Shown: positions 1 through 64,000 of the stretch, piece by piece | Numbering within the stretch: position 1 is the first letter of the stretch | How the letters are laid out: each line of letters begins with the position of its first letter | Virus record (IMG/VR): IMGVR_UViG_3300021478_000453 | Coordinates: 1,449-65,448 of that record | From: a virus | Lineage: Duplodnaviria; Caudoviricetes | Direction: 5' to 3' (one strand) | Length of the DNA: 64,000 nt | Notes under the pieces: generated by a model | What the model was told of the DNA's origin: nothing | Seen by the model: only the letters and a program-made list of their open reading frames with translations | Database searches by the model: none | Program-made: the position numbers and the translations under genes

Positions 1-968
1 CCACGCTTGAGCTTGTTGTCGCGGTAATCAGCATCCTTGGTGTACTCATAGATGATCTCTTTCGCCGGCCACTTGTAGCTGCGCCAGCCGTCTCTTACCC
101 GCTGCCTGGGGTTGCTCAGGCTCCAGAGCTGAAAGCTTTCCGTGCTGTAGAACGGCGCATAGTAGGTTTTCACGTAATGCTCGGAGAGAAGATGCACGTT
201 CCGCTTGGCCGTGAAGCTCAACATACGCATGTAGGCGGTCTGCCACTTCACAGCAAAGTTGATCCACCAAAACACATCGTAATTGGTCTTGAGCACGACA
301 GGGGCACGCTCCTTCAACTCCTCGAACAGGCGCACATAGAGCCGTGCGGCGTGCTCGCCCATCTCGGTGGTGAAGAACACCATGAACAGCTCGCGGTTAT
401 ACGGCTCAAGAACTGCGTCGAATCCGAAGCGGTTGATCACGCTTGCAATGATATCCGAGCCGAACAGCTGATCGTTGTTTTCGCCGCTGACGAGCACGCG
501 ATGTGTGCCGATGATGTAGGGGAACATCATCGCCGATTCGCGCCGTAGCTTGCCGCGGATATGCTGATGGTAGAACGCAGGATACTCGGCAATCGAATCC
601 TCGGACATCACCACCACGATGCGCTCGCGCTGCGCCACGAAAGCATTCTTTAGCAACGAGACCAACACGCACGTACTGTCGATACCGCCTGACCAAAACA
701 CGTAGAGCGAGGTGTCCAGTTTTTCCGCCCGCGCGAGCAGCTCCTGGGCCCGTTCGTTGCACACCTCCTCATAGGTCGGCATGAACAAGCGCAGCTGCGG
801 GAGAGGACACAACGATTTTGTACGCACCGGAAACTTGATCACGCCGGTCCGATCGACGGGCGACATATTCGGATCTTCGTAAGCCCGAAAATAGAAAAGA
901 AACTCCTTGATGCCCGGCAGATCCTGATACCGGGCAAGACAGTTTGCGTTGTAGCAGACGTACCGCAT
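1..968 (-). CDS. PP-loop (adenine nucleotide alpha-hydrolase / asparagine synthetase-like) ATP pyrophosphatase, 3' end truncated by the window edge
   Basis: Missing from the ORF track. Manual translation from ATG at 968 gives MRYVCYNANC...LYVFWSGGIDSTCVLV...VSGENNDQLFG...YKWPAKEIIYEYTKDADYRDNKLKR. SGGxDS is the PP-loop motif and SGExxDQLFG resembles the AsnB GEGADELFG motif. Confidence 0.8.
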   Translation of the reverse strand, partial: MRYVCYNANCLARYQDLPGIKEFLFYFRAYEDPNMSPVDRTGVIKFPVRTKSLCPLPQLRLFMPTYEEVCNERAQELLARAEKLDTSLYVFWSGGIDSTCVLVSLLKNAFVAQRERIVVVMSEDSIAEYPAFYHQHIRGKLRRESAMMFPYIIGTHRVLVSGENNDQLFGSDIIASVINRFGFDAVLEPYNRELFMVFFTTEMGEHAARLYVRLFEELKERAPVVLKTNYDVFWWINFAVKWQTAYMRMLSFTAKRNVHLLSEHYVKTYYAPFYSTESFQLWSLSNPRQRVRDGWRSYKWPAKEIIYEYTKDADYRDNKLKR

Positions 969-972
969 GGGC

Positions 973-1620
973 CTAGAACAACGGCTTGCCGTAGGTCTCA
1001 CGACGGAACGTGCGCAAGATGGGTTCGATCTCCTCTACCGTCGCAGCGTCCCTGAGCTGATTGAAATACTTCAGCCGCAGGAACTCGGTCCTTGCCAGCA
1101 GCTCGTCATCGAGCCGCCCCTTGAACAATATCTCGTCCGCAGCAGCTCGCGGCGTCAGCCCGGCAAGCTCAGCGTACTGCAGCACATAGGGGTATCTCAG
1201 GATGTCATGTTCCTCCCTGTACGCCAGTGCCTGCTGCCTCTTGGTGAGGTAGACGGTCTCCTGCAAGATCGGCCCGCGCCACATCGCATAGCGCGACACC
1301 GATAGCTCGTAGACCATCTCCCACAGCGCCGAGCACTTCTTCACCGCCAGCAGCGAGCGCTGCTTCAGCTCGGGGGTGATCAGCTCTTCCGGCGTCGGCG
1401 AGAACCGCCGCGTGTGAGCATCCCAGGTCCAGCCGGGATAGGACAAATATCCCCCCTCTTTGATGGGGAATTTCTCTCGATAATGCGGCCAGTTAACGCC
1501 GTGGAACTCCTCCGCCTCAAGCGACGGCGATTTGGCGAGGTAGGAGACGACGTAGGGGTAGGAGCTAAGCACGAGGAGCGCCGACGTCGCGGCATCGACC
1601 AGCGCGCTATAGGGCGTCAC
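973..1620 (-). CDS. hypothetical protein, C-terminal half resembles tail-fibre assembly chaperones
   Basis: 215 aa ORF. The segment QETVYLTKRQQALAY...YPYVLQYAELAGLTPRAAADEIL...RLKYFNQLRDAATVEEI matches the remembered pattern of fibre-assembly proteins. Confidence 0.55.
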   Translation of the reverse strand: MTPYSALVDAATSALLVLSSYPYVVSYLAKSPSLEAEEFHGVNWPHYREKFPIKEGGYLSYPGWTWDAHTRRFSPTPEELITPELKQRSLLAVKKCSALWEMVYELSVSRYAMWRGPILQETVYLTKRQQALAYREEHDILRYPYVLQYAELAGLTPRAAADEILFKGRLDDELLARTEFLRLKYFNQLRDAATVEEIEPILRTFRRETYGKPLF

Positions 1621-1829
1621 CTATGCGATCCTGCAACGCGCGCACGCCGAACATGACGCAGCCTCGGCTGATCGACCTCCAAGCCAGAACGATGCACGAC
1701 ATGACGCAAGTGATGCGAGATCGAATGCCAAAGCTCCTCGTTGTCGCGATTGCGGCGCAACTTCCGGAAATCCTCATACGCATGGCAAGTGTGACGATGG
1801 ATGGCGTCGTGATTGTTCCAACCCATCAT
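1617..1829 (-). CDS. small His/Arg-rich peptide (~70 aa)
   Basis: ATG overlaps the upstream stop (ATGA) and the stop overlaps the downstream GTG. Sequence MMGWNNHDAIHRHTCHAY...HSISHHLRHVVH. Confidence 0.5.
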   Translation of the reverse strand: MMGWNNHDAIHRHTCHAYEDFRKLRRNRDNEELWHSISHHLRHVVHRSGLEVDQPRLRHVRRARVAGSHR

Positions 1830-2323
1830 TGGCTTCCAAGCCAATGGACCATGCCGCCCAGCCAGTAACGCCGCAGCATCTCGCGTTGGACCGGGTGCAT
1901 GGCGTTGAGCCGCTTCTGCCCCTCCAGAAGCCGCCGCATGGTCTGGATATAGGCCGGTTCCCGCTGCGGCTGCGTCTGATAATCCAGCATGTCGTGCAGC
2001 GAGGCGTCGTCCTGCACCCCCGGTAGGTCAGGATCGTTGTCGTGACGAACGACGCCGCCGGTTTGAAAGTGCCTGCGCGCGGCATCGTAGGTCCCGCGCT
2101 GGAGGGCACCGAGGATGGATGTCGGATCGTGCAGCACCGGACCGCCCCGCTGGAGACCGTAGTAGACCGAGCCGCCGTCGGCACGTCCCGCGCGCTGCTT
2201 GGAATAGGCAATCGCCAGCGCCTGCTGGCGCGATTGGACGTGCGGGGATTTGCCGACCTCACCCATCAGGGTGCGGACGTTTTGCTTGAACGCGCCCGGG
2301 CTGGAGCCGCTAACTAGAGGCAT
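1826..2323 (-). CDS. virion-associated protein with GG-x-V motifs
   Basis: 165 aa. The N-terminus (NVRTLM...QQALAIAYSKQR) resembles small conserved phage proteins. Contains RADGGSV, LQRGGPV and FQTGGVV. Confidence 0.65.
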   Translation of the reverse strand: MPLVSGSSPGAFKQNVRTLMGEVGKSPHVQSRQQALAIAYSKQRAGRADGGSVYYGLQRGGPVLHDPTSILGALQRGTYDAARRHFQTGGVVRHDNDPDLPGVQDDASLHDMLDYQTQPQREPAYIQTMRRLLEGQKRLNAMHPVQREMLRRYWLGGMVHWLGSQ

Positions 2324-2720
2324 CGCGGCATTCCCATGGTAGCGGATGCGGTCGCGGCAGCGGGATGTCCTTGCTCGGCATCTCCATCAGCACGACGCCG
2401 CCGACCTCGATCCAGTACGGCATGACGTTGACGTCACTATCGGCCGTGCCAGGTCGGAAGTGCTCCAAGTGCCGGCGCATCGGCACCGGCTTCCAGCCGG
2501 CGCGGATCATGGCGAAGATATTGTCCATGTCGGGCTCGTCGGCGGTGATGAAGACGCGCTTCCACTGGTAGGTCATGCCCTCCGGCGGCGTGAGCAGCAT
2601 TGTCGGTTTTGGCGACAGCGTGTCGGTTTTTGCGACAGCGGCGAGCGGGGCCACACCGGCAACGCCGGCCGCAGCTCCAATCCCGAACATCTTGAGGATG
2701 TTACGTCGGTTCTCGTCCAT
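2310..2720 (-). CDS. Tat-signal protein, paralog of the 14724..15317 head-region protein
   Basis: Start MDENRRNILKMFGIGAAAG (twin-Arg), RBS GGAGG upstream. Contains YQWKR...GWKPVP...IEVGGVVLMEMP. Confidence 0.65.
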   Translation of the reverse strand: MDENRRNILKMFGIGAAAGVAGVAPLAAVAKTDTLSPKPTMLLTPPEGMTYQWKRVFITADEPDMDNIFAMIRAGWKPVPMRRHLEHFRPGTADSDVNVMPYWIEVGGVVLMEMPSKDIPLPRPHPLPWECRDASS

Positions 2721-2967
2721 TGGTCGCCTCCTGCTTCTGCGCAACTCTGAGCTTATCCCGCAACGCAACAAGCGCGCGCCGGTCCTGGTAGGAGGCAAAA
2801 TCGCGATTGGCGAGGTGCGCGCCGAGCCCAAGCCTATCGATGGCCTTGATGCGCGCCTCCACGTCCGCCAGCACCTCGGGCCCAGGCATCTCGATCTCCA
2901 CCGATTCGCCCATTACGTCCCGACGATAAGCCCGCACCAGATACTCCCTCAAGCGGTCATCATCCAT
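2701..2967 (-). CDS. hypothetical protein
   Basis: 88-89 aa ORF, translationally coupled within the operon. Confidence 0.55.
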   Translation of the reverse strand: MDDDRLREYLVRAYRRDVMGESVEIEMPGPEVLADVEARIKAIDRLGLGAHLANRDFASYQDRRALVALRDKLRVAQKQEATNGREPT

Positions 2968-3134
2968 CAATCGGTCCTTGTAATGAATCTGCCGGTAAAG
3001 GCCGCCTGCAGCTCCTGGAACGCTTGCGCCGTCAGCAGCATCTCCTGCCCCAGCTGATCAACCCACGCCAGCTCTGTCGTCGGGACTCGCTGCTCCGGTC
3101 GCGCCGGCTGAGTGTTTTGATCCGAAAAGGTCAT
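2967..3134 (-). CDS. hypothetical protein (55 aa)
   Basis: Manual translation MTFSDQNTQPARPEQRVPTTELAWVDQLGQEMLLTAQAFQELQAAFTGRFITRTD. It fills the operon gap with overlapping start and stop codons. Confidence 0.5.
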   Translation of the reverse strand: MTFSDQNTQPARPEQRVPTTELAWVDQLGQEMLLTAQAFQELQAAFTGRFITRTD

Positions 3135-3397
3135 TTCACCACCCAATGTGCCCCATCATAAAACCCAAGCACGATATTGCCGCCGCCCCCGGCTATGACA
3201 GCACCCCAGGTGTTAACGGTGCTGTCGCTGATGCAAGCCAACATCCCCGCCTTCGGACCTTCCGGCAGCGCATCCGCCAGCTCGGCGAATGTGATCGGGC
3301 GCAAATTCAAACCAACGCCTTGTTCCAGCACATGGGCAATACCAAAGACCGCCTGCGTGATCAGCCGCTGGTTATGGACGAGCGCGTCTCCCCTCAC
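3131..3397 (-). CDS. small tail-associated protein
   Basis: GTG start overlaps the nozzle stop. The C-terminus (ACISDSTVNTWGAVIAGGGGNIVLGFYDGAHWVV) is a fibre-tip-like module also seen at the C-terminus of 48599..50575. Confidence 0.6.
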   Translation of the reverse strand: MRGDALVHNQRLITQAVFGIAHVLEQGVGLNLRPITFAELADALPEGPKAGMLACISDSTVNTWGAVIAGGGGNIVLGFYDGAHWVVK

Positions 3398-6078
3398 GGG
3401 CGCCGCCCCGTTGGCTTCGCACGGTAGGTGACCGCGCCAACCCGCGCTGAAAAGCCAAGGAGCGGCGACCAATCGTAGCGGATCGCCACATAGCGAGCAC
3501 GCAAGCGCGGATCGAAAAATTGCGTCGTCGGCGTCATCGAAAATGGACCAAAGGTATTCTCCGGGCCACCGGGATAGTTCTTGGTCTTGAGCCTGACCAC
3601 CACCTCGCCGTTGTTGCCGAACCACTTGAAATCGGGATGGCATTGGCTGATCGAGGTCATGATCGAGCCATCGCCCAGCTCGGTGAAGCCGCTCTCGATG
3701 AACACGTCCATCATCGGATTGCCATCGTCGTCGAAGCCGCGCTCATGCTGCTGCACGAGCTGGTTCTCGTCCGCGCCCAGTGGCGTGCCCCAGATGGAGC
3801 TGTCGATCCAAGCCGTGCGCGTCAGCGTTCCGCTGTCCCACGCCTGCTGCATCGTGTTGTACTTGATGTACTTCGTCGGCTCGTTGTTCGGCATCGAGGC
3901 GCCGGTCCGGTTGTACGGCTGCACCTGGCCGCCCTCATCGAGCTGCGCACCCCAGATATAGGCGAATTGATCGGCGCCCACGTAGGCACGCGCCGAACCG
4001 TTGGCGAGCGCATAGGCAAGCCGCAGGTTTCCAGTATCGTCGGTGTGGAACGTGACGGTGTAACGCAGCCAGCCATTGCCACCGAGGCCGGTGGCAAAGC
4101 TGTCGGTCACCGCACTCACGCTATCGACGTGAAATGTCGGGGTCCAAGTCGAAGTGCCGACCTGCGCGCCGGTGGTCGGATTGAAAATCACCACGAAGCC
4201 GGCGGCGCCGCTGCGCGTATCGCCGCGCAGGCACAGGTTCCGCGTCGAGTTCTTGTGCGCGTAGACCGAGAACGTGAACACCTCCGGCTCGCCGAACTTC
4301 TGGACGCTCTGCGTGACCTCGTGCACGCCGGCGACGTCCTGCTCCTTCAGGAGCGTGGTGTTGCCGGTGCCATCCGGCGCGAGCGGGGTTCCCGTTATCG
4401 CCGCGGTTACCGAGGTCGCCGTCCACACAGCGGTGAAATCCTCAGAGGACAGAAGCTGGTTCTGTCCCGCCGGGAATACTGCATCTTTCGGCGGGAAGTA
4501 GAACGCCACCTCGCTGGTCGTGGAGTTCGCCGCCCCGTGGCACTTGTTGATGTTGATCGTGTCCAGGTTCTCGAAAATGAAATCCCAGACCGAGCACGGG
4601 ATTTGTTGGATGCCGCTGCTGCCAAAGGACCACACGGCTTTGAGCGAAATCCAGAACGTCGTTTGGTCCAGGGTGACGATGGCATGCGGCGCGAGCAGCC
4701 CGCACCCCGTCCCCATGATGGTGAAGCCGTAGACCAGCGGCGGCCCGATGTACGACATCGACCACAAATCGACGTCGGTGAGCAGCAACGTCGTTTGCGG
4801 CGCCTGGATACCGCCGACGATCTTGGAACCGCGCGAGAGCCGGTAGCTGCCGGCCTGGTTGCTCACGGTCCCCTGCCAGACGTCATAGGTGCCGGCATCG
4901 GAGAACCGCACGAACAACGGATCGATGATGCCGCTCCCAAGGTGGGCCTCGGTGCCGAACAGGATCACCTGCGCCTGCGGCATGGTGGTGAACATGCCGT
5001 TCGAATGTTGCGGCGCCGTGGGCGCGCTGCCGCCGCCGACGATGTTCACGAACGGCGCATTGCCGATCGGCGGGTTGTAAACCCACAGCGGACCGCCCGT
5101 GCTCAGCGCCAGCCCGTTCTGGCCTTGGTTGCCGAGGAACCAGGTGTTGACCTGCGGATTGCCAGGAGTGATCTGCTGCGCAACACCGAGCACCGTGGGG
5201 AGTGATGTGACGACAGAGCCGTCGGTGCCGTAGAGCAACGAGCTGCCCTCAAAGACCTGGTGGCTCGGGACCGGCGAAGCCACAGTGCCGCCCACGCCGT
5301 CGCCGAGACCAAACATCGCCATCGAGAACGTGAAGTGATCGGCGTCAATCACGGTCGCCACCCCCGCCGAGGTGCTCCCCGCCGGCGCCGAGAAGCTGAT
5401 CTGCTCCCAAACGCCGGGAGCGCCGAGGCGCAGTGTCGTCGTGGCCGCGAAAGCAAACGTCGCCCCTGGCGTGAGCCCGTGGTTGCGAAACGTACAGGTC
5501 ATGCCGTTGACGATGTTGTTCAGAAATAGCCGGATGCCGTAAGTGTCCTCGGTGTAGAGCGCGTTCGACGGCATGTCGAAAGTGAAGCCGCCGGTCGCGA
5601 GCGCCTTGATCGTGTAGACAGCCTGCGCGGGAAGGATGACGCCGCCGATCGAGAGCGGCAGGAAAATCCTGAATTGTTGTCCCGGTGCAGCAAAAGCCCA
5701 GTTGATGTGGGCCGTGACGGTGGGTGAACCGACGTTGGCATGGAACGTCGTGCCGCTGGTCATGCCGGTTGTCGGGACCTGGGCGCCGGTCAGCGGGAAT
5801 TGCGAGCCCATCGCGAAGTGCGTGTTCTGGACGAGAAGCTCCAGGCCAAAATCGGTTCCGACCAGCAGGTTCTTGAGGTTGTCGAGATCGAGCCACGCGT
5901 GCATGCGCCGGATCAGCGCCAGGAACGGATCCTGCACGAGGCGCTCCCAGCCGCCCATCTTCTCCAGGAAACCGTAGCGCCAGCGCACGCGATTGCCGCG
6001 ATACCAGGCGCCCTGCGCCTGCACCTGGCTGGCTTGTGAGAGAAAGCCCGGCTGCGCTTGCGGCTTGATCAGCGGCAT
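3394..6078 (-). CDS. tail nozzle / tubular protein B-like stabilisation protein
   Basis: 894 aa. Contains WYRGNRVRWRYGFLEKMGGW and DPLFVRFSDAG...NQAGSYRLSRGSKIVG, typical of podovirus nozzle proteins, plus an inserted carbohydrate-binding-like domain (IWGAQLDEG). Confidence 0.75.
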   Translation of the reverse strand: MPLIKPQAQPGFLSQASQVQAQGAWYRGNRVRWRYGFLEKMGGWERLVQDPFLALIRRMHAWLDLDNLKNLLVGTDFGLELLVQNTHFAMGSQFPLTGAQVPTTGMTSGTTFHANVGSPTVTAHINWAFAAPGQQFRIFLPLSIGGVILPAQAVYTIKALATGGFTFDMPSNALYTEDTYGIRLFLNNIVNGMTCTFRNHGLTPGATFAFAATTTLRLGAPGVWEQISFSAPAGSTSAGVATVIDADHFTFSMAMFGLGDGVGGTVASPVPSHQVFEGSSLLYGTDGSVVTSLPTVLGVAQQITPGNPQVNTWFLGNQGQNGLALSTGGPLWVYNPPIGNAPFVNIVGGGSAPTAPQHSNGMFTTMPQAQVILFGTEAHLGSGIIDPLFVRFSDAGTYDVWQGTVSNQAGSYRLSRGSKIVGGIQAPQTTLLLTDVDLWSMSYIGPPLVYGFTIMGTGCGLLAPHAIVTLDQTTFWISLKAVWSFGSSGIQQIPCSVWDFIFENLDTININKCHGAANSTTSEVAFYFPPKDAVFPAGQNQLLSSEDFTAVWTATSVTAAITGTPLAPDGTGNTTLLKEQDVAGVHEVTQSVQKFGEPEVFTFSVYAHKNSTRNLCLRGDTRSGAAGFVVIFNPTTGAQVGTSTWTPTFHVDSVSAVTDSFATGLGGNGWLRYTVTFHTDDTGNLRLAYALANGSARAYVGADQFAYIWGAQLDEGGQVQPYNRTGASMPNNEPTKYIKYNTMQQAWDSGTLTRTAWIDSSIWGTPLGADENQLVQQHERGFDDDGNPMMDVFIESGFTELGDGSIMTSISQCHPDFKWFGNNGEVVVRLKTKNYPGGPENTFGPFSMTPTTQFFDPRLRARYVAIRYDWSPLLGFSARVGAVTYRAKPTGRRP

Positions 6079-6848
6079 CAGGGCGCCCTTGGCTGCGCGA
6101 GCGGCGCCGGCATTGCCGCGGTGAAGCCCGGGCCCTCGCCGCGCATGCGTGCCGCCTCAAGCGTGACGCCCATGCGCAGGTTACTGTACTGTGCTTCCCA
6201 GCTCGCCGCCCGCTGCGGATCATCGGCTTGCGCACCGAAATCGCGCTGGTAGCCAGCCGCGAAGATCATGCACGCACAGATGAACATCTCGGGATAAAAG
6301 ACACTGAGGAAGGTCTCGGGGTTCGTGTTCGAGAGCGGCAGCGGCCGAATATCCCCCAGGAACTCGACCGGATAGGCCTGATCCGGCGTCGGCATGAAGC
6401 GCACGCGCAGCTGCAGCGCCTGTGAGGGAACGGTCGGCGGCGGCACAGCCGGCGGCGCGAAGCCACCGACCACCGCGTACTTCTGCGGCGGTCCGCGGCG
6501 GAACGATTCCTGCGGCCAAAGATAATCCAGCACATCGGGTTGGATGCGCTCCAGCGGCGTGCGCTTGCCGCTGATCGTGATGACATTTCCGCTTGCGGCT
6601 GGCGTGATGAGATTGATGCTGCGCAGCGCCATCACCGAGATCGGCAAGAGCACCTCGCGGTTGCGCGCGATCAGCGTGATCGGCTGCGTCTGCGTCATCA
6701 GCACCTGCAGGAAGACGATCTCGCGGTAGATGCGCCCATCGGCATAGGCGAACATCGTAGGAAGGATGCGTCGGAAGTTCTCGTCGCTGTCGTTGAGCGG
6801 CACCTCGTTCATTGTTTTGAGCTGCTCGACCACCTCGTCGTAGGTCAT
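6078..6848 (-). CDS. tail adaptor / tubular protein A-like
   Basis: MTYDEVV...YADGRIYRE...PTPDQAYPVE...LSNTNPETFLS; directly upstream of the nozzle gene. Confidence 0.7.
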   Translation of the reverse strand: MTYDEVVEQLKTMNEVPLNDSDENFRRILPTMFAYADGRIYREIVFLQVLMTQTQPITLIARNREVLLPISVMALRSINLITPAASGNVITISGKRTPLERIQPDVLDYLWPQESFRRGPPQKYAVVGGFAPPAVPPPTVPSQALQLRVRFMPTPDQAYPVEFLGDIRPLPLSNTNPETFLSVFYPEMFICACMIFAAGYQRDFGAQADDPQRAASWEAQYSNLRMGVTLEAARMRGEGPGFTAAMPAPLAQPRAP

Positions 6849-7180
6849 ATGATGGCCACTCCTTGGATGTGCGACCACAAGCTGCGCTGGTCGGTATCGC
6901 TGGTGATGACCAATGCCCGCACGCAATAGGTCACGCCAGGCTGGAGACCGCCAATTCGCTGCATCGTCGCTGTCGGTACGGCATTGCCCTGCGTCGTAAA
7001 AATGAACGGCGCGCCTTGCAGGCGGTGCATCACCTGGGGATCGTCGCCCTGTGTAATGGATATCGACCAGACCGCGCTGACGAGCTTCTCACCGCCAACG
7101 CCGAGATCATTCACGAAATCGAAGGCATAGACCAAGCTTTCATCTGGTTCTGCCGGATAGAAATCGCGCCCAACGTACAA
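6845..7180 (-). CDS. fibre-tail adaptor-like protein
   Basis: 111 aa with PDESLVYAFDF...LVSAVWS...GVTYCVRALVITS. Confidence 0.55.
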   Translation of the reverse strand: MYVGRDFYPAEPDESLVYAFDFVNDLGVGGEKLVSAVWSISITQGDDPQVMHRLQGAPFIFTTQGNAVPTATMQRIGGLQPGVTYCVRALVITSDTDQRSLWSHIQGVAII

Positions 7181-7189
7181 GGCCGCCTC

Positions 7190-7474
7190 CTACATGCTTC
7201 CTTCCAGAGGATATGTGCGCCGCACCTCGTTCTTGAGCACCTGATCCGGTTGGATGATCTGGAACACCCGCACGTCGAAGAACGTGACCGGGTTCTGAAA
7301 GAACGGCGGGGTGACGTGAAGGAGCGGAAGCAACGTCGCCGTCGTGCCGAAGAAGATGGCCGGGTTCTGCACGAAGGGCGGGGTGATGTGAAGGAGTGGG
7401 AGCACCGTCTCCGTCGGGGGAAAGAACGTGTTCGGGTTCGCAAAGAAGGGCGGCGTGAGGGTGAAGTTGGGCAT
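7190..7474 (-). CDS. small protein with three 24-aa repeats (TPPFFxNPxxFF)
   Basis: Repeats visible in both the protein and the DNA. Confidence 0.6.
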   Translation of the reverse strand: MPNFTLTPPFFANPNTFFPPTETVLPLLHITPPFVQNPAIFFGTTATLLPLLHVTPPFFQNPVTFFDVRVFQIIQPDQVLKNEVRRTYPLEGSM

Positions 7475-8961
7475 CAGCGAACCCTCCTGGCGCGGATGAA
7501 CCCGAATGCGCCGACGCTCCCGGGCGTGAAACCGACAAACACGTTGAGAAAGACATCCTGGCTAGCTGTCACGTTCACGCGCAAGGTCGGCAAAGCGTAT
7601 TTGATGTAGGAGATGAAGTTGAACGGCGTGTTGCCGTAGAGGGGTTCGAAGATCGATGACGCGTTATCAGCCTGCGGTACCGCCCCCGACGTTGTTGCCA
7701 GCCCCGCGCTGATATATTGCACCGCGGTCGCTGCAGCCCCGCTGAAGCCGACGTAACCATCGACATCCCAATCTCCGGCGGTGAGCGTCGCGCCTGCGGA
7801 GCCCAAGCTGAAGATCGGTGTGGCTGTGGAGTTCGCAATGTTAACAGCTGACGCTTGGACGAGCTGGGCCGATTTGAACTCGCCGACATTTCCAGCCGCG
7901 GCATTGGAGCCATCGGCAACGCCAGCGATGCCGCCGCCCGGCGCCAGCAAGCCGCTGACATTCAGCGCCCTGGCAAAAGTGGCATTGCCGGTATTGCGAC
8001 CGATCGTGAGGTCCGTCTCGATTAAGGTGCCGTTATCGTCGTAGCGCGCGATGGTGAAATTCGAGCCAGCGTTGCTCCCGCCCTCAGCGAGAGTGTCTCC
8101 CAGATTGAGAGCCCAGCGTGCATTCGCTCCTGTGCGCCCGAAAATCGCGTTGGCTTGGCCGGCAGCTGCCTTGGTCAAATTCAGGATTGGAGCTGCCGCG
8201 CTGATGGTGAGAGTGCCCGTCAGCGTGCCGCCGGTCAGCGGCAAGAACGAGCCCGTCGCGTAGCCCTGCGCCTTGACGAACGCCGTCGTCGCGATCGATG
8301 TGGTGTTGTCCGCGGTCGCCGGTGTTGGCGCTTTCGGATTGCCCGTGAACGTCGGCGAGGCGAGCGTCGCGTAGGCGCTCAGATCGATGGTCATATTGCC
8401 GGCGGTGAGCGCAAGCGGCGCCGTGGCCGAGACCACGCCAGGCGGCCCTGTCGCCCCCGTCGGGCCTGTCGGTCCCGCCGGCCCTGTTGTCCCGGTTGTC
8501 CCTGCCGGCCCCTGCGGCCCTTGTGGGCCCTGTGATCCGGTCGTGCCGGTCGTTCCCTGCGGTCCTTGCGGGCCGGTCGCACCCGCCGGTCCTGTCGCTC
8601 CCGGTGGCCCCGGTACGGTGCTGTCGGCACCCGCGGGCCCTGTTGGCCCTGCTGGGCCCGTTGTCCCGGGCGGGCCTGGTACGGTGCTGGCTGGCCCTGT
8701 CGGTCCTGTTGGTCCCGCCGGGCCTGCCGGTCCTGTCACCCCCGGTGGTCCCGGCACGGTGCTGGCGGCGCCCGGAGGCCCCGGCGGTCCTGCCGGACCA
8801 GGTATCCCAGCCCCCGACGGTCCCGGCGGGCCGGGCGGCCCTTGAGGACCGATATCGGTGACGAAGGAGATATCCGGCGGCCCCGGATCAACGATGAGAT
8901 CGGCGGTGACCAGCGCCGCCGTTACCTCGATGTTGATGATCTGGACGGTTTCATCCATCAC
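7474..8961 (-). CDS. collagen-like tail fibre protein
   Basis: Long interrupted G-X-Y tract, then [32 protein letters not shown] (tail fibre repeat) and [10 protein letters not shown]. Confidence 0.85.
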
Positions 8962-8964
8962 GCA

Positions 8965-9303
8965 TCACGGCGGAGTGCTGTCGGTGATATCCGGCGTGAC
9001 GGTGACCGGGCCGGCAAGCGGCGTCTTCACGTCACCCGAGGTATAGGTGAGCTGCAGGTCCCAGAAGCCGGCCGGCGGCAGCTGCTGGCTATCCGGGGAG
9101 GCAAGAAACAGGTCGATGATGTTGGGCAGCGTGACGCTGCAGATCAGATCGGTGATCATCATGCCGGCCGGCCGATCGCGGATTTGCGATTTGGCAACGA
9201 CGCCGGTGAGATCGAGTGGATTTTGCCCCTGATCCCAGAGCTTAAATTGCAGGCGTAGCGTGTCGCCGCGGTAGATATCCAACGGCAGGATTGCTGGCTG
9301 CAT
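8965..9303 (-). CDS. BppU-like fibre attachment protein
   Basis: LDIYRGDT...PLDLTG...KSQIR...WDLQLT pattern. Confidence 0.6.
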   Translation of the reverse strand: MQPAILPLDIYRGDTLRLQFKLWDQGQNPLDLTGVVAKSQIRDRPAGMMITDLICSVTLPNIIDLFLASPDSQQLPPAGFWDLQLTYTSGDVKTPLAGPVTVTPDITDSTPP

Positions 9304-9309
9304 CGATGT

Positions 9310-9624
9310 TCACCACGGATCGAAGCTCTTGGATTCCTCGACGTGGAACGGCGCCTGGATCACCTGCGTATAGGGAAAGATCGAACGCCGATGGCCGGTC
9401 ACGCTGTCGTAGTGGGCATCCAGCAGCAGGCTTTTGGCGCGTCCCATGATCTCGTCAAAGCTCGCCTCGGCATCCTTGCGCAGCGGCGTTCCCATGCGGA
9501 TCGAGGACAGCAGCAGGCTCACGGCAACATCGCGGATGATCTCGAGCGGCGCGCCATCGCACAGCTTGCCGACCTCCTCAAAGAGCGCGCGGCCGTCGAT
9601 TTGCTGCAGAGGATCCTTGGTCAT
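9310..9624 (-). CDS. hypothetical protein
   Basis: Start MTKDPLQQ with RBS GAGGG; in operon. Confidence 0.6.
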   Translation of the reverse strand: MTKDPLQQIDGRALFEEVGKLCDGAPLEIIRDVAVSLLLSSIRMGTPLRKDAEASFDEIMGRAKSLLLDAHYDSVTGHRRSIFPYTQVIQAPFHVEESKSFDPW

Positions 9625-9632
9625 CGCAACCC

Positions 9633-10088
9633 TCAGAACATGAATATGCCATTTGGATTCCACGACACGACGAGATTGCCGCCGGCGGGCGTGACCGGCA
9701 AACCGGACGTAACCGTGTCGAGGTAGTAGACCAATCGCCAGGTCGTGTTGGCACCGGGGTTGTGCCGATAAAGCACAACAGCCCCGATCGTCCCGGCGAC
9801 GGAGATGAAGGTGCAATCGTTGCCGTCGAAGACGAGACCTGTGCTGCCAGCGACCGTTGCGACACTGACCGTCGGCGCCGTGACCTGCAGCGGCACCCCC
9901 TGCACGTTGGCGCCGAGATCGGTGTAGAACTGGTGTGCCTGGGAGTAGACGTAGTTGGCGCCGCCGATGGTGACCAGCGCACAGTAGACGCCATTGGCAG
10001 CATCGCCCTGATCAAGCGATTTGAGCGTTAGCGCTTCCGTGACCAGCGCTTGCTTCCACTTCGGATAAAGAGCGTTCCCAGTAGCCAT
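9633..10088 (-). CDS. virion structural protein (paralog A)
   Basis: Shares YPKWKQAL...SLDQ...AHQFYTDL...VFDG.D...TWRL.YY.DT...GGN...WN..GIFM with the adjacent gene. Confidence 0.7.
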   Translation of the reverse strand: MATGNALYPKWKQALVTEALTLKSLDQGDAANGVYCALVTIGGANYVYSQAHQFYTDLGANVQGVPLQVTAPTVSVATVAGSTGLVFDGNDCTFISVAGTIGAVVLYRHNPGANTTWRLVYYLDTVTSGLPVTPAGGNLVVSWNPNGIFMF

Positions 10089-10100
10089 CTTCGCTCACTC

Positions 10101-10649
10101 TCAGAGCATGAATATCCCAGCCGCGTTCCAGTTGATGGTGATGTTGCCGCCGTTGGGCTGCACCGGGAAGCCAGCACCTGTGTCGCAGTAGTAGATCAGC
10201 CGCCAAGTGCTGTTCAGACCGGCATTGCGTCGGTAGAGCACGAGGGCATCGACCGTGACAAAGCCCCCGGCCGTGGTTGTGACCTGTAGGAAGGTGGAAT
10301 CGTCCCCGTCAAAGACGGGACCTGGAAAGGTCCCCGCCCCGATATTGACGGTCGGCGTCGTGATCTGCTTGTCCAGCGGCCCCGGATTGGATTGGGGGAA
10401 AGGGCCGTTGAAGACAGCCAATTCATGCCCGCTCCCGACCGTCGGCGCCATGAGGAGATCGGTGTAGAACTGGTGTGCTGCGCTATAGGTGTAGCCGAGC
10501 GCCTGAGTGGGGGTGCCGACGTTCAGCAGCGCGCAGTAGACGGCGTTGTTGACATCGGTCTGATCGAGCGATTTGTTGGCCTGCGCCTCCTGTACCAGCG
10601 CCTGCTTCCATTTCGGATAGACAACATTTCCGGTTGGTCCAGTGCCCAT
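10101..10649 (-). CDS. virion structural protein (paralog B)
   Basis: Start MGTGPTGNVVYPKWKQ with RBS GAGG; paralog of 9633..10088. Confidence 0.7.
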   Translation of the reverse strand: MGTGPTGNVVYPKWKQALVQEAQANKSLDQTDVNNAVYCALLNVGTPTQALGYTYSAAHQFYTDLLMAPTVGSGHELAVFNGPFPQSNPGPLDKQITTPTVNIGAGTFPGPVFDGDDSTFLQVTTTAGGFVTVDALVLYRRNAGLNSTWRLIYYCDTGAGFPVQPNGGNITINWNAAGIFML

Positions 10650-10656
10650 AACGTCC

Positions 10657-10959
10657 TCAAGGAATCTTCGGCGGCACGTATGACGGATCGGTCTGATCGG
10701 GCTCGGGCCGCTCTGCACGCGGATTGAGGATCGGCACCGGATCGGCCGGCAGCACGATCGGCCGCAAGGTCGGATTGGGGAGATCGTTGCAGGCCGGGCA
10801 CACGAGCCAGCCGGTCCTGCGGATCTCGCGGCCGGCATACTGCATGTCCCACGCCAGATCGCGATGATTGTAAAGGAAGCCGCAGCGATCACAGATCGCA
10901 AACGCCGCCGGCTTCTGCGGATCGAGCTTGGCGTGGCCTTTTGGTGCAAAGCTTCCCAA
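10657..10959 (-). CDS. conserved phage Zn-finger protein
   Basis: AFAICDRCGF...WLVCPACND.P.P...DP.PI.NPR. Confidence 0.7.
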   Translation of the reverse strand: MGSFAPKGHAKLDPQKPAAFAICDRCGFLYNHRDLAWDMQYAGREIRRTGWLVCPACNDLPNPTLRPIVLPADPVPILNPRAERPEPDQTDPSYVPPKIP

Positions 10960-10970
10960 CTCATGCGCTC

Positions 10971-11678
10971 CTAGTAGGCTGCATCCGTGTAGATCGCCAT
11001 CGCCGGCACGATGCGCAGCGGCGCGTTCTCGACGTCGCGGTTCTTCGCCTTGGTGAACGCACCGACGGCGCGCGAGGCCAGCTCCTCCATCCGCGCCGGC
11101 GCATAGAGTTCGGCAAGCTTGAACGCGAGCCCCGAGACATACGCCTCAAGAAACCGATAGGGCGTCTCCGGCGTGATGCCGCCCGGGATCACCGCGTCCT
11201 GTAGCTGGCGCGCACGGAAGTAGCACAGCTGCCGCGGCGCCCGGTCATCCGGCGGCTGCCACAACGTAATGGTGGGCAGGATCAGGTGGTTGAACCAGTA
11301 GACCGTCGGATCGCCCGGCGTCACCTTGTCGGGATAGCTTGCGTAGGTATCGCGATCGACCGAGGTGATGATGCGGTCGCGCTGCGGAGGATCGCCCGGA
11401 GGCGTGCCGGTCCTGATCCAGGCCGCCATGATCATCACGGTCGATGGATCGACGTCATAGGTCGCCTTGAACGGCTCGATCGGCGTGGTCGTTTGTTCGA
11501 CCGTCCAGAGATTGACCTGCTCGTTCGACCAATCGACCTGCAGCAGATTCGCCGCCATCGCCGCATCGAAGAGGTGATCGACGCTCAGCGCGTTGCGCCG
11601 GATTTGGCAGCGCCCATAGGCGTGGATGACGATATCGGCGAGCGCCGGATACCATTGGTAGGTGTTGCTCGACGGCAT
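10971..11678 (-). CDS. head-tail adaptor protein
   Basis: DWSNEQVNLWT...YASYPDK...GDPTVYW...PYRFLEAYVSGLAFKLA; located after the capsid genes. Confidence 0.7.
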   Translation of the reverse strand: MPSSNTYQWYPALADIVIHAYGRCQIRRNALSVDHLFDAAMAANLLQVDWSNEQVNLWTVEQTTTPIEPFKATYDVDPSTVMIMAAWIRTGTPPGDPPQRDRIITSVDRDTYASYPDKVTPGDPTVYWFNHLILPTITLWQPPDDRAPRQLCYFRARQLQDAVIPGGITPETPYRFLEAYVSGLAFKLAELYAPARMEELASRAVGAFTKAKNRDVENAPLRIVPAMAIYTDAAY

Positions 11679-11681
11679 TTG

Positions 11682-11951
11682 CTACACCAGCACGACGGGG
11701 ATCGGCGTGACCGGCGCCGCCTTCGTCGCATCGAAGGGGATCGAAAAGACCGTCTGCGTCTCGACCGGCGCGACCGGCACCGAGCCGTCGGTTATCACCA
11801 CGACAGGAATCGCCGCGACCGGCGCCGCCGGAACGGTGCCGACAGCGACGATATGCACGGGCAGCGCAGCCACCGGCGCGAACGGCACCGGAGAGGACGG
11901 CACCGAGCCCACTTGCATCAGCGTCAGCGCACTGGTCGGAGCAATGGCCAT
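11682..11951 (-). CDS. small Pro/Val/Ala-rich repeat protein
   Basis: Repeated G(S/T)VPxAPVAAIPV; RBS GAGGA upstream. Confidence 0.55.
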   Translation of the reverse strand: MAIAPTSALTLMQVGSVPSSPVPFAPVAALPVHIVAVGTVPAAPVAAIPVVVITDGSVPVAPVETQTVFSIPFDATKAAPVTPIPVVLV

Positions 11952-12056
11952 ACCGTTCCTCAAAGGGCGAAGAGGCTGGACCTTGCCCGTGCGAAGAGGG
12001 ACTCCCGTGGCAAGCCGGCCCAGCCTCTTCTAAATTCCCCCGTGGTAGGGGGAACC

Positions 12057-12839
12057 TTATTTCCTGACGTTGAGCGCAAAGTTGACCTTGCGCATCATCT
12101 TGGTGTTGCCGGTGCGTTCGGCCTGCGCCTTCTTGGCCTGCAGGCTTGAGGTCGGGATTTTCTGTCCTTCCTTGGCGCCCATCGCCTTGCGCAGTGAACC
12201 GACGGTCCCTCTGCGTTCCATGCTTTCACGAGCACCAGCAATCCATCCGCCGGCCTTGCGTTTTGGCGGACCAACTTCTTTCACTGAGGGACGTAGATCG
12301 AGGTCGAGTTCTTTCACTGAGGGGCGCTCTAACTCCACATTGGGCAGCGCCGGCCTCTCCTCTTCACTATCGGTCGCGCGCTTGCCGGTGCCGCCATAGC
12401 CCCACTCTTTCGAGGGATGGCGCGTGAACTCCTGCTCGGAGTCCGTCCACGGCGGACGCGGAGCATTGAAGCTGCGGGCACGAAACCCTGGCGGAATAGC
12501 GCCGCCAGCCTGATAGGGACGGCCGGGATTGCGGCCGATCGATTCGACACCCCTCACCACATCACGGGCAACATCAGGCTTTTCGAGAGCAGGCTTGGGA
12601 GTCGGCGCAGGGAGCGCCTTGACCGCGCCACCGCCCTGAAACTTCTGGCGTACGGCGCCATCTGGCGGCGCGTTCGGCGTGTTGGGATTGATCGGCTCCA
12701 CGTCACCAGGCGGCCCGGGTTTGCGGAAGCTCGCCAGCCGATCGGCACGAGGACGTGCTGTGCCGCCCTCAGCTTTGCCGTGGAACGGCAGCCGCGTTTT
12801 CTTCTTCTTCAGGCCGCGAAGGAGGTTCTTGCGTCTCAT
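12057..12839 (-). CDS. basic virion (internal) protein with GG motifs
   Basis: 260 aa. The C-terminus KAGGWIAGA...GSLRKAMGAKEGQKIP...KMMRKVNFALNVRK matches a remembered family of basic podovirus proteins. Confidence 0.65.
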   Translation of the reverse strand: MRRKNLLRGLKKKKTRLPFHGKAEGGTARPRADRLASFRKPGPPGDVEPINPNTPNAPPDGAVRQKFQGGGAVKALPAPTPKPALEKPDVARDVVRGVESIGRNPGRPYQAGGAIPPGFRARSFNAPRPPWTDSEQEFTRHPSKEWGYGGTGKRATDSEEERPALPNVELERPSVKELDLDLRPSVKEVGPPKRKAGGWIAGARESMERRGTVGSLRKAMGAKEGQKIPTSSLQAKKAQAERTGNTKMMRKVNFALNVRK

Positions 12840-13072
12840 TTGCGCGCCCCCTTCATGAAGTGGCCGCGGCGAAACGTGGGCGAGCGGTCGGCGCGCTTGC
12901 TCGATGCGCCGCCACTCACCTTGGCGTGGAAGGTGTTGCCGGTGATGCGCTTGGGGTTGGGCGGCCAGCGTGGGGGCTTGCCGCCCTTGCAGGGGTCGGC
13001 CTCTTCGCCGACGAAATCGTCACGCAGGTCGCGCGGCGAATTGCCGATCGGACCAGAAGGCGGTCGTGCCAT
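12836..13072 (-). CDS. small basic protein
   Basis: 78 aa directly after the major capsid gene, RBS GGAGG. Confidence 0.6.
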   Translation of the reverse strand: MARPPSGPIGNSPRDLRDDFVGEEADPCKGGKPPRWPPNPKRITGNTFHAKVSGGASSKRADRSPTFRRGHFMKGARK

Positions 13073-13097
13073 CGGTAACCTCCATGCGCGCGCCGCC

Positions 13098-14009
13098 TTA
13101 CGCCGTCGGGAACGATCCGTACACGGACCTCCAATCGAAATACGAGAAGGTGTAGCGCTCGCGGCCCTTCACCTTGAGGTTATCCGTGTCGAAATCGACA
13201 TACATGTCCATCTCGAACGCAACACGGTCATAGTAGATCAGGCCGCGCTTGTCGGTCTTGACGTACCAGGCGAAGTTCGACGTCAGGAACTCGTTGACGA
13301 TGTAATCGCGCAAGCCGCCGCCGACGTGCTGAATTGCGTTGACATCGTTGTCGTTGGTTCCCGGACGCAATTCGGTGCGCAGGAGTCGCACGATAATGGG
13401 TTCCAGCGCGGCAGGGACCAGCACCAGCTCCGCGCGTGCCGCAATCTTGATGTTGCGCTCGTCCACCCACGTGTTGCGGATGGTCGTCATCGCGTTGAGC
13501 AGCGTGCTCTCATTGAGATCTACGTCGGCCGCCGGCCGGTTGCCGACCACGCCGACATCAACCGGATGGTTCGTTGCAAAGAGCGCAACCTGGTCGCCGC
13601 CGACGGTCTGGTCGAACACAGTGCCGTTGTTGAAGATGTTCGCCGCGTAGATTTCCTTGGTGACAGCGAACACATCCTGCAGGCCGAGGTTCGACGGATT
13701 GAACTCCGCCTTGTACTGATTGTCCTCCACCGCCTTGCGGGTGATGACGTAGCCGAGGCTCAGCTCCTTCATCTCCGCGCTGTAGAGCCAGCGCTCGCCC
13801 GCTTTCGTGTCGAAGTAGGTCGATGCGCCCTCATTCTTCTCGCGCGCCAGAGGCAGATACGCCATCTGCGTGCGGCGCTCCAAAGCCATCTTGGAATTGC
13901 GCTTTTCAAAGAGGCGCGACCACTTCGTTTCGATCTTGCGATAGCGACCTTCGACCGCGGCCAAGCCGGGGAAAAGCTCGTTCTTGATCGATGCAAGGTT
14001 GATAGCCAT
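13098..14009 (-). CDS. major capsid protein
   Basis: 303 aa: ELFPGL...LGYVITRKAVEDNQY...GGDQVALFATNHP...DFDTDNLKVKGRERYTFSYFDWR. Confidence 0.9.
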   Translation of the reverse strand: MAINLASIKNELFPGLAAVEGRYRKIETKWSRLFEKRNSKMALERRTQMAYLPLAREKNEGASTYFDTKAGERWLYSAEMKELSLGYVITRKAVEDNQYKAEFNPSNLGLQDVFAVTKEIYAANIFNNGTVFDQTVGGDQVALFATNHPVDVGVVGNRPAADVDLNESTLLNAMTTIRNTWVDERNIKIAARAELVLVPAALEPIIVRLLRTELRPGTNDNDVNAIQHVGGGLRDYIVNEFLTSNFAWYVKTDKRGLIYYDRVAFEMDMYVDFDTDNLKVKGRERYTFSYFDWRSVYGSFPTA

Positions 14010-14038
14010 AGCTCAACTCCTTTACGAGCTTGCCCGCG

Positions 14039-14614
14039 TTAGATGCCGATGCCCTTGGTGAGGAACCACTCGTTCGGCATCACCTCGACGATATTGTTCG
14101 CCGAGGTGACGTCGTAGCCGTCGCCAATGAACACCCCGTTATTGGAAGGGCCGAGGATTCTGAATGGGACGGTGGCGCTCGCGCCCGGCACGCCGAGCGA
14201 CCATTTGGAGAAGCCGGTGGTGGAAGCTGCCACCACGACGTCGGCGGTAGCGCCGACATCGGCCAGCGTGATCGGACCGGCGGATGCCTGCACCTCGAAC
14301 ACGACGTTGGGATCGTCAATGACAAAGGCGTCAACCAGCCCGACGGCACCGGCGCCGGGCCAATAGTTGGTCCAGATCGGGTAGCCCATCACGGCGGAGA
14401 GGAAGTGGCAGCCGATAAAGATGCCACGAAAAACGTGCCCGGCGGCTGGAGCAGCAACGGCAACCGTGCCGTCGGCGAGCGCCACCACACCGTCGCCGCG
14501 GTTGAGCGCGCCGGCGGTGTTCTGCATCTTGCACTGGGTAAAATTGCCGGTCCAAGCGGCGCCATCGAAGCGACGGATGGGCTTGAAGCCAAAAGGCGCG
14601 ATGGTGTTCGTCAT
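14039..14614 (-). CDS. capsid decoration / minor capsid protein
   Basis: MTNTIAPFGFKP...GIFIGC...VIDDPNVVFEVQ; directly upstream of the major capsid gene. Confidence 0.75.
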   Translation of the reverse strand: MTNTIAPFGFKPIRRFDGAAWTGNFTQCKMQNTAGALNRGDGVVALADGTVAVAAPAAGHVFRGIFIGCHFLSAVMGYPIWTNYWPGAGAVGLVDAFVIDDPNVVFEVQASAGPITLADVGATADVVVAASTTGFSKWSLGVPGASATVPFRILGPSNNGVFIGDGYDVTSANNIVEVMPNEWFLTKGIGI

Positions 14615-14654
14615 GAGCTGACGCTCCTAGCCGTGCGGGATCAGGTGGATTTCC

Positions 14655-14714
14655 CGCCCGAGCATCGGGCGCAGCTTGCGGCGCGCTTACCCGCGTCCGA
14701 GCATCGGACACGGG
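14655..14714 (-). promoter_or_regulatory. two tandem hairpins with identical CCGATGCTCGG core in the capsid operon leader
   Basis: Inverted repeats at 14655-14671 and 14690-14714. A U-G pair in the second fits minus-strand RNA. Confidence 0.55.
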
Positions 14715-14723
14715 GCCGGAAGG

Positions 14724-15317
14724 CTATTCGTCGCCGGGGATCTCGATCGCCTCGCGCGTGGTGCGGTCGGCGAACACTACCCGGGGCGCACTTCCCTCCG
14801 GCGTCGCGGCCAATGTCGTCTGGTTGACGCGCATGGCGCGAGTCGCCGCCTTAATCTCCTCACTTCTTGCCTTCACTGTCAAGCGCATCGGCCGTTCCAT
14901 CAGGATCATGTCCTTGACCAGGACCGGCCCTTCCGCGCCGTCGGGACCAAAACGTCCAGGGAAATTGTTGTGGTGCACCTCGCGCCAACCCTGGTTGTGG
15001 TACTCGCGCATCTCGGCAAAATCGCGCTTGCCGTAGGTCTCGAACCTCTTCCAGTTGAAATCGATCTCGAGGTCGATTCTGGCCGGATCGCCGCCGTTGG
15101 TCGGCGCATACTGCGCCATGATATCGGCGATATCGAACGGATCGATGTTGGCGTTGCCCTCGCGTAGCCGCTCGCGTGTCGGATCGACGGTCAACCGGAC
15201 AGCGCCGCGCGGGCCATCCCCGGTGCGCGGGAGATCGCGGGGAGAGGGCACACGCCCGTTCGGTTGCTGGGCTGGAGATGATGCCAGGCCCGCCGTTGGC
15301 TCGTTAAGCTCGTTCAT
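14724..15317 (-). CDS. conserved head-region protein
   Basis: FNWKR...GWREV...DMILMERP; lies between scaffold and decoration genes. Confidence 0.65.
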   Translation of the reverse strand: MNELNEPTAGLASSPAQQPNGRVPSPRDLPRTGDGPRGAVRLTVDPTRERLREGNANIDPFDIADIMAQYAPTNGGDPARIDLEIDFNWKRFETYGKRDFAEMREYHNQGWREVHHNNFPGRFGPDGAEGPVLVKDMILMERPMRLTVKARSEEIKAATRAMRVNQTTLAATPEGSAPRVVFADRTTREAIEIPGDE

Positions 15318-15341
15318 TGAACCTCTCCTCTAAAGTATCTG

Positions 15342-16367
15342 TCAGGTGATCGGCGTGACGCGGCCCTCTTTGAGCAGCCGCACGTAGTTGGTCACCCACT
15401 CCTTGATCGGCACGCCCTGCTCCTCGGCGAGGCGGCGCATCTTTGGCGTCACGTTGATCGTGCCGTCGGCGTTGGGCAAGCCAGGCCCTGCGCGCTCGGG
15501 GCCACCGCCGCGCGACACCGGAGCCGCCGTTGACGGCGCCCGCCCAGGTCGGGGGGCCGCCCCACCGCCATCCCCCGCGGGGGCTCTGCCGAGGATGCCC
15601 TCGATGTACTCAAAATAGCCCGCGGTATCGACAATATGGCCCTCGTCCAGGGCACGCTCGTGCGCATCGATGGCGGTGCGCTTGAGCGAGCCGTCGCCGC
15701 GCACCAGCTCGGGATGCTTGCGCAGGAACGCCTGGGTTGACGGGGTGCGGTTCATGATCGCGCGTTCGAGCGGATCGGTCGGCAGCTGCGCCGGCTGTGC
15801 CGCCGGCCGCGTCGTCGTCGGCCGCGCGTGCTGCTGCTTCATCGTCTCGCGCTGCTCGGCGAGCGTCTGCTTGTCACGCTCGAGAATCGCCAGCTGGCCG
15901 CCGAGCTTGTTCAAGCGCTTGTTGATGTCGGCGACGGTCTTGAAATCGCCGTCGGCGTAGGCACCCTCCTGCTGCGACGTCAGCGCGTCCATCTGCTCGG
16001 TCGCGGCGGTGATCTGGTTCTCGGTATAAAGCTCGTAGGTGGTCATGCCGCGCGCTTCGGCCTCGCGGGCAAAGCGGATGGCGTTGTCGCGCTCCTGCTG
16101 CAACCGCTGGTTTTCCTGGGCAGTGGTAGCGCGCGCTCGGCGTTCGTCGTCGATCTGGCGTTCGAGGGCCTTAAGCCCGTCCGCCGCAACAGGCACAGGC
16201 TTAGCCGAGGAGGGACCGGGGACAGGCGCGGGCTTACCCCCAGGCTGGGGCGCGCGCTGCTGCTTCTCCTCCTCGCTCAGGGCTCCCTCTTCAGCCTCTT
16301 TCTCAAGATCGGCGAGATTGAGCGTCAGCTCCTCACCCTCGTCCTCTGCGGTTGCTGCTTCAGGCAT
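15342..16367 (-). CDS. capsid scaffolding protein
   Basis: Acidic N-terminus, coiled coil, C-terminal AAPVSR...RRLAEEQGV..KEW; synteny supports the call. Confidence 0.7.
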   Translation of the reverse strand: MPEAATAEDEGEELTLNLADLEKEAEEGALSEEEKQQRAPQPGGKPAPVPGPSSAKPVPVAADGLKALERQIDDERRARATTAQENQRLQQERDNAIRFAREAEARGMTTYELYTENQITAATEQMDALTSQQEGAYADGDFKTVADINKRLNKLGGQLAILERDKQTLAEQRETMKQQHARPTTTRPAAQPAQLPTDPLERAIMNRTPSTQAFLRKHPELVRGDGSLKRTAIDAHERALDEGHIVDTAGYFEYIEGILGRAPAGDGGGAAPRPGRAPSTAAPVSRGGGPERAGPGLPNADGTINVTPKMRRLAEEQGVPIKEWVTNYVRLLKEGRVTPIT

Positions 16368-16391
16368 AATGATTCCTCGTGGTGTCCCTCG

Positions 16392-16880
16392 TTAGTAAAC
16401 GAACCTCGGATCATCCCACTTGCCGATGATCGCCGTGTCTTTGACGTAGCGGCAATGGATGCGGTTGAGCGTCGCCTGGCGCGCGTCGTGGATGTCCCAC
16501 TGCACCCAATCGCCGATCTCCACGTTCTGATCGTGGAAATAAACCCCCAGCGCCGGCTCGTCACGGAAGGCCAGTGGGCCTTTCCCCACCACAAGCCCGA
16601 CCTTGCCTTGCCACAGCGCCTCGTTGTGGCTCGTGTCGGTGCGGTAGAACTTGGTGCCGTTGGGCAGGATGTCGAACGCCGGGAGATAATAGGTGGCGCA
16701 GCACACAAGGCTGCCCATGAAGCTGCAATGCGGCGTCCAGAGATCGCACCGCTCCATCAGGAACGCCTTGGGATCGCGGGCATACTCCTCGGCCAGCTCC
16801 TCGTTGTTGCCCCACGGCGTCACCGGCGCCTGGTGCATCGTGCCGAGGTTTCCAGCAGCAACTCCTCCGACCTGCAGCAT
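16392..16880 (-). CDS. GroES-like co-chaperonin
   Basis: WQGKVGLVVGKGPLAF...VEIGDWV...CRYVKDTAIIG..DDP; TGATG coupling with the upstream gene. Confidence 0.7.
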   Translation of the reverse strand: MLQVGGVAAGNLGTMHQAPVTPWGNNEELAEEYARDPKAFLMERCDLWTPHCSFMGSLVCCATYYLPAFDILPNGTKFYRTDTSHNEALWQGKVGLVVGKGPLAFRDEPALGVYFHDQNVEIGDWVQWDIHDARQATLNRIHCRYVKDTAIIGKWDDPRFVY

Positions 16881-17110
16881 CAGCGTCCTCTTTGCGGCTC
16901 GTTCATCTCGCGCGCGATATCGCGCATGGCCTTGAGCACCTCCTCGTAGGTGAAGATGATGCCCTTGATGCGAACGAAGGTTTCCCAATCGTTCGCGGCG
17001 AGGACCTGCCGAAGGAGCCCCTCCTCCTTGGCATCGCCGTCAAGCCGCTTGCGGATTTCCCGCGCAAGCCGGTCCGCAAAGGCGACGTCGATCTGATCGA
17101 GCAAGCTCAA
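16880..17110 (-). CDS. hypothetical protein
   Basis: 76 aa helical ORF in operon. Confidence 0.6.
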   Translation of the reverse strand: MSLLDQIDVAFADRLAREIRKRLDGDAKEEGLLRQVLAANDWETFVRIKGIIFTYEEVLKAMRDIAREMNEPQRGR

Positions 17111-17301
17111 AGCTCCGTCTTGTCCGGCACCTTGGCTGCCGCCCTACTAGCGCGCAGCCGACCGAGGCCGGAGCCGGAACCGCCTTTAACGCTACCGCCG
17201 CGCTGATAGCCGACACCTTGATTGTGATGGATTGGCGCAACAAGGCCGCCGCGCCGGGGCGCCGCCTTCTGCACGGAATCGCCGCCTTTATGTTTTTTCA
17301 C
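17107..17301 (-). CDS. small basic GG-motif protein
   Basis: RRGGLV, YQRGGSV, GGSGSGLGRL. Confidence 0.6.
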   Translation of the reverse strand: MKKHKGGDSVQKAAPRRGGLVAPIHHNQGVGYQRGGSVKGGSGSGLGRLRASRAAAKVPDKTEL

Positions 17302-18409
17302 CCTTCTCCTCCTGCTTGATCATCCGCTTGAAGAGTTTGCGATCCTGCGCCTCGTCGTCATGCTTGGCGCTGCCGCCGCGCTTGAAGCCGACCGTTGTCC
17401 CTGGCGCCGGGCGCAGGCGCTGTGACGCCAGCGTATTCGGCGCCGGGATCATCTGCGGCTGGGCCGGGATCGCGGGGCGACCGGAGATCGTCCTGGCGCC
17501 CTGTTGCGCCGGCTGGGGCGTCTGGATGCCGGGCCGAGGCCCGATCAAGCCGCCATAGGGGAGCGTCCCGCCGGCCTGGCGCCGCTTGACCGCCCCACCG
17601 CGCCGCTGCGTTGAGGGTGGCGCCAAATCCGCCGCAGGAGGCGGCGCATCGCCGGCACTGACGCCGGCACTACCAGCATCGCCGCCGCCCAGGTTTACCT
17701 CTTCAGCCGCACTCCCGTCCGCGTCGCTGTCGTCATCGTCGCCCTTCTTCTTGACCGCGCCACCGTTGGCGCGCTTGCTCACCCGGCCGCCCTTCCTGTG
17801 CGCCGACACGGCGTCCTCGACATCGGTCGTCGGCGAGTGGGGGAAGCCGCGGTAAGCGCGACCGACATCGCCGCCGGCCTGCTTCTTCACCACGCCGCCA
17901 CTTTTCATCCCGGGCATGCCGGCGCCGAGCGGACGTGGCGGCAGACCGCCGGCCATCGGGCCCATCGGCGGCCGCGGGAGCATGGGTGGCGCGCCACCGC
18001 CCATCGGCGGGGCGACCGGCGGTGCACCTCCCGCCATCGGGGGCGCCATCGGGGGCGCCATCGGTGGCCGCACCGGGACCGGGACCGGCATGGGATGACC
18101 GCGGCCGCTGCCGCCGCCGCCGCCGAAGCCGCGACCGCCGGAGCCGCCGGGCGCGGCGATGACGATGTTCGTGGTGTGGTGCGGCTTGTGCTTGCCCTTG
18201 ACACGACCGCCGGCAGCCATCCGATCGGGGCGCTTCCTGCCCTTGCCGCCGGAGATCGTCATCGGGGTGGAGCTGCCGGCGTGGGTGCCGGGATAGCTCG
18301 TCTTCTTATACATTTTCGAGTAGCCCCAGGATTTGCCGGCGGTCGCGCCAAGCTTCCCCAGACGCCGCTTCACTGACGCTTTCGCTTCGCCTGCCATCGG
18401 GTGGGCCAT
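17288..18409 (-). CDS. low-complexity basic virion protein with 8 GG motifs
   Basis: Start MAHPM with RBS GGAGG; ends HDDEAQDRKLFKRMIK. Confidence 0.65.
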   Translation of the reverse strand: MAHPMAGEAKASVKRRLGKLGATAGKSWGYSKMYKKTSYPGTHAGSSTPMTISGGKGRKRPDRMAAGGRVKGKHKPHHTTNIVIAAPGGSGGRGFGGGGGSGRGHPMPVPVPVRPPMAPPMAPPMAGGAPPVAPPMGGGAPPMLPRPPMGPMAGGLPPRPLGAGMPGMKSGGVVKKQAGGDVGRAYRGFPHSPTTDVEDAVSAHRKGGRVSKRANGGAVKKKGDDDDSDADGSAAEEVNLGGGDAGSAGVSAGDAPPPAADLAPPSTQRRGGAVKRRQAGGTLPYGGLIGPRPGIQTPQPAQQGARTISGRPAIPAQPQMIPAPNTLASQRLRPAPGTTVGFKRGGSAKHDDEAQDRKLFKRMIKQEEKGEKT

Positions 18410-18423
18410 AGTTTGCCTCCATT

Positions 18424-20685
18424 CTAAAGAATGCGTTGAACCGGCCACATTTGCGCGAACTGCTGAGCGACCGGGGTCGCCAGCGGGTGCACCATTGCGC
18501 TCTCGGCGAGCTGCATGCGCTCCAGCTGGAGCTTGTTGCCCTCGATCAGCTCGCGTGAGGAGCGCTCCTCGCGACGATCCTGCAGCTGCAGCATCTCGGT
18601 CATCGCTTTGATGCGCTCGCTCAGGACCTGCAGCTCGGCTTTCTGGGCGCTGTCCTGCGTCTTTTGCTGCAATTCGGCGAGCTTGGTCTGGATGTCGCCC
18701 ATCGCCTTGATGGCTTTGGGATCCTGCTGCTGCCCTTGCTGCGGCGCAAACAGGTCATCGACCGAGCCCATGCCGACCATCGTCGTAATCCTGCGCGCGA
18801 CCGCGTGCAAATCCCACATGGCGGGGTTCATCTGCACCAGCTGCACCAGGGCGACCGCTTTCATCACCCGGATCGTGTGCGACGGCGTGTTCGGATCAGC
18901 CTGCGGCTCCAGCGTGCAATCTTCCAGCGCGCGCTTGATATCCTCCAGCTCCCACTGCGCCGAAGGTGTCGGCACCGCGCACATCAAAGCTTGCGGTTCT
19001 TCCCGGAACAGGTCGCGCAGGAGCGAAAATTCCTCGGCCTGGGCGATGTGCATGCCTTTGTGCACGGAGTCCAAAATTTTGACGGCTTGATCCAACATGG
19101 CCAAGGTGGTTCCCACCGGCACGTCCTGCCGGCCCTCGCCGACCATCAGCTCCGGTGTGCCCCCAACTCGACGGGCCTCATCTTCAATATGTTTGGTCAC
19201 CTGGACCAGGCCGGCGGTGACGTCCTTGTATGGCAGCGGCATCACCATGCCGCGGATATCCTGGCCGCCGGTGTTGACCTTGACGCCGGCGCCGAGGCCC
19301 ACCCGAAACGTCATGGTGTCCTGCCGGGCGACGGTCTCGGAATAAAGGAAGCCCGGCCAGCTGGAGAACCCGGCGCTATCGAGGGCGAGCCGCCATGCCG
19401 TCGTCACCGCGGCGGTGGCATTGCCCATGATGTTGAGCAGGCCGATGCCGTAGAAGCCCAAGCCATCGACGAAGGGATACTTCACGATCGGCATGTGCTT
19501 GAGGTAGCGATCGTCGTCCTCGTCCCAATTCCGGCGAACCTCCATCACCTCCTGGCTGTCTTTATCTATTGAGACACGGTACGGGAGGGGGAGACCTGTG
19601 TAGTGGCCATCTTCCTTGTGTTCGAAGCCGGCGATGTCCAGCTCGCAATAACATTCGTAGACCGTGTGCTTGTAATCCTCCGGGCGTTGCGACCAGGCGG
19701 TCAACCCGGCGACGTCATCGGTCGCCTGCTCGGCGGCGTCCTGCTCGGGCGGCATCGGCGGCGTGAGATCAACCTTCCGATAGCTGCCGGCGAGCTGCAT
19801 GCGCCGCATCACGCTCTGTCGCATCTCGATACGGTGCGTGACGCGACCGCATTCCTGCAGCGACACTTCATTGTCAGAGACGATGATGTCCTCGGCATCG
19901 ACCGAGCGTGAGACCGGCCGGCGCCTGATCGGACAGCGATAGACCTTCTTGAAGCCGCAGCCGCCGAAGCCCTGCATCAAAAACATACGATTGGTGTCGG
20001 GGTAATATTCCTTGTCCGCGACCGTCAGGTAGCGGTTGAGCAAGGTCTGCAGATCCTCGGCGAGGATGTCGTTATCGGCGCCGGTTTCCTCGCGCGGGCG
20101 CTGCATCTGCTTTTCGAGGAATTGCCGCCGCGGTGTCTTGATGGTGGTGGAGCTTGAGACCTTGACCGGCCCACCCGCCGGCAGCATCTCGCCGCGGGCG
20201 TTGGCCTGGAAGCGCAGCACCGCGTCCAGGAGGATGGGGGTGCGAACCGTGGTCTGCCCCTCGACCGCCGTGTCGGCGTCGGCGGAGGGCGAGCGCGGGT
20301 TTTCCACCTTCAGGGCGAGATGCTTGATGCCGGCGGCGCGGCGCTCGATCCATTCGCGCCTGGTCTGGATATCGGCGTCGATGCCGTTGAGGAGATCGTC
20401 GCAAATGCGCGCGAGTTCGCGCTCGTCGATAAATTCGGCGAGGTTGGCGCCGTGCGCCTTGGCGCTCGCGCGGCTCTCTGGCTTGACAAGTTTCCGGCCG
20501 TCGAGGCGGATCAGCAGCGAGCCGTCGGCCTGCTCGATACCGATGCTCTCCGGCGGCGCGTCGGCGTCTTCCTGGATAACGATGGTGAGGGGGCCGCGAT
20601 CGTCGGTCGGGCCGGGCCCCAAGCCCATCACATCGCTTTCGTTGCGATAATGATCCGCGGGCGCGATGCCGTTCCCGTTCGCCAT
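18424..20685 (-). CDS. portal protein
   Basis: 753 aa: PILLDAVLRFQANARGEMLPAGGPVK, GFKKVY, PLPYRVSID, GFYGIGL, PVGTTLA; follows TerL. Confidence 0.9.
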   Translation of the reverse strand: MANGNGIAPADHYRNESDVMGLGPGPTDDRGPLTIVIQEDADAPPESIGIEQADGSLLIRLDGRKLVKPESRASAKAHGANLAEFIDERELARICDDLLNGIDADIQTRREWIERRAAGIKHLALKVENPRSPSADADTAVEGQTTVRTPILLDAVLRFQANARGEMLPAGGPVKVSSSTTIKTPRRQFLEKQMQRPREETGADNDILAEDLQTLLNRYLTVADKEYYPDTNRMFLMQGFGGCGFKKVYRCPIRRRPVSRSVDAEDIIVSDNEVSLQECGRVTHRIEMRQSVMRRMQLAGSYRKVDLTPPMPPEQDAAEQATDDVAGLTAWSQRPEDYKHTVYECYCELDIAGFEHKEDGHYTGLPLPYRVSIDKDSQEVMEVRRNWDEDDDRYLKHMPIVKYPFVDGLGFYGIGLLNIMGNATAAVTTAWRLALDSAGFSSWPGFLYSETVARQDTMTFRVGLGAGVKVNTGGQDIRGMVMPLPYKDVTAGLVQVTKHIEDEARRVGGTPELMVGEGRQDVPVGTTLAMLDQAVKILDSVHKGMHIAQAEEFSLLRDLFREEPQALMCAVPTPSAQWELEDIKRALEDCTLEPQADPNTPSHTIRVMKAVALVQLVQMNPAMWDLHAVARRITTMVGMGSVDDLFAPQQGQQQDPKAIKAMGDIQTKLAELQQKTQDSAQKAELQVLSERIKAMTEMLQLQDRREERSSRELIEGNKLQLERMQLAESAMVHPLATPVAQQFAQMWPVQRIL

Positions 20686-20699
20686 CTATCCAGCCAAAA

Positions 20700-20715
20700 G
20701 GTTTCACGTGAAACC
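20700..20715. promoter_or_regulatory. parS-like perfect palindrome GGTTTCACGTGAAACC
   Basis: The 14-bp core GTTTCACGTGAAAC is identical to the bacterial parS consensus core. Confidence 0.65.
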
Positions 20716-21035
20716 AATCTAGCCGAATGCCTACGATTCGCCAGGGTAGGAGTGAAGTTAGCGACAGGCAGGGCTGCAAGCGAACGCCCGAGTGGTGATG
20801 AAATCCACATCCCAGGGCCGCGGACGCCGGCTACGCCTGCCTCGGTTCCGCCGGTTCATATTCGGGGGAGCATCACTCCCCGTCTATGCGCCCCTTTCGA
20901 GTGCCCTGTCTGCCGCTAACCTCGCTCACATATCCAGGCACGGCGCCCAGAGCAGGCTCCACGCCCAAATGCCATGGTCCTCGTGAAACGTCTGCCCGAT
21001 GCAGATCGAAAACCCGACCTTGATCCTCATGGCGT

Positions 21036-21251
21036 TTAGACACTGACCGTGGCTTTGCGCCGCTTCTTATTTGTCTTCACCAAATGTTGCGCCCCCTCCG
21101 ATCTGGCAAAATCCGCTAATTGCTTGGCCGTTTCAGGATGCTCCATCGCATCGATGAGCTGCGCCGCGATGATCTCGCCGAGCAGGCCCGGGCGATCTGC
21201 CAGGCCGTGTGCCGCGAGCACTTCCATGAGCTTGCTGGGCTTTGCCGTCAT
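21036..21251 (-). CDS. hypothetical protein
   Basis: MTAKPSKLMEVL..., ATGA overlap with the TerL stop. Confidence 0.5.
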   Translation of the reverse strand: MTAKPSKLMEVLAAHGLADRPGLLGEIIAAQLIDAMEHPETAKQLADFARSEGAQHLVKTNKKRRKATVSV

Positions 21252-22933
21252 TGCTGGACCCCCATCGCCGGATAGAGCGGGACCGGCGCGCGCCGGTATT
21301 TGTTCTCCTCGATGTCGTCGAGGTCGTCCTCGTCCGGGAGCTGCGCCAGCCCGAGAAGCCGCATGTGGGCAAGCGCCTGCGCCATCGCATCGGCCAGATC
21401 GTCGTGCGTGCCCTTGGGCATCTCCGCACACTCGGTCATCACCCGATCGGCCCAATCCTTGAACAGATAATCCGTGCCGCTCAGCTCAGCCGGCGCGTAG
21501 ATAAGCCCGCACTCAAAGAGGTTCTGCACCGCGTACATGCGGGCGATCTTGTCGCCCTCCGGGGTGACGAGCTGGACGCCGAAATCGGCACGGTCCTGGG
21601 TTTTCGGGTTCTGCGCCAGGACGTCGGAAATAACTCTTCCTCGACGGCGCAGCTCCTGAGAGACCGGATAGCCTGACGCTTTGTCCTCGATGAGCACCCG
21701 GTCCACTTTGAACTTCTTGCAGGTTTCCTCGATTTTGCGAATGAGTTCATAGAGTTCGAAGCGCTCCGCCCACGCCCACATGAGGATCAATCTACGGTTC
21801 CCCCACATATCGCGGCAGACGCCAAGGACCACCGCGGCCGAGGGATCGTTCTGCTTTTTTTCGGTCTGCGCCGTGTCCAGGCTCAAGACCGTGTAGCTCA
21901 TGATCGGGAACTTGGGCCACGGGACGCCGAACTTGCCGCATTCGTCAGCAGTGTAAGGTCGCCAGTGCTCGCGCTTGATAATTCCACCACCACGAGGGGC
22001 GGGACGCTGCTGATACTGTCCGGCGTAAGCCCAGCTGCCTTTTTCTCTTGCAATATTGCCAACGGCCTCGGGTGAGAATCTTTCAGGCCACGCCAGGTCA
22101 CCATCCTCGGTGCGCGGATCTTTCCATCCCAGGGCATTGAACGGCTCCCGTCCTGCCTCGAACTCCATCGGCACCATCAGGTGCGTGTAGGCCCAGCCCT
22201 GTTCCAGAATGAAGCCGGAGATATCACTTTGATGCACGCGCTGCATGATGATGACGATGGCGCTGTCATCCAGATTATTGAGCCGGTCCGTAATCGTTTC
22301 GCGAAACCAGCGGACCGTATCTGTGCGAACAACGTCCGATTCGCTTTTGTGGACATCGTGCGGATCATCGATGACAACGCGGTCGCCGCGTTCTCCGGTG
22401 CCGATGCCCTTGACCGACGAGGCGAATTTGCTCCCCGTCTTGTCGTTGGTGATCTTGATCTCGCCTTCCTTTTCGAGATTGAACTTCTCACCCCACAGCT
22501 CCTTATACCTGTCGCTCATCACGAGCTTTCTAAACTTCGTGTTGTCTCGCTCGGTCAACCCCGAAGAGTAGGAAAAACTCACGTAGCGCATGTGCGCCAT
22601 GCCCATCGGCCCCCACTCCCAGGCGGGCCAAAAGACGTTGACCATCAATGATTTCATGCTTCCGGGCGGGACGTTGATCAGCACCCGGGTGATCTTGCCC
22701 CAGGTCACCGCCTCCAGATGCTCGCCGATCGCATCGAGAAGCCAGCCCTCGACCAGCTTCGTCTCCGGCTCCAGCACGTTCCAAAAGTAGCGCACGAACG
22801 CGATCAGCCCGCCGGCGCGCGCCTGGTTCTTGCGCTCGCTGCGGATACGCTGCTCGTCCTGCAGCGCCTTGAGCGCGCTCTCCGCCATCTCGTCCGTGAG
22901 CAGCTTGGGATCGAGGACGTCACTCTTCGTCAT
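21248..22933 (-). CDS. terL: terminase large subunit
   Basis: LINVPPGSMKS (Walker A), VVIDDPH (Walker B), IMQRVH, SLDTA and HDDLADA nuclease motifs. Confidence 0.95.
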   Translation of the reverse strand: MTKSDVLDPKLLTDEMAESALKALQDEQRIRSERKNQARAGGLIAFVRYFWNVLEPETKLVEGWLLDAIGEHLEAVTWGKITRVLINVPPGSMKSLMVNVFWPAWEWGPMGMAHMRYVSFSYSSGLTERDNTKFRKLVMSDRYKELWGEKFNLEKEGEIKITNDKTGSKFASSVKGIGTGERGDRVVIDDPHDVHKSESDVVRTDTVRWFRETITDRLNNLDDSAIVIIMQRVHQSDISGFILEQGWAYTHLMVPMEFEAGREPFNALGWKDPRTEDGDLAWPERFSPEAVGNIAREKGSWAYAGQYQQRPAPRGGGIIKREHWRPYTADECGKFGVPWPKFPIMSYTVLSLDTAQTEKKQNDPSAAVVLGVCRDMWGNRRLILMWAWAERFELYELIRKIEETCKKFKVDRVLIEDKASGYPVSQELRRRGRVISDVLAQNPKTQDRADFGVQLVTPEGDKIARMYAVQNLFECGLIYAPAELSGTDYLFKDWADRVMTECAEMPKGTHDDLADAMAQALAHMRLLGLAQLPDEDDLDDIEENKYRRAPVPLYPAMGVQQ

Positions 22934-23231
22934 GCTCTCTCCGCAATCGATCTACGGCATTAGACCAACCCTCGTAGACGCGCAGCACGGCATGTGCCTC
23001 CTTGGGGCTGGCAACCATCCCGAGCGAGATCGGCTCGGCGCCCCAATCGTAGGTCTCGCCGGGCGTGAAGGCAGCAGTGGTAAAGACCGTAGTGAATAGC
23101 TCGAAACGGCCGTCGCCGCTGCGCTCGACATAGCTCCAGGGAAAATCCTTCTCCGCCGGATCATGCCATTCGATGACGCGCACGATCTTGCGCATGAGCA
23201 GGCGCATCTCCAGCTGGTCTTGCCTGGTCAT
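22920..23231 (-). CDS. hypothetical protein
   Basis: ORF upstream of and overlapping the TerL start. Confidence 0.5.
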   Translation of the reverse strand: MTRQDQLEMRLLMRKIVRVIEWHDPAEKDFPWSYVERSGDGRFELFTTVFTTAAFTPGETYDWGAEPISLGMVASPKEAHAVLRVYEGWSNAVDRLRREHDEE

Positions 23232-23388
23232 CACCGGAACTCCTTCCCGCATTGGCAGAACACGCGATAGACGCGAAAGCCGAGGTGGCTGTAGAGCCGC
23301 CAGATACGGCAGCCGTCACGCGGGAAGATGAAACGGACGTGCCACAAGGCTTGGGCGCGCGCCCACAGCATCAGCCGCATTTTCCTAC

Positions 23389-23574
23389 TTAACCCCCCCT
23401 TTTAGGTAGCTGGTTTTTGTGCTGGGCGTCGGCCCGATCGAGCAGCATCATCCGCATCCAGGACGAGAGCGCCAGCCCCCGTTCCGCCGCGCAATGCTTG
23501 AACAACGTCCGCTCCGCCTCGCTCACGCGAAGCATCACACCAATGTCGCGCCGATCGCGCGCTCGCTTGCCCAT
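23389..23574 (-). CDS. ribbon-helix-helix DNA-binding protein
   Basis: VMLRVSEAERTLFKHCAAERGLALSSWMRMMLL; RBS GAGG. Confidence 0.65.
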   Translation of the reverse strand: MGKRARDRRDIGVMLRVSEAERTLFKHCAAERGLALSSWMRMMLLDRADAQHKNQLPKRGG

Positions 23575-23724
23575 CGTCAACCTCGTGCATTTGGTAGGAC
23601 CGAGGCGGAACACGCCGGCTGCGGAAAACCGGCCGGAGGCGCTTACACTCCGTCCCGCCTCGATCCCGCTTGCAAGCTTACAGCAAAATGTAATACAAAC
23701 GCAACATGCCATCGCGGAGGGAAA

Positions 23725-24006
23725 ATGAGCGGAGATTGGGCGGCCCAGAATGAAGCCTTTCAGCTAGAGGCTGTTGTGAAAGAGCGCGACGAGCTGCGCG
23801 CCGAGATCGCGCGGCTCACCGCCGAGAATGCTCGAATGCGGGAGTGGATTGAAAGCACAATCGCGTTTCTGCGCCGCGCCCTGGAACGCCAAGCCAAGGT
23901 GGGCGATGCCGGCCATCTTTCGTCAGGCGCGGGCTCGGGCGCGGGCGATGCCGGCAACGATGGTTCCGGCGATGGGGCACCCTCAAGATTGCAGTGGGAT
24001 TTTTGA
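23725..24006 (+). CDS. hypothetical coiled-coil protein
   Basis: ATG after GGAGGG; ERDELRAEIARL. Confidence 0.5.
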   Translation: MSGDWAAQNEAFQLEAVVKERDELRAEIARLTAENARMREWIESTIAFLRRALERQAKVGDAGHLSSGAGSGAGDAGNDGSGDGAPSRLQWDF

Positions 24007-24010
24007 CATC

Positions 24011-24280
24011 ATGCCGGAACGATTAGGCGACGCACCGATCGAGCCACAGCTCATCGAGATGATGAACACCATCGCCCGCGGGCTCGACCGGATGCTCAAC
24101 GGCGAGAGGCGCGGCAAGGACCGCCAGACCGGCTTCGTGCTGCTGGTCTTCCCCTACGGCGAGAAAGAAGGGCGCTGCAACTACATCTCCAACGGCGCCG
24201 ATCGTCGCGATATCGTTACGATGATGAAGGAGCAGATCAAACGCTTCGAAGGCCAGCCAGACATCACGGGACACGCTTAA
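24011..24280 (+). CDS. conserved phage hypothetical protein
   Basis: GFVLLVFPYG...CNYISNGADRRD. Confidence 0.65.
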   Translation: MPERLGDAPIEPQLIEMMNTIARGLDRMLNGERRGKDRQTGFVLLVFPYGEKEGRCNYISNGADRRDIVTMMKEQIKRFEGQPDITGHA

Positions 24281-24927
24281 TGCGGAAGACCATGATGCCC
24301 AACCATCATCCCGCGGAACTCATCGATATCTACCAGAAGGAATGCGCGGACCTGCGCGAGGAACTCTACAAAAAGATCCACGAGCTGGGCGAGATCAAAA
24401 GCAACGGCGGCCTCGTCGTGCACGCGTTGGATTGTGCCCTCGCCCTCACCGAGCAGCTGTTCATCTTCCTGCCCGAGGGGACGTCGCTGCCGTCGGCCGT
24501 CGCGACCTGCAAGCACAACCTCGATGCCGCCATGACGAAACTCCATCGGCCGCCCGCGCCGCAGCAGTTCGTGGTGGGCGATAACGCTTTGACCGGGCTG
24601 CCCGATCGCCGCGAGGAAACTCTGGTTGATGTGAACCAGATCATCACCGCCGAGGTCGAGCCCGGCGAGGAAACCCAGCGGCTGCGCAGGGCCCTGGTCG
24701 TCGCCGCCGCCAATATCGCGACGCTGAGCGATCAGGCGCACGAGATGGTCCGCGCGCTGAACGCCGCCATCCAGCTGGTCGATGGCGTGATCGGCGAGAT
24801 GGCCGCCAAGGGCGTGCAACCCACCCCCGTGCTCATTGCGCTGCACAATCAATTCACCCGGGAAATGAACACCGTGTTCAAGGTCCCCGGCGTGCAAAAA
24901 CACGCCCAGCGCAAGCTCATCAGCTAA
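24280..24927 (+). CDS. hypothetical protein
   Basis: 215 aa, TAATG coupling. Confidence 0.6.
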   Translation: MRKTMMPNHHPAELIDIYQKECADLREELYKKIHELGEIKSNGGLVVHALDCALALTEQLFIFLPEGTSLPSAVATCKHNLDAAMTKLHRPPAPQQFVVGDNALTGLPDRREETLVDVNQIITAEVEPGEETQRLRRALVVAAANIATLSDQAHEMVRALNAAIQLVDGVIGEMAAKGVQPTPVLIALHNQFTREMNTVFKVPGVQKHAQRKLIS

Positions 24928-25073
24928 TGATCACCGAGCTTCAAGGTCTGGCGATCTTCCTCGCCATCATCCTCGCCGGCACGCTGCTCATGTGGCTGAT
25001 CCTGCCAGAGCGCAATCCTTGTGCCTGGCAAACCGACCGCACCAGCTACGAGAATTGCCTCAATAGTTATTAG
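24927..25073 (+). CDS. small membrane protein (48 aa)
   Basis: Manual translation MITELQGLAIFLAIILAGTLLMWLILPERNPCAWQTDRTSYENCLNSY; TAATG coupling. Confidence 0.5.
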   Translation: MITELQGLAIFLAIILAGTLLMWLILPERNPCAWQTDRTSYENCLNSY

Positions 25074-25780
25074 CGATGCCTGCCACTGTGCGGCGGGGCG
25101 GTGCGCGAACGTGCCGTCGGGCGCGAGGTCGTCACCGAACGATGCGGCTGATCGCCCGCGCCCTCGCCGTCATCGTCCCCGTCGTCGTCATCCTCGGGCA
25201 GCGTCTCATCCTCACCGTTCTCGCCCTCCCCGTCGGGCTTGACAGCTAGCTTGGGCGCCGTCATCGCCGCAACCCCCGTGTCCGTCGCCCCCGGCATCAC
25301 CGTCGCCGTACTCTCAAAGATGCGCTGGTAGGTGCACCAGGCACCGCTCGACCAGGTGAGATTGAAGGTCGCCCCCGTGCCAGCCCCGCTCGAGGAGACC
25401 TGCGCAACCGGATTGGCCGGCGGCGCACCCGCCTGCGAGGCGCCAGCGTTGACGATCGCCGCCGTCGCAACCGCCGTGGTCGATAACGTCAAGACCTTCA
25501 ACACCACGCCGTTCGGCAAGTTGATCAGGTCGTTGACCGCATACCCCGCGCCACCCGCCTGCACCGCAGCCACCGTCACCGATTGCGCGACCCCACCGCC
25601 CTCCGTATAGAGCACGCCAAGCACGGCACTCCCGACCGCCACGCCGCTGAGCACAAACAAGTTGAAGTGCGTTTGATCAACCGTCAGCGTCACAATCGCT
25701 GCCTGCGGTATCGCCGGCCCAGGATTGGCGTAGTACCAAACGATCGAGCCAACTTGCGGCGTCTTGATGCTCTTGGGCAT
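25070..25780 (-). CDS. phage protein with an inserted beta-repeat structural module
   Basis: PQVGSIVWYY...AAIVT...NLFV domain interrupted by GGAGYAVND...GTGATFNLTW; acidic tail. Confidence 0.6.
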   Translation of the reverse strand: MPKSIKTPQVGSIVWYYANPGPAIPQAAIVTLTVDQTHFNLFVLSGVAVGSAVLGVLYTEGGGVAQSVTVAAVQAGGAGYAVNDLINLPNGVVLKVLTLSTTAVATAAIVNAGASQAGAPPANPVAQVSSSGAGTGATFNLTWSSGAWCTYQRIFESTATVMPGATDTGVAAMTAPKLAVKPDGEGENGEDETLPEDDDDGDDDGEGAGDQPHRSVTTSRPTARSRTAPPHSGRHR

Positions 25781-25830
25781 TTTGCTACTCCGGGTGCGAG
25801 GGAAAGCTACGCCGATTCTCTGCCGCGAGC

Positions 25831-26280
25831 TTAACACGCACCGCCCGCGCCTGCCGATCGGGAAGACGCGGGCGTGAGGTTATTTTCTCCTTCCACGTCT
25901 TGATCTGGCACCACCCCCTCTCTCACAGCAAATCCCCCAGCACGCGCCAATCCCGCCCGCATCACCGCATCCCCCGCGTAGCCCTCCAGCAACTCCACCA
26001 TCAGCCCGGGAGAACCAAAACCCAGCACCAGCTTGCGACAATCAAACCGCCGACATACCCAAGGCGCCCGCGCATGAATGGTGCACCCAGCTTCGCCCAA
26101 ATACACACAGCTCCCATCCTCCTTGCGCGCCAACATCAACCTCGTCTGCCCGTCCGACATTAACGTGGGCACCGTCCGGTACGCACCCACATCGTCACCA
26201 TGCTCGGGATAGAGCGGCGCCTTCTGCGTCCGACAACACGCCACACAGCCATTGCACGGGACGACGTTGCGCTCGCCCAC
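25831..26280 (-). CDS. YkgJ-like CxxCxxCC cysteine-cluster protein
   Basis: PCNGCVACC...DGSCVYL...GCTIHARAPWVCRRFDC. Confidence 0.8.
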   Translation of the reverse strand: MGERNVVPCNGCVACCRTQKAPLYPEHGDDVGAYRTVPTLMSDGQTRLMLARKEDGSCVYLGEAGCTIHARAPWVCRRFDCRKLVLGFGSPGLMVELLEGYAGDAVMRAGLARAGGFAVREGVVPDQDVEGENNLTPASSRSAGAGGAC

Positions 26281-26285
26281 GATCT

Positions 26286-26609
26286 TTAATCCAGGTCCAA
26301 CACCCGCCCCTTACGCGTCACGTCCACACCTACCCTCTCCCTTGCCTTGGGGGCGACCGGCGCACCACGTATCCACTCCGCCGGCTCATCCCTCACCATG
26401 TCCAAAAACTGGTTCGGCTGATCAAGCAGCAACCGCTTCACCGCCGCCACCGAGCCAGCATTCTCAAGCTTCTCCCGCGTCACCCGAAAATTCTGCCCCC
26501 CAGGCCCAATCACCAACAATACGTCACACGCATAATCCCAGCGCGCCTCCCACCCGGCAGGCCAATCGGCTACCCCATCCCCCGCTCTCATCGCGCGTAA
26601 CACCGCCAT
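26286..26609 (-). CDS. hypothetical protein ending GRVLDLD
   Basis: ORF with GGAGG RBS upstream of MAVLRAMR. Confidence 0.5.
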   Translation of the reverse strand: MAVLRAMRAGDGVADWPAGWEARWDYACDVLLVIGPGGQNFRVTREKLENAGSVAAVKRLLLDQPNQFLDMVRDEPAEWIRGAPVAPKARERVGVDVTRKGRVLDLD

Positions 26610-26654
26610 CCTTCGCCTCCTGGTCGAAGGAGCTATGCGCGCATGTGGCATAGC

Positions 26655-26860
26655 TCACCCCCGCCGCAGCGCCACCACCCGGTCGCGCAGCTGCATCAAC
26701 CGCCCCATGTCCTGCATAAATTGCGCCTTCGCTGCATCGCTCGGACGCCGGGGAAGCCGCGCAACACCCCGCACCGCAACCTCGTATGCGCGCACAGCTT
26801 GAGATAACTGCCGCTCTAAATCAGATGGTGGGGCCGTGCCTCCGGCGCGAATAACCATCA
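26655..26860 (-). CDS. hypothetical protein (start uncertain)
   Basis: Helical ORF in the minus-strand series. Confidence 0.35.
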
Positions 26861-27126
26861 TCAGCCGTGCCCCTTGCTCGACCTGATCGCTCCCACTGTC
26901 GCCGCCCGCTTCCCTTGGCCGGACCAGACGTGATGGGCAGGCTCCGCAAGGCTTCACTCTACCCCGTTGCAATCCGCAACACAAAATCACGCAAGAACAA
27001 ACACCGTCTGTTCACGGTAAAAACCACCACCGAAAAACACCCGTTTGTTTCCGGAATTGACCTCCCCGCACCTCCCCGTCACCCAAAAGCAACATTGCTT
27101 AGGCGTTGATGCCTGACACCCGCTCC

Positions 27127-27400
27127 CGCGAAACCAGTTTCACGCGGGTTTCACGTGGGTTTCACGCGCCAACCACAGCAATTTTTATGCACAGGCTATG
27201 TTCCCCAATAAGGCCAGGGGGTTAGCGGCCCATGAAATTATCCGTATCCCCATGAAATTATCCCCAAGGGAAATTCACCAGTAAAGCCAGTGGGCTGGGG
27301 GAGAGAGCCGAATTTGGCACGGCGTTTCTGAGAGGGGCCAGGAAAAACTTCTCAGTTCGAGCCGGGCCCTCCCCCCCCCCTCGGGGGCGCCCGGGGCCTG
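27127..27400. repeat. non-coding repeat cluster, putative packaging/terminus region
   Basis: GTTTCACG x3 at 11-bp period (27137, 27148, 27159); CCCATGAAATTATCC x2 (27229, 27249); C10 tract 27371-27380; directly downstream of TerS. Confidence 0.55.
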
Positions 27401-27472
27401 TGCTGCCTGTGCCTGCCTGCGCCGATGCTGTGATGTCTCATCACAAGCTAAATGGCTAAAAGCCCAATGATG

Positions 27473-28000
27473 TCAACGGCTTAATGGCTTGCTATCGTCC
27501 GTGGGTAACGGTGAGGGTAACGCCTTCCGTCGTTGGCGCTTGGCCGGCGTCACATCGATGGTCTTCGCCTCCCGCGCGGCGAGCATGGTCTTTATCGCCT
27601 CGATGGCTTGCTCGATCTGCTCATCGCTCATCCCCTTAACGCCAGCCGAATGGGTAACCTCGAGTTCCCGCGGCACGAGGAGAACCAGCATCTTGAGAAA
27701 CATCGCCGGCTGCGTTCGCATCACCTGATCGATGGCTTTGCGCCCTCCGCGGTCAAAAGCGGCCTGCAATTCCCGCATAGTGGAGAGATTTAGCGCTCGC
27801 CGGGTGCGGCCAGCGTCGGCGCCGGGGTTTCCAGGTAACCCCACCAAACCTCGAATACCGCGGTTCCTGCGCTTCGACCTAGCGCTTTTCGATTGGCTTT
27901 TGGCTGAGATCAGCTGGCCGGCGCTATCGCGTTCTCGCTTGGCGAGGTTAGCCTTAGCCTTAGCGGATGCGATGGCCCGTTGTTCGGGTGTCCATGCCAT
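27473..28000 (-). CDS. terminase small subunit-like protein
   Basis: GNPG...RRAL...ELQAAFDRGGRKAIDQV...PAMFLKMLVLLVPRELEV...MSDEQI...TIDVTP pattern. Confidence 0.6.
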   Translation of the reverse strand: MAWTPEQRAIASAKAKANLAKRERDSAGQLISAKSQSKSARSKRRNRGIRGLVGLPGNPGADAGRTRRALNLSTMRELQAAFDRGGRKAIDQVMRTQPAMFLKMLVLLVPRELEVTHSAGVKGMSDEQIEQAIEAIKTMLAAREAKTIDVTPAKRQRRKALPSPLPTDDSKPLSR

Positions 28001-28057
28001 GGCTGGAAGATGCCCCAAGGGTTAGGGATAAGGCTAGGGCATTCCCTTAGAGATTTG

Positions 28058-28453
28058 CTAGACCGCGGCCTTTCCATCCCCTGCCGCGGCGCCCTCTCGA
28101 CGCCTGGACCGTTGCCACATTCGACCGTTGCGGGTGGCTGTGAACTGGTCACCGAGGAGCGGCACGCGGTCGGCTGGGGTTACCTCTTGCCAGGGAGACC
28201 AGCCGGCGCCGTCGTCCCAAGGTGGCGCAGTGGTGGATTTGATCTTGCCTCCCTTCGCCAGGTACGCTTCGACGGCGGAAGCGCCTTCCTGTCGGAGATC
28301 AGCCTTGGAGGGACGTGGAGGGAGCGCGGCCCACCTCGCTGCCTCTCGCTCTCGCAGGTAGGCCTTTTCCTCGCGTTCGGCCCTTTCCTCCCGTCCCGCT
28401 CGCAGCCGCAGCCCGCGCTGCCTGTGCCTGTCCCAATCTCGACCGCTACTCAT
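28058..28453 (-). CDS. hypothetical protein
   Basis: 131 aa with VEAYLAKGGKI; RBS GAGGAG. Confidence 0.5.
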   Translation of the reverse strand: MSSGRDWDRHRQRGLRLRAGREERAEREEKAYLREREAARWAALPPRPSKADLRQEGASAVEAYLAKGGKIKSTTAPPWDDGAGWSPWQEVTPADRVPLLGDQFTATRNGRMWQRSRRREGAAAGDGKAAV

Positions 28454-28856
28454 CGCGCCGTGCTCCTCGACCGCGTTCCCCTTCGGAAGGCCCGCTTTGT
28501 TGCAGCGCTCGCCTGGAGCCGCGCGCGAGGCTCAAGTGATTCGCGCCGACCTCCAAATCAAAAATGATTTCAGCCGCTTAGGCTGTGGATAAGCCTAGAC
28601 CTAGCGGTGCGGCATGCGCGCACCCACGAGCCCTGGCGTTGTGGCTGTTCTGCAACAGGAACGATAGTTACAGACGCAACCAATTTTAGCGGATTTAGAC
28701 CACTTCTAAAGTTAATCAGTTTCATCGGTAACTACTTACGAAAACTTAATGTTGTGACGTATCAAAGGGATACTGGCAGCATACCATACTCGCATCTTGC
28801 CATGTTCTGCAAGATGTGCCCATGTTGCAAGCTTAACTCGCATATGGAGTCTGATC

Positions 28857-29501
28857 ATGAATTACTGGACGAAACTAACCGGCGACGCCTGGGGCGTCTC
28901 CTGTGATACCGAGCGCCAGCCCGGCGAGCAGGTGACCGTGACCACGAAGGCCGGGAAAACCTCCCTCGTGACGCTTGGCGAGCGGCAGAACCGGCTTGGA
29001 TATGTCTACGCCGTGGCGCGGCAGAACCCGGAGGCCCGCAGCGTCGGCGACCTTTCCGGCATTCTCGCCCTCTTCGACAAGGCGGCGCAGCATCTGAAGC
29101 GGCCGGCCATTGTGCTTGCGGTGCCCGAGGTGGGGCCGGCCGGCGCCCTCAATAGGGGCATGTGGACAATCCGGCTTTCCATTGCCGGCGGGCGCGCCAA
29201 GGTTCCTGGGAGCGTGACCGTGCTCGATGGCGAGCGCGGGGACGAGGGCCGCGATTGGCTAGGGCGCATCACGGTTGACGGCACCTACCAGCCCGGCCGC
29301 GCCGCCAATGGGCGCACCGAGGCGATCACCGCACGCCTACGCGCTTTCGCCGCCACGCCCGCGCTCGTGGCCAAGGACAGCGCCCGCCTCACCGGGCGCT
29401 GTTGCTTTTGCAACCTCGCATTGACCGACGAGCGCTCGACCGCCGTCGGCTATGGCGCGACCTGTGCGGACCATTACGGCCTGCCGTGGGGCGCCCGATG
29501 A
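28857..29501 (+). CDS. DUF6011-like Zn-finger early protein
   Basis: C-terminal GRCCFCNLALTDERSTAVGYGATCA; start follows GGAGTCTGA. Confidence 0.7.
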   Translation: MNYWTKLTGDAWGVSCDTERQPGEQVTVTTKAGKTSLVTLGERQNRLGYVYAVARQNPEARSVGDLSGILALFDKAAQHLKRPAIVLAVPEVGPAGALNRGMWTIRLSIAGGRAKVPGSVTVLDGERGDEGRDWLGRITVDGTYQPGRAANGRTEAITARLRAFAATPALVAKDSARLTGRCCFCNLALTDERSTAVGYGATCADHYGLPWGAR

Positions 29502-29680
29502 CCGTCGTTCTTTACAACCGCGGCACCTATTGGGGCGCCTTCTTCTACGGCTTCGCGCGCATGCCCGAAGACGTGGAAATCCCGCTCCCGTTTCACGGCA
29601 GCGCCCCCCTCGCCAAGGTGAAGGCCGACCTCGCCCGGCGCTTCCCGAACGCGACCGTTCGCGAGGGCACATGGTCATGA
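29498..29680 (+). CDS. hypothetical protein (60 aa)
   Basis: ATGA coupling at both ends. Confidence 0.55.
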   Translation: MTVVLYNRGTYWGAFFYGFARMPEDVEIPLPFHGSAPLAKVKADLARRFPNATVREGTWS

Positions 29681-29754
29681 GCGCGCATCACCTCGACCTC
29701 GCCATGCTCGCCATCTCGCTGGCCGTGATCGCCTTGATTGTGGCGCTGCATTGA
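29677..29754 (+). CDS. 25-aa hydrophobic peptide
   Basis: MSAHHLDLAMLAISLAVIALIVALH; the stop abuts the hammerhead. Confidence 0.45.
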   Translation: MSAHHLDLAMLAISLAVIALIVALH

Positions 29755-29755
29755 A

Positions 29756-29809
29756 GCTCGAAACCGGGCGCTTGCCCGGTCGCGGCGTGACGCGCCGCCT
29801 GATGAGAGC
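29756..29809 (+). ncRNA. type II hammerhead ribozyme
   Basis: GCTC-GAAA-C-CGGGC(GCTT)GCCCG-G-TC^-GCGGCG(TGACG)CGCCGC-CTGATGA-GAGC: all core nucleotides and three stems present; predicted cleavage after C29781. Confidence 0.92.
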
Positions 29810-29826
29810 AAAGGAGTCTAATCATC

Positions 29827-31398
29827 ATGACCAAGAGCCAAACCATGGCGGCTGACATCGCCGCTCTGATCCGCGCTCGCAATCCGCTTCTATGGATTGT
29901 GACCAAGGAAGAAGCGAGAACCGAGGGCTACCTCATCGAGAGCGCCGCGAGCGCCGGCTATGCGCCCATCTTTTGGGACTGCGCGGCTGGCGTGACCGAC
30001 GCAACCGGGCGCCGGGTGCCGCTGGGCGGTAACGATCCGGGCGAGACGCTCGACGCGATCCGCGCCCAGGCCGAGAGCGGCAACGATCGCCGCGTGTGGA
30101 TCATGCGCGACCTCCCCGCCTGGCTTGACGGTCCGGTGGGCATCGCCACGAAACGCGCGCTGCGCAACTTCTGCCGCAATCCTGGCCGCGGGGCGAGCGC
30201 GCAAACCGTGGTTATCCTTACGCCTTCCGGAGACGTGCCTCCCGAGCTCGCCGGCCATGCGACCGTTATTGATTGGCCGCTGCCCGACCGCGAGGAGATT
30301 GCCGCGCTCTTGGACGTTGCGGTGCGCAATGGTGGCGACAAGATCGCCGCGCCGACCAACGGCACGAGGGACGCCGCGGTGGATGCTGCCATTGGGCTAT
30401 CGGGCGAGGAGGCGGAGTCCTGCTACGCGCGCAGCCTCGTACAGCTCCGCAAGATCGACCCCGTGCTTGTGGGAGGTGAAAAGAAGCGCATCATCACCCG
30501 CGAGCGCGTCTTGGAATGGATGGAGCCCTTGCCCGGAGGCTTCGACTCTGTCGGCGGTCTCGACGTAATCAAGGGATGGGTAACAACGCGCAAGACAGCC
30601 TACGGTCCGCGCGCCCGCGCCTACGGCTTGCCAACACCTAAAGGCATTTTCTTAGTTGGCTTTTCCGGGTGCGGCAAAACCTTCATCGCCAAGGCGATTG
30701 CGTGGGCGCTGGGACAGCTCCCGTTACTCCGCTATGACGCCGGCGCCCTCAAATCCAAGTTCGTGGGCGAGAGCGAGCAACTTACCCGCAAGGCATTTCG
30801 CACGATTGAGGCGGTGGGCCCTTGCGTCGTTTTGATTGACGAAATCGAAAAGGCGCTTGCCGGCGCAACGCAAGGCGCCGCCGATGGTGGCGTTAGTGCC
30901 GACGCCTTGGGCGCCCTCCTGACGTGGATGCAGGAGCGCACCTCACCGGCTTTCATCGTGGCTACCGCAAACGATGTGAGCAACTTGCCTCCCGAGCTTT
31001 TGCGCAAAGGCAGATGGGACGAACTTTTCTTTGTTGATCTGCCGACCGTGACGGAACGCGCGCAAGTGCTATTCGCCACGCTCCTAACCCACAAGCGCAA
31101 TCCCAATGGCGTGGACCTGGGCGCCATCGCCGATGCAACGGAAGGCTTTAGCGGTGCCGAGATTGCTTCACTCGTACCCGAAGCGATGTTTAGCGCCTTT
31201 GCCGATGGCGAGCGCGAGCTTGCGACCGACGACCTAATCAGGGCCGCCGAGTCGGTGGTCCCGCTGTCCAAGACCAGCGCAGAGAAGCTCAACGCCTTGC
31301 GCGCATGGTCGAAGGGCCGCACCCGGCCGGCAACCACGCCCTTGGGCGCTCGCGAAACCGTTGCCCAGGGGCGCGTCCTGGACCTCGGCATTGATTGA
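29827..31398 (+). CDS. Ycf46/SpoVK-like AAA+ ATPase
   Basis: GFSGCGKT, LIDEIEK, ATAND...PPELLRKGRWDELFFVDLP; degenerate N-terminal AAA domain. Confidence 0.9.
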   Translation: MTKSQTMAADIAALIRARNPLLWIVTKEEARTEGYLIESAASAGYAPIFWDCAAGVTDATGRRVPLGGNDPGETLDAIRAQAESGNDRRVWIMRDLPAWLDGPVGIATKRALRNFCRNPGRGASAQTVVILTPSGDVPPELAGHATVIDWPLPDREEIAALLDVAVRNGGDKIAAPTNGTRDAAVDAAIGLSGEEAESCYARSLVQLRKIDPVLVGGEKKRIITRERVLEWMEPLPGGFDSVGGLDVIKGWVTTRKTAYGPRARAYGLPTPKGIFLVGFSGCGKTFIAKAIAWALGQLPLLRYDAGALKSKFVGESEQLTRKAFRTIEAVGPCVVLIDEIEKALAGATQGAADGGVSADALGALLTWMQERTSPAFIVATANDVSNLPPELLRKGRWDELFFVDLPTVTERAQVLFATLLTHKRNPNGVDLGAIADATEGFSGAEIASLVPEAMFSAFADGERELATDDLIRAAESVVPLSKTSAEKLNALRAWSKGRTRPATTPLGARETVAQGRVLDLGID

Positions 31399-31399
31399 G

Positions 31400-31457
31400 G
31401 CTTGCAGCCTAGGCGCCGCCCTCCACAAGCGGCGCCTAATCGGCAAGCTACCGCTTG
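31400..31457 (+). promoter_or_regulatory. long hairpin with internal loop (processing or switch element)
   Basis: GCTTGC-AGCC-TAGGCGCCGC-loop-GCGGCGCCTA-ATCG-GCAAGC followed by TACC-GCTTG. Confidence 0.55.
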
Positions 31458-31483
31458 ACCGTATCCTGGCAAGGTGCCATGAT
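31455..31483 (+). promoter_or_regulatory. sigma70-like promoter
   Basis: TTGACC-N17-CATGAT. Confidence 0.5.
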
Positions 31484-31509
31484 AGCAAATCGCAACAGGA
31501 GTCTGATAC

Positions 31510-32292
31510 ATGCAAGTTTCACCCCTACGCCCCGGATTGCTGGTAGCCGTGCGCACCAGCATCAAGGGAAACTGCCGCTACAACGTCACCGAGATCGAAG
31601 CCGACCACCTCACCGAGGAGGGCGCACGCCGCGCCCGCTGGGAAACCGAGCGCGAGATTACCGACCCCGCAGAGCACGAGCGCGCGACCAAGGCCCGCAG
31701 CAAAGCCCGGTCCGTGCTCGCCAGCGTTTGCGCGCATAGCGATTTCGGCTTGCTGTGCCCGCTCGACAAGAAGGGCGCCTTTGAGCGCGCCGAGCAAGAC
31801 GCCTTGGCCATCGTCGCCGATTTCAACGCGACGGCGCAGGTTTCGCGTCTGGTCTTTAACGTGCTCACCGGCGAGGTAATGCAAGACGATGCCCGCGCCA
31901 TCCGCGCAATCAACTCCGAGATGCGCGACCTCATGGAGAGCATGGAGAACGGTCTCCGCAATCTCGACGTGGAGGCGGTACGCGAAGCGGCCAACAAAGC
32001 CCGCAGCGTTTCGCAGATGCTGGAGCCTGGCACGCAGGAGCGGGTTGAGAAGGCAATCGCGGTTGCCCGTTCTGCCGCGCGCCAGATCGTGAAGGCGGCC
32101 GAGGAGGGCGCGGCCGAAATCGACCGCGCTGCAATCGCGCGGATCGCCGAAGCCCGCACGTCATTCCTCGACCTGGACGACAACGGGCAAGCCATCGGCG
32201 AGGTGGCCGCACCGGGGCGCGCCGTCGATTTCGAGCCTGTGCCCGAGATCAAGGCCGCGGCGCCCGTGCAGCCGCGCATGTTCGACCTGTGA
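31510..32292 (+). CDS. helical hypothetical protein (AAA+ partner)
   Basis: 260 aa; GGAGTCTGA RBS; ends RTSFLDLDD...GRAVDFE...RMFDL. Confidence 0.7.
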   Translation: MQVSPLRPGLLVAVRTSIKGNCRYNVTEIEADHLTEEGARRARWETEREITDPAEHERATKARSKARSVLASVCAHSDFGLLCPLDKKGAFERAEQDALAIVADFNATAQVSRLVFNVLTGEVMQDDARAIRAINSEMRDLMESMENGLRNLDVEAVREAANKARSVSQMLEPGTQERVEKAIAVARSAARQIVKAAEEGAAEIDRAAIARIAEARTSFLDLDDNGQAIGEVAAPGRAVDFEPVPEIKAAAPVQPRMFDL

Positions 32293-32302
32293 GGGTGAAC
32301 CC

Positions 32303-32647
32303 ATGCCCTGCGATACGAGGTTGAAACCTAAGCAAACAATCTCCGAGCGCGCGGCCGAGGTACGCGAGGCGACGGCACGTCTAGCCGTCGCCATCGCCGC
32401 CGGCCGGGTGCGCGTCAAGATCGGCCCGCAAGGCGCAATCGCCTTTGAGAACTGGGACACACAATCGCGCGACGGGATAACCGACGCTTGTGCCTATCGC
32501 CGCATCATGGCGACGGGCTCAGCGATGGCCCGCATGGCGATAGCCAAGGCCGAGCAACTCGCCGGCCGCGGCGTGAACAAGCAAGCGGTTGCCCACGGGC
32601 ATCACTCGCACGATGGGGGCGCCACATGGCACAGCCACAAGGGCTAA
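32303..32647 (+). CDS. hypothetical protein with His-rich C-terminus (AAA+ partner)
   Basis: MPCDT...GPQGAIAF..W...RDGITDACAYRR...HGHHSHDGGATWHSH. Confidence 0.7.
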   Translation: MPCDTRLKPKQTISERAAEVREATARLAVAIAAGRVRVKIGPQGAIAFENWDTQSRDGITDACAYRRIMATGSAMARMAIAKAEQLAGRGVNKQAVAHGHHSHDGGATWHSHKG

Positions 32648-32885
32648 ATCCGCATCACCCCGATTGTGTGTGTGGTTGCAACGATCCGCGCACCGACCGC
32701 GAGGCCCGCATGGTCGAAGCACACAAGGCCGGCCGCCTCGCAGCGGCTGAGGTATTCGCCGAGGCTTGCAGGAAGGCAATGAACCGCTGGTCTGACGATC
32801 CCGAGGTTCAGTTTTCCTACTTGGCCGGGCTCTTTGGCGAGCTTCGACGCATCGCAACGCGGAAGCAGAACAAGGGATTCCGGCT

Positions 32886-33101
32886 ATGACCTTCTACAGC
32901 GTCCATCGCACCACCGATGGCGGAAGCAGCGCCGGCTATGAGTGGTTCACAAGCGAGCGCGCGGCAAAGAAGGCCGCCGCACAATGGCGCGTCGGCACGC
33001 CCGAGGAGTCGGCGACCGTCAACCGTTGGAAGATCAAGCCGACGAAACGGGGAATCCTGCGCGCCCTGAACATTCACGCAAGCCACCCGGATAACGGTTG
33101 A
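32886..33101 (+). CDS. hypothetical protein
   Basis: 71 aa in the early operon. Confidence 0.55.
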   Translation: MTFYSVHRTTDGGSSAGYEWFTSERAAKKAAAQWRVGTPEESATVNRWKIKPTKRGILRALNIHASHPDNG

Positions 33102-33388
33102 ACATGACCATCCGCACGGAGCCGCTCAACCAAACCGAGCGCGACCTAAACAAGTACGCGAGCGGCAAGGCTTACACCCTCATGCGCGACGTGAAGCAAG
33201 CCTTTGAGATCGCCGGCCTAGGACCGGCGCACGCTGGCGCCTGTTGCGGCGCCTTGTTCCTACGGCTGGCGGCGACTATCGCCGCGGCCGCCGGCCACGA
33301 CAAGTTAAGTTTTATCCGCTGGTGCTCGGAATGCTTCGACCTCGCCAGCGACGACGACCAACCATCGAAGCCAACCAAAGGAGTCTGA
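33098..33388 (+). CDS. hypothetical protein
   Basis: 96 aa in the early operon. Confidence 0.5.
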   Translation: MNMTIRTEPLNQTERDLNKYASGKAYTLMRDVKQAFEIAGLGPAHAGACCGALFLRLAATIAAAAGHDKLSFIRWCSECFDLASDDDQPSKPTKGV

Positions 33389-33390
33389 CA

Positions 33391-33657
33391 ATGAAAAGCT
33401 GGAAACCTGAAGTGATCGCCGACAGCACCGGCAAGTGGTGCGGCAATCAACTGCGCTTTGAAACCAGGAGGGAAGCGGAGGAGAACGTGGCCGACCTCGC
33501 CGGCCGCTGGTTCGCGGTAACGGAGACGCGCGTTGTCGAGAGCGACGAGCCCGTGAACTACACCTACCACAACCGCGAACTGCGCCCGGTTGAGGCCGCT
33601 CGCGATCCTGATGTGGGATTCGGTCCTGTGTTTGATCGGCTTGACCGCAACGGCTGA
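33391..33657 (+). CDS. conserved phage hypothetical protein
   Basis: MKSWKPEVIADSTGKWCGNQLRFET..EAE...DL..RW..V...RV.ESDEPVNY; GGAGTCTGA RBS. Confidence 0.7.
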   Translation: MKSWKPEVIADSTGKWCGNQLRFETRREAEENVADLAGRWFAVTETRVVESDEPVNYTYHNRELRPVEAARDPDVGFGPVFDRLDRNG

Positions 33658-33726
33658 CGTTTCGGCCGGACCGCTGGAGTCGTTTCGACTCTGGCGGTCT
33701 CCCGAAGCGCCAATAGCGGACGCTTC
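33658..33726 (+). promoter_or_regulatory. long hairpin with an alternative pairing arm
   Basis: 23-bp interrupted stem with G-U pairs on the + strand; GAAGCG can also pair with the downstream CGCTTC. Confidence 0.6.
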
Positions 33727-33743
33727 AAGCAAGGAGTCTGACA

Positions 33744-34007
33744 ATGAGCAAACGCAAACTTTACGCCGTTGATCTGAAACTATGTGCGACGGCTTACATC
33801 AAGGCCCGCAATTCAGCGGAGGCGATGAGCATTGCCAAATCGCTCGCGAACCAAAGCCCCAGCCTTCTCGACAGCGAGGGCGACATCCCAGTGAGCGGCT
33901 TGCAGTACCGCGACCCCGCCCTCCCCGATGTGAGCCTATCTCCCGCTATGACCATCCACGGAGTCTGGGAAGGCGGCACGTTCGAACTGATGGAACACGG
34001 AATCTAG
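33744..34007 (+). CDS. hypothetical protein
   Basis: 87 aa; GGAGTCTGA RBS. Confidence 0.65.
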   Translation: MSKRKLYAVDLKLCATAYIKARNSAEAMSIAKSLANQSPSLLDSEGDIPVSGLQYRDPALPDVSLSPAMTIHGVWEGGTFELMEHGI

Positions 34008-34009
34008 CC

Positions 34010-34099
34010 ATGACCATCACCCTAAGCGACATCGCACTCGTGACGGCGTGCCTCGCGTTTCTCATTTCGTTGGCAACGCTCGTCATCACGATGAGATAA
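34010..34099 (+). CDS. 29-aa hydrophobic peptide
   Basis: MTITLSDIALVTACLAFLISLATLVITMR. Confidence 0.45.
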   Translation: MTITLSDIALVTACLAFLISLATLVITMR

Positions 34100-34111
34100 G
34101 GAGTCTGAGCC

Positions 34112-34567
34112 ATGACACTGCAAGAGCTGTTTGATTTTAGCACCAAGCAAGCCGCCGTGATGTTCAACAAAACCGGAAGCGTGATGCCCATGTGGCACGC
34201 CCATCCGGCCAGCGGCCACGATCTTGTCATCGCCACGCCTTGGGAGAGCGCCGAGGATAAACGGATCATCACGGCCAAGCTGCGCGAGCTGTTCAAGCAT
34301 GAGCGCGTCAAGTGCTACGCCTTCATGGGCGAGGCGTGGAGCGCCGCCACTCCCACAATGTCCGAGGTGCGCAAGTGGGCTGGCAATTTGGAGCACCACC
34401 CCGACCGCCGCGAAATCCTCGCCATCCACGCCGAGGACGACGAGGGCCACGCAATCATGGGCTGGTATTACATCCTGCGCCCGGAGCACGGCCCGCCGAA
34501 ACTCTCGCCGCTGATGATAAGCCAAGCGACCGAGAACAAGGGCCAGCTGATGGGGATGCTGCGATGA
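34112..34567 (+). CDS. hypothetical protein
   Basis: 151 aa with YAFMGEAW...HHPDRREIL; GGAGTCTGA RBS. Confidence 0.7.
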   Translation: MTLQELFDFSTKQAAVMFNKTGSVMPMWHAHPASGHDLVIATPWESAEDKRIITAKLRELFKHERVKCYAFMGEAWSAATPTMSEVRKWAGNLEHHPDRREILAIHAEDDEGHAIMGWYYILRPEHGPPKLSPLMISQATENKGQLMGMLR

Positions 34568-34616
34568 GGGCGCTCGCCCTCTTCGCTCTCGCCTGCGATA
34601 GGAAGGAGAAACACCT

Positions 34617-34841
34617 GTGAAGCCCGCACAGTACAAGGCCGCACGTGATGCGCTGGGCTGGACGCATGCCAAGGTCGCCGAGATCATCGGCGTCGATGAG
34701 TCCACCGTCTACCGCTACCAACGCGGCGAGGTAGAGATACCGGGGCCAGCCGCGCGGCTGCTGCGGGCGCTCGTGTGGCTACGCCTCACCGAGAGCACGC
34801 GCAAATTCGACCAGCTGGTCAAGGAATTGAACCATGAATAA
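34617..34841 (+). CDS. XRE-family helix-turn-helix protein
   Basis: ARDALGWTHAKVAEIIGVDESTVYRYQRGEVEIP. Confidence 0.8.
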   Translation: MKPAQYKAARDALGWTHAKVAEIIGVDESTVYRYQRGEVEIPGPAARLLRALVWLRLTESTRKFDQLVKELNHE

Positions 34842-35169
34842 GCCGAAGCTGCGCGTGACCTGGTTCGACGCCAACCGCGAGCCGCAGTGTCCGCCAAATC
34901 CAGCCTATCCCAAGGGCGTGGACATCGACCTGCGGCTACCGAGCCGCAAGCCCGTCGCGTCGTGCTCCACCGATTTGCCCTATCCGGCGAAGCGATGCGG
35001 CGCCTTTATCGTCGAATGTTTGCGCTGCGGCATGCGTGTCGCGCTGACCACCGCTGGCCGCCCGGACGACCCCCGCTCCGTCATCGTCCCGTGCAAGCTC
35101 CGCGATATGCCGCCGCTGGAGGCGCTGACCATCGACGACGACGAGCATAACCCGGGGGCGGTGCACTGA
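34834..35169 (+). CDS. Cys-containing hypothetical protein
   Basis: PPNPAYPKGVDID...LPYPAKRCG...C..CG. Confidence 0.6.
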   Translation: MNKPKLRVTWFDANREPQCPPNPAYPKGVDIDLRLPSRKPVASCSTDLPYPAKRCGAFIVECLRCGMRVALTTAGRPDDPRSVIVPCKLRDMPPLEALTIDDDEHNPGAVH

Positions 35170-36734
35170 TGGCCAAGCTGCGCCCATACCAGGACGATGC
35201 CCTCGCAGCCATTAGGCAGACCGTGGGGCAAGGCGTTCGCCGGCTCGTGTGCCAGGCCCCGACCGGCGCAGGAAAGACGCTCCTTGCCGCTGCCATCGTC
35301 GAGGGAGCCCGTCGTAAATCGAACCGAATATGCTTTGTCGTGCCGGCGATCAGCTTGATCGACCAAACCGTGGAGATGTTCTGGAGCCAGGGCATTCGCG
35401 AGATCGGCGTCATCCAGGCAAACCACCCGCTGACCGATTGGTCGCGTCCCGTACAAGTTGCCAGCATCCAGACCGTGCGCTCCCGCGGCGTCTACCCGGA
35501 GGCTGCCGTCGTCGTCTTCGACGAGGTGCACCAACTCCACAAAGAGCATGTGAAATGGCTCACCCATCCCGATTGGCAGGCCACGCCCATCATCGGGCTA
35601 AGCGCCACACCCTGGACTCGCGGGCTGGGGAGACATTTCGAATCGCTACTGATTATGAGCACGACCAAGGAATTGATCGCGCAGGGCTATCTGTCCAAGT
35701 TCAAGGTGTACGCCGCCGACCACCCAGACCTGACCGGCGTCCGTATCGTGGCCGGCGATTACCACGAGGGCCAGCTCTCGACCGTGATGCAGCAGCAAGG
35801 GCTAATCGCCAACATCGTGGAGACGTGGCGAGAAAAGTGGAACAAGGACAAGACGTTCCTATTCGGTGTCGATTGCGCGCACGCCCAGATGCTTCAAGAG
35901 CGGTTTCGTTCGTGCGGCATCAACTGCGCCTATCAGGATGCCAACACCTCGATGGCCGAACGCGCGGAGATTAAGCGCGGGTTTCATTCCGGCGAGATTA
36001 AGATCATCGCCAACGTGGGCACACTCACCACCGGCGTGGATTACGACGTGCGATGCCTGATCCTGGCACGACCGACCAAGAGCGAGATGCTTTTCGTGCA
36101 GATTATCGGCCGCGCGCTGCGCACCGCCGAGGGCAAGGATCACGCACTGATCCTCGACCATACCGACACGACGGCGCGGCTTGGCATGGTGACGGACATC
36201 CACCACGAGCACCTCGATGACGGGCGCTCGCGGACCAAGACGGCGGCGAAGCCTCGCCGCGCGCCATTGCCCAAGCCTTGCCCCAAGTGCGCCTACATCA
36301 TCCCGGTCAACGCGAAGACGTGCCCGGAGTGTGGTTTCGAGCGCAAGGTTGTCAGCAAGGTTTTCGAGCGCGACGGCGAGCTGGTTGAGCTGGACGGACG
36401 GCCGAGGGCGAAGACCAACCCGCACCTATTCCCCTACACCCAGAACGAGAAGCGCGCGTTCTTCGCGCAGCTGCGCACCCACGGCTTGAAGAAAGGCTAC
36501 AAGCCCGGCTGGGCTGCGGTGCAGTACCGCGAGAAATTCAAGGATTGGCCGCCACGTTCCTGGGAATACGACGCGCCGCTCCCCGTCGGCGCCGAGGTGG
36601 CGAACTTCATCCGCTCTCGCATCATCGCATGGGCAATGCAGGTCAATGATCGATCCAAGAAAGCGGGCAAGGCTGCATCTGGAGCTGCTGGCGCTGCGCC
36701 TGGAAGTTCACGGCCCGGAAGCGGCAACGCCTAA
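35169..36734 (+). CDS. SF2 DExH helicase (YejH/RadD-like) with Zn finger
   Basis: LRPYQ, APTGAGKT, DEVH, GLSATP, QIIGRALR, CPKC..CPECG. Confidence 0.9.
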   Translation: MAKLRPYQDDALAAIRQTVGQGVRRLVCQAPTGAGKTLLAAAIVEGARRKSNRICFVVPAISLIDQTVEMFWSQGIREIGVIQANHPLTDWSRPVQVASIQTVRSRGVYPEAAVVVFDEVHQLHKEHVKWLTHPDWQATPIIGLSATPWTRGLGRHFESLLIMSTTKELIAQGYLSKFKVYAADHPDLTGVRIVAGDYHEGQLSTVMQQQGLIANIVETWREKWNKDKTFLFGVDCAHAQMLQERFRSCGINCAYQDANTSMAERAEIKRGFHSGEIKIIANVGTLTTGVDYDVRCLILARPTKSEMLFVQIIGRALRTAEGKDHALILDHTDTTARLGMVTDIHHEHLDDGRSRTKTAAKPRRAPLPKPCPKCAYIIPVNAKTCPECGFERKVVSKVFERDGELVELDGRPRAKTNPHLFPYTQNEKRAFFAQLRTHGLKKGYKPGWAAVQYREKFKDWPPRSWEYDAPLPVGAEVANFIRSRIIAWAMQVNDRSKKAGKAASGAAGAAPGSSRPGSGNA

Positions 36735-37006
36735 AGCCTGCCGCCCGCTGAGACGGAGCGTGCTGCTCCTCGAGGCGCGAAACCTCCTGCGCTCACACGG
36801 GTTTACCCGCACCGAGATCGCCGACCTCCTGGGCGAATCCCACCCCCCCGGCTGCGTCTGCTGGCCATGCGTGCTGCGGCTCCACAGAGCTGTGCGCCTT
36901 ACGCGAGCCTGATATAAAATCCCGTTGCGAATCCGCTGCGAATGCTATACGTGTATGGAACTCCTGTGCAGGGAGTTAGTTAGACGCGAGCAATGGGAGG
37001 TGGGCC

Positions 37007-37216
37007 ATGTCCCGTCTCACTGGGCAAGCCGAATACTGTCGCTGGCAAGCGACAATTTGCAAGCAGAAGGCGAGCCGAGGGGCGCGCGAATACGCCAAGC
37101 TGGCGCGGCATTGGGCGACGCTCGCCCGCAAGTTCGAGCTGGCCGAGCAGATCAGCGGCTTCATTCAATGGAACGCGCAACGGCTTGAGCCGCCGGAATA
37201 CTTCGATGCTCGATGA
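37007..37216 (+). CDS. hypothetical protein
   Basis: 69 aa; RBS GGAGG. Confidence 0.55.
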   Translation: MSRLTGQAEYCRWQATICKQKASRGAREYAKLARHWATLARKFELAEQISGFIQWNAQRLEPPEYFDAR

Positions 37217-37454
37217 GGGGCTCACGGTCGATCCCAAGCGCATGGATTTTCCGCCGACCGGCATCTTTGTGCGCGCTCGAGTGCCCGCCGGCGGCTACGG
37301 GAGCTTCGACATCGTGCAGCTAGACGCGCCGAGCTTGCAGCGTTGGTTGCGTTCGCGTGGTGGAAATAATGAATGGGCTGAGGCTGTTGTTGCGTTGTTG
37401 CTCGGTCATCGTGTAGATACTCGGCTTGAAGGTATGAAAACTTCCTCTGTTTGA
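37206..37454 (+). CDS. hypothetical protein
   Basis: TGIFVRA...SFDIVQLDAPSL..WLRSRGG.NEWAE. Confidence 0.55.
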   Translation: MLDEGLTVDPKRMDFPPTGIFVRARVPAGGYGSFDIVQLDAPSLQRWLRSRGGNNEWAEAVVALLLGHRVDTRLEGMKTSSV

Positions 37455-37457
37455 GAT

Positions 37458-37497
37458 CGCCCGCCCCAGCAGACTCCGGGGCGGGCGGTTTCGTTTT
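37458..37497 (+). terminator. intrinsic terminator
   Basis: CGCCCGCCCC...GGGGCGGGCG followed by GTTTCGTTTT. Confidence 0.65.
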
Positions 37498-37510
37498 AAG
37501 GAGCAGAACA

Positions 37511-37753
37511 ATGTCACTGCATGGAGAGACGTTCCAATATCTGAGGCCCACCCAAGATCAGATGGAGGCGATGCAGAAGCTACGCGACGCGGCGCAAAAG
37601 TACGCCGAGGCGCTCGATGAGCTGCTCGCCGACGGCGCCGACAAGACCTACACGCTGCGCAAGTTGCGCGAGGTGGCAATGTGGGCCAACGTCGCTGTGA
37701 CGCGCCACCAGGACGGCACGCCGCGAACCGACGGCTATCCCAGCCCAGAATGA
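37511..37753 (+). CDS. Acb2/Tad1-like helical-hairpin protein (putative cyclic-nucleotide sponge)
   Basis: FQYLRPT..Q...M.KLR.AA..YA..L...L.DG.DK...LRKLRE.AMWAN.AVTR. Confidence 0.6.
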   Translation: MSLHGETFQYLRPTQDQMEAMQKLRDAAQKYAEALDELLADGADKTYTLRKLREVAMWANVAVTRHQDGTPRTDGYPSPE

Positions 37754-37762
37754 TTGGCATTG

Positions 37763-38092
37763 ATGCTGATGAAGACGACCAAGCTACCGCGATCCGAGTG
37801 CTTGAACTGCGGCCACCCGCTGGACCGCGCGACGCACGTTGACGGCGCCCGGCGCGCTAAGCCGGGCGACGTGACGCTTTGCATCCGTTGCAGCCACATT
37901 ATGATCTTCACGGAGGACATGAGCTTCCGCAATCCGACCGACGAGGAGCTGACGGAGATCGCCGCCGACGCCGACGTGATGCGCGCTGCTGTTGCACTGG
38001 CCCGCATGCGGGAGGAAATGCCCTATGAAGACGACGACAAAAGTGACCTTTCGCGCTGGCTCACCGCCAATCGTTTGGGGCGCCCCCAATAG
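37763..38092 (+). CDS. Zn-finger protein
   Basis: CLNCG..LD...PGDVTLCIRC. Confidence 0.55.
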   Translation: MLMKTTKLPRSECLNCGHPLDRATHVDGARRAKPGDVTLCIRCSHIMIFTEDMSFRNPTDEELTEIAADADVMRAAVALARMREEMPYEDDDKSDLSRWLTANRLGRPQ

Positions 38093-38228
38093 CCCGCGTC
38101 GGCCGCTGTGCGCGCTCTGCCACGGTGCGTTGCCCGAGGTGCCGCTGATGATGTGGAAGGACGATGGCAGCGGCGCGAGCTTCTGTGACGAGTGCATCGA
38201 GCGCTGGATAAACTTTGAGCATGAGTGA
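38025..38228 (+). CDS. small Zn-finger protein
   Basis: CALCH...FCDEC. Confidence 0.5.
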   Translation: MKTTTKVTFRAGSPPIVWGAPNSPRRPLCALCHGALPEVPLMMWKDDGSGASFCDECIERWINFEHE

Positions 38229-38319
38229 TTCCTTCCTACTTGGCGTGGCGATAGCCGCTGCCATCCTCGTGCCACCCTTGGTCATGCTCGCGTTGTGGGC
38301 TGTGGCTCACGGTGGCTGA
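38221..38319 (+). CDS. small membrane peptide (32 aa)
   Basis: MSDSFLLGVAIAAAILVPPLVMLALWAVAHGG. Confidence 0.45.
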   Translation: MSDSFLLGVAIAAAILVPPLVMLALWAVAHGG

Positions 38320-38324
38320 GTGTG

Positions 38325-38465
38325 ATGAGCCGCGGCGTTTCCGTTCTCTTGCTTGTCCTGGCGGTCGCGATCATCCTGCTGCTAATGATGTATGAGATCG
38401 TCTCCTGGCAGCAATGCTTGGGCAACGATCCGTGGTGGTATTGCCTGCGGATCCTAGCGCACTGA
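38325..38465 (+). CDS. small membrane protein (46 aa)
   Basis: TM helix followed by WQQCLGNDPWWYCLRIL. Confidence 0.5.
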   Translation: MSRGVSVLLLVLAVAIILLLMMYEIVSWQQCLGNDPWWYCLRILAH

Positions 38466-38619
38466 TCACATACAAAAACCGCACCTAATCACGAATTGTT
38501 ACATTGATTGAAAACGATAATCCGACTCAAAGTGCCCGCTAACCCATTGACGGTTGCTAACTAACAAAACTCGATGTGCTACGATGTGTTTGTTGAATGT
38601 CAAACACATGGAGTCTGAT

Positions 38620-39186
38620 ATGACGAAACGAGAGAAGGAGCTTCAGCTGCTGCGCAACCGGATTGCGCGTCTGGAGAAGCTACGCGACCAGGCGATCCGC
38701 GACCTGGTAATGACGGAGACCAGATTGCCGGCGCTGCGCAAGCAAGCGAAGCGGGCGGTTGGCAGGATACTGGCGACTCAAGTTGAGTCACCACACCACC
38801 TCGATCCGATTGCTCCCACGCCGGAAGTAGTGCAGCAGCCGCTGCCGATGCCAGCCGAGCGTGAAGCGCAGGATGGGCGCAGCCTTGACAACGATGTCGT
38901 TCTCCAGAACGAGGCCGGCGCAGAAGTAGAGCGTGGTGACCTGGACAAGCACGGCGGCATCCCGACGTTCCTGCGCCGCGGACAAGCGGCGCAAGCGGCT
39001 GCCGATGCGGCGATCAGCGAGGCAGCGCGCAAGCTCGGCGCATTGCCCGATCCGAAGGCGCCCGAGCGCAAGGCTGTGCGCAAGGAGGTTGAGCAGCAGG
39101 TGCGCCAGGCCGAGCTGACCGGCAAGCGGCGCAAGCTCCCGCTCACCGGGAAACAAGCGCTGGCGGAAATCAACCGGCAGCGTTAA
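38620..39186 (+). CDS. hypothetical protein
   Basis: Own AT-rich promoter region (TGTGCTACGAT), GGAGTCTGA RBS, GIPTFLRR motif. Confidence 0.65.
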   Translation: MTKREKELQLLRNRIARLEKLRDQAIRDLVMTETRLPALRKQAKRAVGRILATQVESPHHLDPIAPTPEVVQQPLPMPAEREAQDGRSLDNDVVLQNEAGAEVERGDLDKHGGIPTFLRRGQAAQAAADAAISEAARKLGALPDPKAPERKAVRKEVEQQVRQAELTGKRRKLPLTGKQALAEINRQR

Positions 39187-40010
39187 GCTCCCCTCACCTG
39201 TCCTTTCCAACTCAAGCCGTGCCTTCGGGCACGGCTTTTTTTCGTTGCCGCCCAGATCAAGCCCGCAGCAGCGAGCAAGCCCGGGAGCCCGGCGCCGACC
39301 ATAGGGCCGGGGACAAACGTGGGCGCCTGGAGCGTGGTCTCAATGACGGCACCGACGTCGCCTTGGGCAAAGGGCGGATGCGTCCCGCCCATGAAGGCGA
39401 AGACCTCGGTGATCTTGAATTGCTGGCCGGGCAGGATCGCGGTGAGCGTCGTGTCGTCGATCCGCAGCCCGTTGCTGAACTGGTCCTGTCCAGCGAACGA
39501 GGAGGTGCCCCCCACAAACGGCCCGCAGAACGGGTTGCTGGTCCCGCACACTAAGACCTGCGTGGTGACGGTGTAACCCGGGTTTGCGGGCGGCGATTCG
39601 ATGGTCCCCCATGCCGTCGGCATGGTGATCTGCCCGGCGCCGGTGAAGGTTCCTTGCCAGGTGGCGTAGAGATAGCTGGTCCCGCCTTGGGGCGGCGCGA
39701 ACCCGTTATTGAAAGTGAACTCGAACGTAGGGAAGGAACCGCCCAGGCCGCCGCTAAACTGGTTGCCACCAGGCGGGACGACCAGCGCGAGGATCTGATC
39801 GAATCCAAATCCGGTTACGCCGGTCGGCAGGATAGGATTGCCGAGGAGCTGCACGATCGGAGATGTGCCGGTGTTCGTGCCGAGAACCTGGATACCGCTC
39901 ATGCCGGCGGCGGGATCGAAGTAGCCGATGGTGACCGTATCGGCGAGAGCCATCTCGTAACAACCGGCCGGCTCTGCAGCCAACGCCAGCGCTAACAGCA
40001 GCTTACGCAT
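39183..40010 (-). CDS. secreted protein with a PEP-CTERM-like (VPGPxxGAGLPGL) sorting signal
   Basis: N-terminal signal-like MRKLLLALALAA; C-terminal VPGPMVGAGLPGLLAAAGLIWAATKKSRARR. Confidence 0.7.
   Translation of the reverse strand: MRKLLLALALAAEPAGCYEMALADTVTIGYFDPAAGMSGIQVLGTNTGTSPIVQLLGNPILPTGVTGFGFDQILALVVPPGGNQFSGGLGGSFPTFEFTFNNGFAPPQGGTSYLYATWQGTFTGAGQITMPTAWGTIESPPANPGYTVTTQVLVCGTSNPFCGPFVGGTSSFAGQDQFSNGLRIDDTTLTAILPGQQFKITEVFAFMGGTHPPFAQGDVGAVIETTLQAPTFVPGPMVGAGLPGLLAAAGLIWAATKKSRARRHGLSWKGQVRGA
39214..39242 (+). terminator. intrinsic terminator
   Basis: AAGCCGTGCC-TTCG-GGCACGGC followed by T7. Confidence 0.85.
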
Positions 40011-40025
40011 GTTACTCCTCCGTTG

Positions 40026-40478
40026 TTATCGCGCGTCAGCGTAATCGTGGTCGCGTCCCGTCTCCACAGGCAACGACTCCCTTCTCTCGTCAATCGCCTT
40101 GATCGCGGTCCGGGCAGCCAGCAGGCCGCTGCTCACGCGGTCGTGCCGCTCCGCCTCTTGCTTGCCGATCTTTAATAGCTCGGCGGCGGTCTGCTCCGCC
40201 ATCTCTTTCGGCATCGCCCGCATGTCGCGGACCTGCTTGGCCATCTCCTGGCACATCTCGTTGAGGTTTTTGCCGATGCCCTCGATGTGCTTGGCCAGCG
40301 TCTCGCTCTCGCTGGCGTGGACAGTGTGGATGTCGCGGATCATTGCAGCCGCCTTCCTGCACGCCTCCTCCATAGCGTCTCGCTGCGGCGACGACGGCGG
40401 CGGCGCACCGTTGCCCTTGATGGTGGTGCGTGTGAGCTGGGCGATGTCCTTCTCTAATGCCTCGAACGGCCTTTCCAT
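40026..40478 (-). CDS. hypothetical coiled-coil protein
   Basis: 150 aa; RBS GAGGA. Confidence 0.6.
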   Translation of the reverse strand: MERPFEALEKDIAQLTRTTIKGNGAPPPSSPQRDAMEEACRKAAAMIRDIHTVHASESETLAKHIEGIGKNLNEMCQEMAKQVRDMRAMPKEMAEQTAAELLKIGKQEAERHDRVSSGLLAARTAIKAIDERRESLPVETGRDHDYADAR

Positions 40479-40491
40479 TGTCCTCTCTCCT

Positions 40492-40773
40492 CTAGTTATC
40501 CTTGCCGAAGTGTGCAGCCACTTTCATTAGTGTCTCGATTATCTGCTGCTCGCTGACCGGGATCAGCGCGCGCACGGCCTGTATGTGCTCCTGGAGCAGG
40601 CCCTCCCGTAGCCGATCCGTTGCCTCACGGTCGCCGACGACGTTATGGCCGGCCAACCACATACTGAGCAGGTCGGCCAGGACGGCGCCTTGCACGTAGG
40701 TCTCGTGCCCAACAAGCGCCTTGGAACACTCGTCCAACATCTTGGCCGCCTCGGGGCCGGATATCTTGCTCAT
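40492..40773 (-). CDS. hypothetical protein
   Basis: QGAVLADLLSMWLAGH. Confidence 0.6.
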   Translation of the reverse strand: MSKISGPEAAKMLDECSKALVGHETYVQGAVLADLLSMWLAGHNVVGDREATDRLREGLLQEHIQAVRALIPVSEQQIIETLMKVAAHFGKDN

Positions 40774-41369
40774 CGTGCGACCTCAAACATCGAGCGCCGG
40801 CGCGGCGGTATCCAAAGTGAAGGCCGGCGGATTAACTCTTTGCGCAGCTCAAACATGGGCTTGTGGCACGGCGCATCGTTGGGGACGAAATGCGCCGGCC
40901 CTTCGTATCTGTCATCCCAATAGAGCGGCTTCCCCTTCTGGTCTCTCTCTTTGGCCTCACGCCCCCAGCACCAAAGATGCAGCCAGATGCAAGGGAAATC
41001 CTCAACGGTCGCATGCACGTAAGCCCATTCGTCCGGCTCGTTTGGCTGCACCACAAGCCGGAAGTGGTTCAAACGCCCGGTCTTGACGTCGATGAAATCA
41101 TCAAGATCGACCTGCCCCCGCGGATCATCGAGCGGCTCAAAGTGCCATTTCAGGTCGGGCTTGACCGCGCTCAGGTAGAGCATGCAGGCGGCTTCGCCGT
41201 GCAGGCTCATGACGATCCTTCGGAGCGCCTCCTTCTCTTCGGTGGGGTTTCCGTTGCGCGGTATGGCGCCGCGGGCGAGCGCCTTCTCATAGCGCTTCAG
41301 CCCCCAGAACTCATTGAACTCAATCCGCTCGGGGATAAGCACGATCTTTTCCGGCACCCACAGCCGCAT
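40770..41369 (-). CDS. hypothetical protein, possible PD-(D/E)xK fold
   Basis: GEAAC...DL...IDVKT. Confidence 0.5.
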   Translation of the reverse strand: MRLWVPEKIVLIPERIEFNEFWGLKRYEKALARGAIPRNGNPTEEKEALRRIVMSLHGEAACMLYLSAVKPDLKWHFEPLDDPRGQVDLDDFIDVKTGRLNHFRLVVQPNEPDEWAYVHATVEDFPCIWLHLWCWGREAKERDQKGKPLYWDDRYEGPAHFVPNDAPCHKPMFELRKELIRRPSLWIPPRRRSMFEVAR

Positions 41370-41943
41370 CACCACCCTCCCAATAAATCCGATCGATCGA
41401 CGCCGGCCCAACGTGGCCGCGCTGCCACACGAACCACGCGAACGCCATGCCGCTGTTGGCCTTGCGGCCCTCCCATCCCGCCCGGTGCATCATGGGCAGG
41501 CGATTAGCGAAGACGTGGATACGGGCGAGCCCGGCGTTGTCGAGGATGTGCGAGCGGCGATCGCTTTCCATGAAGGCGAGCCGTAACAACATGATCACCA
41601 GCGGCGCACGTTCCAGCGCAGCCGCAACGAAGCTCTCGGCTAACGCAAACGGGGGATTGGTGACGATTGCGTCGCAATCGATGCGCGGCATAAACAGCAA
41701 AAAATCAACACCGAATTGGCTGTCGTAGCAGCCGCGATTATTCAGATCCGTGGCGATGACGTCGTGCCCGGCAGCACGCAACACCTTGACGATGTTGCCG
41801 GTTCCGCACGCCGGTTCCCAGACACGCTTGGGCAGGCTCTCGACCTTGAGCAGTGCGGAAATCGCCACTGGCGGCGTGTCGTAGCAATCGCCGCGGTGCT
41901 CCTTGAGCGGCGCGCGCTGCACCTGGGAGCTGTGATCAAGCAT
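41320..41943 (-). CDS. DNA amino-(N6-adenine/N4-cytosine) methyltransferase
   Basis: YDTPP, WEPACGTGNI (motif I), DFL, IVTNPPF (motif IV), FAWFVW. Confidence 0.85.
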   Translation of the reverse strand: MLDHSSQVQRAPLKEHRGDCYDTPPVAISALLKVESLPKRVWEPACGTGNIVKVLRAAGHDVIATDLNNRGCYDSQFGVDFLLFMPRIDCDAIVTNPPFALAESFVAAALERAPLVIMLLRLAFMESDRRSHILDNAGLARIHVFANRLPMMHRAGWEGRKANSGMAFAWFVWQRGHVGPASIDRIYWEGGDAAVGAGKDRAYPRAD

Positions 41944-42287
41944 CACGTCCAAACCCTAATCTCTACCAAACCTTCCAGGCCAGGCTTCACGCTGAGCACC
42001 AGGCCGCCGAGGTGCTTGTCGTCAGGCGTTATCCCGCGCGAGACCATCCAATCGAGCAGGAGCTTTGCGCGACCGTCCAAATCTCCGCGGAGCTGGGGGA
42101 AATCCATCCGACAATAGAACGGTGTCGTGGTGATCTTGGCATCCTGCAGCCGCTGCACCATGTAAAAGCCATCAGCTTGCTTGAGCCATGCCCGATAGCG
42201 GCTGCTCTTAACTCGTCCATAGCCCTTCCCCCCCTTCCGATTCGTGAAAGCATTGTTCGCGGTCGGCGCGACAGGGAGGACAAACAT
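41943..42287 (-). CDS. RusA-like Holliday junction resolvase
   Basis: LP.APTAN...GDLDGRAKLLLD...GITPDD. Confidence 0.7.
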   Translation of the reverse strand: MFVLPVAPTANNAFTNRKGGKGYGRVKSSRYRAWLKQADGFYMVQRLQDAKITTTPFYCRMDFPQLRGDLDGRAKLLLDWMVSRGITPDDKHLGGLVLSVKPGLEGLVEIRVWT

Positions 42288-42529
42288 CACGGCTTCGCCT
42301 CCATCCTCTTGATCATGCACTCCATGCAGATTTTTGGCGGCTTCCTGGGAGCATGCCAGCGGTGGATGACCTTGATCCCGCACGCACAGCAGAAGCCGGT
42401 CAGGTTGTCCTTGAAGGGGCTCGGCGTGCTCGCCGGCATGCACACGACGTATTCGACAGCCTCCGCCTCCTCGTCAGAGACGACCTCTACCTCCAGATCG
42501 CCGATCTTAACCTTCTCTGCCACGAGCAT
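42287..42529 (-). CDS. small Zn-finger protein
   Basis: CCACG...ICMEC. Confidence 0.55.
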   Translation of the reverse strand: MLVAEKVKIGDLEVEVVSDEEAEAVEYVVCMPASTPSPFKDNLTGFCCACGIKVIHRWHAPRKPPKICMECMIKRMEAKP

Positions 42530-42698
42530 TTTCCTCCAACCTTTTCAGCATCGTCTCGATGCCTTCGATAACGACAGCGGTCTGTGATGGAGGCGGCGGC
42601 CACACGCGCTTGCTGTTGCGTGTTGCTTTGCGCAGACGCACAACAAGTTGCGTCGGTAACCGAAAGCTGACCGAGACCGTTTTCTCTTGCGCGTTCAT
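42507..42698 (-). CDS. Arc/RHH-like repressor
   Basis: VSVSFRLP..LV.RLRKA...SQTAVVIEGIE. Confidence 0.65.
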   Translation of the reverse strand: MNAQEKTVSVSFRLPTQLVVRLRKATRNSKRVWPPPPSQTAVVIEGIETMLKRLEENARGREG

Positions 42699-42700
42699 TC

Positions 42701-42729
42701 TTGACGCCCTATCTGTACCTGTATAGCAT
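42701..42729 (+). promoter_or_regulatory. sigma70-like promoter in a divergent control region
   Basis: TTGACG-N17-TAGCAT, 9 nt before ATG 42739, so the transcript is near-leaderless. Confidence 0.6.
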
Positions 42730-42738
42730 TCGCATTGC

Positions 42739-43176
42739 ATGAGCCGCAAGAGGATATCGGACAGGACGAAACTCGCGGCGGCGCTGCTCGCCCGGGGGGA
42801 TGTACCCTATGACCACGCCAAGTTGATGCACGAGGATCAGCTGATCAGCCTCTACCAATTCGACCACGGCATTCTGCACGAGACGGAGCACGAGGATCGC
42901 GACAAGTTTTGGAACATCGCACCGCTGCTGATCCGAACGCACCGTGCAAAGACCAAGCTGGACCTGCGCGCAATCGCCAAGAGCCGGCGCCTTCGCAAGG
43001 CGCATGAGCAGTTTCGCAAGAGCTTTGCCATGATGGAGGCGTTTCAGCGCGAGGAGAACGAGAAGATCGCCGCGCGGATATTCAACGAGGGCATAACCCG
43101 CAAGATACGCTCGCGCGGCTTCGACAAGACGCGACGGCGCAAGATGGACGGCACTGTGGAGAGCAGAAAGCGATGA
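42739..43176 (+). CDS. HNH-like protein
   Basis: QFDH...WNIAPL...HRAKT..D...IAK..R...SRGF...RKMDGTV. Confidence 0.6.
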   Translation: MSRKRISDRTKLAAALLARGDVPYDHAKLMHEDQLISLYQFDHGILHETEHEDRDKFWNIAPLLIRTHRAKTKLDLRAIAKSRRLRKAHEQFRKSFAMMEAFQREENEKIAARIFNEGITRKIRSRGFDKTRRRKMDGTVESRKR

Positions 43177-44075
43177 CCGAATGGGATTGGTGGCAAGCGA
43201 GGCTCGCCGGCGAATTGGTGCCGATGCACCCCGATATACCACACGCCGGATTCTACCGAGAGCAATTCAAAGAGCACTACGGCGCGCGCAAGACGTTCAT
43301 GCCGGTCGCATATTGGCCAGGTGACGATGGTCAGCTGTACTGCCGTATCGGCGACGAGGATGTATCTCCCGAGCGTGGGCAAGCCATCTGGACGCGCGTC
43401 GGCAATCATCCGGTCACCGAGGAAGCCTACCGTGAGGTTGCCGAGAAGGGCGGCCTATGGCCCGACGAGCATGAAGCGGTTGGGATGCAGGGCGACAACA
43501 AGCCGCCGGAGCCCGAGACCTTTGAGGAGATACGGGACGCGATCGAAGACCTGGCACGTGAAGCAGCCGAGCGCATCGAGGGGATGCCGATCGTTGACCA
43601 GGACGAGGCGAACCGGATCGCTAATCTCGCCGACCGGCTGGCCGAGCTGCACAAGAGGGCCGAGGAACTCAAGAAGGCCGAGCGCAAGCCGCATACCGAG
43701 GCGCTGGAGGTCATTCAAAAGCGCTGGGCGCCGCTCCTCCTGCTCGCTGAGACCTACAAGAACCTGAAGTACAAGCTGCTGACGCCGTGGCTGCGCAAGC
43801 TGGACACAGCCAAGAAGAAAGAGGCGGAGGCTGCAGCAGCGCAGGGCGAACCCCCGCCGGCTGAGACACCTCGGCCGCGCGCCGGCACGCGCGGTCGCGC
43901 TATGACGCTCAAGAGCACCAAGCGCGCCGAGATCACCGATTACGGTATGGCGCTCGCATTCTTCGCCGACAGCCCCGACGTGCGCCAGGTCGTACAGGAT
44001 TTGGCAAACCGCGCCGCGCGTACCGGCATCACTGTGCCCGGCACCAAGATCATCGAGGAGCAGCAGGCCGTGTAA
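43173..44075 (+). CDS. recombination-associated coiled-coil protein
   Basis: 300 aa upstream of ERF; ends VPGTKIIEEQ. Confidence 0.6.
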   Translation: MTEWDWWQARLAGELVPMHPDIPHAGFYREQFKEHYGARKTFMPVAYWPGDDGQLYCRIGDEDVSPERGQAIWTRVGNHPVTEEAYREVAEKGGLWPDEHEAVGMQGDNKPPEPETFEEIRDAIEDLAREAAERIEGMPIVDQDEANRIANLADRLAELHKRAEELKKAERKPHTEALEVIQKRWAPLLLLAETYKNLKYKLLTPWLRKLDTAKKKEAEAAAAQGEPPPAETPRPRAGTRGRAMTLKSTKRAEITDYGMALAFFADSPDVRQVVQDLANRAARTGITVPGTKIIEEQQAV

Positions 44076-44665
44076 TGAGCAACAATCTCGACACGCCGAT
44101 TGACGAGCTTCCGATCGGGATACGGGTTTATAACTGTCTGAAAAACCAAAACATCGCGACAGTGGGAGACCTGCTGCAAAGAACGGAAGATGACCTGTTG
44201 CGGACGCCGAACTTCGCCGGCGTCTCGCTGAGAGAGCTTAAAAGCGTCCTTGACTCGATGGGGCTTGAGCTTCCGCGGACCCCGCCTCCGGTTCCCGGCC
44301 CTACGTCATCGGGCAATCTACCGAGCTACATCGTGAAGGAAATCGATCGGGCAACTGCGCAATTCCGCAACAAGCGCGTCGGGATTGAGACACGCAGGTG
44401 GGCACAAAGGCAAAGCAAAGAGCAACGCGAGCGGCGCAAGAAGACCGGGAGCGAGCAATCCATCGCTATAGCAGAGAAACGCGCCATGTATCTGGAGCGC
44501 GATCGAATCATAGTGCTGCTGCGCGAGGCAGGCCAGACCTTCCGCTGGATTGGAAAGCTACTTTCAATCAGCAGCGCCCGTGCCAGCCAGATTTATTTCG
44601 TGACGAAGCGCCGCCAAGCACGTTTGAACATGTCGCCTGAAGCGCGCGACGCGAATCGACGTTAA
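44075..44665 (+). CDS. RNA polymerase alpha-CTD domain fused to an HTH
   Basis: PIDELPIGIRVYNCLKNQNIATVGDLLQRTEDDLLRTPNF...SLREL; C-terminal R.AGQTF..IG..LSIS..RASQI. Confidence 0.8.
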   Translation: MSNNLDTPIDELPIGIRVYNCLKNQNIATVGDLLQRTEDDLLRTPNFAGVSLRELKSVLDSMGLELPRTPPPVPGPTSSGNLPSYIVKEIDRATAQFRNKRVGIETRRWAQRQSKEQRERRKKTGSEQSIAIAEKRAMYLERDRIIVLLREAGQTFRWIGKLLSISSARASQIYFVTKRRQARLNMSPEARDANRR

Positions 44666-44690
44666 TAGGCGGCTTCCGGGAGAGCAGAAC

Positions 44691-45803
44691 ATGAGCATGG
44701 AACAAGAACAGCCGCGGCGCCGGGTGCCGATGGTGCCGAGCCCGGGCAAGCAGCAGCCGATGCTGCGCCCGGGCGCAATCACCCCGGTTAAGGAAGAAGG
44801 GCGACACCCCCAGCTCTATGCGATTGGGCCGGTCGGCAACATCGGCAAGGCTATCGCTACTGTCATGCGTGATGTTGGGACCATTCCCAAGAACGGTTAC
44901 AACGCCTTTCACAAATACCATTACGTGAGGATGGAAGATTTGCTGCACGCCGTCACGCCGTTGATGGGTGCGGCCGGCATGGCGATCATCCAGAGTGAGG
45001 TAGACATCAAACAGGTCGAGAACCGCGTTGCTGTTACTTACGAGTTCACGATCGTGCACGAGAGCGGTGAGACCTGGCCGCCAGCGCGCCAGACCGGCAT
45101 GTCAAACGCTAGAGATTCCAAGGGAAACTGGGACGACAAGTGCCTCAACAAATGCCACACCAGCGCGAGGAAGTATTTCCTTTCGGCCTTGTTCCAGGTT
45201 CCTGCCGGCGATTTTGACGATGCCGACGAGACCCCTCCTGAGAAGGCCGACGCGAATCGACGTGTGCCAGGGCCAGTTCAAAAGGAGCGGCTTCAATCTG
45301 CACCAGGAACTCGTGAGAGTGTACCTGGGCAATCGACCAAACCCACTGAGGTGGTGGGGCCGCACAAGATAAACCTCGGTCCCGGTGCCGGCGCCGACCA
45401 ATGGGGCGGCGCGTACATACGCGCAATCGGCAAGGCGAAATCCAAGGACGAGATCATCGCGTGGGACCAGGCCAACGATGCCACGCTGCAGATGCTGAGC
45501 GAGCAATTCCCCAAGGTCTACGAGATGCTGACGACAGCGGTGCAGAGCCGGCTTGCTGAGCTGGCGCCCGCCGATGTGCCTAGCGGGATGCCCGATCCGA
45601 AGACCGATGCGCAAGAGGCAATGAACTGGGCGGCATCGCAGCTCGCGCAGTTCCGGGAATACAAGGCCGCCGAGATGTTCTGGAACGAGTTCGTGGCTCC
45701 GCACGAGGGTGAGTTCGACGAAGTGGATTGGTCGATGCTGCTAGAGGAGTGGAAGCGCACCGAGAACCGGCTGGCACAAGACGACACAGGAGGGCAAGCA
45801 TGA
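44691..45803 (+). CDS. ERF-family single-strand annealing protein
   Basis: IPKNGYNAFHKYHY..MEDL...HESGE...DK..NK..T.ARKYFL..LFQVP.GD.DDAD. Confidence 0.8.
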   Translation: MSMEQEQPRRRVPMVPSPGKQQPMLRPGAITPVKEEGRHPQLYAIGPVGNIGKAIATVMRDVGTIPKNGYNAFHKYHYVRMEDLLHAVTPLMGAAGMAIIQSEVDIKQVENRVAVTYEFTIVHESGETWPPARQTGMSNARDSKGNWDDKCLNKCHTSARKYFLSALFQVPAGDFDDADETPPEKADANRRVPGPVQKERLQSAPGTRESVPGQSTKPTEVVGPHKINLGPGAGADQWGGAYIRAIGKAKSKDEIIAWDQANDATLQMLSEQFPKVYEMLTTAVQSRLAELAPADVPSGMPDPKTDAQEAMNWAASQLAQFREYKAAEMFWNEFVAPHEGEFDEVDWSMLLEEWKRTENRLAQDDTGGQA

Positions 45804-46075
45804 CACCGCCGCTGCGGCAATCGCTACTCAACGAGCAGATCAGTTTGCAAGCGAGACGCATCGCGCACCAGGCGACGCACACATGCAAGGGCGATTCCGC
45901 GCCCAACGAAAGCGTGTACCACACGAAAAACTGCAACACTCTCAAGGAGCAGATCGAGAACCTCGGTCTACAAATCAAACTTGCAGCGACACAGCCGAAG
46001 CGCGAGGCGGACAAGCAGCCCGAGTACCCGGCTGATTTCCCGGCGCCCGGTGACCTCGGGAGCGTGCCGCTATGA
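45800..46075 (+). CDS. hypothetical protein
   Basis: ATGA coupling with ERF. Confidence 0.5.
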   Translation: MTPPLRQSLLNEQISLQARRIAHQATHTCKGDSAPNESVYHTKNCNTLKEQIENLGLQIKLAATQPKREADKQPEYPADFPAPGDLGSVPL

Positions 46076-46722
46076 CCAACTACAATCCAGCAATCAACAA
46101 GCTCGATATCCCCCGACGCATCCTGAAGCTCCCGATCGATGAGCGCGGCTACCCCGTCCCCAAGTTCATCAAATGGATCGACGGCAAGCCGGATTTCCGC
46201 GTTGCCGACCAGAAGTTTCTCCAGCGCGCGATGATGCAGCGGCTGTGCTGGCTGTGCGGCGAGCAACTCGGCCGACACATGGCGTTTGTCATTGGTCCGA
46301 TGTGCTGCATCAACCGGGTGAGTTCCGAGCCACCCTCGCACCTCGATTGCGCGACCTTCGCGGTGCGCGCCTGCCCGTTCCTGACGCAGCCAAAGCGGCG
46401 GCGCAACGACGAAGGGTTGCCGGAAGATCGCATCGACGCGCCAGGCATCCCGTTCAACCGCAATCCGGGTGTGTCGCTGATCTGGGTGACCGAGAGTTAC
46501 CAGCTCATGTCGGCCCACAACGGCACGCTATTCCGCCTCGGCGAGCCCAGCCTGCTCAAGTGGTACGCACACGGTCGCACCGCCACACATGAGGAGATCA
46601 TGGAGTCGATCGATGGCGGGCTGCCGTTGCTGCAGGCGGCGGCGCGGGCCGAGGGACCGGAGGCGCTGGCAGCGCTTAACCTGGCGGTCGCCCATGGCCT
46701 CGCCTTGGTGCCCGGGGCATGA
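46072..46722 (+). CDS. conserved Cys/His phage protein
   Basis: RGYPVP.F...PDFR...LCWLCG...EPPSH.DCA.FA..ACPFL. Confidence 0.7.
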   Translation: MTNYNPAINKLDIPRRILKLPIDERGYPVPKFIKWIDGKPDFRVADQKFLQRAMMQRLCWLCGEQLGRHMAFVIGPMCCINRVSSEPPSHLDCATFAVRACPFLTQPKRRRNDEGLPEDRIDAPGIPFNRNPGVSLIWVTESYQLMSAHNGTLFRLGEPSLLKWYAHGRTATHEEIMESIDGGLPLLQAAARAEGPEALAALNLAVAHGLALVPGA

Positions 46723-46943
46723 GCGAAAACTTGGACATGTGGACGGTCTACGATCATCCACGCGATTATCCCGACAAGTACGTCGCACGGCGCTGCACGG
46801 TCGGACGCGGTGGCCTGACGATGACAAACGATATGTTCGTTGCCGACACGATCAACGAGGTGCGTTCGCTGCTACCACTCGGGCTCTTCTGCCTACCGCG
46901 CGATCCGAAGGACGACCCCTGCATTGTGGAAGTGTGGTTGTGA
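46719..46943 (+). CDS. conserved hypothetical protein
   Basis: WTVYDHP.DYP..YVARR...DDP.IVEVW. Confidence 0.65.
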   Translation: MSENLDMWTVYDHPRDYPDKYVARRCTVGRGGLTMTNDMFVADTINEVRSLLPLGLFCLPRDPKDDPCIVEVWL

Positions 46944-47398
46944 CCATCGAGACCGTCCTGATGAAGCGCCGCGCGCTCTACGCCGGCGAGATCGGTTTCT
47001 TCCCGACGAGCCCCGGTGCACAGGAAGACGTCGCGCTGGCCAAGATGGACAGCGAGGTGGTGTGCAGCTTCTATTCGCCTAGGAACCTGGAAGCACTCAA
47101 GTTTCTCTGGGCTCTCGTGCACAAGGTTGCAGACAACACCGACCGCTACCTGGACAAGGACGAGGCGATGGAGGACCTCAAACTTCGCGCCGGCTTCACC
47201 AAGGTGGTCTACAATAGCCAGCAGAAGGAGCTGGAACTCCGCCCCAAATCCCTCAAGCGGGTGGGCAATGAGCAGCTCCGCGCCCTGACGGACAAGGTTA
47301 TCGGCATTATCTGCGGTGAGATCCTCCCGGGCATGGACCGCAACGTGCTGCGCCGCGAGATCGAGGAGATGACCAGTGACCAAGGCCGAGCGCGCTAG
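46940..47398 (+). CDS. DUF1367/NinB-like protein
   Basis: PRN...KF.WAL...LKLRAG...PKSL. Confidence 0.55.
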   Translation: MTIETVLMKRRALYAGEIGFFPTSPGAQEDVALAKMDSEVVCSFYSPRNLEALKFLWALVHKVADNTDRYLDKDEAMEDLKLRAGFTKVVYNSQQKELELRPKSLKRVGNEQLRALTDKVIGIICGEILPGMDRNVLRREIEEMTSDQGRAR

Positions 47399-47627
47399 GC
47401 TGCGCAAGGACATTGGTATGGCTGTGCTCGATATCCAGAACCGCAATCGCGATCGCTTCTCTCCCGAGATACTGGTCCCCGAGATCGTCGCGACGCTTGT
47501 TTCCCTGTCAGCCTTCTTCGCGCACCAGGGCGGCGGCCTCGACCGCGGGCAATTCGAGGAGCTGTGCGAGGAAGTGGTGGATGACGAGTGGCGATTCAGC
47601 TATGATGTGAGCGCGTCCCCCGGATGA
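47376..47627 (+). CDS. hypothetical protein
   Basis: 83 aa, last gene of the + operon. Confidence 0.5.
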   Translation: MTKAERARLRKDIGMAVLDIQNRNRDRFSPEILVPEIVATLVSLSAFFAHQGGGLDRGQFEELCEEVVDDEWRFSYDVSASPG

Positions 47628-47960
47628 CGATCCCAGCCCCCCTGATGTCTTCGCCGGTCGATCCCCCCGATCGAGGGGACCAACCCTCCCCCGGGACGCA
47701 CATTTCCTCTTACGGCACCGTCCCGTAGCCGCTCGGCTCCGGCTTATCGTCCCAGCCACTGCGGAAGCAGCTATAGAGGCTGAGCGCAGCCAGCCCGAGA
47801 ATAAACCCGATCAATACCCCCACGGCACGGCGCTTGTTAGCTGGCTTCACGGCAATGCTCCCCTGAAAGAGCAGGGAGGGAGCGCCCAGGAGCTAACTCC
47901 CTCCCCTCTACCTTCTGCACCTAGGACGCAGAAGAAGCCGTGTGCTTCTTCAGCTCCCCC

Positions 47961-48548
47961 TTACTTCTTCGATGGCGTCGGCACGCCGGGATGCTCCGCC
48001 GACGGTACGATCGCCACCATCCAGCCGGTCTGTTCCGACCAAGCCGTCTTCACGTCCCAGTTTTCCAAGATTTCAGGCTTTTGATCCGGCGGGCTGCCGG
48101 GCGGCGGCAGCACAATCGGATGAGTGGGCACGCCCGGCACTCCACTGCTTGGCGGAATGTAGATGGGATGCTCGGGCTTCAGCCCTGGAATAGTTCCCGG
48201 CGGCAGATAGATCGGTGGCGTCGGCATCGGCACGTTACCGCCGCCCCAGATGCCCGGAGGGCGTCCACCAGGCGCGATGGGATGCGACACCCAAGGCGGC
48301 GCGACACCGCCCCAATAGCCCGGAGGTGGACCACCGGGCGCGATCGGATGCGATGGGTGCGGCGGTGCAACCCCACCCCAGTAACCGGGAGGAGGACCAC
48401 CGGGCGCGATCGGATGCGTCGGCCACGGAGGCGCGACGCCGCCCCAATAGCCGGGCGGGGCGCCTGGCGACGGGGGCACCCACGGATGCGTCGGCGTGCC
48501 TCCGCCGCCGCCATCGAGAACAGTTATCAACGCAAGATATGTCGTCAT
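47961..48548 (-). CDS. Pro/Gly/Trp/His repeat protein
   Basis: 22-aa repeat PPGYWGGVAPPxP(T/S)HPIAPGG, about 3.5 copies. Confidence 0.7.
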   Translation of the reverse strand: MTTYLALITVLDGGGGGTPTHPWVPPSPGAPPGYWGGVAPPWPTHPIAPGGPPPGYWGGVAPPHPSHPIAPGGPPPGYWGGVAPPWVSHPIAPGGRPPGIWGGGNVPMPTPPIYLPPGTIPGLKPEHPIYIPPSSGVPGVPTHPIVLPPPGSPPDQKPEILENWDVKTAWSEQTGWMVAIVPSAEHPGVPTPSKK

Positions 48549-48598
48549 GATCGTCTCCTAGGCTTGTGCCAGGCAGGCCCGGCTGGCGCGGGTATTCG

Positions 48599-50575
48599 TC
48601 ATTTGCTCACCAAGGTCCACGCCGCTCCATTCCAGGTGACGTAGCCTTTGGTGTTGCCGCCGCCGCCCGTGACGTTCGCTCCGATGACCGACGTGTTGGC
48701 GTCCACGATGTAGTAAAGCTCGCTGCTGACGGGGGGTTTAGGATTGGCGCTGACACCAGGCAACATATTGTAGGTCAGACCAAGATCAGCCCATGACGGC
48801 TGCGAATTGAAGATCCTGATGCCTGCCGCATTGTTAGAGGCGGTCGCCACGCGACCGAGCGACGAATTAAGAAGCAGCAAGTTGGTGATGCTGTTGTAGG
48901 CGCTGCTCAGATCAAGGCTAACCCCGTTGATGGATGACGTCGAACAGCTTGTGTTTGTTATCGTGACATTTTGCGCGGATCCCCAAGGACCCCCAAGGAT
49001 ACAGGTCTGCTGAATCGGAGCAATGGTCGCATAGCCGTTAACCCATGCACCGGGATCGCCGCCGGTGCCTGTGACGGTGACGGTCCTTCCGTTCCAATTG
49101 CAAGTGATGTGATAGCCCTTGGCATAGGCGGGATTGGAGAACCCGTCCATGCTGCAATCGTTGTTGCCTTGCGTGTATCCCGGCGAGGGGTAATTCAGCG
49201 TGTAGGTGATCGTGCCGCCGTTGGCGGACGTCCACGACGCAGTATCGACCTGAATGCCCACGCCAAGCGTTCCGGTCAAAACCCCGTTGTTGATTGACGT
49301 GAACGTCGCCTGCACGATGTTCACGCTGATGTTGTCGCGCTCCGTCTGGAAGGAATTGATCGTAACTCCAGCGCTCTGGAGCCCGTTGAAGTAAGCGGCC
49401 ATCCGTTGCGCGGCAACGTTCTGCGCGGTGTTGACCGTGTAGGTGCCTTCCTTGCCTGCATCGCCCCGCGCATTGGTGTTGGTCAATTGTCCGGTGATTT
49501 GCGTGCCATCGGCGCAGGGCTGATTGAACGGACATCCGAGCCACCAATTGCTCTGCCCCCACCAGTTCAGACGATGGCCGACGTGCCACTGGCTGATGGT
49601 GAGCGTGGTGCCGCTGATGCTGCCGGTGAAGATCGCCGGGCGGTCGTAACCGATAATCAAGCCGGTGTTCGTTGTCTCGACGCCGACGCTGTTGATCGTC
49701 CCGCCCGGGCCGTTGAGGCTGATGCCGATGTCGTAGCCGCCGATCTTGAGGTTCGAGAGCCCCACCTGTGACGCATAGACCGCCACGTTCATCGGATAGC
49801 CGGAATGCGTGACCGAATTGAAATCGCAACGGCTGATCTCGGCCGTGAAAAGGTTCCACTGCGCGTCGATCCCGGTCATCCCGTTTATGCTGCAATCGCG
49901 GATGTAGCTGCCGGGATTCATGTTGTCGAAAAGAATCGCCCCGGACGCCCAATCGAGCGAGAAGTTCTTGACAGCGAGATTCTCGATTCCGGCGGTGATG
50001 CAGCAACTATAATCATCGTCGCTGTGAGCGAGAATGAAGCCGGGGAAACTGCCCTGCAACACGGCGTTCACCCTGCTTCCTCCGATGATACGCACGCCGT
50101 TGCAGAGGTAGACGGTCGCTCCGATCTTGTAGATGCCCCCTGGAATGAAGACCGGATTGCCGTCGGCGCACGAAGCATTGACCGCAGCCTGAACGGCGTC
50201 GTGATCATCCGTAATGTTATTGCCGACAGCGTTGTACGGAGATTGCCTGACGTTATGGACCGCCATGCCGCCGCCGCCCGTGCCAGTACCGGGAGGTCCC
50301 TGCGGCCCCGCTGGTCCCGCTGGTCCCGGCGGTCCTGTAGCGCCGGCTGGCCCAGGCGGCCCCGCCGGTCCTTGCGACCCCGTACCCGAACCCGCTGGTC
50401 CTTGCGGTCCCGCTGGCCCTACATCGCCCTTCGCTCCTTGCGGTCCCGCTGGACCTATAACGCCTTGCGGGCCTACTGGTCCCTGCGGCCCAGGCGCTAC
50501 AACCTGAGCCCACGCAAACTGCAACGAGAGGGCTAGAACGAAAACGACAAAGATCATTCGTGCCCCATTTGTCAT
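48599..50575 (-). CDS. signal peptide + collagen + pectate-lyase-like beta-helix protein
   Basis: [17 protein letters not shown]; G-X-Y tract; [18 protein letters not shown]...VFIPGGIY. Confidence 0.8.
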
Positions 50576-50961
50576 GGCTTCTTCTCCTGCCACCGTGGAA
50601 GCTGCTCTCGCTTTTCAATTGATTCCATACTCCGAATGTACGCGTCTCTGGCATTGCGCGCGCCTGTCAGTGCCTTCGGCGGAATCCTAGGCTCATAATT
50701 ATCCGTCACCCAAACGCTGTAGAGAGCCATTATGTGCTTCTTGAACGCCTCATCGAGCGCCTGTCTTTCCAACGCATCGATGTGATCATCCCATTTCGAC
50801 GGCACCCACGTTGGATTACTCTGTTGAGTCTGCGCCGCCCCGGCCTGTTCCCAGCCACCGGAAAGCCAGCCGATCAGTGCCAGGATAAACAGCACGAGGA
50901 CGATGATCAGGAACGCCAGGATGGCACGATGCAGCAGCGGAACCTGGTCAGGCGGTTTCAT
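50572..50961 (-). CDS. membrane-anchored protein (spanin-like position)
   Basis: N-terminal TM helix, located in the lysis cassette. Confidence 0.5.
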
Positions 50962-51091
50962 TTTGCTGAACCCGCCGCTGCCGAATCTTCTCTGCCATGC
51001 GGACAACAACGGCACGCAACGCTACCTCGGCGCGATCACCAGTTTTCATCGCGGAATCAATCGCGAGGATGAACTCCTCGAACTCGCTCAT
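50948..51091 (-). CDS. hypothetical protein
   Basis: 47 aa, coupled to neighbours. Confidence 0.4.
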   Translation of the reverse strand: MSEFEEFILAIDSAMKTGDRAEVALRAVVVRMAEKIRQRRVQQNETA

Positions 51092-51309
51092 TGTTTGCTT
51101 GGACAAAAAGCCATCGCCTTCTCGACCATCTGCTCCCAGATTTTCTGATTGTCGGTGAAGCGATCGGCTTGTTTGATCTGCAGCCACGTCGTCATGCCGA
51201 TGTAGAAGAGATTGAACAGCACGAGCGCCAGCACCAATGGCGTTGACGCCAGCGACGAGATCAGCGTGCGTGCTGTCGAGCCTGCTTCCTCGGTCACGCC
51301 AGGATTCAT
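51088..51309 (-). CDS. holin-like membrane protein
   Basis: Single TM (PLVLALVLFNLFYIG) directly after the endolysin. Confidence 0.55.
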   Translation of the reverse strand: MNPGVTEEAGSTARTLISSLASTPLVLALVLFNLFYIGMTTWLQIKQADRFTDNQKIWEQMVEKAMAFCPSKQ

Positions 51310-53009
51310 CAGCTCACTACCGCGGTCTCGCTCAAGATGTCATCGACGGTGGTGAAGAGATCGTTGGCTTCCTGGGTAAGCTCAAGCTCCTTGCGGTTGA
51401 TCGGCCCCCAGTGTTGGCGGACATTGCGGACGCCAACAGCGGCGCTCTCGACCGCAAACGCCGGGCACTCCTTCGACAACGCCTGGAAATCATGGCCTCG
51501 GCCGCTACCGATGTTCTCCCAATCGGTCGAGCCGCATTGGACCTCACGTTGAAATGCTCTGAGCTGGCATTGCGGCGGCGAGGGGCCGTCGCCGAGGCCG
51601 GGAAGGTACTGATCGAGCAGCTCGTCGGCGTCGGTGGCGCAGACGTGGTAGTTGTACGAGGTCTGGAACAAGCCCGCCTCGCAGGTGTCGCTGGTCTGGC
51701 TCGAGGAGCCGGCCGAGGTATCCCGCCCGCAGCAATACTCTCCTGAGCTTTCCCGAATACCAAGGCCCAGTAACAGGACGAAGACGTGCCGCAGCGTGCG
51801 CCGGCCCGGCTTGCTGTTGTCCATGCCAAGCTTCTGGAACTCAGGACGAAACCAGGCCAGCGCATCTTTCTCGGTGTTGCCGGTATCGGCCTTGGCCATC
51901 TCGGCGGCGTTGAGATCGCCGGCCTCGTACTTGCGCACGCAGGTGGCGTAGGCAAGCGCAATGCCCTGAATGTAGCCCAGAGGTGCCTCGCCTCTGTCGT
52001 CCCCCCATAGGAACGAGGCGGCGTCGCTACTGGCGGCGGCGTCCTCGATCTGCTGCACGGTCTCGGCGTCCAGCGGCGCCAGGAACGGCGTCGGGTAAGG
52101 CGGCAGGTCGAACTCCGCATCCAGCCTGGCCCACGTCGCCGGGCCGACCACGCCATCGGCATCGAGCAGCTGCTTGCGCTGGAAAGCCTCTACCGCCGTT
52201 GCGGTTTGGTTTCCGAAATCACCGTCAACCGGGGCGATCTCGAGCGCATCCTGCAGCACGCGCACCAGCGAGCCGTAATCGCCTTCCTCGATGGTCGGCC
52301 GGGTGATCGCGTCGGGCTCCGGCGTCGGCGTCGGCGGTGGCTCCGGCGGAACTGGCTGCGCTCCAGCTCCGCTCCAGGTGCTACGCAGTTCCTCGTCGCC
52401 TTCGGTGTAGCTGTTGGTGTCCACGTCACCGGACACGCCGGGACAACCATGCGGCGAGGGCCCGACGTTGCCGTCGGAATACTGCCATAACCAGCAATCA
52501 TCCCACGAAGCTTGCACCTTGATGTTGCTCGAAGAGTATTGCGCTAGCCAGAGACGATGCAGGCCGAAGAAGGGGTCCTGGCGGTTGCCGAGCTTCTGCT
52601 TCGCGGTGTTGCCGGAATAGACCACGCAGCGGCCCTGCCCGATGCGCTGGCCGATCAGCTCGAGGAACTGCTTCGCCTGGTCGGCCGACATCGTGTTGCC
52701 GTTGGGATCGTCCTCCCAATCAAGTGCATAGAGCGTGGCGTCATCGATGCCGACGACCTCAAGGAAGTGATCGACCTGCGCTTGCACGTTCGATCCGTTG
52801 GCAAAATGGTAGGCACCCCACACGAGGCCGGCCGCGAGCGCTCCGCCGCGCCGCTTGGCGTACTGGTCATCGACGTAGCTGGTGCCCTCGGTCGCCTTGT
52901 GGATGATGCCGACGATGCCGGCGCCCACGATCTGTGACCATGATGTGACGTCGTTGTGATGTGAGATGTCGAGAACCTTGCGGACAATTTTTGCCACATC
53001 CATCCTCAT
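51309..53009 (-). CDS. endolysin: GH25 muramidase + PG-binding domain + lysozyme/SLT-like C-terminal domain
   Basis: DISHHN, HKATEG, GAYHF, LDWED, LWQYSD; DGDFG..T..AV..FQ...L.ADGVVGPATW; RESSG...AGLFQ. Confidence 0.85.
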   Translation of the reverse strand: MRMDVAKIVRKVLDISHHNDVTSWSQIVGAGIVGIIHKATEGTSYVDDQYAKRRGGALAAGLVWGAYHFANGSNVQAQVDHFLEVVGIDDATLYALDWEDDPNGNTMSADQAKQFLELIGQRIGQGRCVVYSGNTAKQKLGNRQDPFFGLHRLWLAQYSSSNIKVQASWDDCWLWQYSDGNVGPSPHGCPGVSGDVDTNSYTEGDEELRSTWSGAGAQPVPPEPPPTPTPEPDAITRPTIEEGDYGSLVRVLQDALEIAPVDGDFGNQTATAVEAFQRKQLLDADGVVGPATWARLDAEFDLPPYPTPFLAPLDAETVQQIEDAAASSDAASFLWGDDRGEAPLGYIQGIALAYATCVRKYEAGDLNAAEMAKADTGNTEKDALAWFRPEFQKLGMDNSKPGRRTLRHVFVLLLGLGIRESSGEYCCGRDTSAGSSSQTSDTCEAGLFQTSYNYHVCATDADELLDQYLPGLGDGPSPPQCQLRAFQREVQCGSTDWENIGSGRGHDFQALSKECPAFAVESAAVGVRNVRQHWGPINRKELELTQEANDLFTTVDDILSETAVVS

Positions 53010-53180
53010 TTGCGGCTCGAATCAGGGCTACATGCTAACACGTAGGGGCGCCGGCGAGTGGTTCCGCGCCGGCGCCCCGTCTCTGTGCAGGCGTCAGTTT
53101 TCCCGCGTAAACGGGAGGGATGGGGTCCTTCTGTTATCGCCGGCGGGCGCGGCCGGCGCGCGGTCCTCTTTGCACGGGCC

Positions 53181-53345
53181 TTAGTGGAAAACCCTTCCCA
53201 ATCCTCCGAGCAGCTCGCTGGCAATCCAGAAGGCGACGGCCAGCCAGCCGAAATGCCAGCGCGGCGCAAGCTGCGTCACGAAGCATGCAGCGATACAGGC
53301 GAACACGAAGGCGAACACCAGCAGGATAAGCCCGATATTTTGCAT
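53181..53345 (-). CDS. small 2-TM membrane protein (54 aa)
   Basis: Manual translation MQNIGLILLVFAFVFACIAACF...WHFGWLAVAFWIASELLG; RBS GGAGG. Confidence 0.6.
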   Translation of the reverse strand: MQNIGLILLVFAFVFACIAACFVTQLAPRWHFGWLAVAFWIASELLGGLGRVFH

Positions 53346-53356
53346 TGAAAGCCTCC

Positions 53357-56300
53357 CTAGTAAACCTGCACCAGGCCGCCGACAGCGAAGGTCGGCTCGC
53401 GTCCCTCCGCTCGCGCCTTGTTGCGCTCCAACACCCGGCGCGCATTCAGCATGTGACGCAGCTCATTCTGCTCCAGCTCCTTGACCAGATCATCCTTCTC
53501 TGCCGGTTCAAGATCGGTGCGAGCATTGATCGCGTCGGTCTGCTTCTGTAGCCCCTTGCGCGCCTTCTCCGTGTTCTTGAACGCTTCCGCGGCTCCCATC
53601 CCCGGCCCTGGCGTCTTGCGCTGGACCGCCGCATCGACCTCTTTCTTTGCCTCATAGTAGAGCTGCTTGTCGGCTTGCGGCTTTGGCTCACCGTAGAAGC
53701 GGCGCGCGAACGGGAACTTCTCCGGCACCCACTCCTGCCCCTGGTAGAGACGCGTGCCTGAGTTCCACATGTTGAGAGCGAAGCGCCCGAGGCCGCCGCT
53801 CGCGTAGCCCATCAGATAATCGATGTTGCCCGGAGCGGTATCGAGCAGCCCGGGTGTCGTCTTGGTGCCACCGGATAGCTCGTTGAGCTGCTTGGCAAAG
53901 CCCTGAGAGAATTGTGAGGTGCTTCTGAAAGGGCGCCGCTCGGACTCCGGCAAGTGTTTGTTCCAAGGCATGGCGTCCGGTCTGATCGGCGTGCCGAACG
54001 GCCCGACATTGGTGTAGAGCTGGACGGCAGGCTTCAAGAGCGTCGGGAAGAAATGCGCCAAGCCCTGGTCTTGGCCTAGCGGATCGACAGCCTGCAGCAT
54101 GTTCCAGCCGATCGCACTTGCCGTTTTGCCGAGGCTCTGCTGATCCCACATCCAGCTGGCGAGGTGCTCGCCCATGCCGGCGAACATGCCGAACACGAAC
54201 GGCTTCGGGATCTTGGCGTAGCTGCCGCTCCCATCGGGAGACATCAGGATGAAATTGAGGTCCCGTTCCCATTCCGGGATCTTGGAATACTTCGACCGGC
54301 CGTCCTCGTCCGTGCCGCCAGCCATGATGTTATACATCGCGAGCGTCGCACCGCTCGCCGCCAGCCACGCTGCAGCCTTGCGCGCGCGAGGGCTCGTCTT
54401 GAGCGCCTGAGCTGATCGCACCGTTCCCTGCAAACCGGCATTGGCAAACATATACAGGCCGGAGAGCCATCTCGCTTGGCCTCTGCGGTTGAAGTTGACC
54501 GTGCTCTCCCGTGCCATGAAGGCGGCTTTCCCCTCGCTCAAGCCGGCATCAAGCGCGGCGATGTAGACCGCCAGACGTGTTCCGTTCTCAACGCCGGTAT
54601 TGGCGATATCGATAGCGTTGAGCGTCTTGTCCCTCCACTTCGCGAGCGTGTTGATGGTGCCGCCCTGCAGCCGTTGCAGCTGGCGTTGGACATCAGCGCC
54701 GGCTTCCTCCACCGTCCTCGCACCATAGAAGCCGATGCGACCGCCGGCTCGCTCGAACTCACGGAAATACTGCGCGTACTTGCCGCCGCCCGTGGGCCAC
54801 TGTCCGTGCATCGCCCCGTACATCGCGCCCGGGAGGTTCTTGATAAAGCTCGCGCTGAATTTCCGCTGGGTGTCGCCAGGCAGATTGATGAATGCCTCGC
54901 CAGCGTCGCGGATAAAGTTCGACAACATGAACTCGGGGTTCCAGGAGGTCGATAGCCTTGCCAGCAGGCGCGTCGTTCCACTAAGCGCGCGCATGACCAC
55001 GTTCTGTCGGGGCTCGTCCAGGCTCTTTAGAGCACGCACGATCTTCGCGCCGTAATCCTTGTCGCTGAACCAAACTGATTTCTCTACGCCGTTCTCCTTC
55101 CAAGTGAAGGCTTGGTTATCGCTGCGCCAGTTAGGTTTAATTCTCTCCTCAACTTGTCCTGTTTGCGTGTTGAGATATCTCTCCTTTGGACCTTGATTGT
55201 ATTGCCACAGATCAGGCTCAGGAGTGTTGCGGACGAACTCACCAAGCGTTTGCCCTACGCGGTTGTGCTCGCCGCGGATGATGGCGCGCTCCAGCTGATG
55301 CACGGCAAACTGAATCGGATTTTCTGCCGGCGTGAGCCGTCCGAACGCCTGCTTATATTCTTTGCCCCGCACCTCCAGGCCCTTGCCGACGCCTATCCAG
55401 CGCTCGCCGGTCTCGGTGTGGCGCAGGGGCACATAATCCGGCCAGCGTTGCCGCCACGCCGCCGCCATCTGTGGGCTAAGCAGCCCGTCCCGCACCTGCA
55501 TGTCGATGGTCGCGTCGATGAGCTTGCGCAGCGCAGTGTAGGCCGCATCGAAATTGCCTTGGCGCGGGCGAGCGGCTGCCAAGATGCTTTGCGCAGCGGC
55601 ATCACTCATGCCGGCCGGATCAGGAGAGAAGAGGTTGGGATTGATCCTGCGCAGGTCGCGATTGCGCTCCTGTGCATGCTTGGCCTTCGCATACTCGCCG
55701 ATCTCATCCCACGTCAGACCGTTGCCGTTAATCTCCTTGACCAGCGGCTCGATCAGATCGCGCTTGGCGTCGCGCATTCGCTTATCGATCTTGCCGTGAG
55801 ACAGCGCCTCCGCCTGATAGGTGTCCATGTTCTCGGGAAGCGGCTGACCGGGATTGTCGCGCAGCCACTGTTCTTGCATGCGCTTGATGCGCAGGAACTT
55901 GTCCTGGAGATACTCCCGGATCGCGGTCGGATTGATTTTGGTGCCACCGAGATAGCCGGCAATCTTGGAAAGCGTGGAATGATTGTGCAGGATCAGCTTA
56001 TCCGTGAGCACCTCGTCGGCAGCGTCGCGGATCAAAGGCTCGATTCCCGGTTCCCGTGGCTCGCCTTTCGGGCCGGTCGCTCTTTCATATCCCTTTTCTA
56101 GGATCGCTTCCTCAGTTCCAATCGGAAGTGGTTTGGTTTTAACGAGGCGCCCACTACGACCACGCTTACCCTCACGCCGTAGCTTGCTGACAGGACGTCC
56201 AAATATATCAAGTTGCGCGGCCTCATCGCCAAACAACCCGACGTCCATGGGCTTCTGCGGTGCTTTGGGCTTGAGCGGTGCTTCAGCTTTGCGCTGTAGC

Positions 56301-58465
56301 ATCCCCGCTACGTCGCGCTCAGTACCGGGGATGACCGCTTGCGGCTTGCCCTCAGCGCCGGGCTCGAACAAGCCACCAGGCTCCGCGGGCTTACGCGCCA
56401 TCGCTTGGCGCTTAGGTACGGCAGCTAGGCCTTCTTGCGGGATTTCTTTTCGAGGAGGTTCGCCAGCCTCGCGAGCGCGCGATGGTTCTGCGCGTGCCGC
56501 AGGAAGCGCTTCTTCCACACGGGGTCCTGCTCCCGGTTCGCCTGGCGCAGGCACCTCCTCGCCGCCTCTGCGCACTCCTGTGCGGTCCGCAAAATCCCGC
56601 TCCTCTCGTCTCACTACCGCCTGATCATAAGCCGCGACCGGATCAGTAGCCTCACCACGATAAAGCGAATCGGCCGCCTCGTACACCGCTTCGGGATCGA
56701 CGTCGGCATCGCGGAAGCCAGCCTCTTTCATGCTGTCACGGACGCGCTGAGCGTTGGCCTCCATCTCCGGGGCGCGCTCGTCAGCTCGCGGCGGCGCGGC
56801 AGCCGCTTCCTCACCCCTCGGGATTTGCCTGACGCCCCGGTTCTCGTTGTCGATCGCGTCTAGCAGGTCGCGGATGGTGGTGGTGCGCGGGACGTTCTGC
56901 TGCCAGAAGCCGGGGTCCTCGATGTAACGGCCCTCGACCGCGTTCTCCAGGATGCGATCGAGCGGCCTGCCATTCTCCCGGATGAGTGAGCCATAGCCGG
57001 GAATGAGCTTGTTCTTCTTGCCGATGATGGCACGCACGTCGGCGACCATCGGATCCTTGGCGCTGATGCCGCCGTTCATGGCGATGAACTGGAGGAGCGA
57101 TTGCGGCTGCTTCTCTTTCCTGGTCCTGCGCGCGAGCGGCTCTGCCGGCGCAGCGGGCGCTGCCGGCTCCTGCGCGCGAGGCCGCTCTGCCGGGGGCTCG
57201 GCAGGTCTCGCCTCCTCCGGTATGCGCTCGGTCACCCACGCCGGCGGCTCGCCTGTGATGTCATCGAAAAGCCCGGCGGGCCGCTCAGGAGGAGCGGCGC
57301 GCTCGGGTACACGGGGCTCCGCGGGAGCCACTGAAACCTCTGGCGGCGTCGGGGTCGGGGCCGACGGTGCCGGGGGCTCAGCTCGTGTCGGCTCCCGCGG
57401 AATCTCTGGTCTGACACGAGGCGCCGGCCCGCGCACCGCTTCTGGCGCTGCAGGCGGCTCGCCCTCGCCACCTCGAATCATCCAATCGAACAGGTCAGGA
57501 GGCACCCCCGGCGTCGGGGGTGGGGGGGCCCCAGCTTGGGGCGGCTCAGCTGGTGCAGCAGGTGTTTCACCAGGCTTTTGCGTCACCTCCTCCGCAGGAG
57601 GGGTAGGTGAAGCCGAAGGTGGCTCGGCAGGCGGCTCAGCTGGAGGTGCCTCCGGGACCTTGGCTTCACCCTTCAGCTTGTCTCGAACCGCTCGGATACC
57701 CCTGGTGACGCCCTTGGCTCCAATCACGGGAACCGCACCGGCAAGGCCCCCTAACAGGGCCTCCTCAATGCCCTCTGTCAGTGGCCTGCCGGCGAGGTAG
57801 TTCTGGATAACCAGCTCGCCGGCGCCGACGGTCGGCTGCAGCAGGACCTGCTTGAGAACCGTCAGCGGCACACCGAACGAGGCGCCCGTTGCAGCCGCCG
57901 ACACGCCGGAACTTTTCAGAGCCGCCCGGAGCGCCTGGTCCTCGGGCATCCCCGCATCCACGTTCTCGCGAAACCGCGGACCGTAATCGGTGACGAACTG
58001 CGACAGAGCACCCCCGCCGATCTCTCCCAGCAAACCGAAGGCAGCACCGCCGCTAACGGCACCGATCGCTGCCGGCGCGCTGCGTCCCAGCATGTAGCCG
58101 GCCCAGGACGGAAACTTTTCCCCGCTCGTCAGGGCCTCGGACGGCTTGATCTCCTCCACTCTGGGATCGCCGATCGTCTCCGTCGGCTCGGCCATCGGCT
58201 GCCCACGCAGCCGATTGAGCATGTCCTCGGCGGTCTCGGCACCGCCTCGCAGCGTGGTCCCGAGTCCCTGTATTACGGATTCCCCAAAGCCCGGGAGCGG
58301 GCGCTCAGGCGCTGCCTCGCCCTGGCGCACGAAGCGCGTCACGGGTGTCGAAGGTCCGCGCGGCGGCTCGGGCTCGGGTTCAGGCTGTGGCGCGGTGATA
58401 TCGTCAAAGAGGCCGCCACTCGGCTGACCTCCGGCGATATCGGAGAAGAGGCCGTCATCGGCCAT
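53357..58465 (-). CDS. large ejection/internal virion protein with LPD38-like C-terminus
   Basis: 1702 aa; NP.F...NFIRD, TVNFNRRG, LYMFANA..QG, IPEWERD.N.I, IPKPF, PFARRF. Confidence 0.75.
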   Translation of the reverse strand: MADDGLFSDIAGGQPSGGLFDDITAPQPEPEPEPPRGPSTPVTRFVRQGEAAPERPLPGFGESVIQGLGTTLRGGAETAEDMLNRLRGQPMAEPTETIGDPRVEEIKPSEALTSGEKFPSWAGYMLGRSAPAAIGAVSGGAAFGLLGEIGGGALSQFVTDYGPRFRENVDAGMPEDQALRAALKSSGVSAAATGASFGVPLTVLKQVLLQPTVGAGELVIQNYLAGRPLTEGIEEALLGGLAGAVPVIGAKGVTRGIRAVRDKLKGEAKVPEAPPAEPPAEPPSASPTPPAEEVTQKPGETPAAPAEPPQAGAPPPPTPGVPPDLFDWMIRGGEGEPPAAPEAVRGPAPRVRPEIPREPTRAEPPAPSAPTPTPPEVSVAPAEPRVPERAAPPERPAGLFDDITGEPPAWVTERIPEEARPAEPPAERPRAQEPAAPAAPAEPLARRTRKEKQPQSLLQFIAMNGGISAKDPMVADVRAIIGKKNKLIPGYGSLIRENGRPLDRILENAVEGRYIEDPGFWQQNVPRTTTIRDLLDAIDNENRGVRQIPRGEEAAAAPPRADERAPEMEANAQRVRDSMKEAGFRDADVDPEAVYEAADSLYRGEATDPVAAYDQAVVRREERDFADRTGVRRGGEEVPAPGEPGAGPRVEEALPAARAEPSRAREAGEPPRKEIPQEGLAAVPKRQAMARKPAEPGGLFEPGAEGKPQAVIPGTERDVAGMLQRKAEAPLKPKAPQKPMDVGLFGDEAAQLDIFGRPVSKLRREGKRGRSGRLVKTKPLPIGTEEAILEKGYERATGPKGEPREPGIEPLIRDAADEVLTDKLILHNHSTLSKIAGYLGGTKINPTAIREYLQDKFLRIKRMQEQWLRDNPGQPLPENMDTYQAEALSHGKIDKRMRDAKRDLIEPLVKEINGNGLTWDEIGEYAKAKHAQERNRDLRRINPNLFSPDPAGMSDAAAQSILAAARPRQGNFDAAYTALRKLIDATIDMQVRDGLLSPQMAAAWRQRWPDYVPLRHTETGERWIGVGKGLEVRGKEYKQAFGRLTPAENPIQFAVHQLERAIIRGEHNRVGQTLGEFVRNTPEPDLWQYNQGPKERYLNTQTGQVEERIKPNWRSDNQAFTWKENGVEKSVWFSDKDYGAKIVRALKSLDEPRQNVVMRALSGTTRLLARLSTSWNPEFMLSNFIRDAGEAFINLPGDTQRKFSASFIKNLPGAMYGAMHGQWPTGGGKYAQYFREFERAGGRIGFYGARTVEEAGADVQRQLQRLQGGTINTLAKWRDKTLNAIDIANTGVENGTRLAVYIAALDAGLSEGKAAFMARESTVNFNRRGQARWLSGLYMFANAGLQGTVRSAQALKTSPRARKAAAWLAASGATLAMYNIMAGGTDEDGRSKYSKIPEWERDLNFILMSPDGSGSYAKIPKPFVFGMFAGMGEHLASWMWDQQSLGKTASAIGWNMLQAVDPLGQDQGLAHFFPTLLKPAVQLYTNVGPFGTPIRPDAMPWNKHLPESERRPFRSTSQFSQGFAKQLNELSGGTKTTPGLLDTAPGNIDYLMGYASGGLGRFALNMWNSGTRLYQGQEWVPEKFPFARRFYGEPKPQADKQLYYEAKKEVDAAVQRKTPGPGMGAAEAFKNTEKARKGLQKQTDAINARTDLEPAEKDDLVKELEQNELRHMLNARRVLERNKARAEGREPTFAVGGLVQVY

Positions 58466-58469
58466 GACA

Positions 58470-60995
58470 TCACCGCGCTGGTGCAGCTGGTGCAGATTGC
58501 GAGATCAGGTCGCTGAAATCTATCTTCCATTGCTTCAGGCGGTCAAAGATCGCCTGCCGTTTCACCGGATCGTTCCCGACCTTGGCCAATGCAGCGCGGG
58601 CCTGTTCCTTGGCCTGCTGTGGGGAGGTGCCTGACGGGAGGGCCGAGGGCGGTGCCGGCGCGGGCGGGGCTGCGGGCGCGGGAGCCGCGGGAGCTTGCCG
58701 GGCGCCCCTCGCCCCGGTTTCAGGTACAGCCTCGTCGGGAGGAGGGGCGGTTGCTTCTGGGGCTGCCGCGGCACTACCTGTGATTTTTGTCCATTGACGC
58801 TCAAGCCAACCGGGCGAGGTATCCTTTTTCTTCGCGCTCGGTGTGGGTTTCTCAGGCACCTCCGGGAGCGGATAGTTCGTACCGTACCTCTTGTTGTACC
58901 GATCGATCTCCTCACGCGCCACGGTATCGCGGTCCAGCGTCGCATCGTTGGTGAGGCGCGTCTTGATCTGGCCCTCGATGTTGCGGATATCGGACCGTCG
59001 ATTGAGCCCCTCTTGAGTGACCGAGGTTCTGCCAGGCTGATTGAGCTTCATCTCTGCCCGCCTCATCCGGCCTTGTTCTTTCATCTCCTCGATCGATCGG
59101 CGCTCCTCGGCAGCCGCTTGGCCCTTCGTCTTGAGCCCCATGTTGACGATCTTGTTGCCAATGCGCCAGCTGCCATCCGGGAGCATCTGCGGCTTGGTAT
59201 CGAGCAGATCCTCTTTGCGCCGGCTCTCCACCGCGCCCGCCGCCGCGCTGATGCCAGCACCGATGCCGGCACCGAAATAGGGGCTGCGGCTCGCCAACAT
59301 CGCCGCGCCTGCTGCCGTCAGAGGATTGGTCGCCCAGCGCTCGGCAAAGTTCCGCGGGCGTTGCGCAAGACCGGGGATCGTCTGCACACTCGGCGCACCA
59401 ATCGTCCGCATGGTCGGCGCCAGGCTCGGTCGGGAGCCGGCTGGCGCAGCACCGACGTCAGACGGACCGCCGGCCGGTTCACCGCCGGCATCGCCGCTCG
59501 CCCCGACCACCGGCGGTATGACAGGTGCAGCAGCCGGTGCGGCAGGGGTCGCCGTTGGCGGTGCGGTAGCTGAAGCAGCCGGCATGGGAGCGACGCTATC
59601 CGTGTCGTCCGTGGTGTCGGTGTCGTCGGTCTCATCGTCATCGTCGGTGTCGCCACCGGCCTGGTAGGAGCGCACGACGCCGCCGCGCTCCAGAAGTCCG
59701 AACAGCGGGACCGCCTTCTTCGCGACATTGGCAGCGGCCTTGATCGCGCCAGCAATGCTGTTGTCCGGTTGCGTAGTGCTGCTCCGTCGTGCGTCCCTCA
59801 TTTGCTGCTGCAGCATCGTGCCGGCATCGGCGGGAGCTTGTGGCTTTGGCAGGTTGAGCTGGCCGATGTTGAAGCCGCGGTTCTGCTGCGGTTGTTGCTG
59901 CTGGCCGTCGGTATCGTCATCGCTGCCGACGTAGGTCCCGTCACCCAGGAAGCCGCCCGAGAGCATCCGCACCGGGCCGCCAAAGCGCAGCGGGATCACG
60001 AGACCGCCGGTGCGGTACATTGGGACAATGCCGCCGGTGCGCAGCCTCACCATCGGCACCGCACCGGCAAACCGCATCCGCGGGACCGGCACGAGACCGC
60101 CGACCTTGCGGCCCACAACGCCGCCATCCTTGCCGAACAGCGAGGTGCCCAGCCCCGCAAGCGACGTGGCGATGCCGGCCGCTTGCGTGATTGCATTCGG
60201 CGGCGGTGGCGTGGTGTAGCCCTGCGCGAACGAGCCCGTTAGCGGGCCCAGGCCGCCGAGCGCCGAGCCGTACCAATTTGCAATCTGGAACGGATAGGCG
60301 CTCGACATCATCGCGTTCTGCTGCGCGACGTCCAGCTCACGCTGCCCCTGCTGCTGCAGCATGTTGCCGTAGGTCATGCCGGCGCCCGCGCCGCTGATGC
60401 CGGCAAGCTCGCCTTGCAGACCAGCCTGCGCTCCGGTCAACCCCAGTTGCTTGAGCTGGTTGTACTCGTTGAGCGCTTGCCCGTAGCCAGCTTGATAGAG
60501 CCCGGCGATAACAGGGGCCTGCGCTTGCTGCTGCTGCCCGGCGAGCTGCGCCTGCGCAATGCCGGCACGGTCGCCGCCGAAGGCGTTGCCCGAGCGGATC
60601 GCGCCGCTGAGCAGATCGTTGCCCTGGATCGCGTTCTGATTGTTGAACCAATCTTGCGTCGCGTTCACCACGTCTTGGGTGAACGGCGATTCGATCGCCT
60701 GCACTTGGCTCGGATCGAACGTCCCCGCATTGGCACCTGCGGTGTTGAGGTTCTGGACGGCTGTCGGCAGATTGAGCGCCGTGCCGTACATCACGTTGCC
60801 GAGGTCGGTCTGATTTGCGTTGAGCGGCGCGACCTGGCCTTCCATCGCCGGATTGAACGGCGTCCCCGAAAGCCCCGCTGCTTGTTGCATGTACTGTTGG
60901 TAGTACGGCATCGCGAACGCGCTAGGCGACGATGCCGATTGGAAGGCGGTCGATGTTGCGTTTGGAACGGGAGGGCTGCCGCCCTTATTGCACAT
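58470..60995 (-). CDS. DNA ejection (transfer) protein
   Basis: Start MCNKGGS; Gln/Ala-rich SPFTQDVVNAT...GNAFGGDR; tandem GG-x-V motifs. Confidence 0.7.
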   Translation of the reverse strand: MCNKGGSPPVPNATSTAFQSASSPSAFAMPYYQQYMQQAAGLSGTPFNPAMEGQVAPLNANQTDLGNVMYGTALNLPTAVQNLNTAGANAGTFDPSQVQAIESPFTQDVVNATQDWFNNQNAIQGNDLLSGAIRSGNAFGGDRAGIAQAQLAGQQQQAQAPVIAGLYQAGYGQALNEYNQLKQLGLTGAQAGLQGELAGISGAGAGMTYGNMLQQQGQRELDVAQQNAMMSSAYPFQIANWYGSALGGLGPLTGSFAQGYTTPPPPNAITQAAGIATSLAGLGTSLFGKDGGVVGRKVGGLVPVPRMRFAGAVPMVRLRTGGIVPMYRTGGLVIPLRFGGPVRMLSGGFLGDGTYVGSDDDTDGQQQQPQQNRGFNIGQLNLPKPQAPADAGTMLQQQMRDARRSSTTQPDNSIAGAIKAAANVAKKAVPLFGLLERGGVVRSYQAGGDTDDDDETDDTDTTDDTDSVAPMPAASATAPPTATPAAPAAAPVIPPVVGASGDAGGEPAGGPSDVGAAPAGSRPSLAPTMRTIGAPSVQTIPGLAQRPRNFAERWATNPLTAAGAAMLASRSPYFGAGIGAGISAAAGAVESRRKEDLLDTKPQMLPDGSWRIGNKIVNMGLKTKGQAAAEERRSIEEMKEQGRMRRAEMKLNQPGRTSVTQEGLNRRSDIRNIEGQIKTRLTNDATLDRDTVAREEIDRYNKRYGTNYPLPEVPEKPTPSAKKKDTSPGWLERQWTKITGSAAAAPEATAPPPDEAVPETGARGARQAPAAPAPAAPPAPAPPSALPSGTSPQQAKEQARAALAKVGNDPVKRQAIFDRLKQWKIDFSDLISQSAPAAPAR

Positions 60996-61629
60996 CGCCG
61001 GTCTCCCGCTGGCTTGCGCGGATAACGGCCTCGACCACCGGAACAACACCCCTGTTGTACGGCGCCGGCATTCCGCGAACCTTTCGATTGACCTCTTCGA
61101 TCTTGAGCGCTGCGTCGCGATATTTCCAGGGCTGCAGCGGCGGCTCACCGTAAATGAAGTAGGCGCCGATGCAGGTCATGTGGCGCGCGTACAAGCGCAC
61201 CTTCGCCTCCGTCCGATCGAAGCTGTTGATGCCGGCCTGGAACACCATGTTCTTGCCGTTGCGCTTGAACCAGGCGTGCGCCCACTTGCCCTGCTCAAGC
61301 AGCCTGCGCGCGTAATCGCTCTGTCGATGGTGCGGATGGACAAAGTTCCAGCGCTCCAACAAATACTCGTCGTCGGAATACCAATCGCAAGCGATGCACA
61401 TCCCCAGCGTCGCGACGACATGGCTGTCTTTGTCGATGCAGAAGATGATGCCGCCCTTGCGCTCGGTCGCCCATTGGATGCCGGCGATCACCTTGTCCGG
61501 GTTGAGCCCGAACATCCCGTTCTCATGATGCAGCATGCGCAAGAGCGCAAAGATTTCGCCCTCGTCCACTTTGGTTGCGAGCCGCACGCCAGGCACGCCG
61601 CTGTCCATGTCGTAGAGCACTTTGCTCAT
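60985..61629 (-). CDS. GNAT-fold acetyltransferase-like protein
   Basis: VRLA...WYSDD..L.E.WNFVHP.HRQS..ARRLL; between ejection genes. Confidence 0.7.
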   Translation of the reverse strand: MSKVLYDMDSGVPGVRLATKVDEGEIFALLRMLHHENGMFGLNPDKVIAGIQWATERKGGIIFCIDKDSHVVATLGMCIACDWYSDDEYLLERWNFVHPHHRQSDYARRLLEQGKWAHAWFKRNGKNMVFQAGINSFDRTEAKVRLYARHMTCIGAYFIYGEPPLQPWKYRDAALKIEEVNRKVRGMPAPYNRGVVPVVEAVIRASQRETGDVQ

Positions 61630-63977
61630 GACACTGGCCTCGGGAGCTTCTTCATCTCCGCCAGCACTTGCTTGCGCACCCCCATCGATGAGGCGCCCAA
61701 TATCCGCTTGCCCTCTTCGGCGTCGCCGCCACCCAGCTCGGCAACGATCTCGGGATCGATGATCATCTCGCCACCAGCGGTGATGATCGGCGTGTACTCG
61801 TCGCCTTCATAGACGCCGCCGTCCGCGTACTTCACGTTGGGCGTTGGCATCCGCAGCGATGGCATCTTGAGCGTGCGCTGCTTGATCGCGTTCTTGATGC
61901 CCATCGGGCCGATCGCATGCGAGATGGATTGCCCCCACATCTTCGCGCCGGCCGCGGTGTTGCCTTGTCCCAGCCCGGACACGACGTCGGCCGGCAGGAC
62001 GAACGAGCCGGTGCGCGCTTGCATGGGGATGCGATCGGTGCGCCCGGGGACGGTGGAGTGAATGAGATGCGCGCCTGGCACCTTGAGGATGGGTGTCGGC
62101 TTAGGGATGGAAGCGCGCGTGTTAAGCCCGGTGAAATGCGCTTGCTTGAAAGCGGTGTTCATTTGCGGGATGCCGAGACCGCCGACCGCCAGACGGACAG
62201 GACCTCCGCGCGCAAGGTTGCTCTCGCGCTCCCAATCCGATTGGCCCTTCGGATTGATGACCGTCATCGGATATCGGTCTTGCGGTGCGGGCGGGGGCGC
62301 CCATTCTGACGGGTTGCCCTTGAACACCTCCCGATTCATGGCCCACGGCAGCATTGGCTGATTCTGCGGCTCTATCGGATGCGCAAGATCGCGCGCCCGT
62401 AGTTCGTCCACCCCCATTTCCCGTTTTTTTGGCAACCTTGTTGGCGGATAACTTAAATAAGTTCGCGGGATCGGCCGCATTGGCTGCGGCGACGGACGCA
62501 AGCGCTCCCGCGCCTGCAGCTCATCCTCTCCCTCCGCGCCACGCCAATCGGTTGATTCCGGTGTCACCCGCGGATCGCGTCGCGGCGTCGGTATGCCGCC
62601 CTGTTGGTAGTAACCAGGGAGATCGACCAAGCCGCCTTGCGCAAATGTTGGTGCCATCGGCTGTTGCTGCTGTTGCTGTTGCGATAGCCCGGCCGCCGGC
62701 GGGGGCGGCGGGTTCGACTCACCTCGGCTCCATCCGATATCCCCGAACATATCACCCAGCTGTTGGGGCGTGTAAATCGAGGCGAGCGCCGGGCCAAGCA
62801 TCGGATTGGCCTGCATGAAGGCGGCAACCGCACCCGGATTTCGCCGCACACCCTGCGCGATCTGGTCAGCGCGGGAAGGATCGGGCACGCCGCTACCGTA
62901 GGCGACGTCAGCAATGATCTGCGCAACCTGTGCCGGCGAAGCTGCGGGTGCTGGGGGCGCGAGCCCCGGTGTTGGCGCAGGTGCAGCAGGCTCGGTCGGT
63001 GCGGGCGTAGTAGGCGTAGTAGGTGCCGTAGGTGCCGTAGGTGGTGCCGTGGTTGCTGGAGGCGTGGGCGCAGCAGGTGCCGTCGTTGGAGGCGTGGGTG
63101 CTGCAGGCGGCGCGGGTGGGGTGAAAGGATGCGCTTCGCGCCACTCTGGCCCCGCCGTCATCCATTGCTCATAGGTCAGGCTTGGAGAAGCAGGAGCGGC
63201 AGGAGGCGTGGGGGTCTGCGTCGGCGGAGGCGAGATAGCATCTGGAGTAAGTTGCGGTTCTTCGGGAGGCTCTTCCACTGGTCCCAGCGCATACGGACCG
63301 AATGAACCGTAGTTGTTGGGATCATAAGGCGCCTCGGGCTCTGCAGGCGGCGGTGCCGCCGGAGCTGTCGTTGTAGCCGGCGGCGCTGCCTCTGGCGGTG
63401 GCGCTGCTTGTTGCTCTCGTTGTGCCTCCAGCAAAGGCCCCCAATTTCCGGCGCCCCAAGCGGCAGCGCCAGCGCGATCGGCATTAGCCTGCTGGATTGC
63501 GCTGAGAAGGGCCTGACCTTGCGATTGGATACCTTGGTACTGCTGCGGCCCGAGATAGCCCCTGCTCTCCCCCATCGCGGCGCGAGAACCGAAAATCGGA
63601 ATCGAGCCAAGCGCAGCGTGCATGAAATCACGTACTGACGTGCGGCCATCCATCACGGCAATCTTTTGCTGATCGGTCATGCGAGCGATGTAATCGCGCA
63701 TCGCATTGCCGGCGCCCTCGTTGCTTTTTGTAGTTTTATCCGTGAGTTCCCGCATGCCTTTGTCGAAGGCCGCCACCTTCTCCGCGTTCGACGCCTTTCC
63801 GAGCGGCGGCTCATAGACCTTATCCGCCGCACGCCCCATGAGTGATCGCACCTCATCTCGATGGTCTTGCTGCGCCTGCTCCTGCTGCTCTGGTGGCAGC
63901 AGCGCTTCCCGATCAGCATCGGACAACGGCGGCGTACCTTCGGGCGGCGCTTCGTAGGCACTCCGATCAACCGGCAT
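61626..63977 (-). CDS. Pro-rich internal virion protein with a tape-measure-like C-terminal module
   Basis: PGRTDRIP...GSFVLPADVVSGLGQGN..AGAK and GGEMIIDPEIVAELGGGD..EGKRIL. Confidence 0.65.
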   Translation of the reverse strand: MPVDRSAYEAPPEGTPPLSDADREALLPPEQQEQAQQDHRDEVRSLMGRAADKVYEPPLGKASNAEKVAAFDKGMRELTDKTTKSNEGAGNAMRDYIARMTDQQKIAVMDGRTSVRDFMHAALGSIPIFGSRAAMGESRGYLGPQQYQGIQSQGQALLSAIQQANADRAGAAAWGAGNWGPLLEAQREQQAAPPPEAAPPATTTAPAAPPPAEPEAPYDPNNYGSFGPYALGPVEEPPEEPQLTPDAISPPPTQTPTPPAAPASPSLTYEQWMTAGPEWREAHPFTPPAPPAAPTPPTTAPAAPTPPATTAPPTAPTAPTTPTTPAPTEPAAPAPTPGLAPPAPAASPAQVAQIIADVAYGSGVPDPSRADQIAQGVRRNPGAVAAFMQANPMLGPALASIYTPQQLGDMFGDIGWSRGESNPPPPPAAGLSQQQQQQQPMAPTFAQGGLVDLPGYYQQGGIPTPRRDPRVTPESTDWRGAEGEDELQARERLRPSPQPMRPIPRTYLSYPPTRLPKKREMGVDELRARDLAHPIEPQNQPMLPWAMNREVFKGNPSEWAPPPAPQDRYPMTVINPKGQSDWERESNLARGGPVRLAVGGLGIPQMNTAFKQAHFTGLNTRASIPKPTPILKVPGAHLIHSTVPGRTDRIPMQARTGSFVLPADVVSGLGQGNTAAGAKMWGQSISHAIGPMGIKNAIKQRTLKMPSLRMPTPNVKYADGGVYEGDEYTPIITAGGEMIIDPEIVAELGGGDAEEGKRILGASSMGVRKQVLAEMKKLPRPVS

Positions 63978-64000
63978 CTCGGTGGGCGGTGCTTCAACAG

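What the first reader, a model, noticed from the sequence alone, without database searches (positions are those of the whole stretch)
29756..29826. Intact type II hammerhead ribozyme wedged between a peptide ORF and the AAA+ ATPase ribosome-binding site
Seen: the full catalytic core (CUGAUGA, GAAA, GUC cleavage triplet) with stems GCUC/GAGC, ACCGGGC/GCCCGGU and GCGGCG/CGCCGC, ending 3 nt before the GGAGTCTAA RBS. Known: hammerheads self-cleave after the NUH triplet, leave a 5'-OH, and occur in phage intergenic regions. Inference: the phage cuts its early polycistron 45 nt upstream of the ATPase start without needing a protein. This would give the ATPase operon a hairpin-capped 5'-OH end and uncouple it from upstream genes; ribosomes stopping at 29754 may influence folding.
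Basis: partly seen in the sequence, partly recalled or inferred. Interest (0 to 1): 0.85.

Follow-up and report, generated by a model that had tools for sequence, protein, structure and literature searches.

The report
Hammerhead ribozyme before phage ATPase gene
A small self-cutting RNA of an already known kind (a type II hammerhead ribozyme) sits between a stop codon and the ribosome-binding site of an ATPase gene in an uncultured soil phage, where it most likely cuts the long message into separately stable pieces.

Summary
Rfam's Hammerhead_II model scores it 31.2 bits, below its cut-off of 37. A model built from 23 similar phage hammerheads, without this sequence, scores it 65.3 bits; the next best site in the window scores 7.4.

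It belongs to a compact form with no pseudoknot: a 4-bp stem II flanked by A, and a 6-bp stem I with a U-N-A-N-G loop. This form is common in phage contigs, covaries strongly and nearly always lies between a stop codon and the next RBS.

In ATPase relatives the same slot holds:
- another type II hammerhead (L158);
- a candidate type III hammerhead (L099);
- a decayed copy (L174);
- in one clade, a different conserved bulged hairpin.

Self-cleavage and mRNA processing are inferred, not shown. Perreault et al. proposed this reading in 2011, and this scan has reported phage hammerheads many times on other DNA. Verdict: a genuine but ordinary new member of a known kind. The slot exchange is the only modestly new point.

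The parts
29677..29754 (+). 25-codon hydrophobic peptide ORF. Its stop codon (29752-29754) lies 1 nt before the ribozyme.
   Evidence: ATG overlaps the stop of ORF 29402-29680. GC at codon positions 1/2/3 is 0.65/0.35/0.85, like the neighbouring genes. No PHROG family.
29755..29755 (+). A flanking the open end of stem II on the 5' side
   Evidence: The 5' flank is A in 46 of 49 compact hammerheads, whatever the register of the stop codon.
29756..29759 (+). Stem II, 5' strand (GCUC). C29759 is C11.1.
   Evidence: Pairs with 29806-29809. Stem II is exactly 4 bp in 45 of 49 compact members.
29760..29762 (+). Core G12 A13 A14
   Evidence: Invariant in alignments A1 and A3.
29763..29780 (+). Stem III hairpin: A15.1-U16.1 plus 6 bp, with loop GCUU 29770-29773
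   Evidence: Pairs covary in the family.
29781..29781 (+). C17. The predicted cut is between 29781 and 29782, leaving a 2',3'-cyclic phosphate on 29781 and a 5'-OH on 29782.
   Evidence: Position follows from the hammerhead consensus. The chemistry is established knowledge of the class (also stated in PMC8782182). Cleavage was not tested here.
29782..29798 (+). Stem I hairpin: 6 bp plus loop UGACG (29788-29792). It would become the 5' end of the ATPase message.
   Evidence: The loop fits the U-N-A-N-G pattern of the compact class (U1 in 44 of 45, A3 in 35 of 45, G5 in 41 of 45).
29799..29805 (+). Core C3-A9 (CUGAUGA)
29806..29809 (+). Stem II, 3' strand (GAGC). G29806 is G10.1.
29813..29821 (+). 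Ribosome-binding motif GGAGTCTAA of the ATPase gene
29822..29827 (+). UCAUCA, complementary to UGAUGA of the core (29800-29805). A possible competing or post-cleavage hairpin with the RBS in its loop.
   Evidence: This pairing forms in the 194-nt fold. Shuffle P for a complement of 6 nt or more is 0.02, but there is no enrichment across the family. Low confidence.
29827..31398 (+). AAA+ ATPase gene (523 aa), the first gene after the cut
   Evidence: PF00004 E 3.7e-26 and AAA_lid_3; phrog_8638 E 2e-160.
31399..31457 (+). Bulged 'arm-swap' hairpin directly after the ATPase stop codon. Likely the 3' boundary element of the ATPase message.
Evidence: z -4.65. No Rfam family.
33658..33726 (+). Second arm-swap hairpin. 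It shares its arms (CGUUUCG / CGAAGCG / CGCUUC) with the element that fills the hammerhead's slot in one clade of relatives.

Best explanation
Window 29756-29809 encodes a genuine type II hammerhead ribozyme of a compact form without a pseudoknot. It is transcribed on the + strand with the genes around it.

Once the 54 nt have left the polymerase, and while no terminating ribosome covers its 5' half, it folds into the three-way junction and cuts itself between C29781 and G29782.

- Upstream piece: carries the DUF6011 protein gene, a 92-codon ORF and the 25-codon peptide ORF. It ends in the stem III hairpin with a 2',3'-cyclic phosphate.
- Downstream piece: starts with a 5'-OH directly on the stem I hairpin. 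It has a 45-nt leader and carries the ATPase gene. That gene is bounded at its 3' end by a second structured element at 31399-31457.

The likely effect is that the ATPase message gets its own stability and a leader free of upstream context. This works like an RNase III site in T7 early RNA or a synthetic ribozyme insulator, but needs no host enzyme.

Shown: the motif, its family membership by sequence and structure, covariation, and the positional rule (stop codon, then ribozyme, then RBS). Inferred: co-transcription, self-cleavage, and the effect on expression.
For: Core and fold:
- All core bases and the three helices are present, with no mispair next to the core.
- Rfam Hammerhead_II matches end to end (model positions 1-66) at 31.2 bits.
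- R2 was built from 23 compact hammerheads. None of them was retrieved with window-derived patterns, and the window was excluded. It scores the site 65.3 bits, against 7.4 for the next best site in the window.

Family evidence:
- Two pattern scans of IMG/VR, each fixing one stem only, returned 59 and 15 loci, giving 73 distinct elements. The stems that the patterns left free still pair.
- R1 found 165 matches in 729,013 bases. On the 137 distinct rows, 94.7% of cells pair, against 36-43% when partners are slid, and 15 of 17 pairs change on both sides.
- On the MAFFT alignment A3, 98.8% of cells pair and 13 of 15 pairs change on both sides.
- The window fits the compact signature at every position examined.

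Position:
- In 50 of the 64 elements for which an upstream ORF end was found (of 73 examined), that ORF ends within 5 nt of the ribozyme.
- The gap from the ribozyme's 3' end to the next start codon has a median of 19 nt (compact form) or 26 nt (long form).
- Here the gaps are 1 nt and 17 nt.

Same slot in ATPase relatives:
- L158 has an intact type II hammerhead 13 nt before its ATPase ATG, with compensatory changes in stems II and III.
- L099 has a candidate type III hammerhead 20 nt before its ATG.
- L110 has one directly after the ATPase stop codon, and L004 has one a single small gene upstream.

Literature:
- Type II hammerheads flank genes in prophages and were proposed to process long phage transcripts (PMC3088659, passages).
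- Three type II hammerheads near phage genes cleave in vivo in D. vulgaris (PMC8782182, passages).
Against: - The Rfam score is below the curated cut-off (31.2 against 37).
- The loop I to 3'-tail pseudoknot that most type II hammerheads use is absent. Only 3 bp are possible (GAC 29789-29791 with GUC 29816-29818, read). In the ribozymes tested by Perreault et al., losing the pseudoknot cut activity more than 100-fold. Speed at cellular Mg2+ is therefore uncertain.
- In the 194-nt context fold, stem II is not formed and the core pairs with UCAUCA at 29822-29827.
- The element is not conserved at this slot. Among 62 distinct upstream regions of ATPase relatives, only 2 carry a hammerhead, and L174 has a copy that lost GAAA and stem III. 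It is therefore dispensable in most relatives.
- There is no evidence of transcription, co-transcription or cleavage.
- The scans for sigma-70 promoters and terminators around the site are at chance level and say nothing either way.
Confidence: 0.65

Rival explanations
1. The motif is a hammerhead by descent but no longer cuts, or cuts too slowly to matter. Its two GC-rich hairpins would then act only as passive structure between genes, as stability barriers or nuclease sites.
For: - It has no pseudoknot and sits in a weak context fold.
- A clearly decayed copy exists in the same slot in L174.
- Most relatives do without a hammerhead there.
Against: - No core base is changed and no pair next to the core is broken.
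- The non-core signature of the compact class (the flanking A's, a stem II of exactly 4 bp, and loop positions U1/A3/G5) is also intact. That would not be expected of a drifting relic.
Confidence: 0.12
2. The ribozyme is active but conditional. Cleavage would be gated by translation, either by the ribosome terminating at 29752-29754 that covers its 5' half, or by the UGAUGA/UCAUCA pairing that ribosome binding at the ATPase start would open. It would then be a regulatory switch rather than a constitutive cutter.
For: - A gap of 5 nt or less between stop codon and ribozyme is the rule in the family.
- The 6-bp complement to the core overlaps the start codon, with shuffle P 0.02.
- In L081, three hammerheads carry a downstream complement that follows the base at core position 7 (CAUCAG with CUGAUGA, CGUCAG with CUGACGA).
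Against: - Downstream complements to the core are not enriched in the family (5 nt or more in 11 of 96, against 7 of 88 and 11 of 93 in control windows).
- Tight spacing may only reflect the compactness of phage genomes.
Confidence: 0.15
3. The hammerhead is a selfish or hitch-hiking intergenic cassette that spreads among phages and brings no benefit to this gene's expression.
For: - Its distribution among ATPase relatives is patchy and the tree is unresolved.
- Near-identical stems occur in many unrelated phage contigs.
- The genes next to it vary: 9 of 10 downstream proteins have no Pfam family, 1 has pentapeptide repeats, and none is an ATPase.
Against: - All hits are sense to the flanking genes and placed precisely between a stop codon and an RBS.
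- Three different structured elements recur at the ATPase boundary, which points to selection on the slot.
Confidence: 0.07
4. It is a chance match to the hammerhead consensus in GC-rich DNA.
For: The Rfam score is below gathering. The control genomes also give sub-threshold hits.
Against: - 65.3 bits, E about 1e-16, with a model that excludes it.
- 0 descriptor hits in 10 shuffles of 511,564 bases.
- An intact counterpart in the same slot in L158.
Confidence: 0.01

Closest known systems
Type II hammerhead ribozymes of bacteria and prophages (Perreault et al. 2011, PMC3088659; Rfam RF02276)
   Same: Same catalytic core, same permutation (stems I and III closed, stem II open), same setting between phage genes on the sense strand, and the same proposed role of cutting long phage transcripts into gene-length messages.
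   Different: It lacks the pseudoknot between loop I and the 3' tail that defines the Rfam consensus. It has a shorter stem I (6 bp plus a 5-nt loop) and a longer stem II of fixed 4 bp flanked by A's. It scores below Rfam's cut-off. In 15 hammerhead-rich loci, 40 matches of my model coincided with none of Rfam's threshold hits; Rfam gave one hit, at another site. I could not see the paper's figures or supplements, so this compact form may already be in its alignments.
Clustered hammerheads flanking single genes in prophages, and the three D. vulgaris type II hammerheads shown to cut in vivo (PMC3088659; PMC8782182)
   Same: A ribozyme at a gene boundary in phage DNA. Many of the contigs fetched here carry 5-7 copies.
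   Different: This 65-kb genome has only one. The ATPase gene is instead flanked by the hammerhead on its 5' side and a different hairpin on its 3' side.
RNase III processing sites between early genes of phage T7 (recalled, not checked in a paper here)
   Same: Works alike: a structured element between a stop codon and the next RBS, whose cleavage leaves hairpin-ended, separately stable messages.
   Different: T7 needs the host enzyme, whereas a hammerhead needs only Mg2+. The end chemistry also differs (5'-OH and cyclic phosphate, against 5'-phosphate and 3'-OH). It is not a member of that group.
Synthetic ribozyme insulators such as RiboJ (recalled, not checked in a paper here)
   Same: A hammerhead placed just upstream of an RBS removes the upstream RNA, so that translation no longer depends on upstream context.
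   Different: Those are engineered type III ribozymes derived from a plant satellite RNA. This one is natural, type II and in a phage.

Membership tests
Hammerhead ribozyme (class) | Conserved core C3 U4 G5 A6 N7 G8 A9 and G12 A13 A14 | tested here: met
   CUGAUGA at 29799-29805 and GAA at 29760-29762.
Hammerhead ribozyme (class) | A15.1-U16.1 pair followed by H17 (not G) at the cut site, and a G10.1-C11.1 pair closing stem II | tested here: met
   A29763-U29780, C29781, G29806-C29759.
Hammerhead ribozyme (class) | Three helices radiating from the core, with no mispair next to the core (the acceptance rule of Perreault 2011) | tested here: met
   The minimum-energy fold gives stems of 4, 7 and 7 pairs. 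The descriptor scan accepts it.
Hammerhead ribozyme (class) | Helices supported by covariation in related sequences | tested here: met
   A3: 98.8% of cells paired, 13 of 15 pairs with changes on both sides. A2: 94.7% paired, against 36-43% with partners slid. L158, in the same slot, has compensatory changes.
Hammerhead ribozyme (class) | Mg2+-dependent self-cleavage after H17 | not testable with these tools
   No biochemical tool is available, and no RNA run holds the sequence.
Type II hammerhead (Rfam RF02276) | Permutation with stems I and III closed by loops and stem II open | tested here: met
Type II hammerhead (Rfam RF02276) | Score at or above the family's gathering threshold (37 bits) | tested here: not met
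   31.2 bits; no hit at gathering. This is a curation threshold, not a biological feature. The full-length alignment and core identity stand.
Type II hammerhead (Rfam RF02276) | Pseudoknot of 4 bp or more between loop I and the tail 3' of stem II (present in a majority of members, so not strictly defining) | tested here: not met
   Only GAC 29789-29791 with GUC 29816-29818 can pair, which is 3 bp (read).
Compact type II form without a pseudoknot (defined here) | Stem II of exactly 4 bp flanked by A on both sides; stem I of 6 bp with a 5-nt loop U-N-A-N-G | tested here: met
   A29755, GCUC/GAGC, A29810, and loop UGACG.

The most novel reading that the evidence does not exclude
The gene boundary just upstream of this phage ATPase gene may be a slot under selection for an RNA-processing element, whichever element fills it.

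Across relatives the slot is filled by a compact type II hammerhead (window, L158), by a differently permuted candidate type III hammerhead (L099), or, in one well-supported clade, by a conserved bulged 'arm-swap' hairpin that is not in Rfam. That hairpin has a paired stem, a 3x2 internal loop, a covarying upper stem, and a second copy of the 5' arm just before the RBS.

If so, the arm-swap hairpin is an undescribed processing site, either an RNase III-type substrate or a new self-cleaver. After a cut it would refold into a 5' hairpin before the RBS, giving the same product geometry as the hammerhead.

A second, smaller point: the compact hammerhead form, capped by A's and lacking a pseudoknot, may use an undescribed tertiary contact, and it is largely invisible to Rfam at its threshold.
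Probability: 0.3. Interest if true: 0.55.

Novelty: new member of a known kind. Interest (0 to 1): 0.27.

Why it matters
In itself it matters little. Type II hammerheads between phage genes, and the idea that they cut long phage transcripts, have been in print since 2011. This scan has also reported such elements on many other genomes.

Three points have some value:
1. This compact form falls below Rfam's threshold, so routine annotation probably undercounts phage hammerheads.
2. The rule that the ribozyme lies between a stop codon and the next RBS is quantified here on 73 elements.
3. The same gene slot carries two hammerhead permutations, a decayed copy or an unrelated conserved hairpin in different relatives. 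This is natural-exchange evidence that the function is 'make a transcript boundary here'. It bears on the still open question of what bacterial and phage hammerheads are for (2019 review PMC6765202), and it offers a testable pair of constructs.

Tried and rejected
- Rfam at gathering on the whole window gave nothing. The hammerhead only appears with the E-value threshold.
- A second sub-threshold Rfam hit (G000:C1:8132-8224, minus strand; 16.9 bits) lies inside coding sequence and has no GAAA or stem arrangement. Rejected as chance.
- DNA search against known phages found only weak ATPase similarity to mycobacteriophages and nothing about the ribozyme. Protein searches placed the terminase no closer than 42% to any isolate and the ATPase at 49%. 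Host unknown.
- The 18 IMG/VR and 80 metagenome ATPase loci contain no close relative (at most 66% identity), so a fine-scale orthologous alignment of the intergenic region was not possible.
- The small ORF between the L004 hammerhead and its ATPase gene is not similar to the window's ORF 29402-29680.
- The look-up of sequencing runs listed no RNA holder; the single holder is a DNA soil metagenome.
- The sigma-70 promoter and terminator scan of 27500-34500 was at chance level.
- A generic script to find arm-swap hairpins was far too permissive in GC-rich DNA (239 hits) and was dropped for motif-anchored searches.
- MAFFT misaligned the longer arm-swap copies, so I built no model of that element.
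- Rfam with the E-value threshold found no family for the arm-swap hairpins and no hammerhead family for the L099 type III candidate. That candidate rests on my descriptor and its fold only.
- I tested whether complements to the core downstream of the ribozyme are a family feature. They are not enriched.
- A pseudoknot between loop I and the 3' tail was looked for by eye; only 3 bp can form.
- The ATPase tree did not resolve whether the hammerhead-bearing loci form one lineage. L099, L106 and the window sit on long branches.
- Structure prediction, complex prediction, the search for homologous proteins and the protein atlas were not used because no protein question was open.
- The supplements and figures of Perreault 2011 could not be seen. 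They may already list this compact form.

Full report
WHAT IS THERE. The window is nearly the whole of a 65,448-base IMG/VR virus record that CheckV rates 94% complete. It has 63% G+C. A soil metagenome holds the same sequence.

At 29756-29809 on the + strand the sequence reads, in order:
- stem II 5' strand GCUC;
- GAAA;
- a 7-pair hairpin that opens with the A of GAAA and closes with U;
- C29781;
- a 6-pair hairpin with loop UGACG;
- CUGAUGA;
- stem II 3' strand GAGC.

The 54 nt fold on their own into that three-way junction. The element starts 1 nt after the stop codon of a 25-codon hydrophobic ORF whose codon-position G+C looks coding. It ends 3 nt before GGAGTCTAA and 17 nt before the ATG of a 523-aa AAA+ ATPase gene.

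IS IT MORE THAN CHANCE. Rfam finds nothing in the window at its curated thresholds. With the E-value threshold, Hammerhead_II aligns end to end at 31.2 bits. That is below the cut-off of 37, with E 9.2e-5 on 251 nt and 5.8e-6 for the genome.

To get an independent measure I collected relatives in steps:
- Two pattern scans of IMG/VR, each fixing only one of the window's stems plus core motifs, returned 59 and 15 loci. These gave 73 distinct elements, and the stems not fixed by the pattern still pair.
- A model built from 26 compact ones (R1, which includes the window) found 165 matches in 729,013 bases of 76 sources.
- From the matches that the patterns had not retrieved, I aligned 23 with MAFFT (A3) and built R2 without the window.

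R2 scores the window site at 65.3 bits, E about 1.7e-16. The next best site in the window scores 7.4 bits. A hand-written descriptor for all three permutations gave 6 hits in 511,564 bases and none in ten shuffled copies.

COVARIATION. On A3, 98.8% of cells are standard pairs, against 28-41% when partners are slid, and 13 of 15 pairs change on both sides. On the 137 distinct rows of the model-fitted alignment A2, 94.7% pair, against 36-43% slid. The family is therefore a real structured RNA, and the window's copy fits it.

WHICH KIND OF TYPE II. The collected elements fall into two architectures.
- The long form has a 21-24-nt stem I region and a 3-bp stem II. Its 3' tail is complementary to loop I. 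This is the pseudoknotted consensus of Perreault et al. and of Rfam.
- The compact form has a 17-nt stem I region and a 4-bp stem II.

On 49 compact sequences:
- stem II is exactly 4 bp in 45;
- the base 5' of it is A in 46, and the base 3' of it is A in 35;
- loop I has 5 nt in 45, with U first in 44 of those 45, A third in 35 and G last in 41.

The window matches all of these and can form only a 3-bp loop-tail pairing. The conserved A's and loop bases suggest a tertiary contact other than the pseudoknot; that is inference.

In 15 hammerhead-rich loci (139,181 bases) Rfam at gathering reported one Hammerhead_II, at a site my model did not list. None of R1's 40 matches there reached Rfam's threshold.

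POSITION RULE. For the 73 elements, the nearest upstream ORF of 60 codons or more ends a median of 2-3 nt before the ribozyme. It ends within 5 nt in 50 of the 64 cases where such an ORF was found. The next start codon follows after a median of 19 nt (compact) or 26 nt (long).

For the window, the script picked the longer ORF that ends 75 nt upstream. With the 25-codon ORF the gap is 1 nt. The downstream genes vary: of 10 examined, 9 have no Pfam family and one has pentapeptide repeats.

THE SAME SLOT IN RELATIVES. ATPase homologues (38-66% identity) were fetched from IMG/VR (18 loci) and from metagenomes (80 loci). None is close.
- Among 62 distinct upstream regions of 120 nt or more, L158 has an intact compact type II hammerhead 13 nt before its ATG. 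It has the same stem I, but stems II and III are changed in a compensating way.
- L099 has a full type III arrangement 20 nt before its ATG, with an extra A between A9 and G10.1. It folds as the expected junction, but no Rfam hammerhead model reports it, so it is a candidate only.
- L174 keeps stem I (with the window's loop UGACG), CUGAUGA and the stem II 3' strand, but has lost GAAA and stem III. It is a decayed copy.
- L004 (the same contig as L098) has a hammerhead one small gene upstream, and L110 has one directly after the ATPase stop codon.
- Eight regions carry a different element: L003, L005, L010, L014, L097, L107, L113 and L172. It is a hairpin with conserved arms (GUUUCG / CGAAGC), a mostly 3x2 internal loop and an upper stem whose sequence varies while pairing is kept. 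It is followed by a second copy of the 5' arm just before the RBS.
- L007 and L008 have a hairpin with a T run.

The window itself has two copies of this 'arm-swap' hairpin.

On a tree of the first 250 ATPase residues, all eight arm-swap loci fall in one clade of 15 rows (support 100/98). The hammerhead-bearing loci lie outside it in an unresolved part.

HOW IT MOST LIKELY WORKS. The ribozyme is on the sense strand of a block of co-directional, closely packed genes. It has neither a promoter-like nor a terminator-like site beside it beyond chance.

The best reading is self-cleavage between 29781 and 29782. This leaves the upstream message ending in the stem III hairpin with a cyclic phosphate. 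The ATPase message begins with a 5'-OH on the stem I hairpin, with a 45-nt leader that carries the RBS. With the hairpin at 31399-31457 as its 3' end, the ATPase gene would be set free as a single-gene message capped by structure at both ends.

Products that end in hairpins, and a 5'-OH that the 5'-monophosphate-dependent decay enzymes recognise poorly, should be more stable. That is established knowledge of bacterial mRNA decay, recalled and not tested here. The slot exchange with a bulged hairpin, which looks like an RNase III-type substrate (a recalled resemblance to T7 sites), supports 'transcript boundary' as the selected function.

WHAT SPEAKS AGAINST.
- There are no expression or cleavage data.
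- The score is below Rfam's threshold.
- There is no pseudoknot.
- In a 194-nt context, the predicted fold pairs the core with UCAUCA at 29822-29827 instead of forming stem II. That complement has a shuffle probability of 0.02, but such complements are not enriched in the family.
- The element is missing from the slot in most relatives and has decayed in one.

WHAT IS KNOWN. From the passages I read, Perreault et al. 2011 (PMC3088659):
- described natural type II hammerheads as common in bacteria;
- noted that several often flank genes in prophages;
- proposed processing of long phage transcripts;
- noted that many representatives lack the known tertiary contacts.

The 2019 review PMC6765202 (passages) still calls the biological role unsettled. 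PMC8782182 (passages) showed three type II hammerheads cutting in vivo. This scan has already reported phage hammerheads on many other genomes. The finding is therefore a new member of a known kind. The compact signature and the slot exchange are the only modestly new observations, and I could not check the 2011 supplements for the former.

Noticed in passing
window 31399-31457 and 33658-33726; L003 2905-2957; L010 2918-2969; L014 2917-2964; L005 2902-2945; L007 575-629; also L097, L107, L113, L172: A lineage-specific 'arm-swap' hairpin family: conserved arms, a mostly 3x2 internal loop, a covarying upper stem, then a second copy of the 5' arm before the RBS. Each copy starts 0-9 nt after a stop codon. 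All fold with z -4.5 to -5.6, and none matches an Rfam family. Outside the ATPase-phage group, the anchored motif search gave only hits that looked spurious.
   Followed up: partly
window 29800-29805 with 29822-29827: The core bases UGAUGA are perfectly complementary to UCAUCA, which overlaps the ATPase start codon. The hairpin they form would hold the RBS in a 16-nt loop. It could compete with the active fold or form after cleavage.
   Followed up: partly
L081, three hammerheads (2222-2290, 1262-1334, 1741-1811, minus strand): A 6-nt complement to the core lies directly after stem II and follows the base at core position 7: CAUCAG with CUGAUGA, and CGUCAG with CUGACGA. This looks like a compensated alternative hairpin in that phage.
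   Followed up: no
L174 620-672: A decayed hammerhead in the slot before an ATPase homologue. Stem I, the core strand and the stem II 3' strand are kept, while GAAA and stem III are gone.
   Followed up: partly
L099 1911-1965: A candidate type III hammerhead with an extra A between A9 and G10.1, 20 nt before an ATPase homologue and preceded by an 8-bp hairpin. Rfam does not report it.
   Followed up: partly
L036 10013-10085 (minus strand): An HDV-like ribozyme (Rfam RF02682, 49.8 bits, above its cut-off) lies about 350 nt from a compact hammerhead at 10430-10490 in the same phage contig.
   Followed up: no
L040, L070, L074, L080, L051, L028: Dense hammerhead arrays. For example, L040 has 7 matches in its 1,645 bases and L080 has 6 in 4.3 kb.
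   Followed up: no
L094 273-340 and 3905-3977; nine sequences of A3: Natural core variants within well-paired compact hammerheads: CCGAUGA (position 4), a GUA cleavage triplet, and CUGACGA in 9 of 49.
   Followed up: no
L018/L019 and L115, just before the ATPase start: Only the second arm plus the RBS (CGCTTCAAGGAGCAAC) remains, without the hairpin. The arm copy may therefore be part of a conserved leader in its own right.
   Followed up: no
window 31455-31483 (+): A promoter-like site (TTGACC, 17 nt, CATGAT, with TG) starts inside the last arm of the hairpin after the ATPase gene. The number of such sites in the region is at chance level.
   Followed up: no
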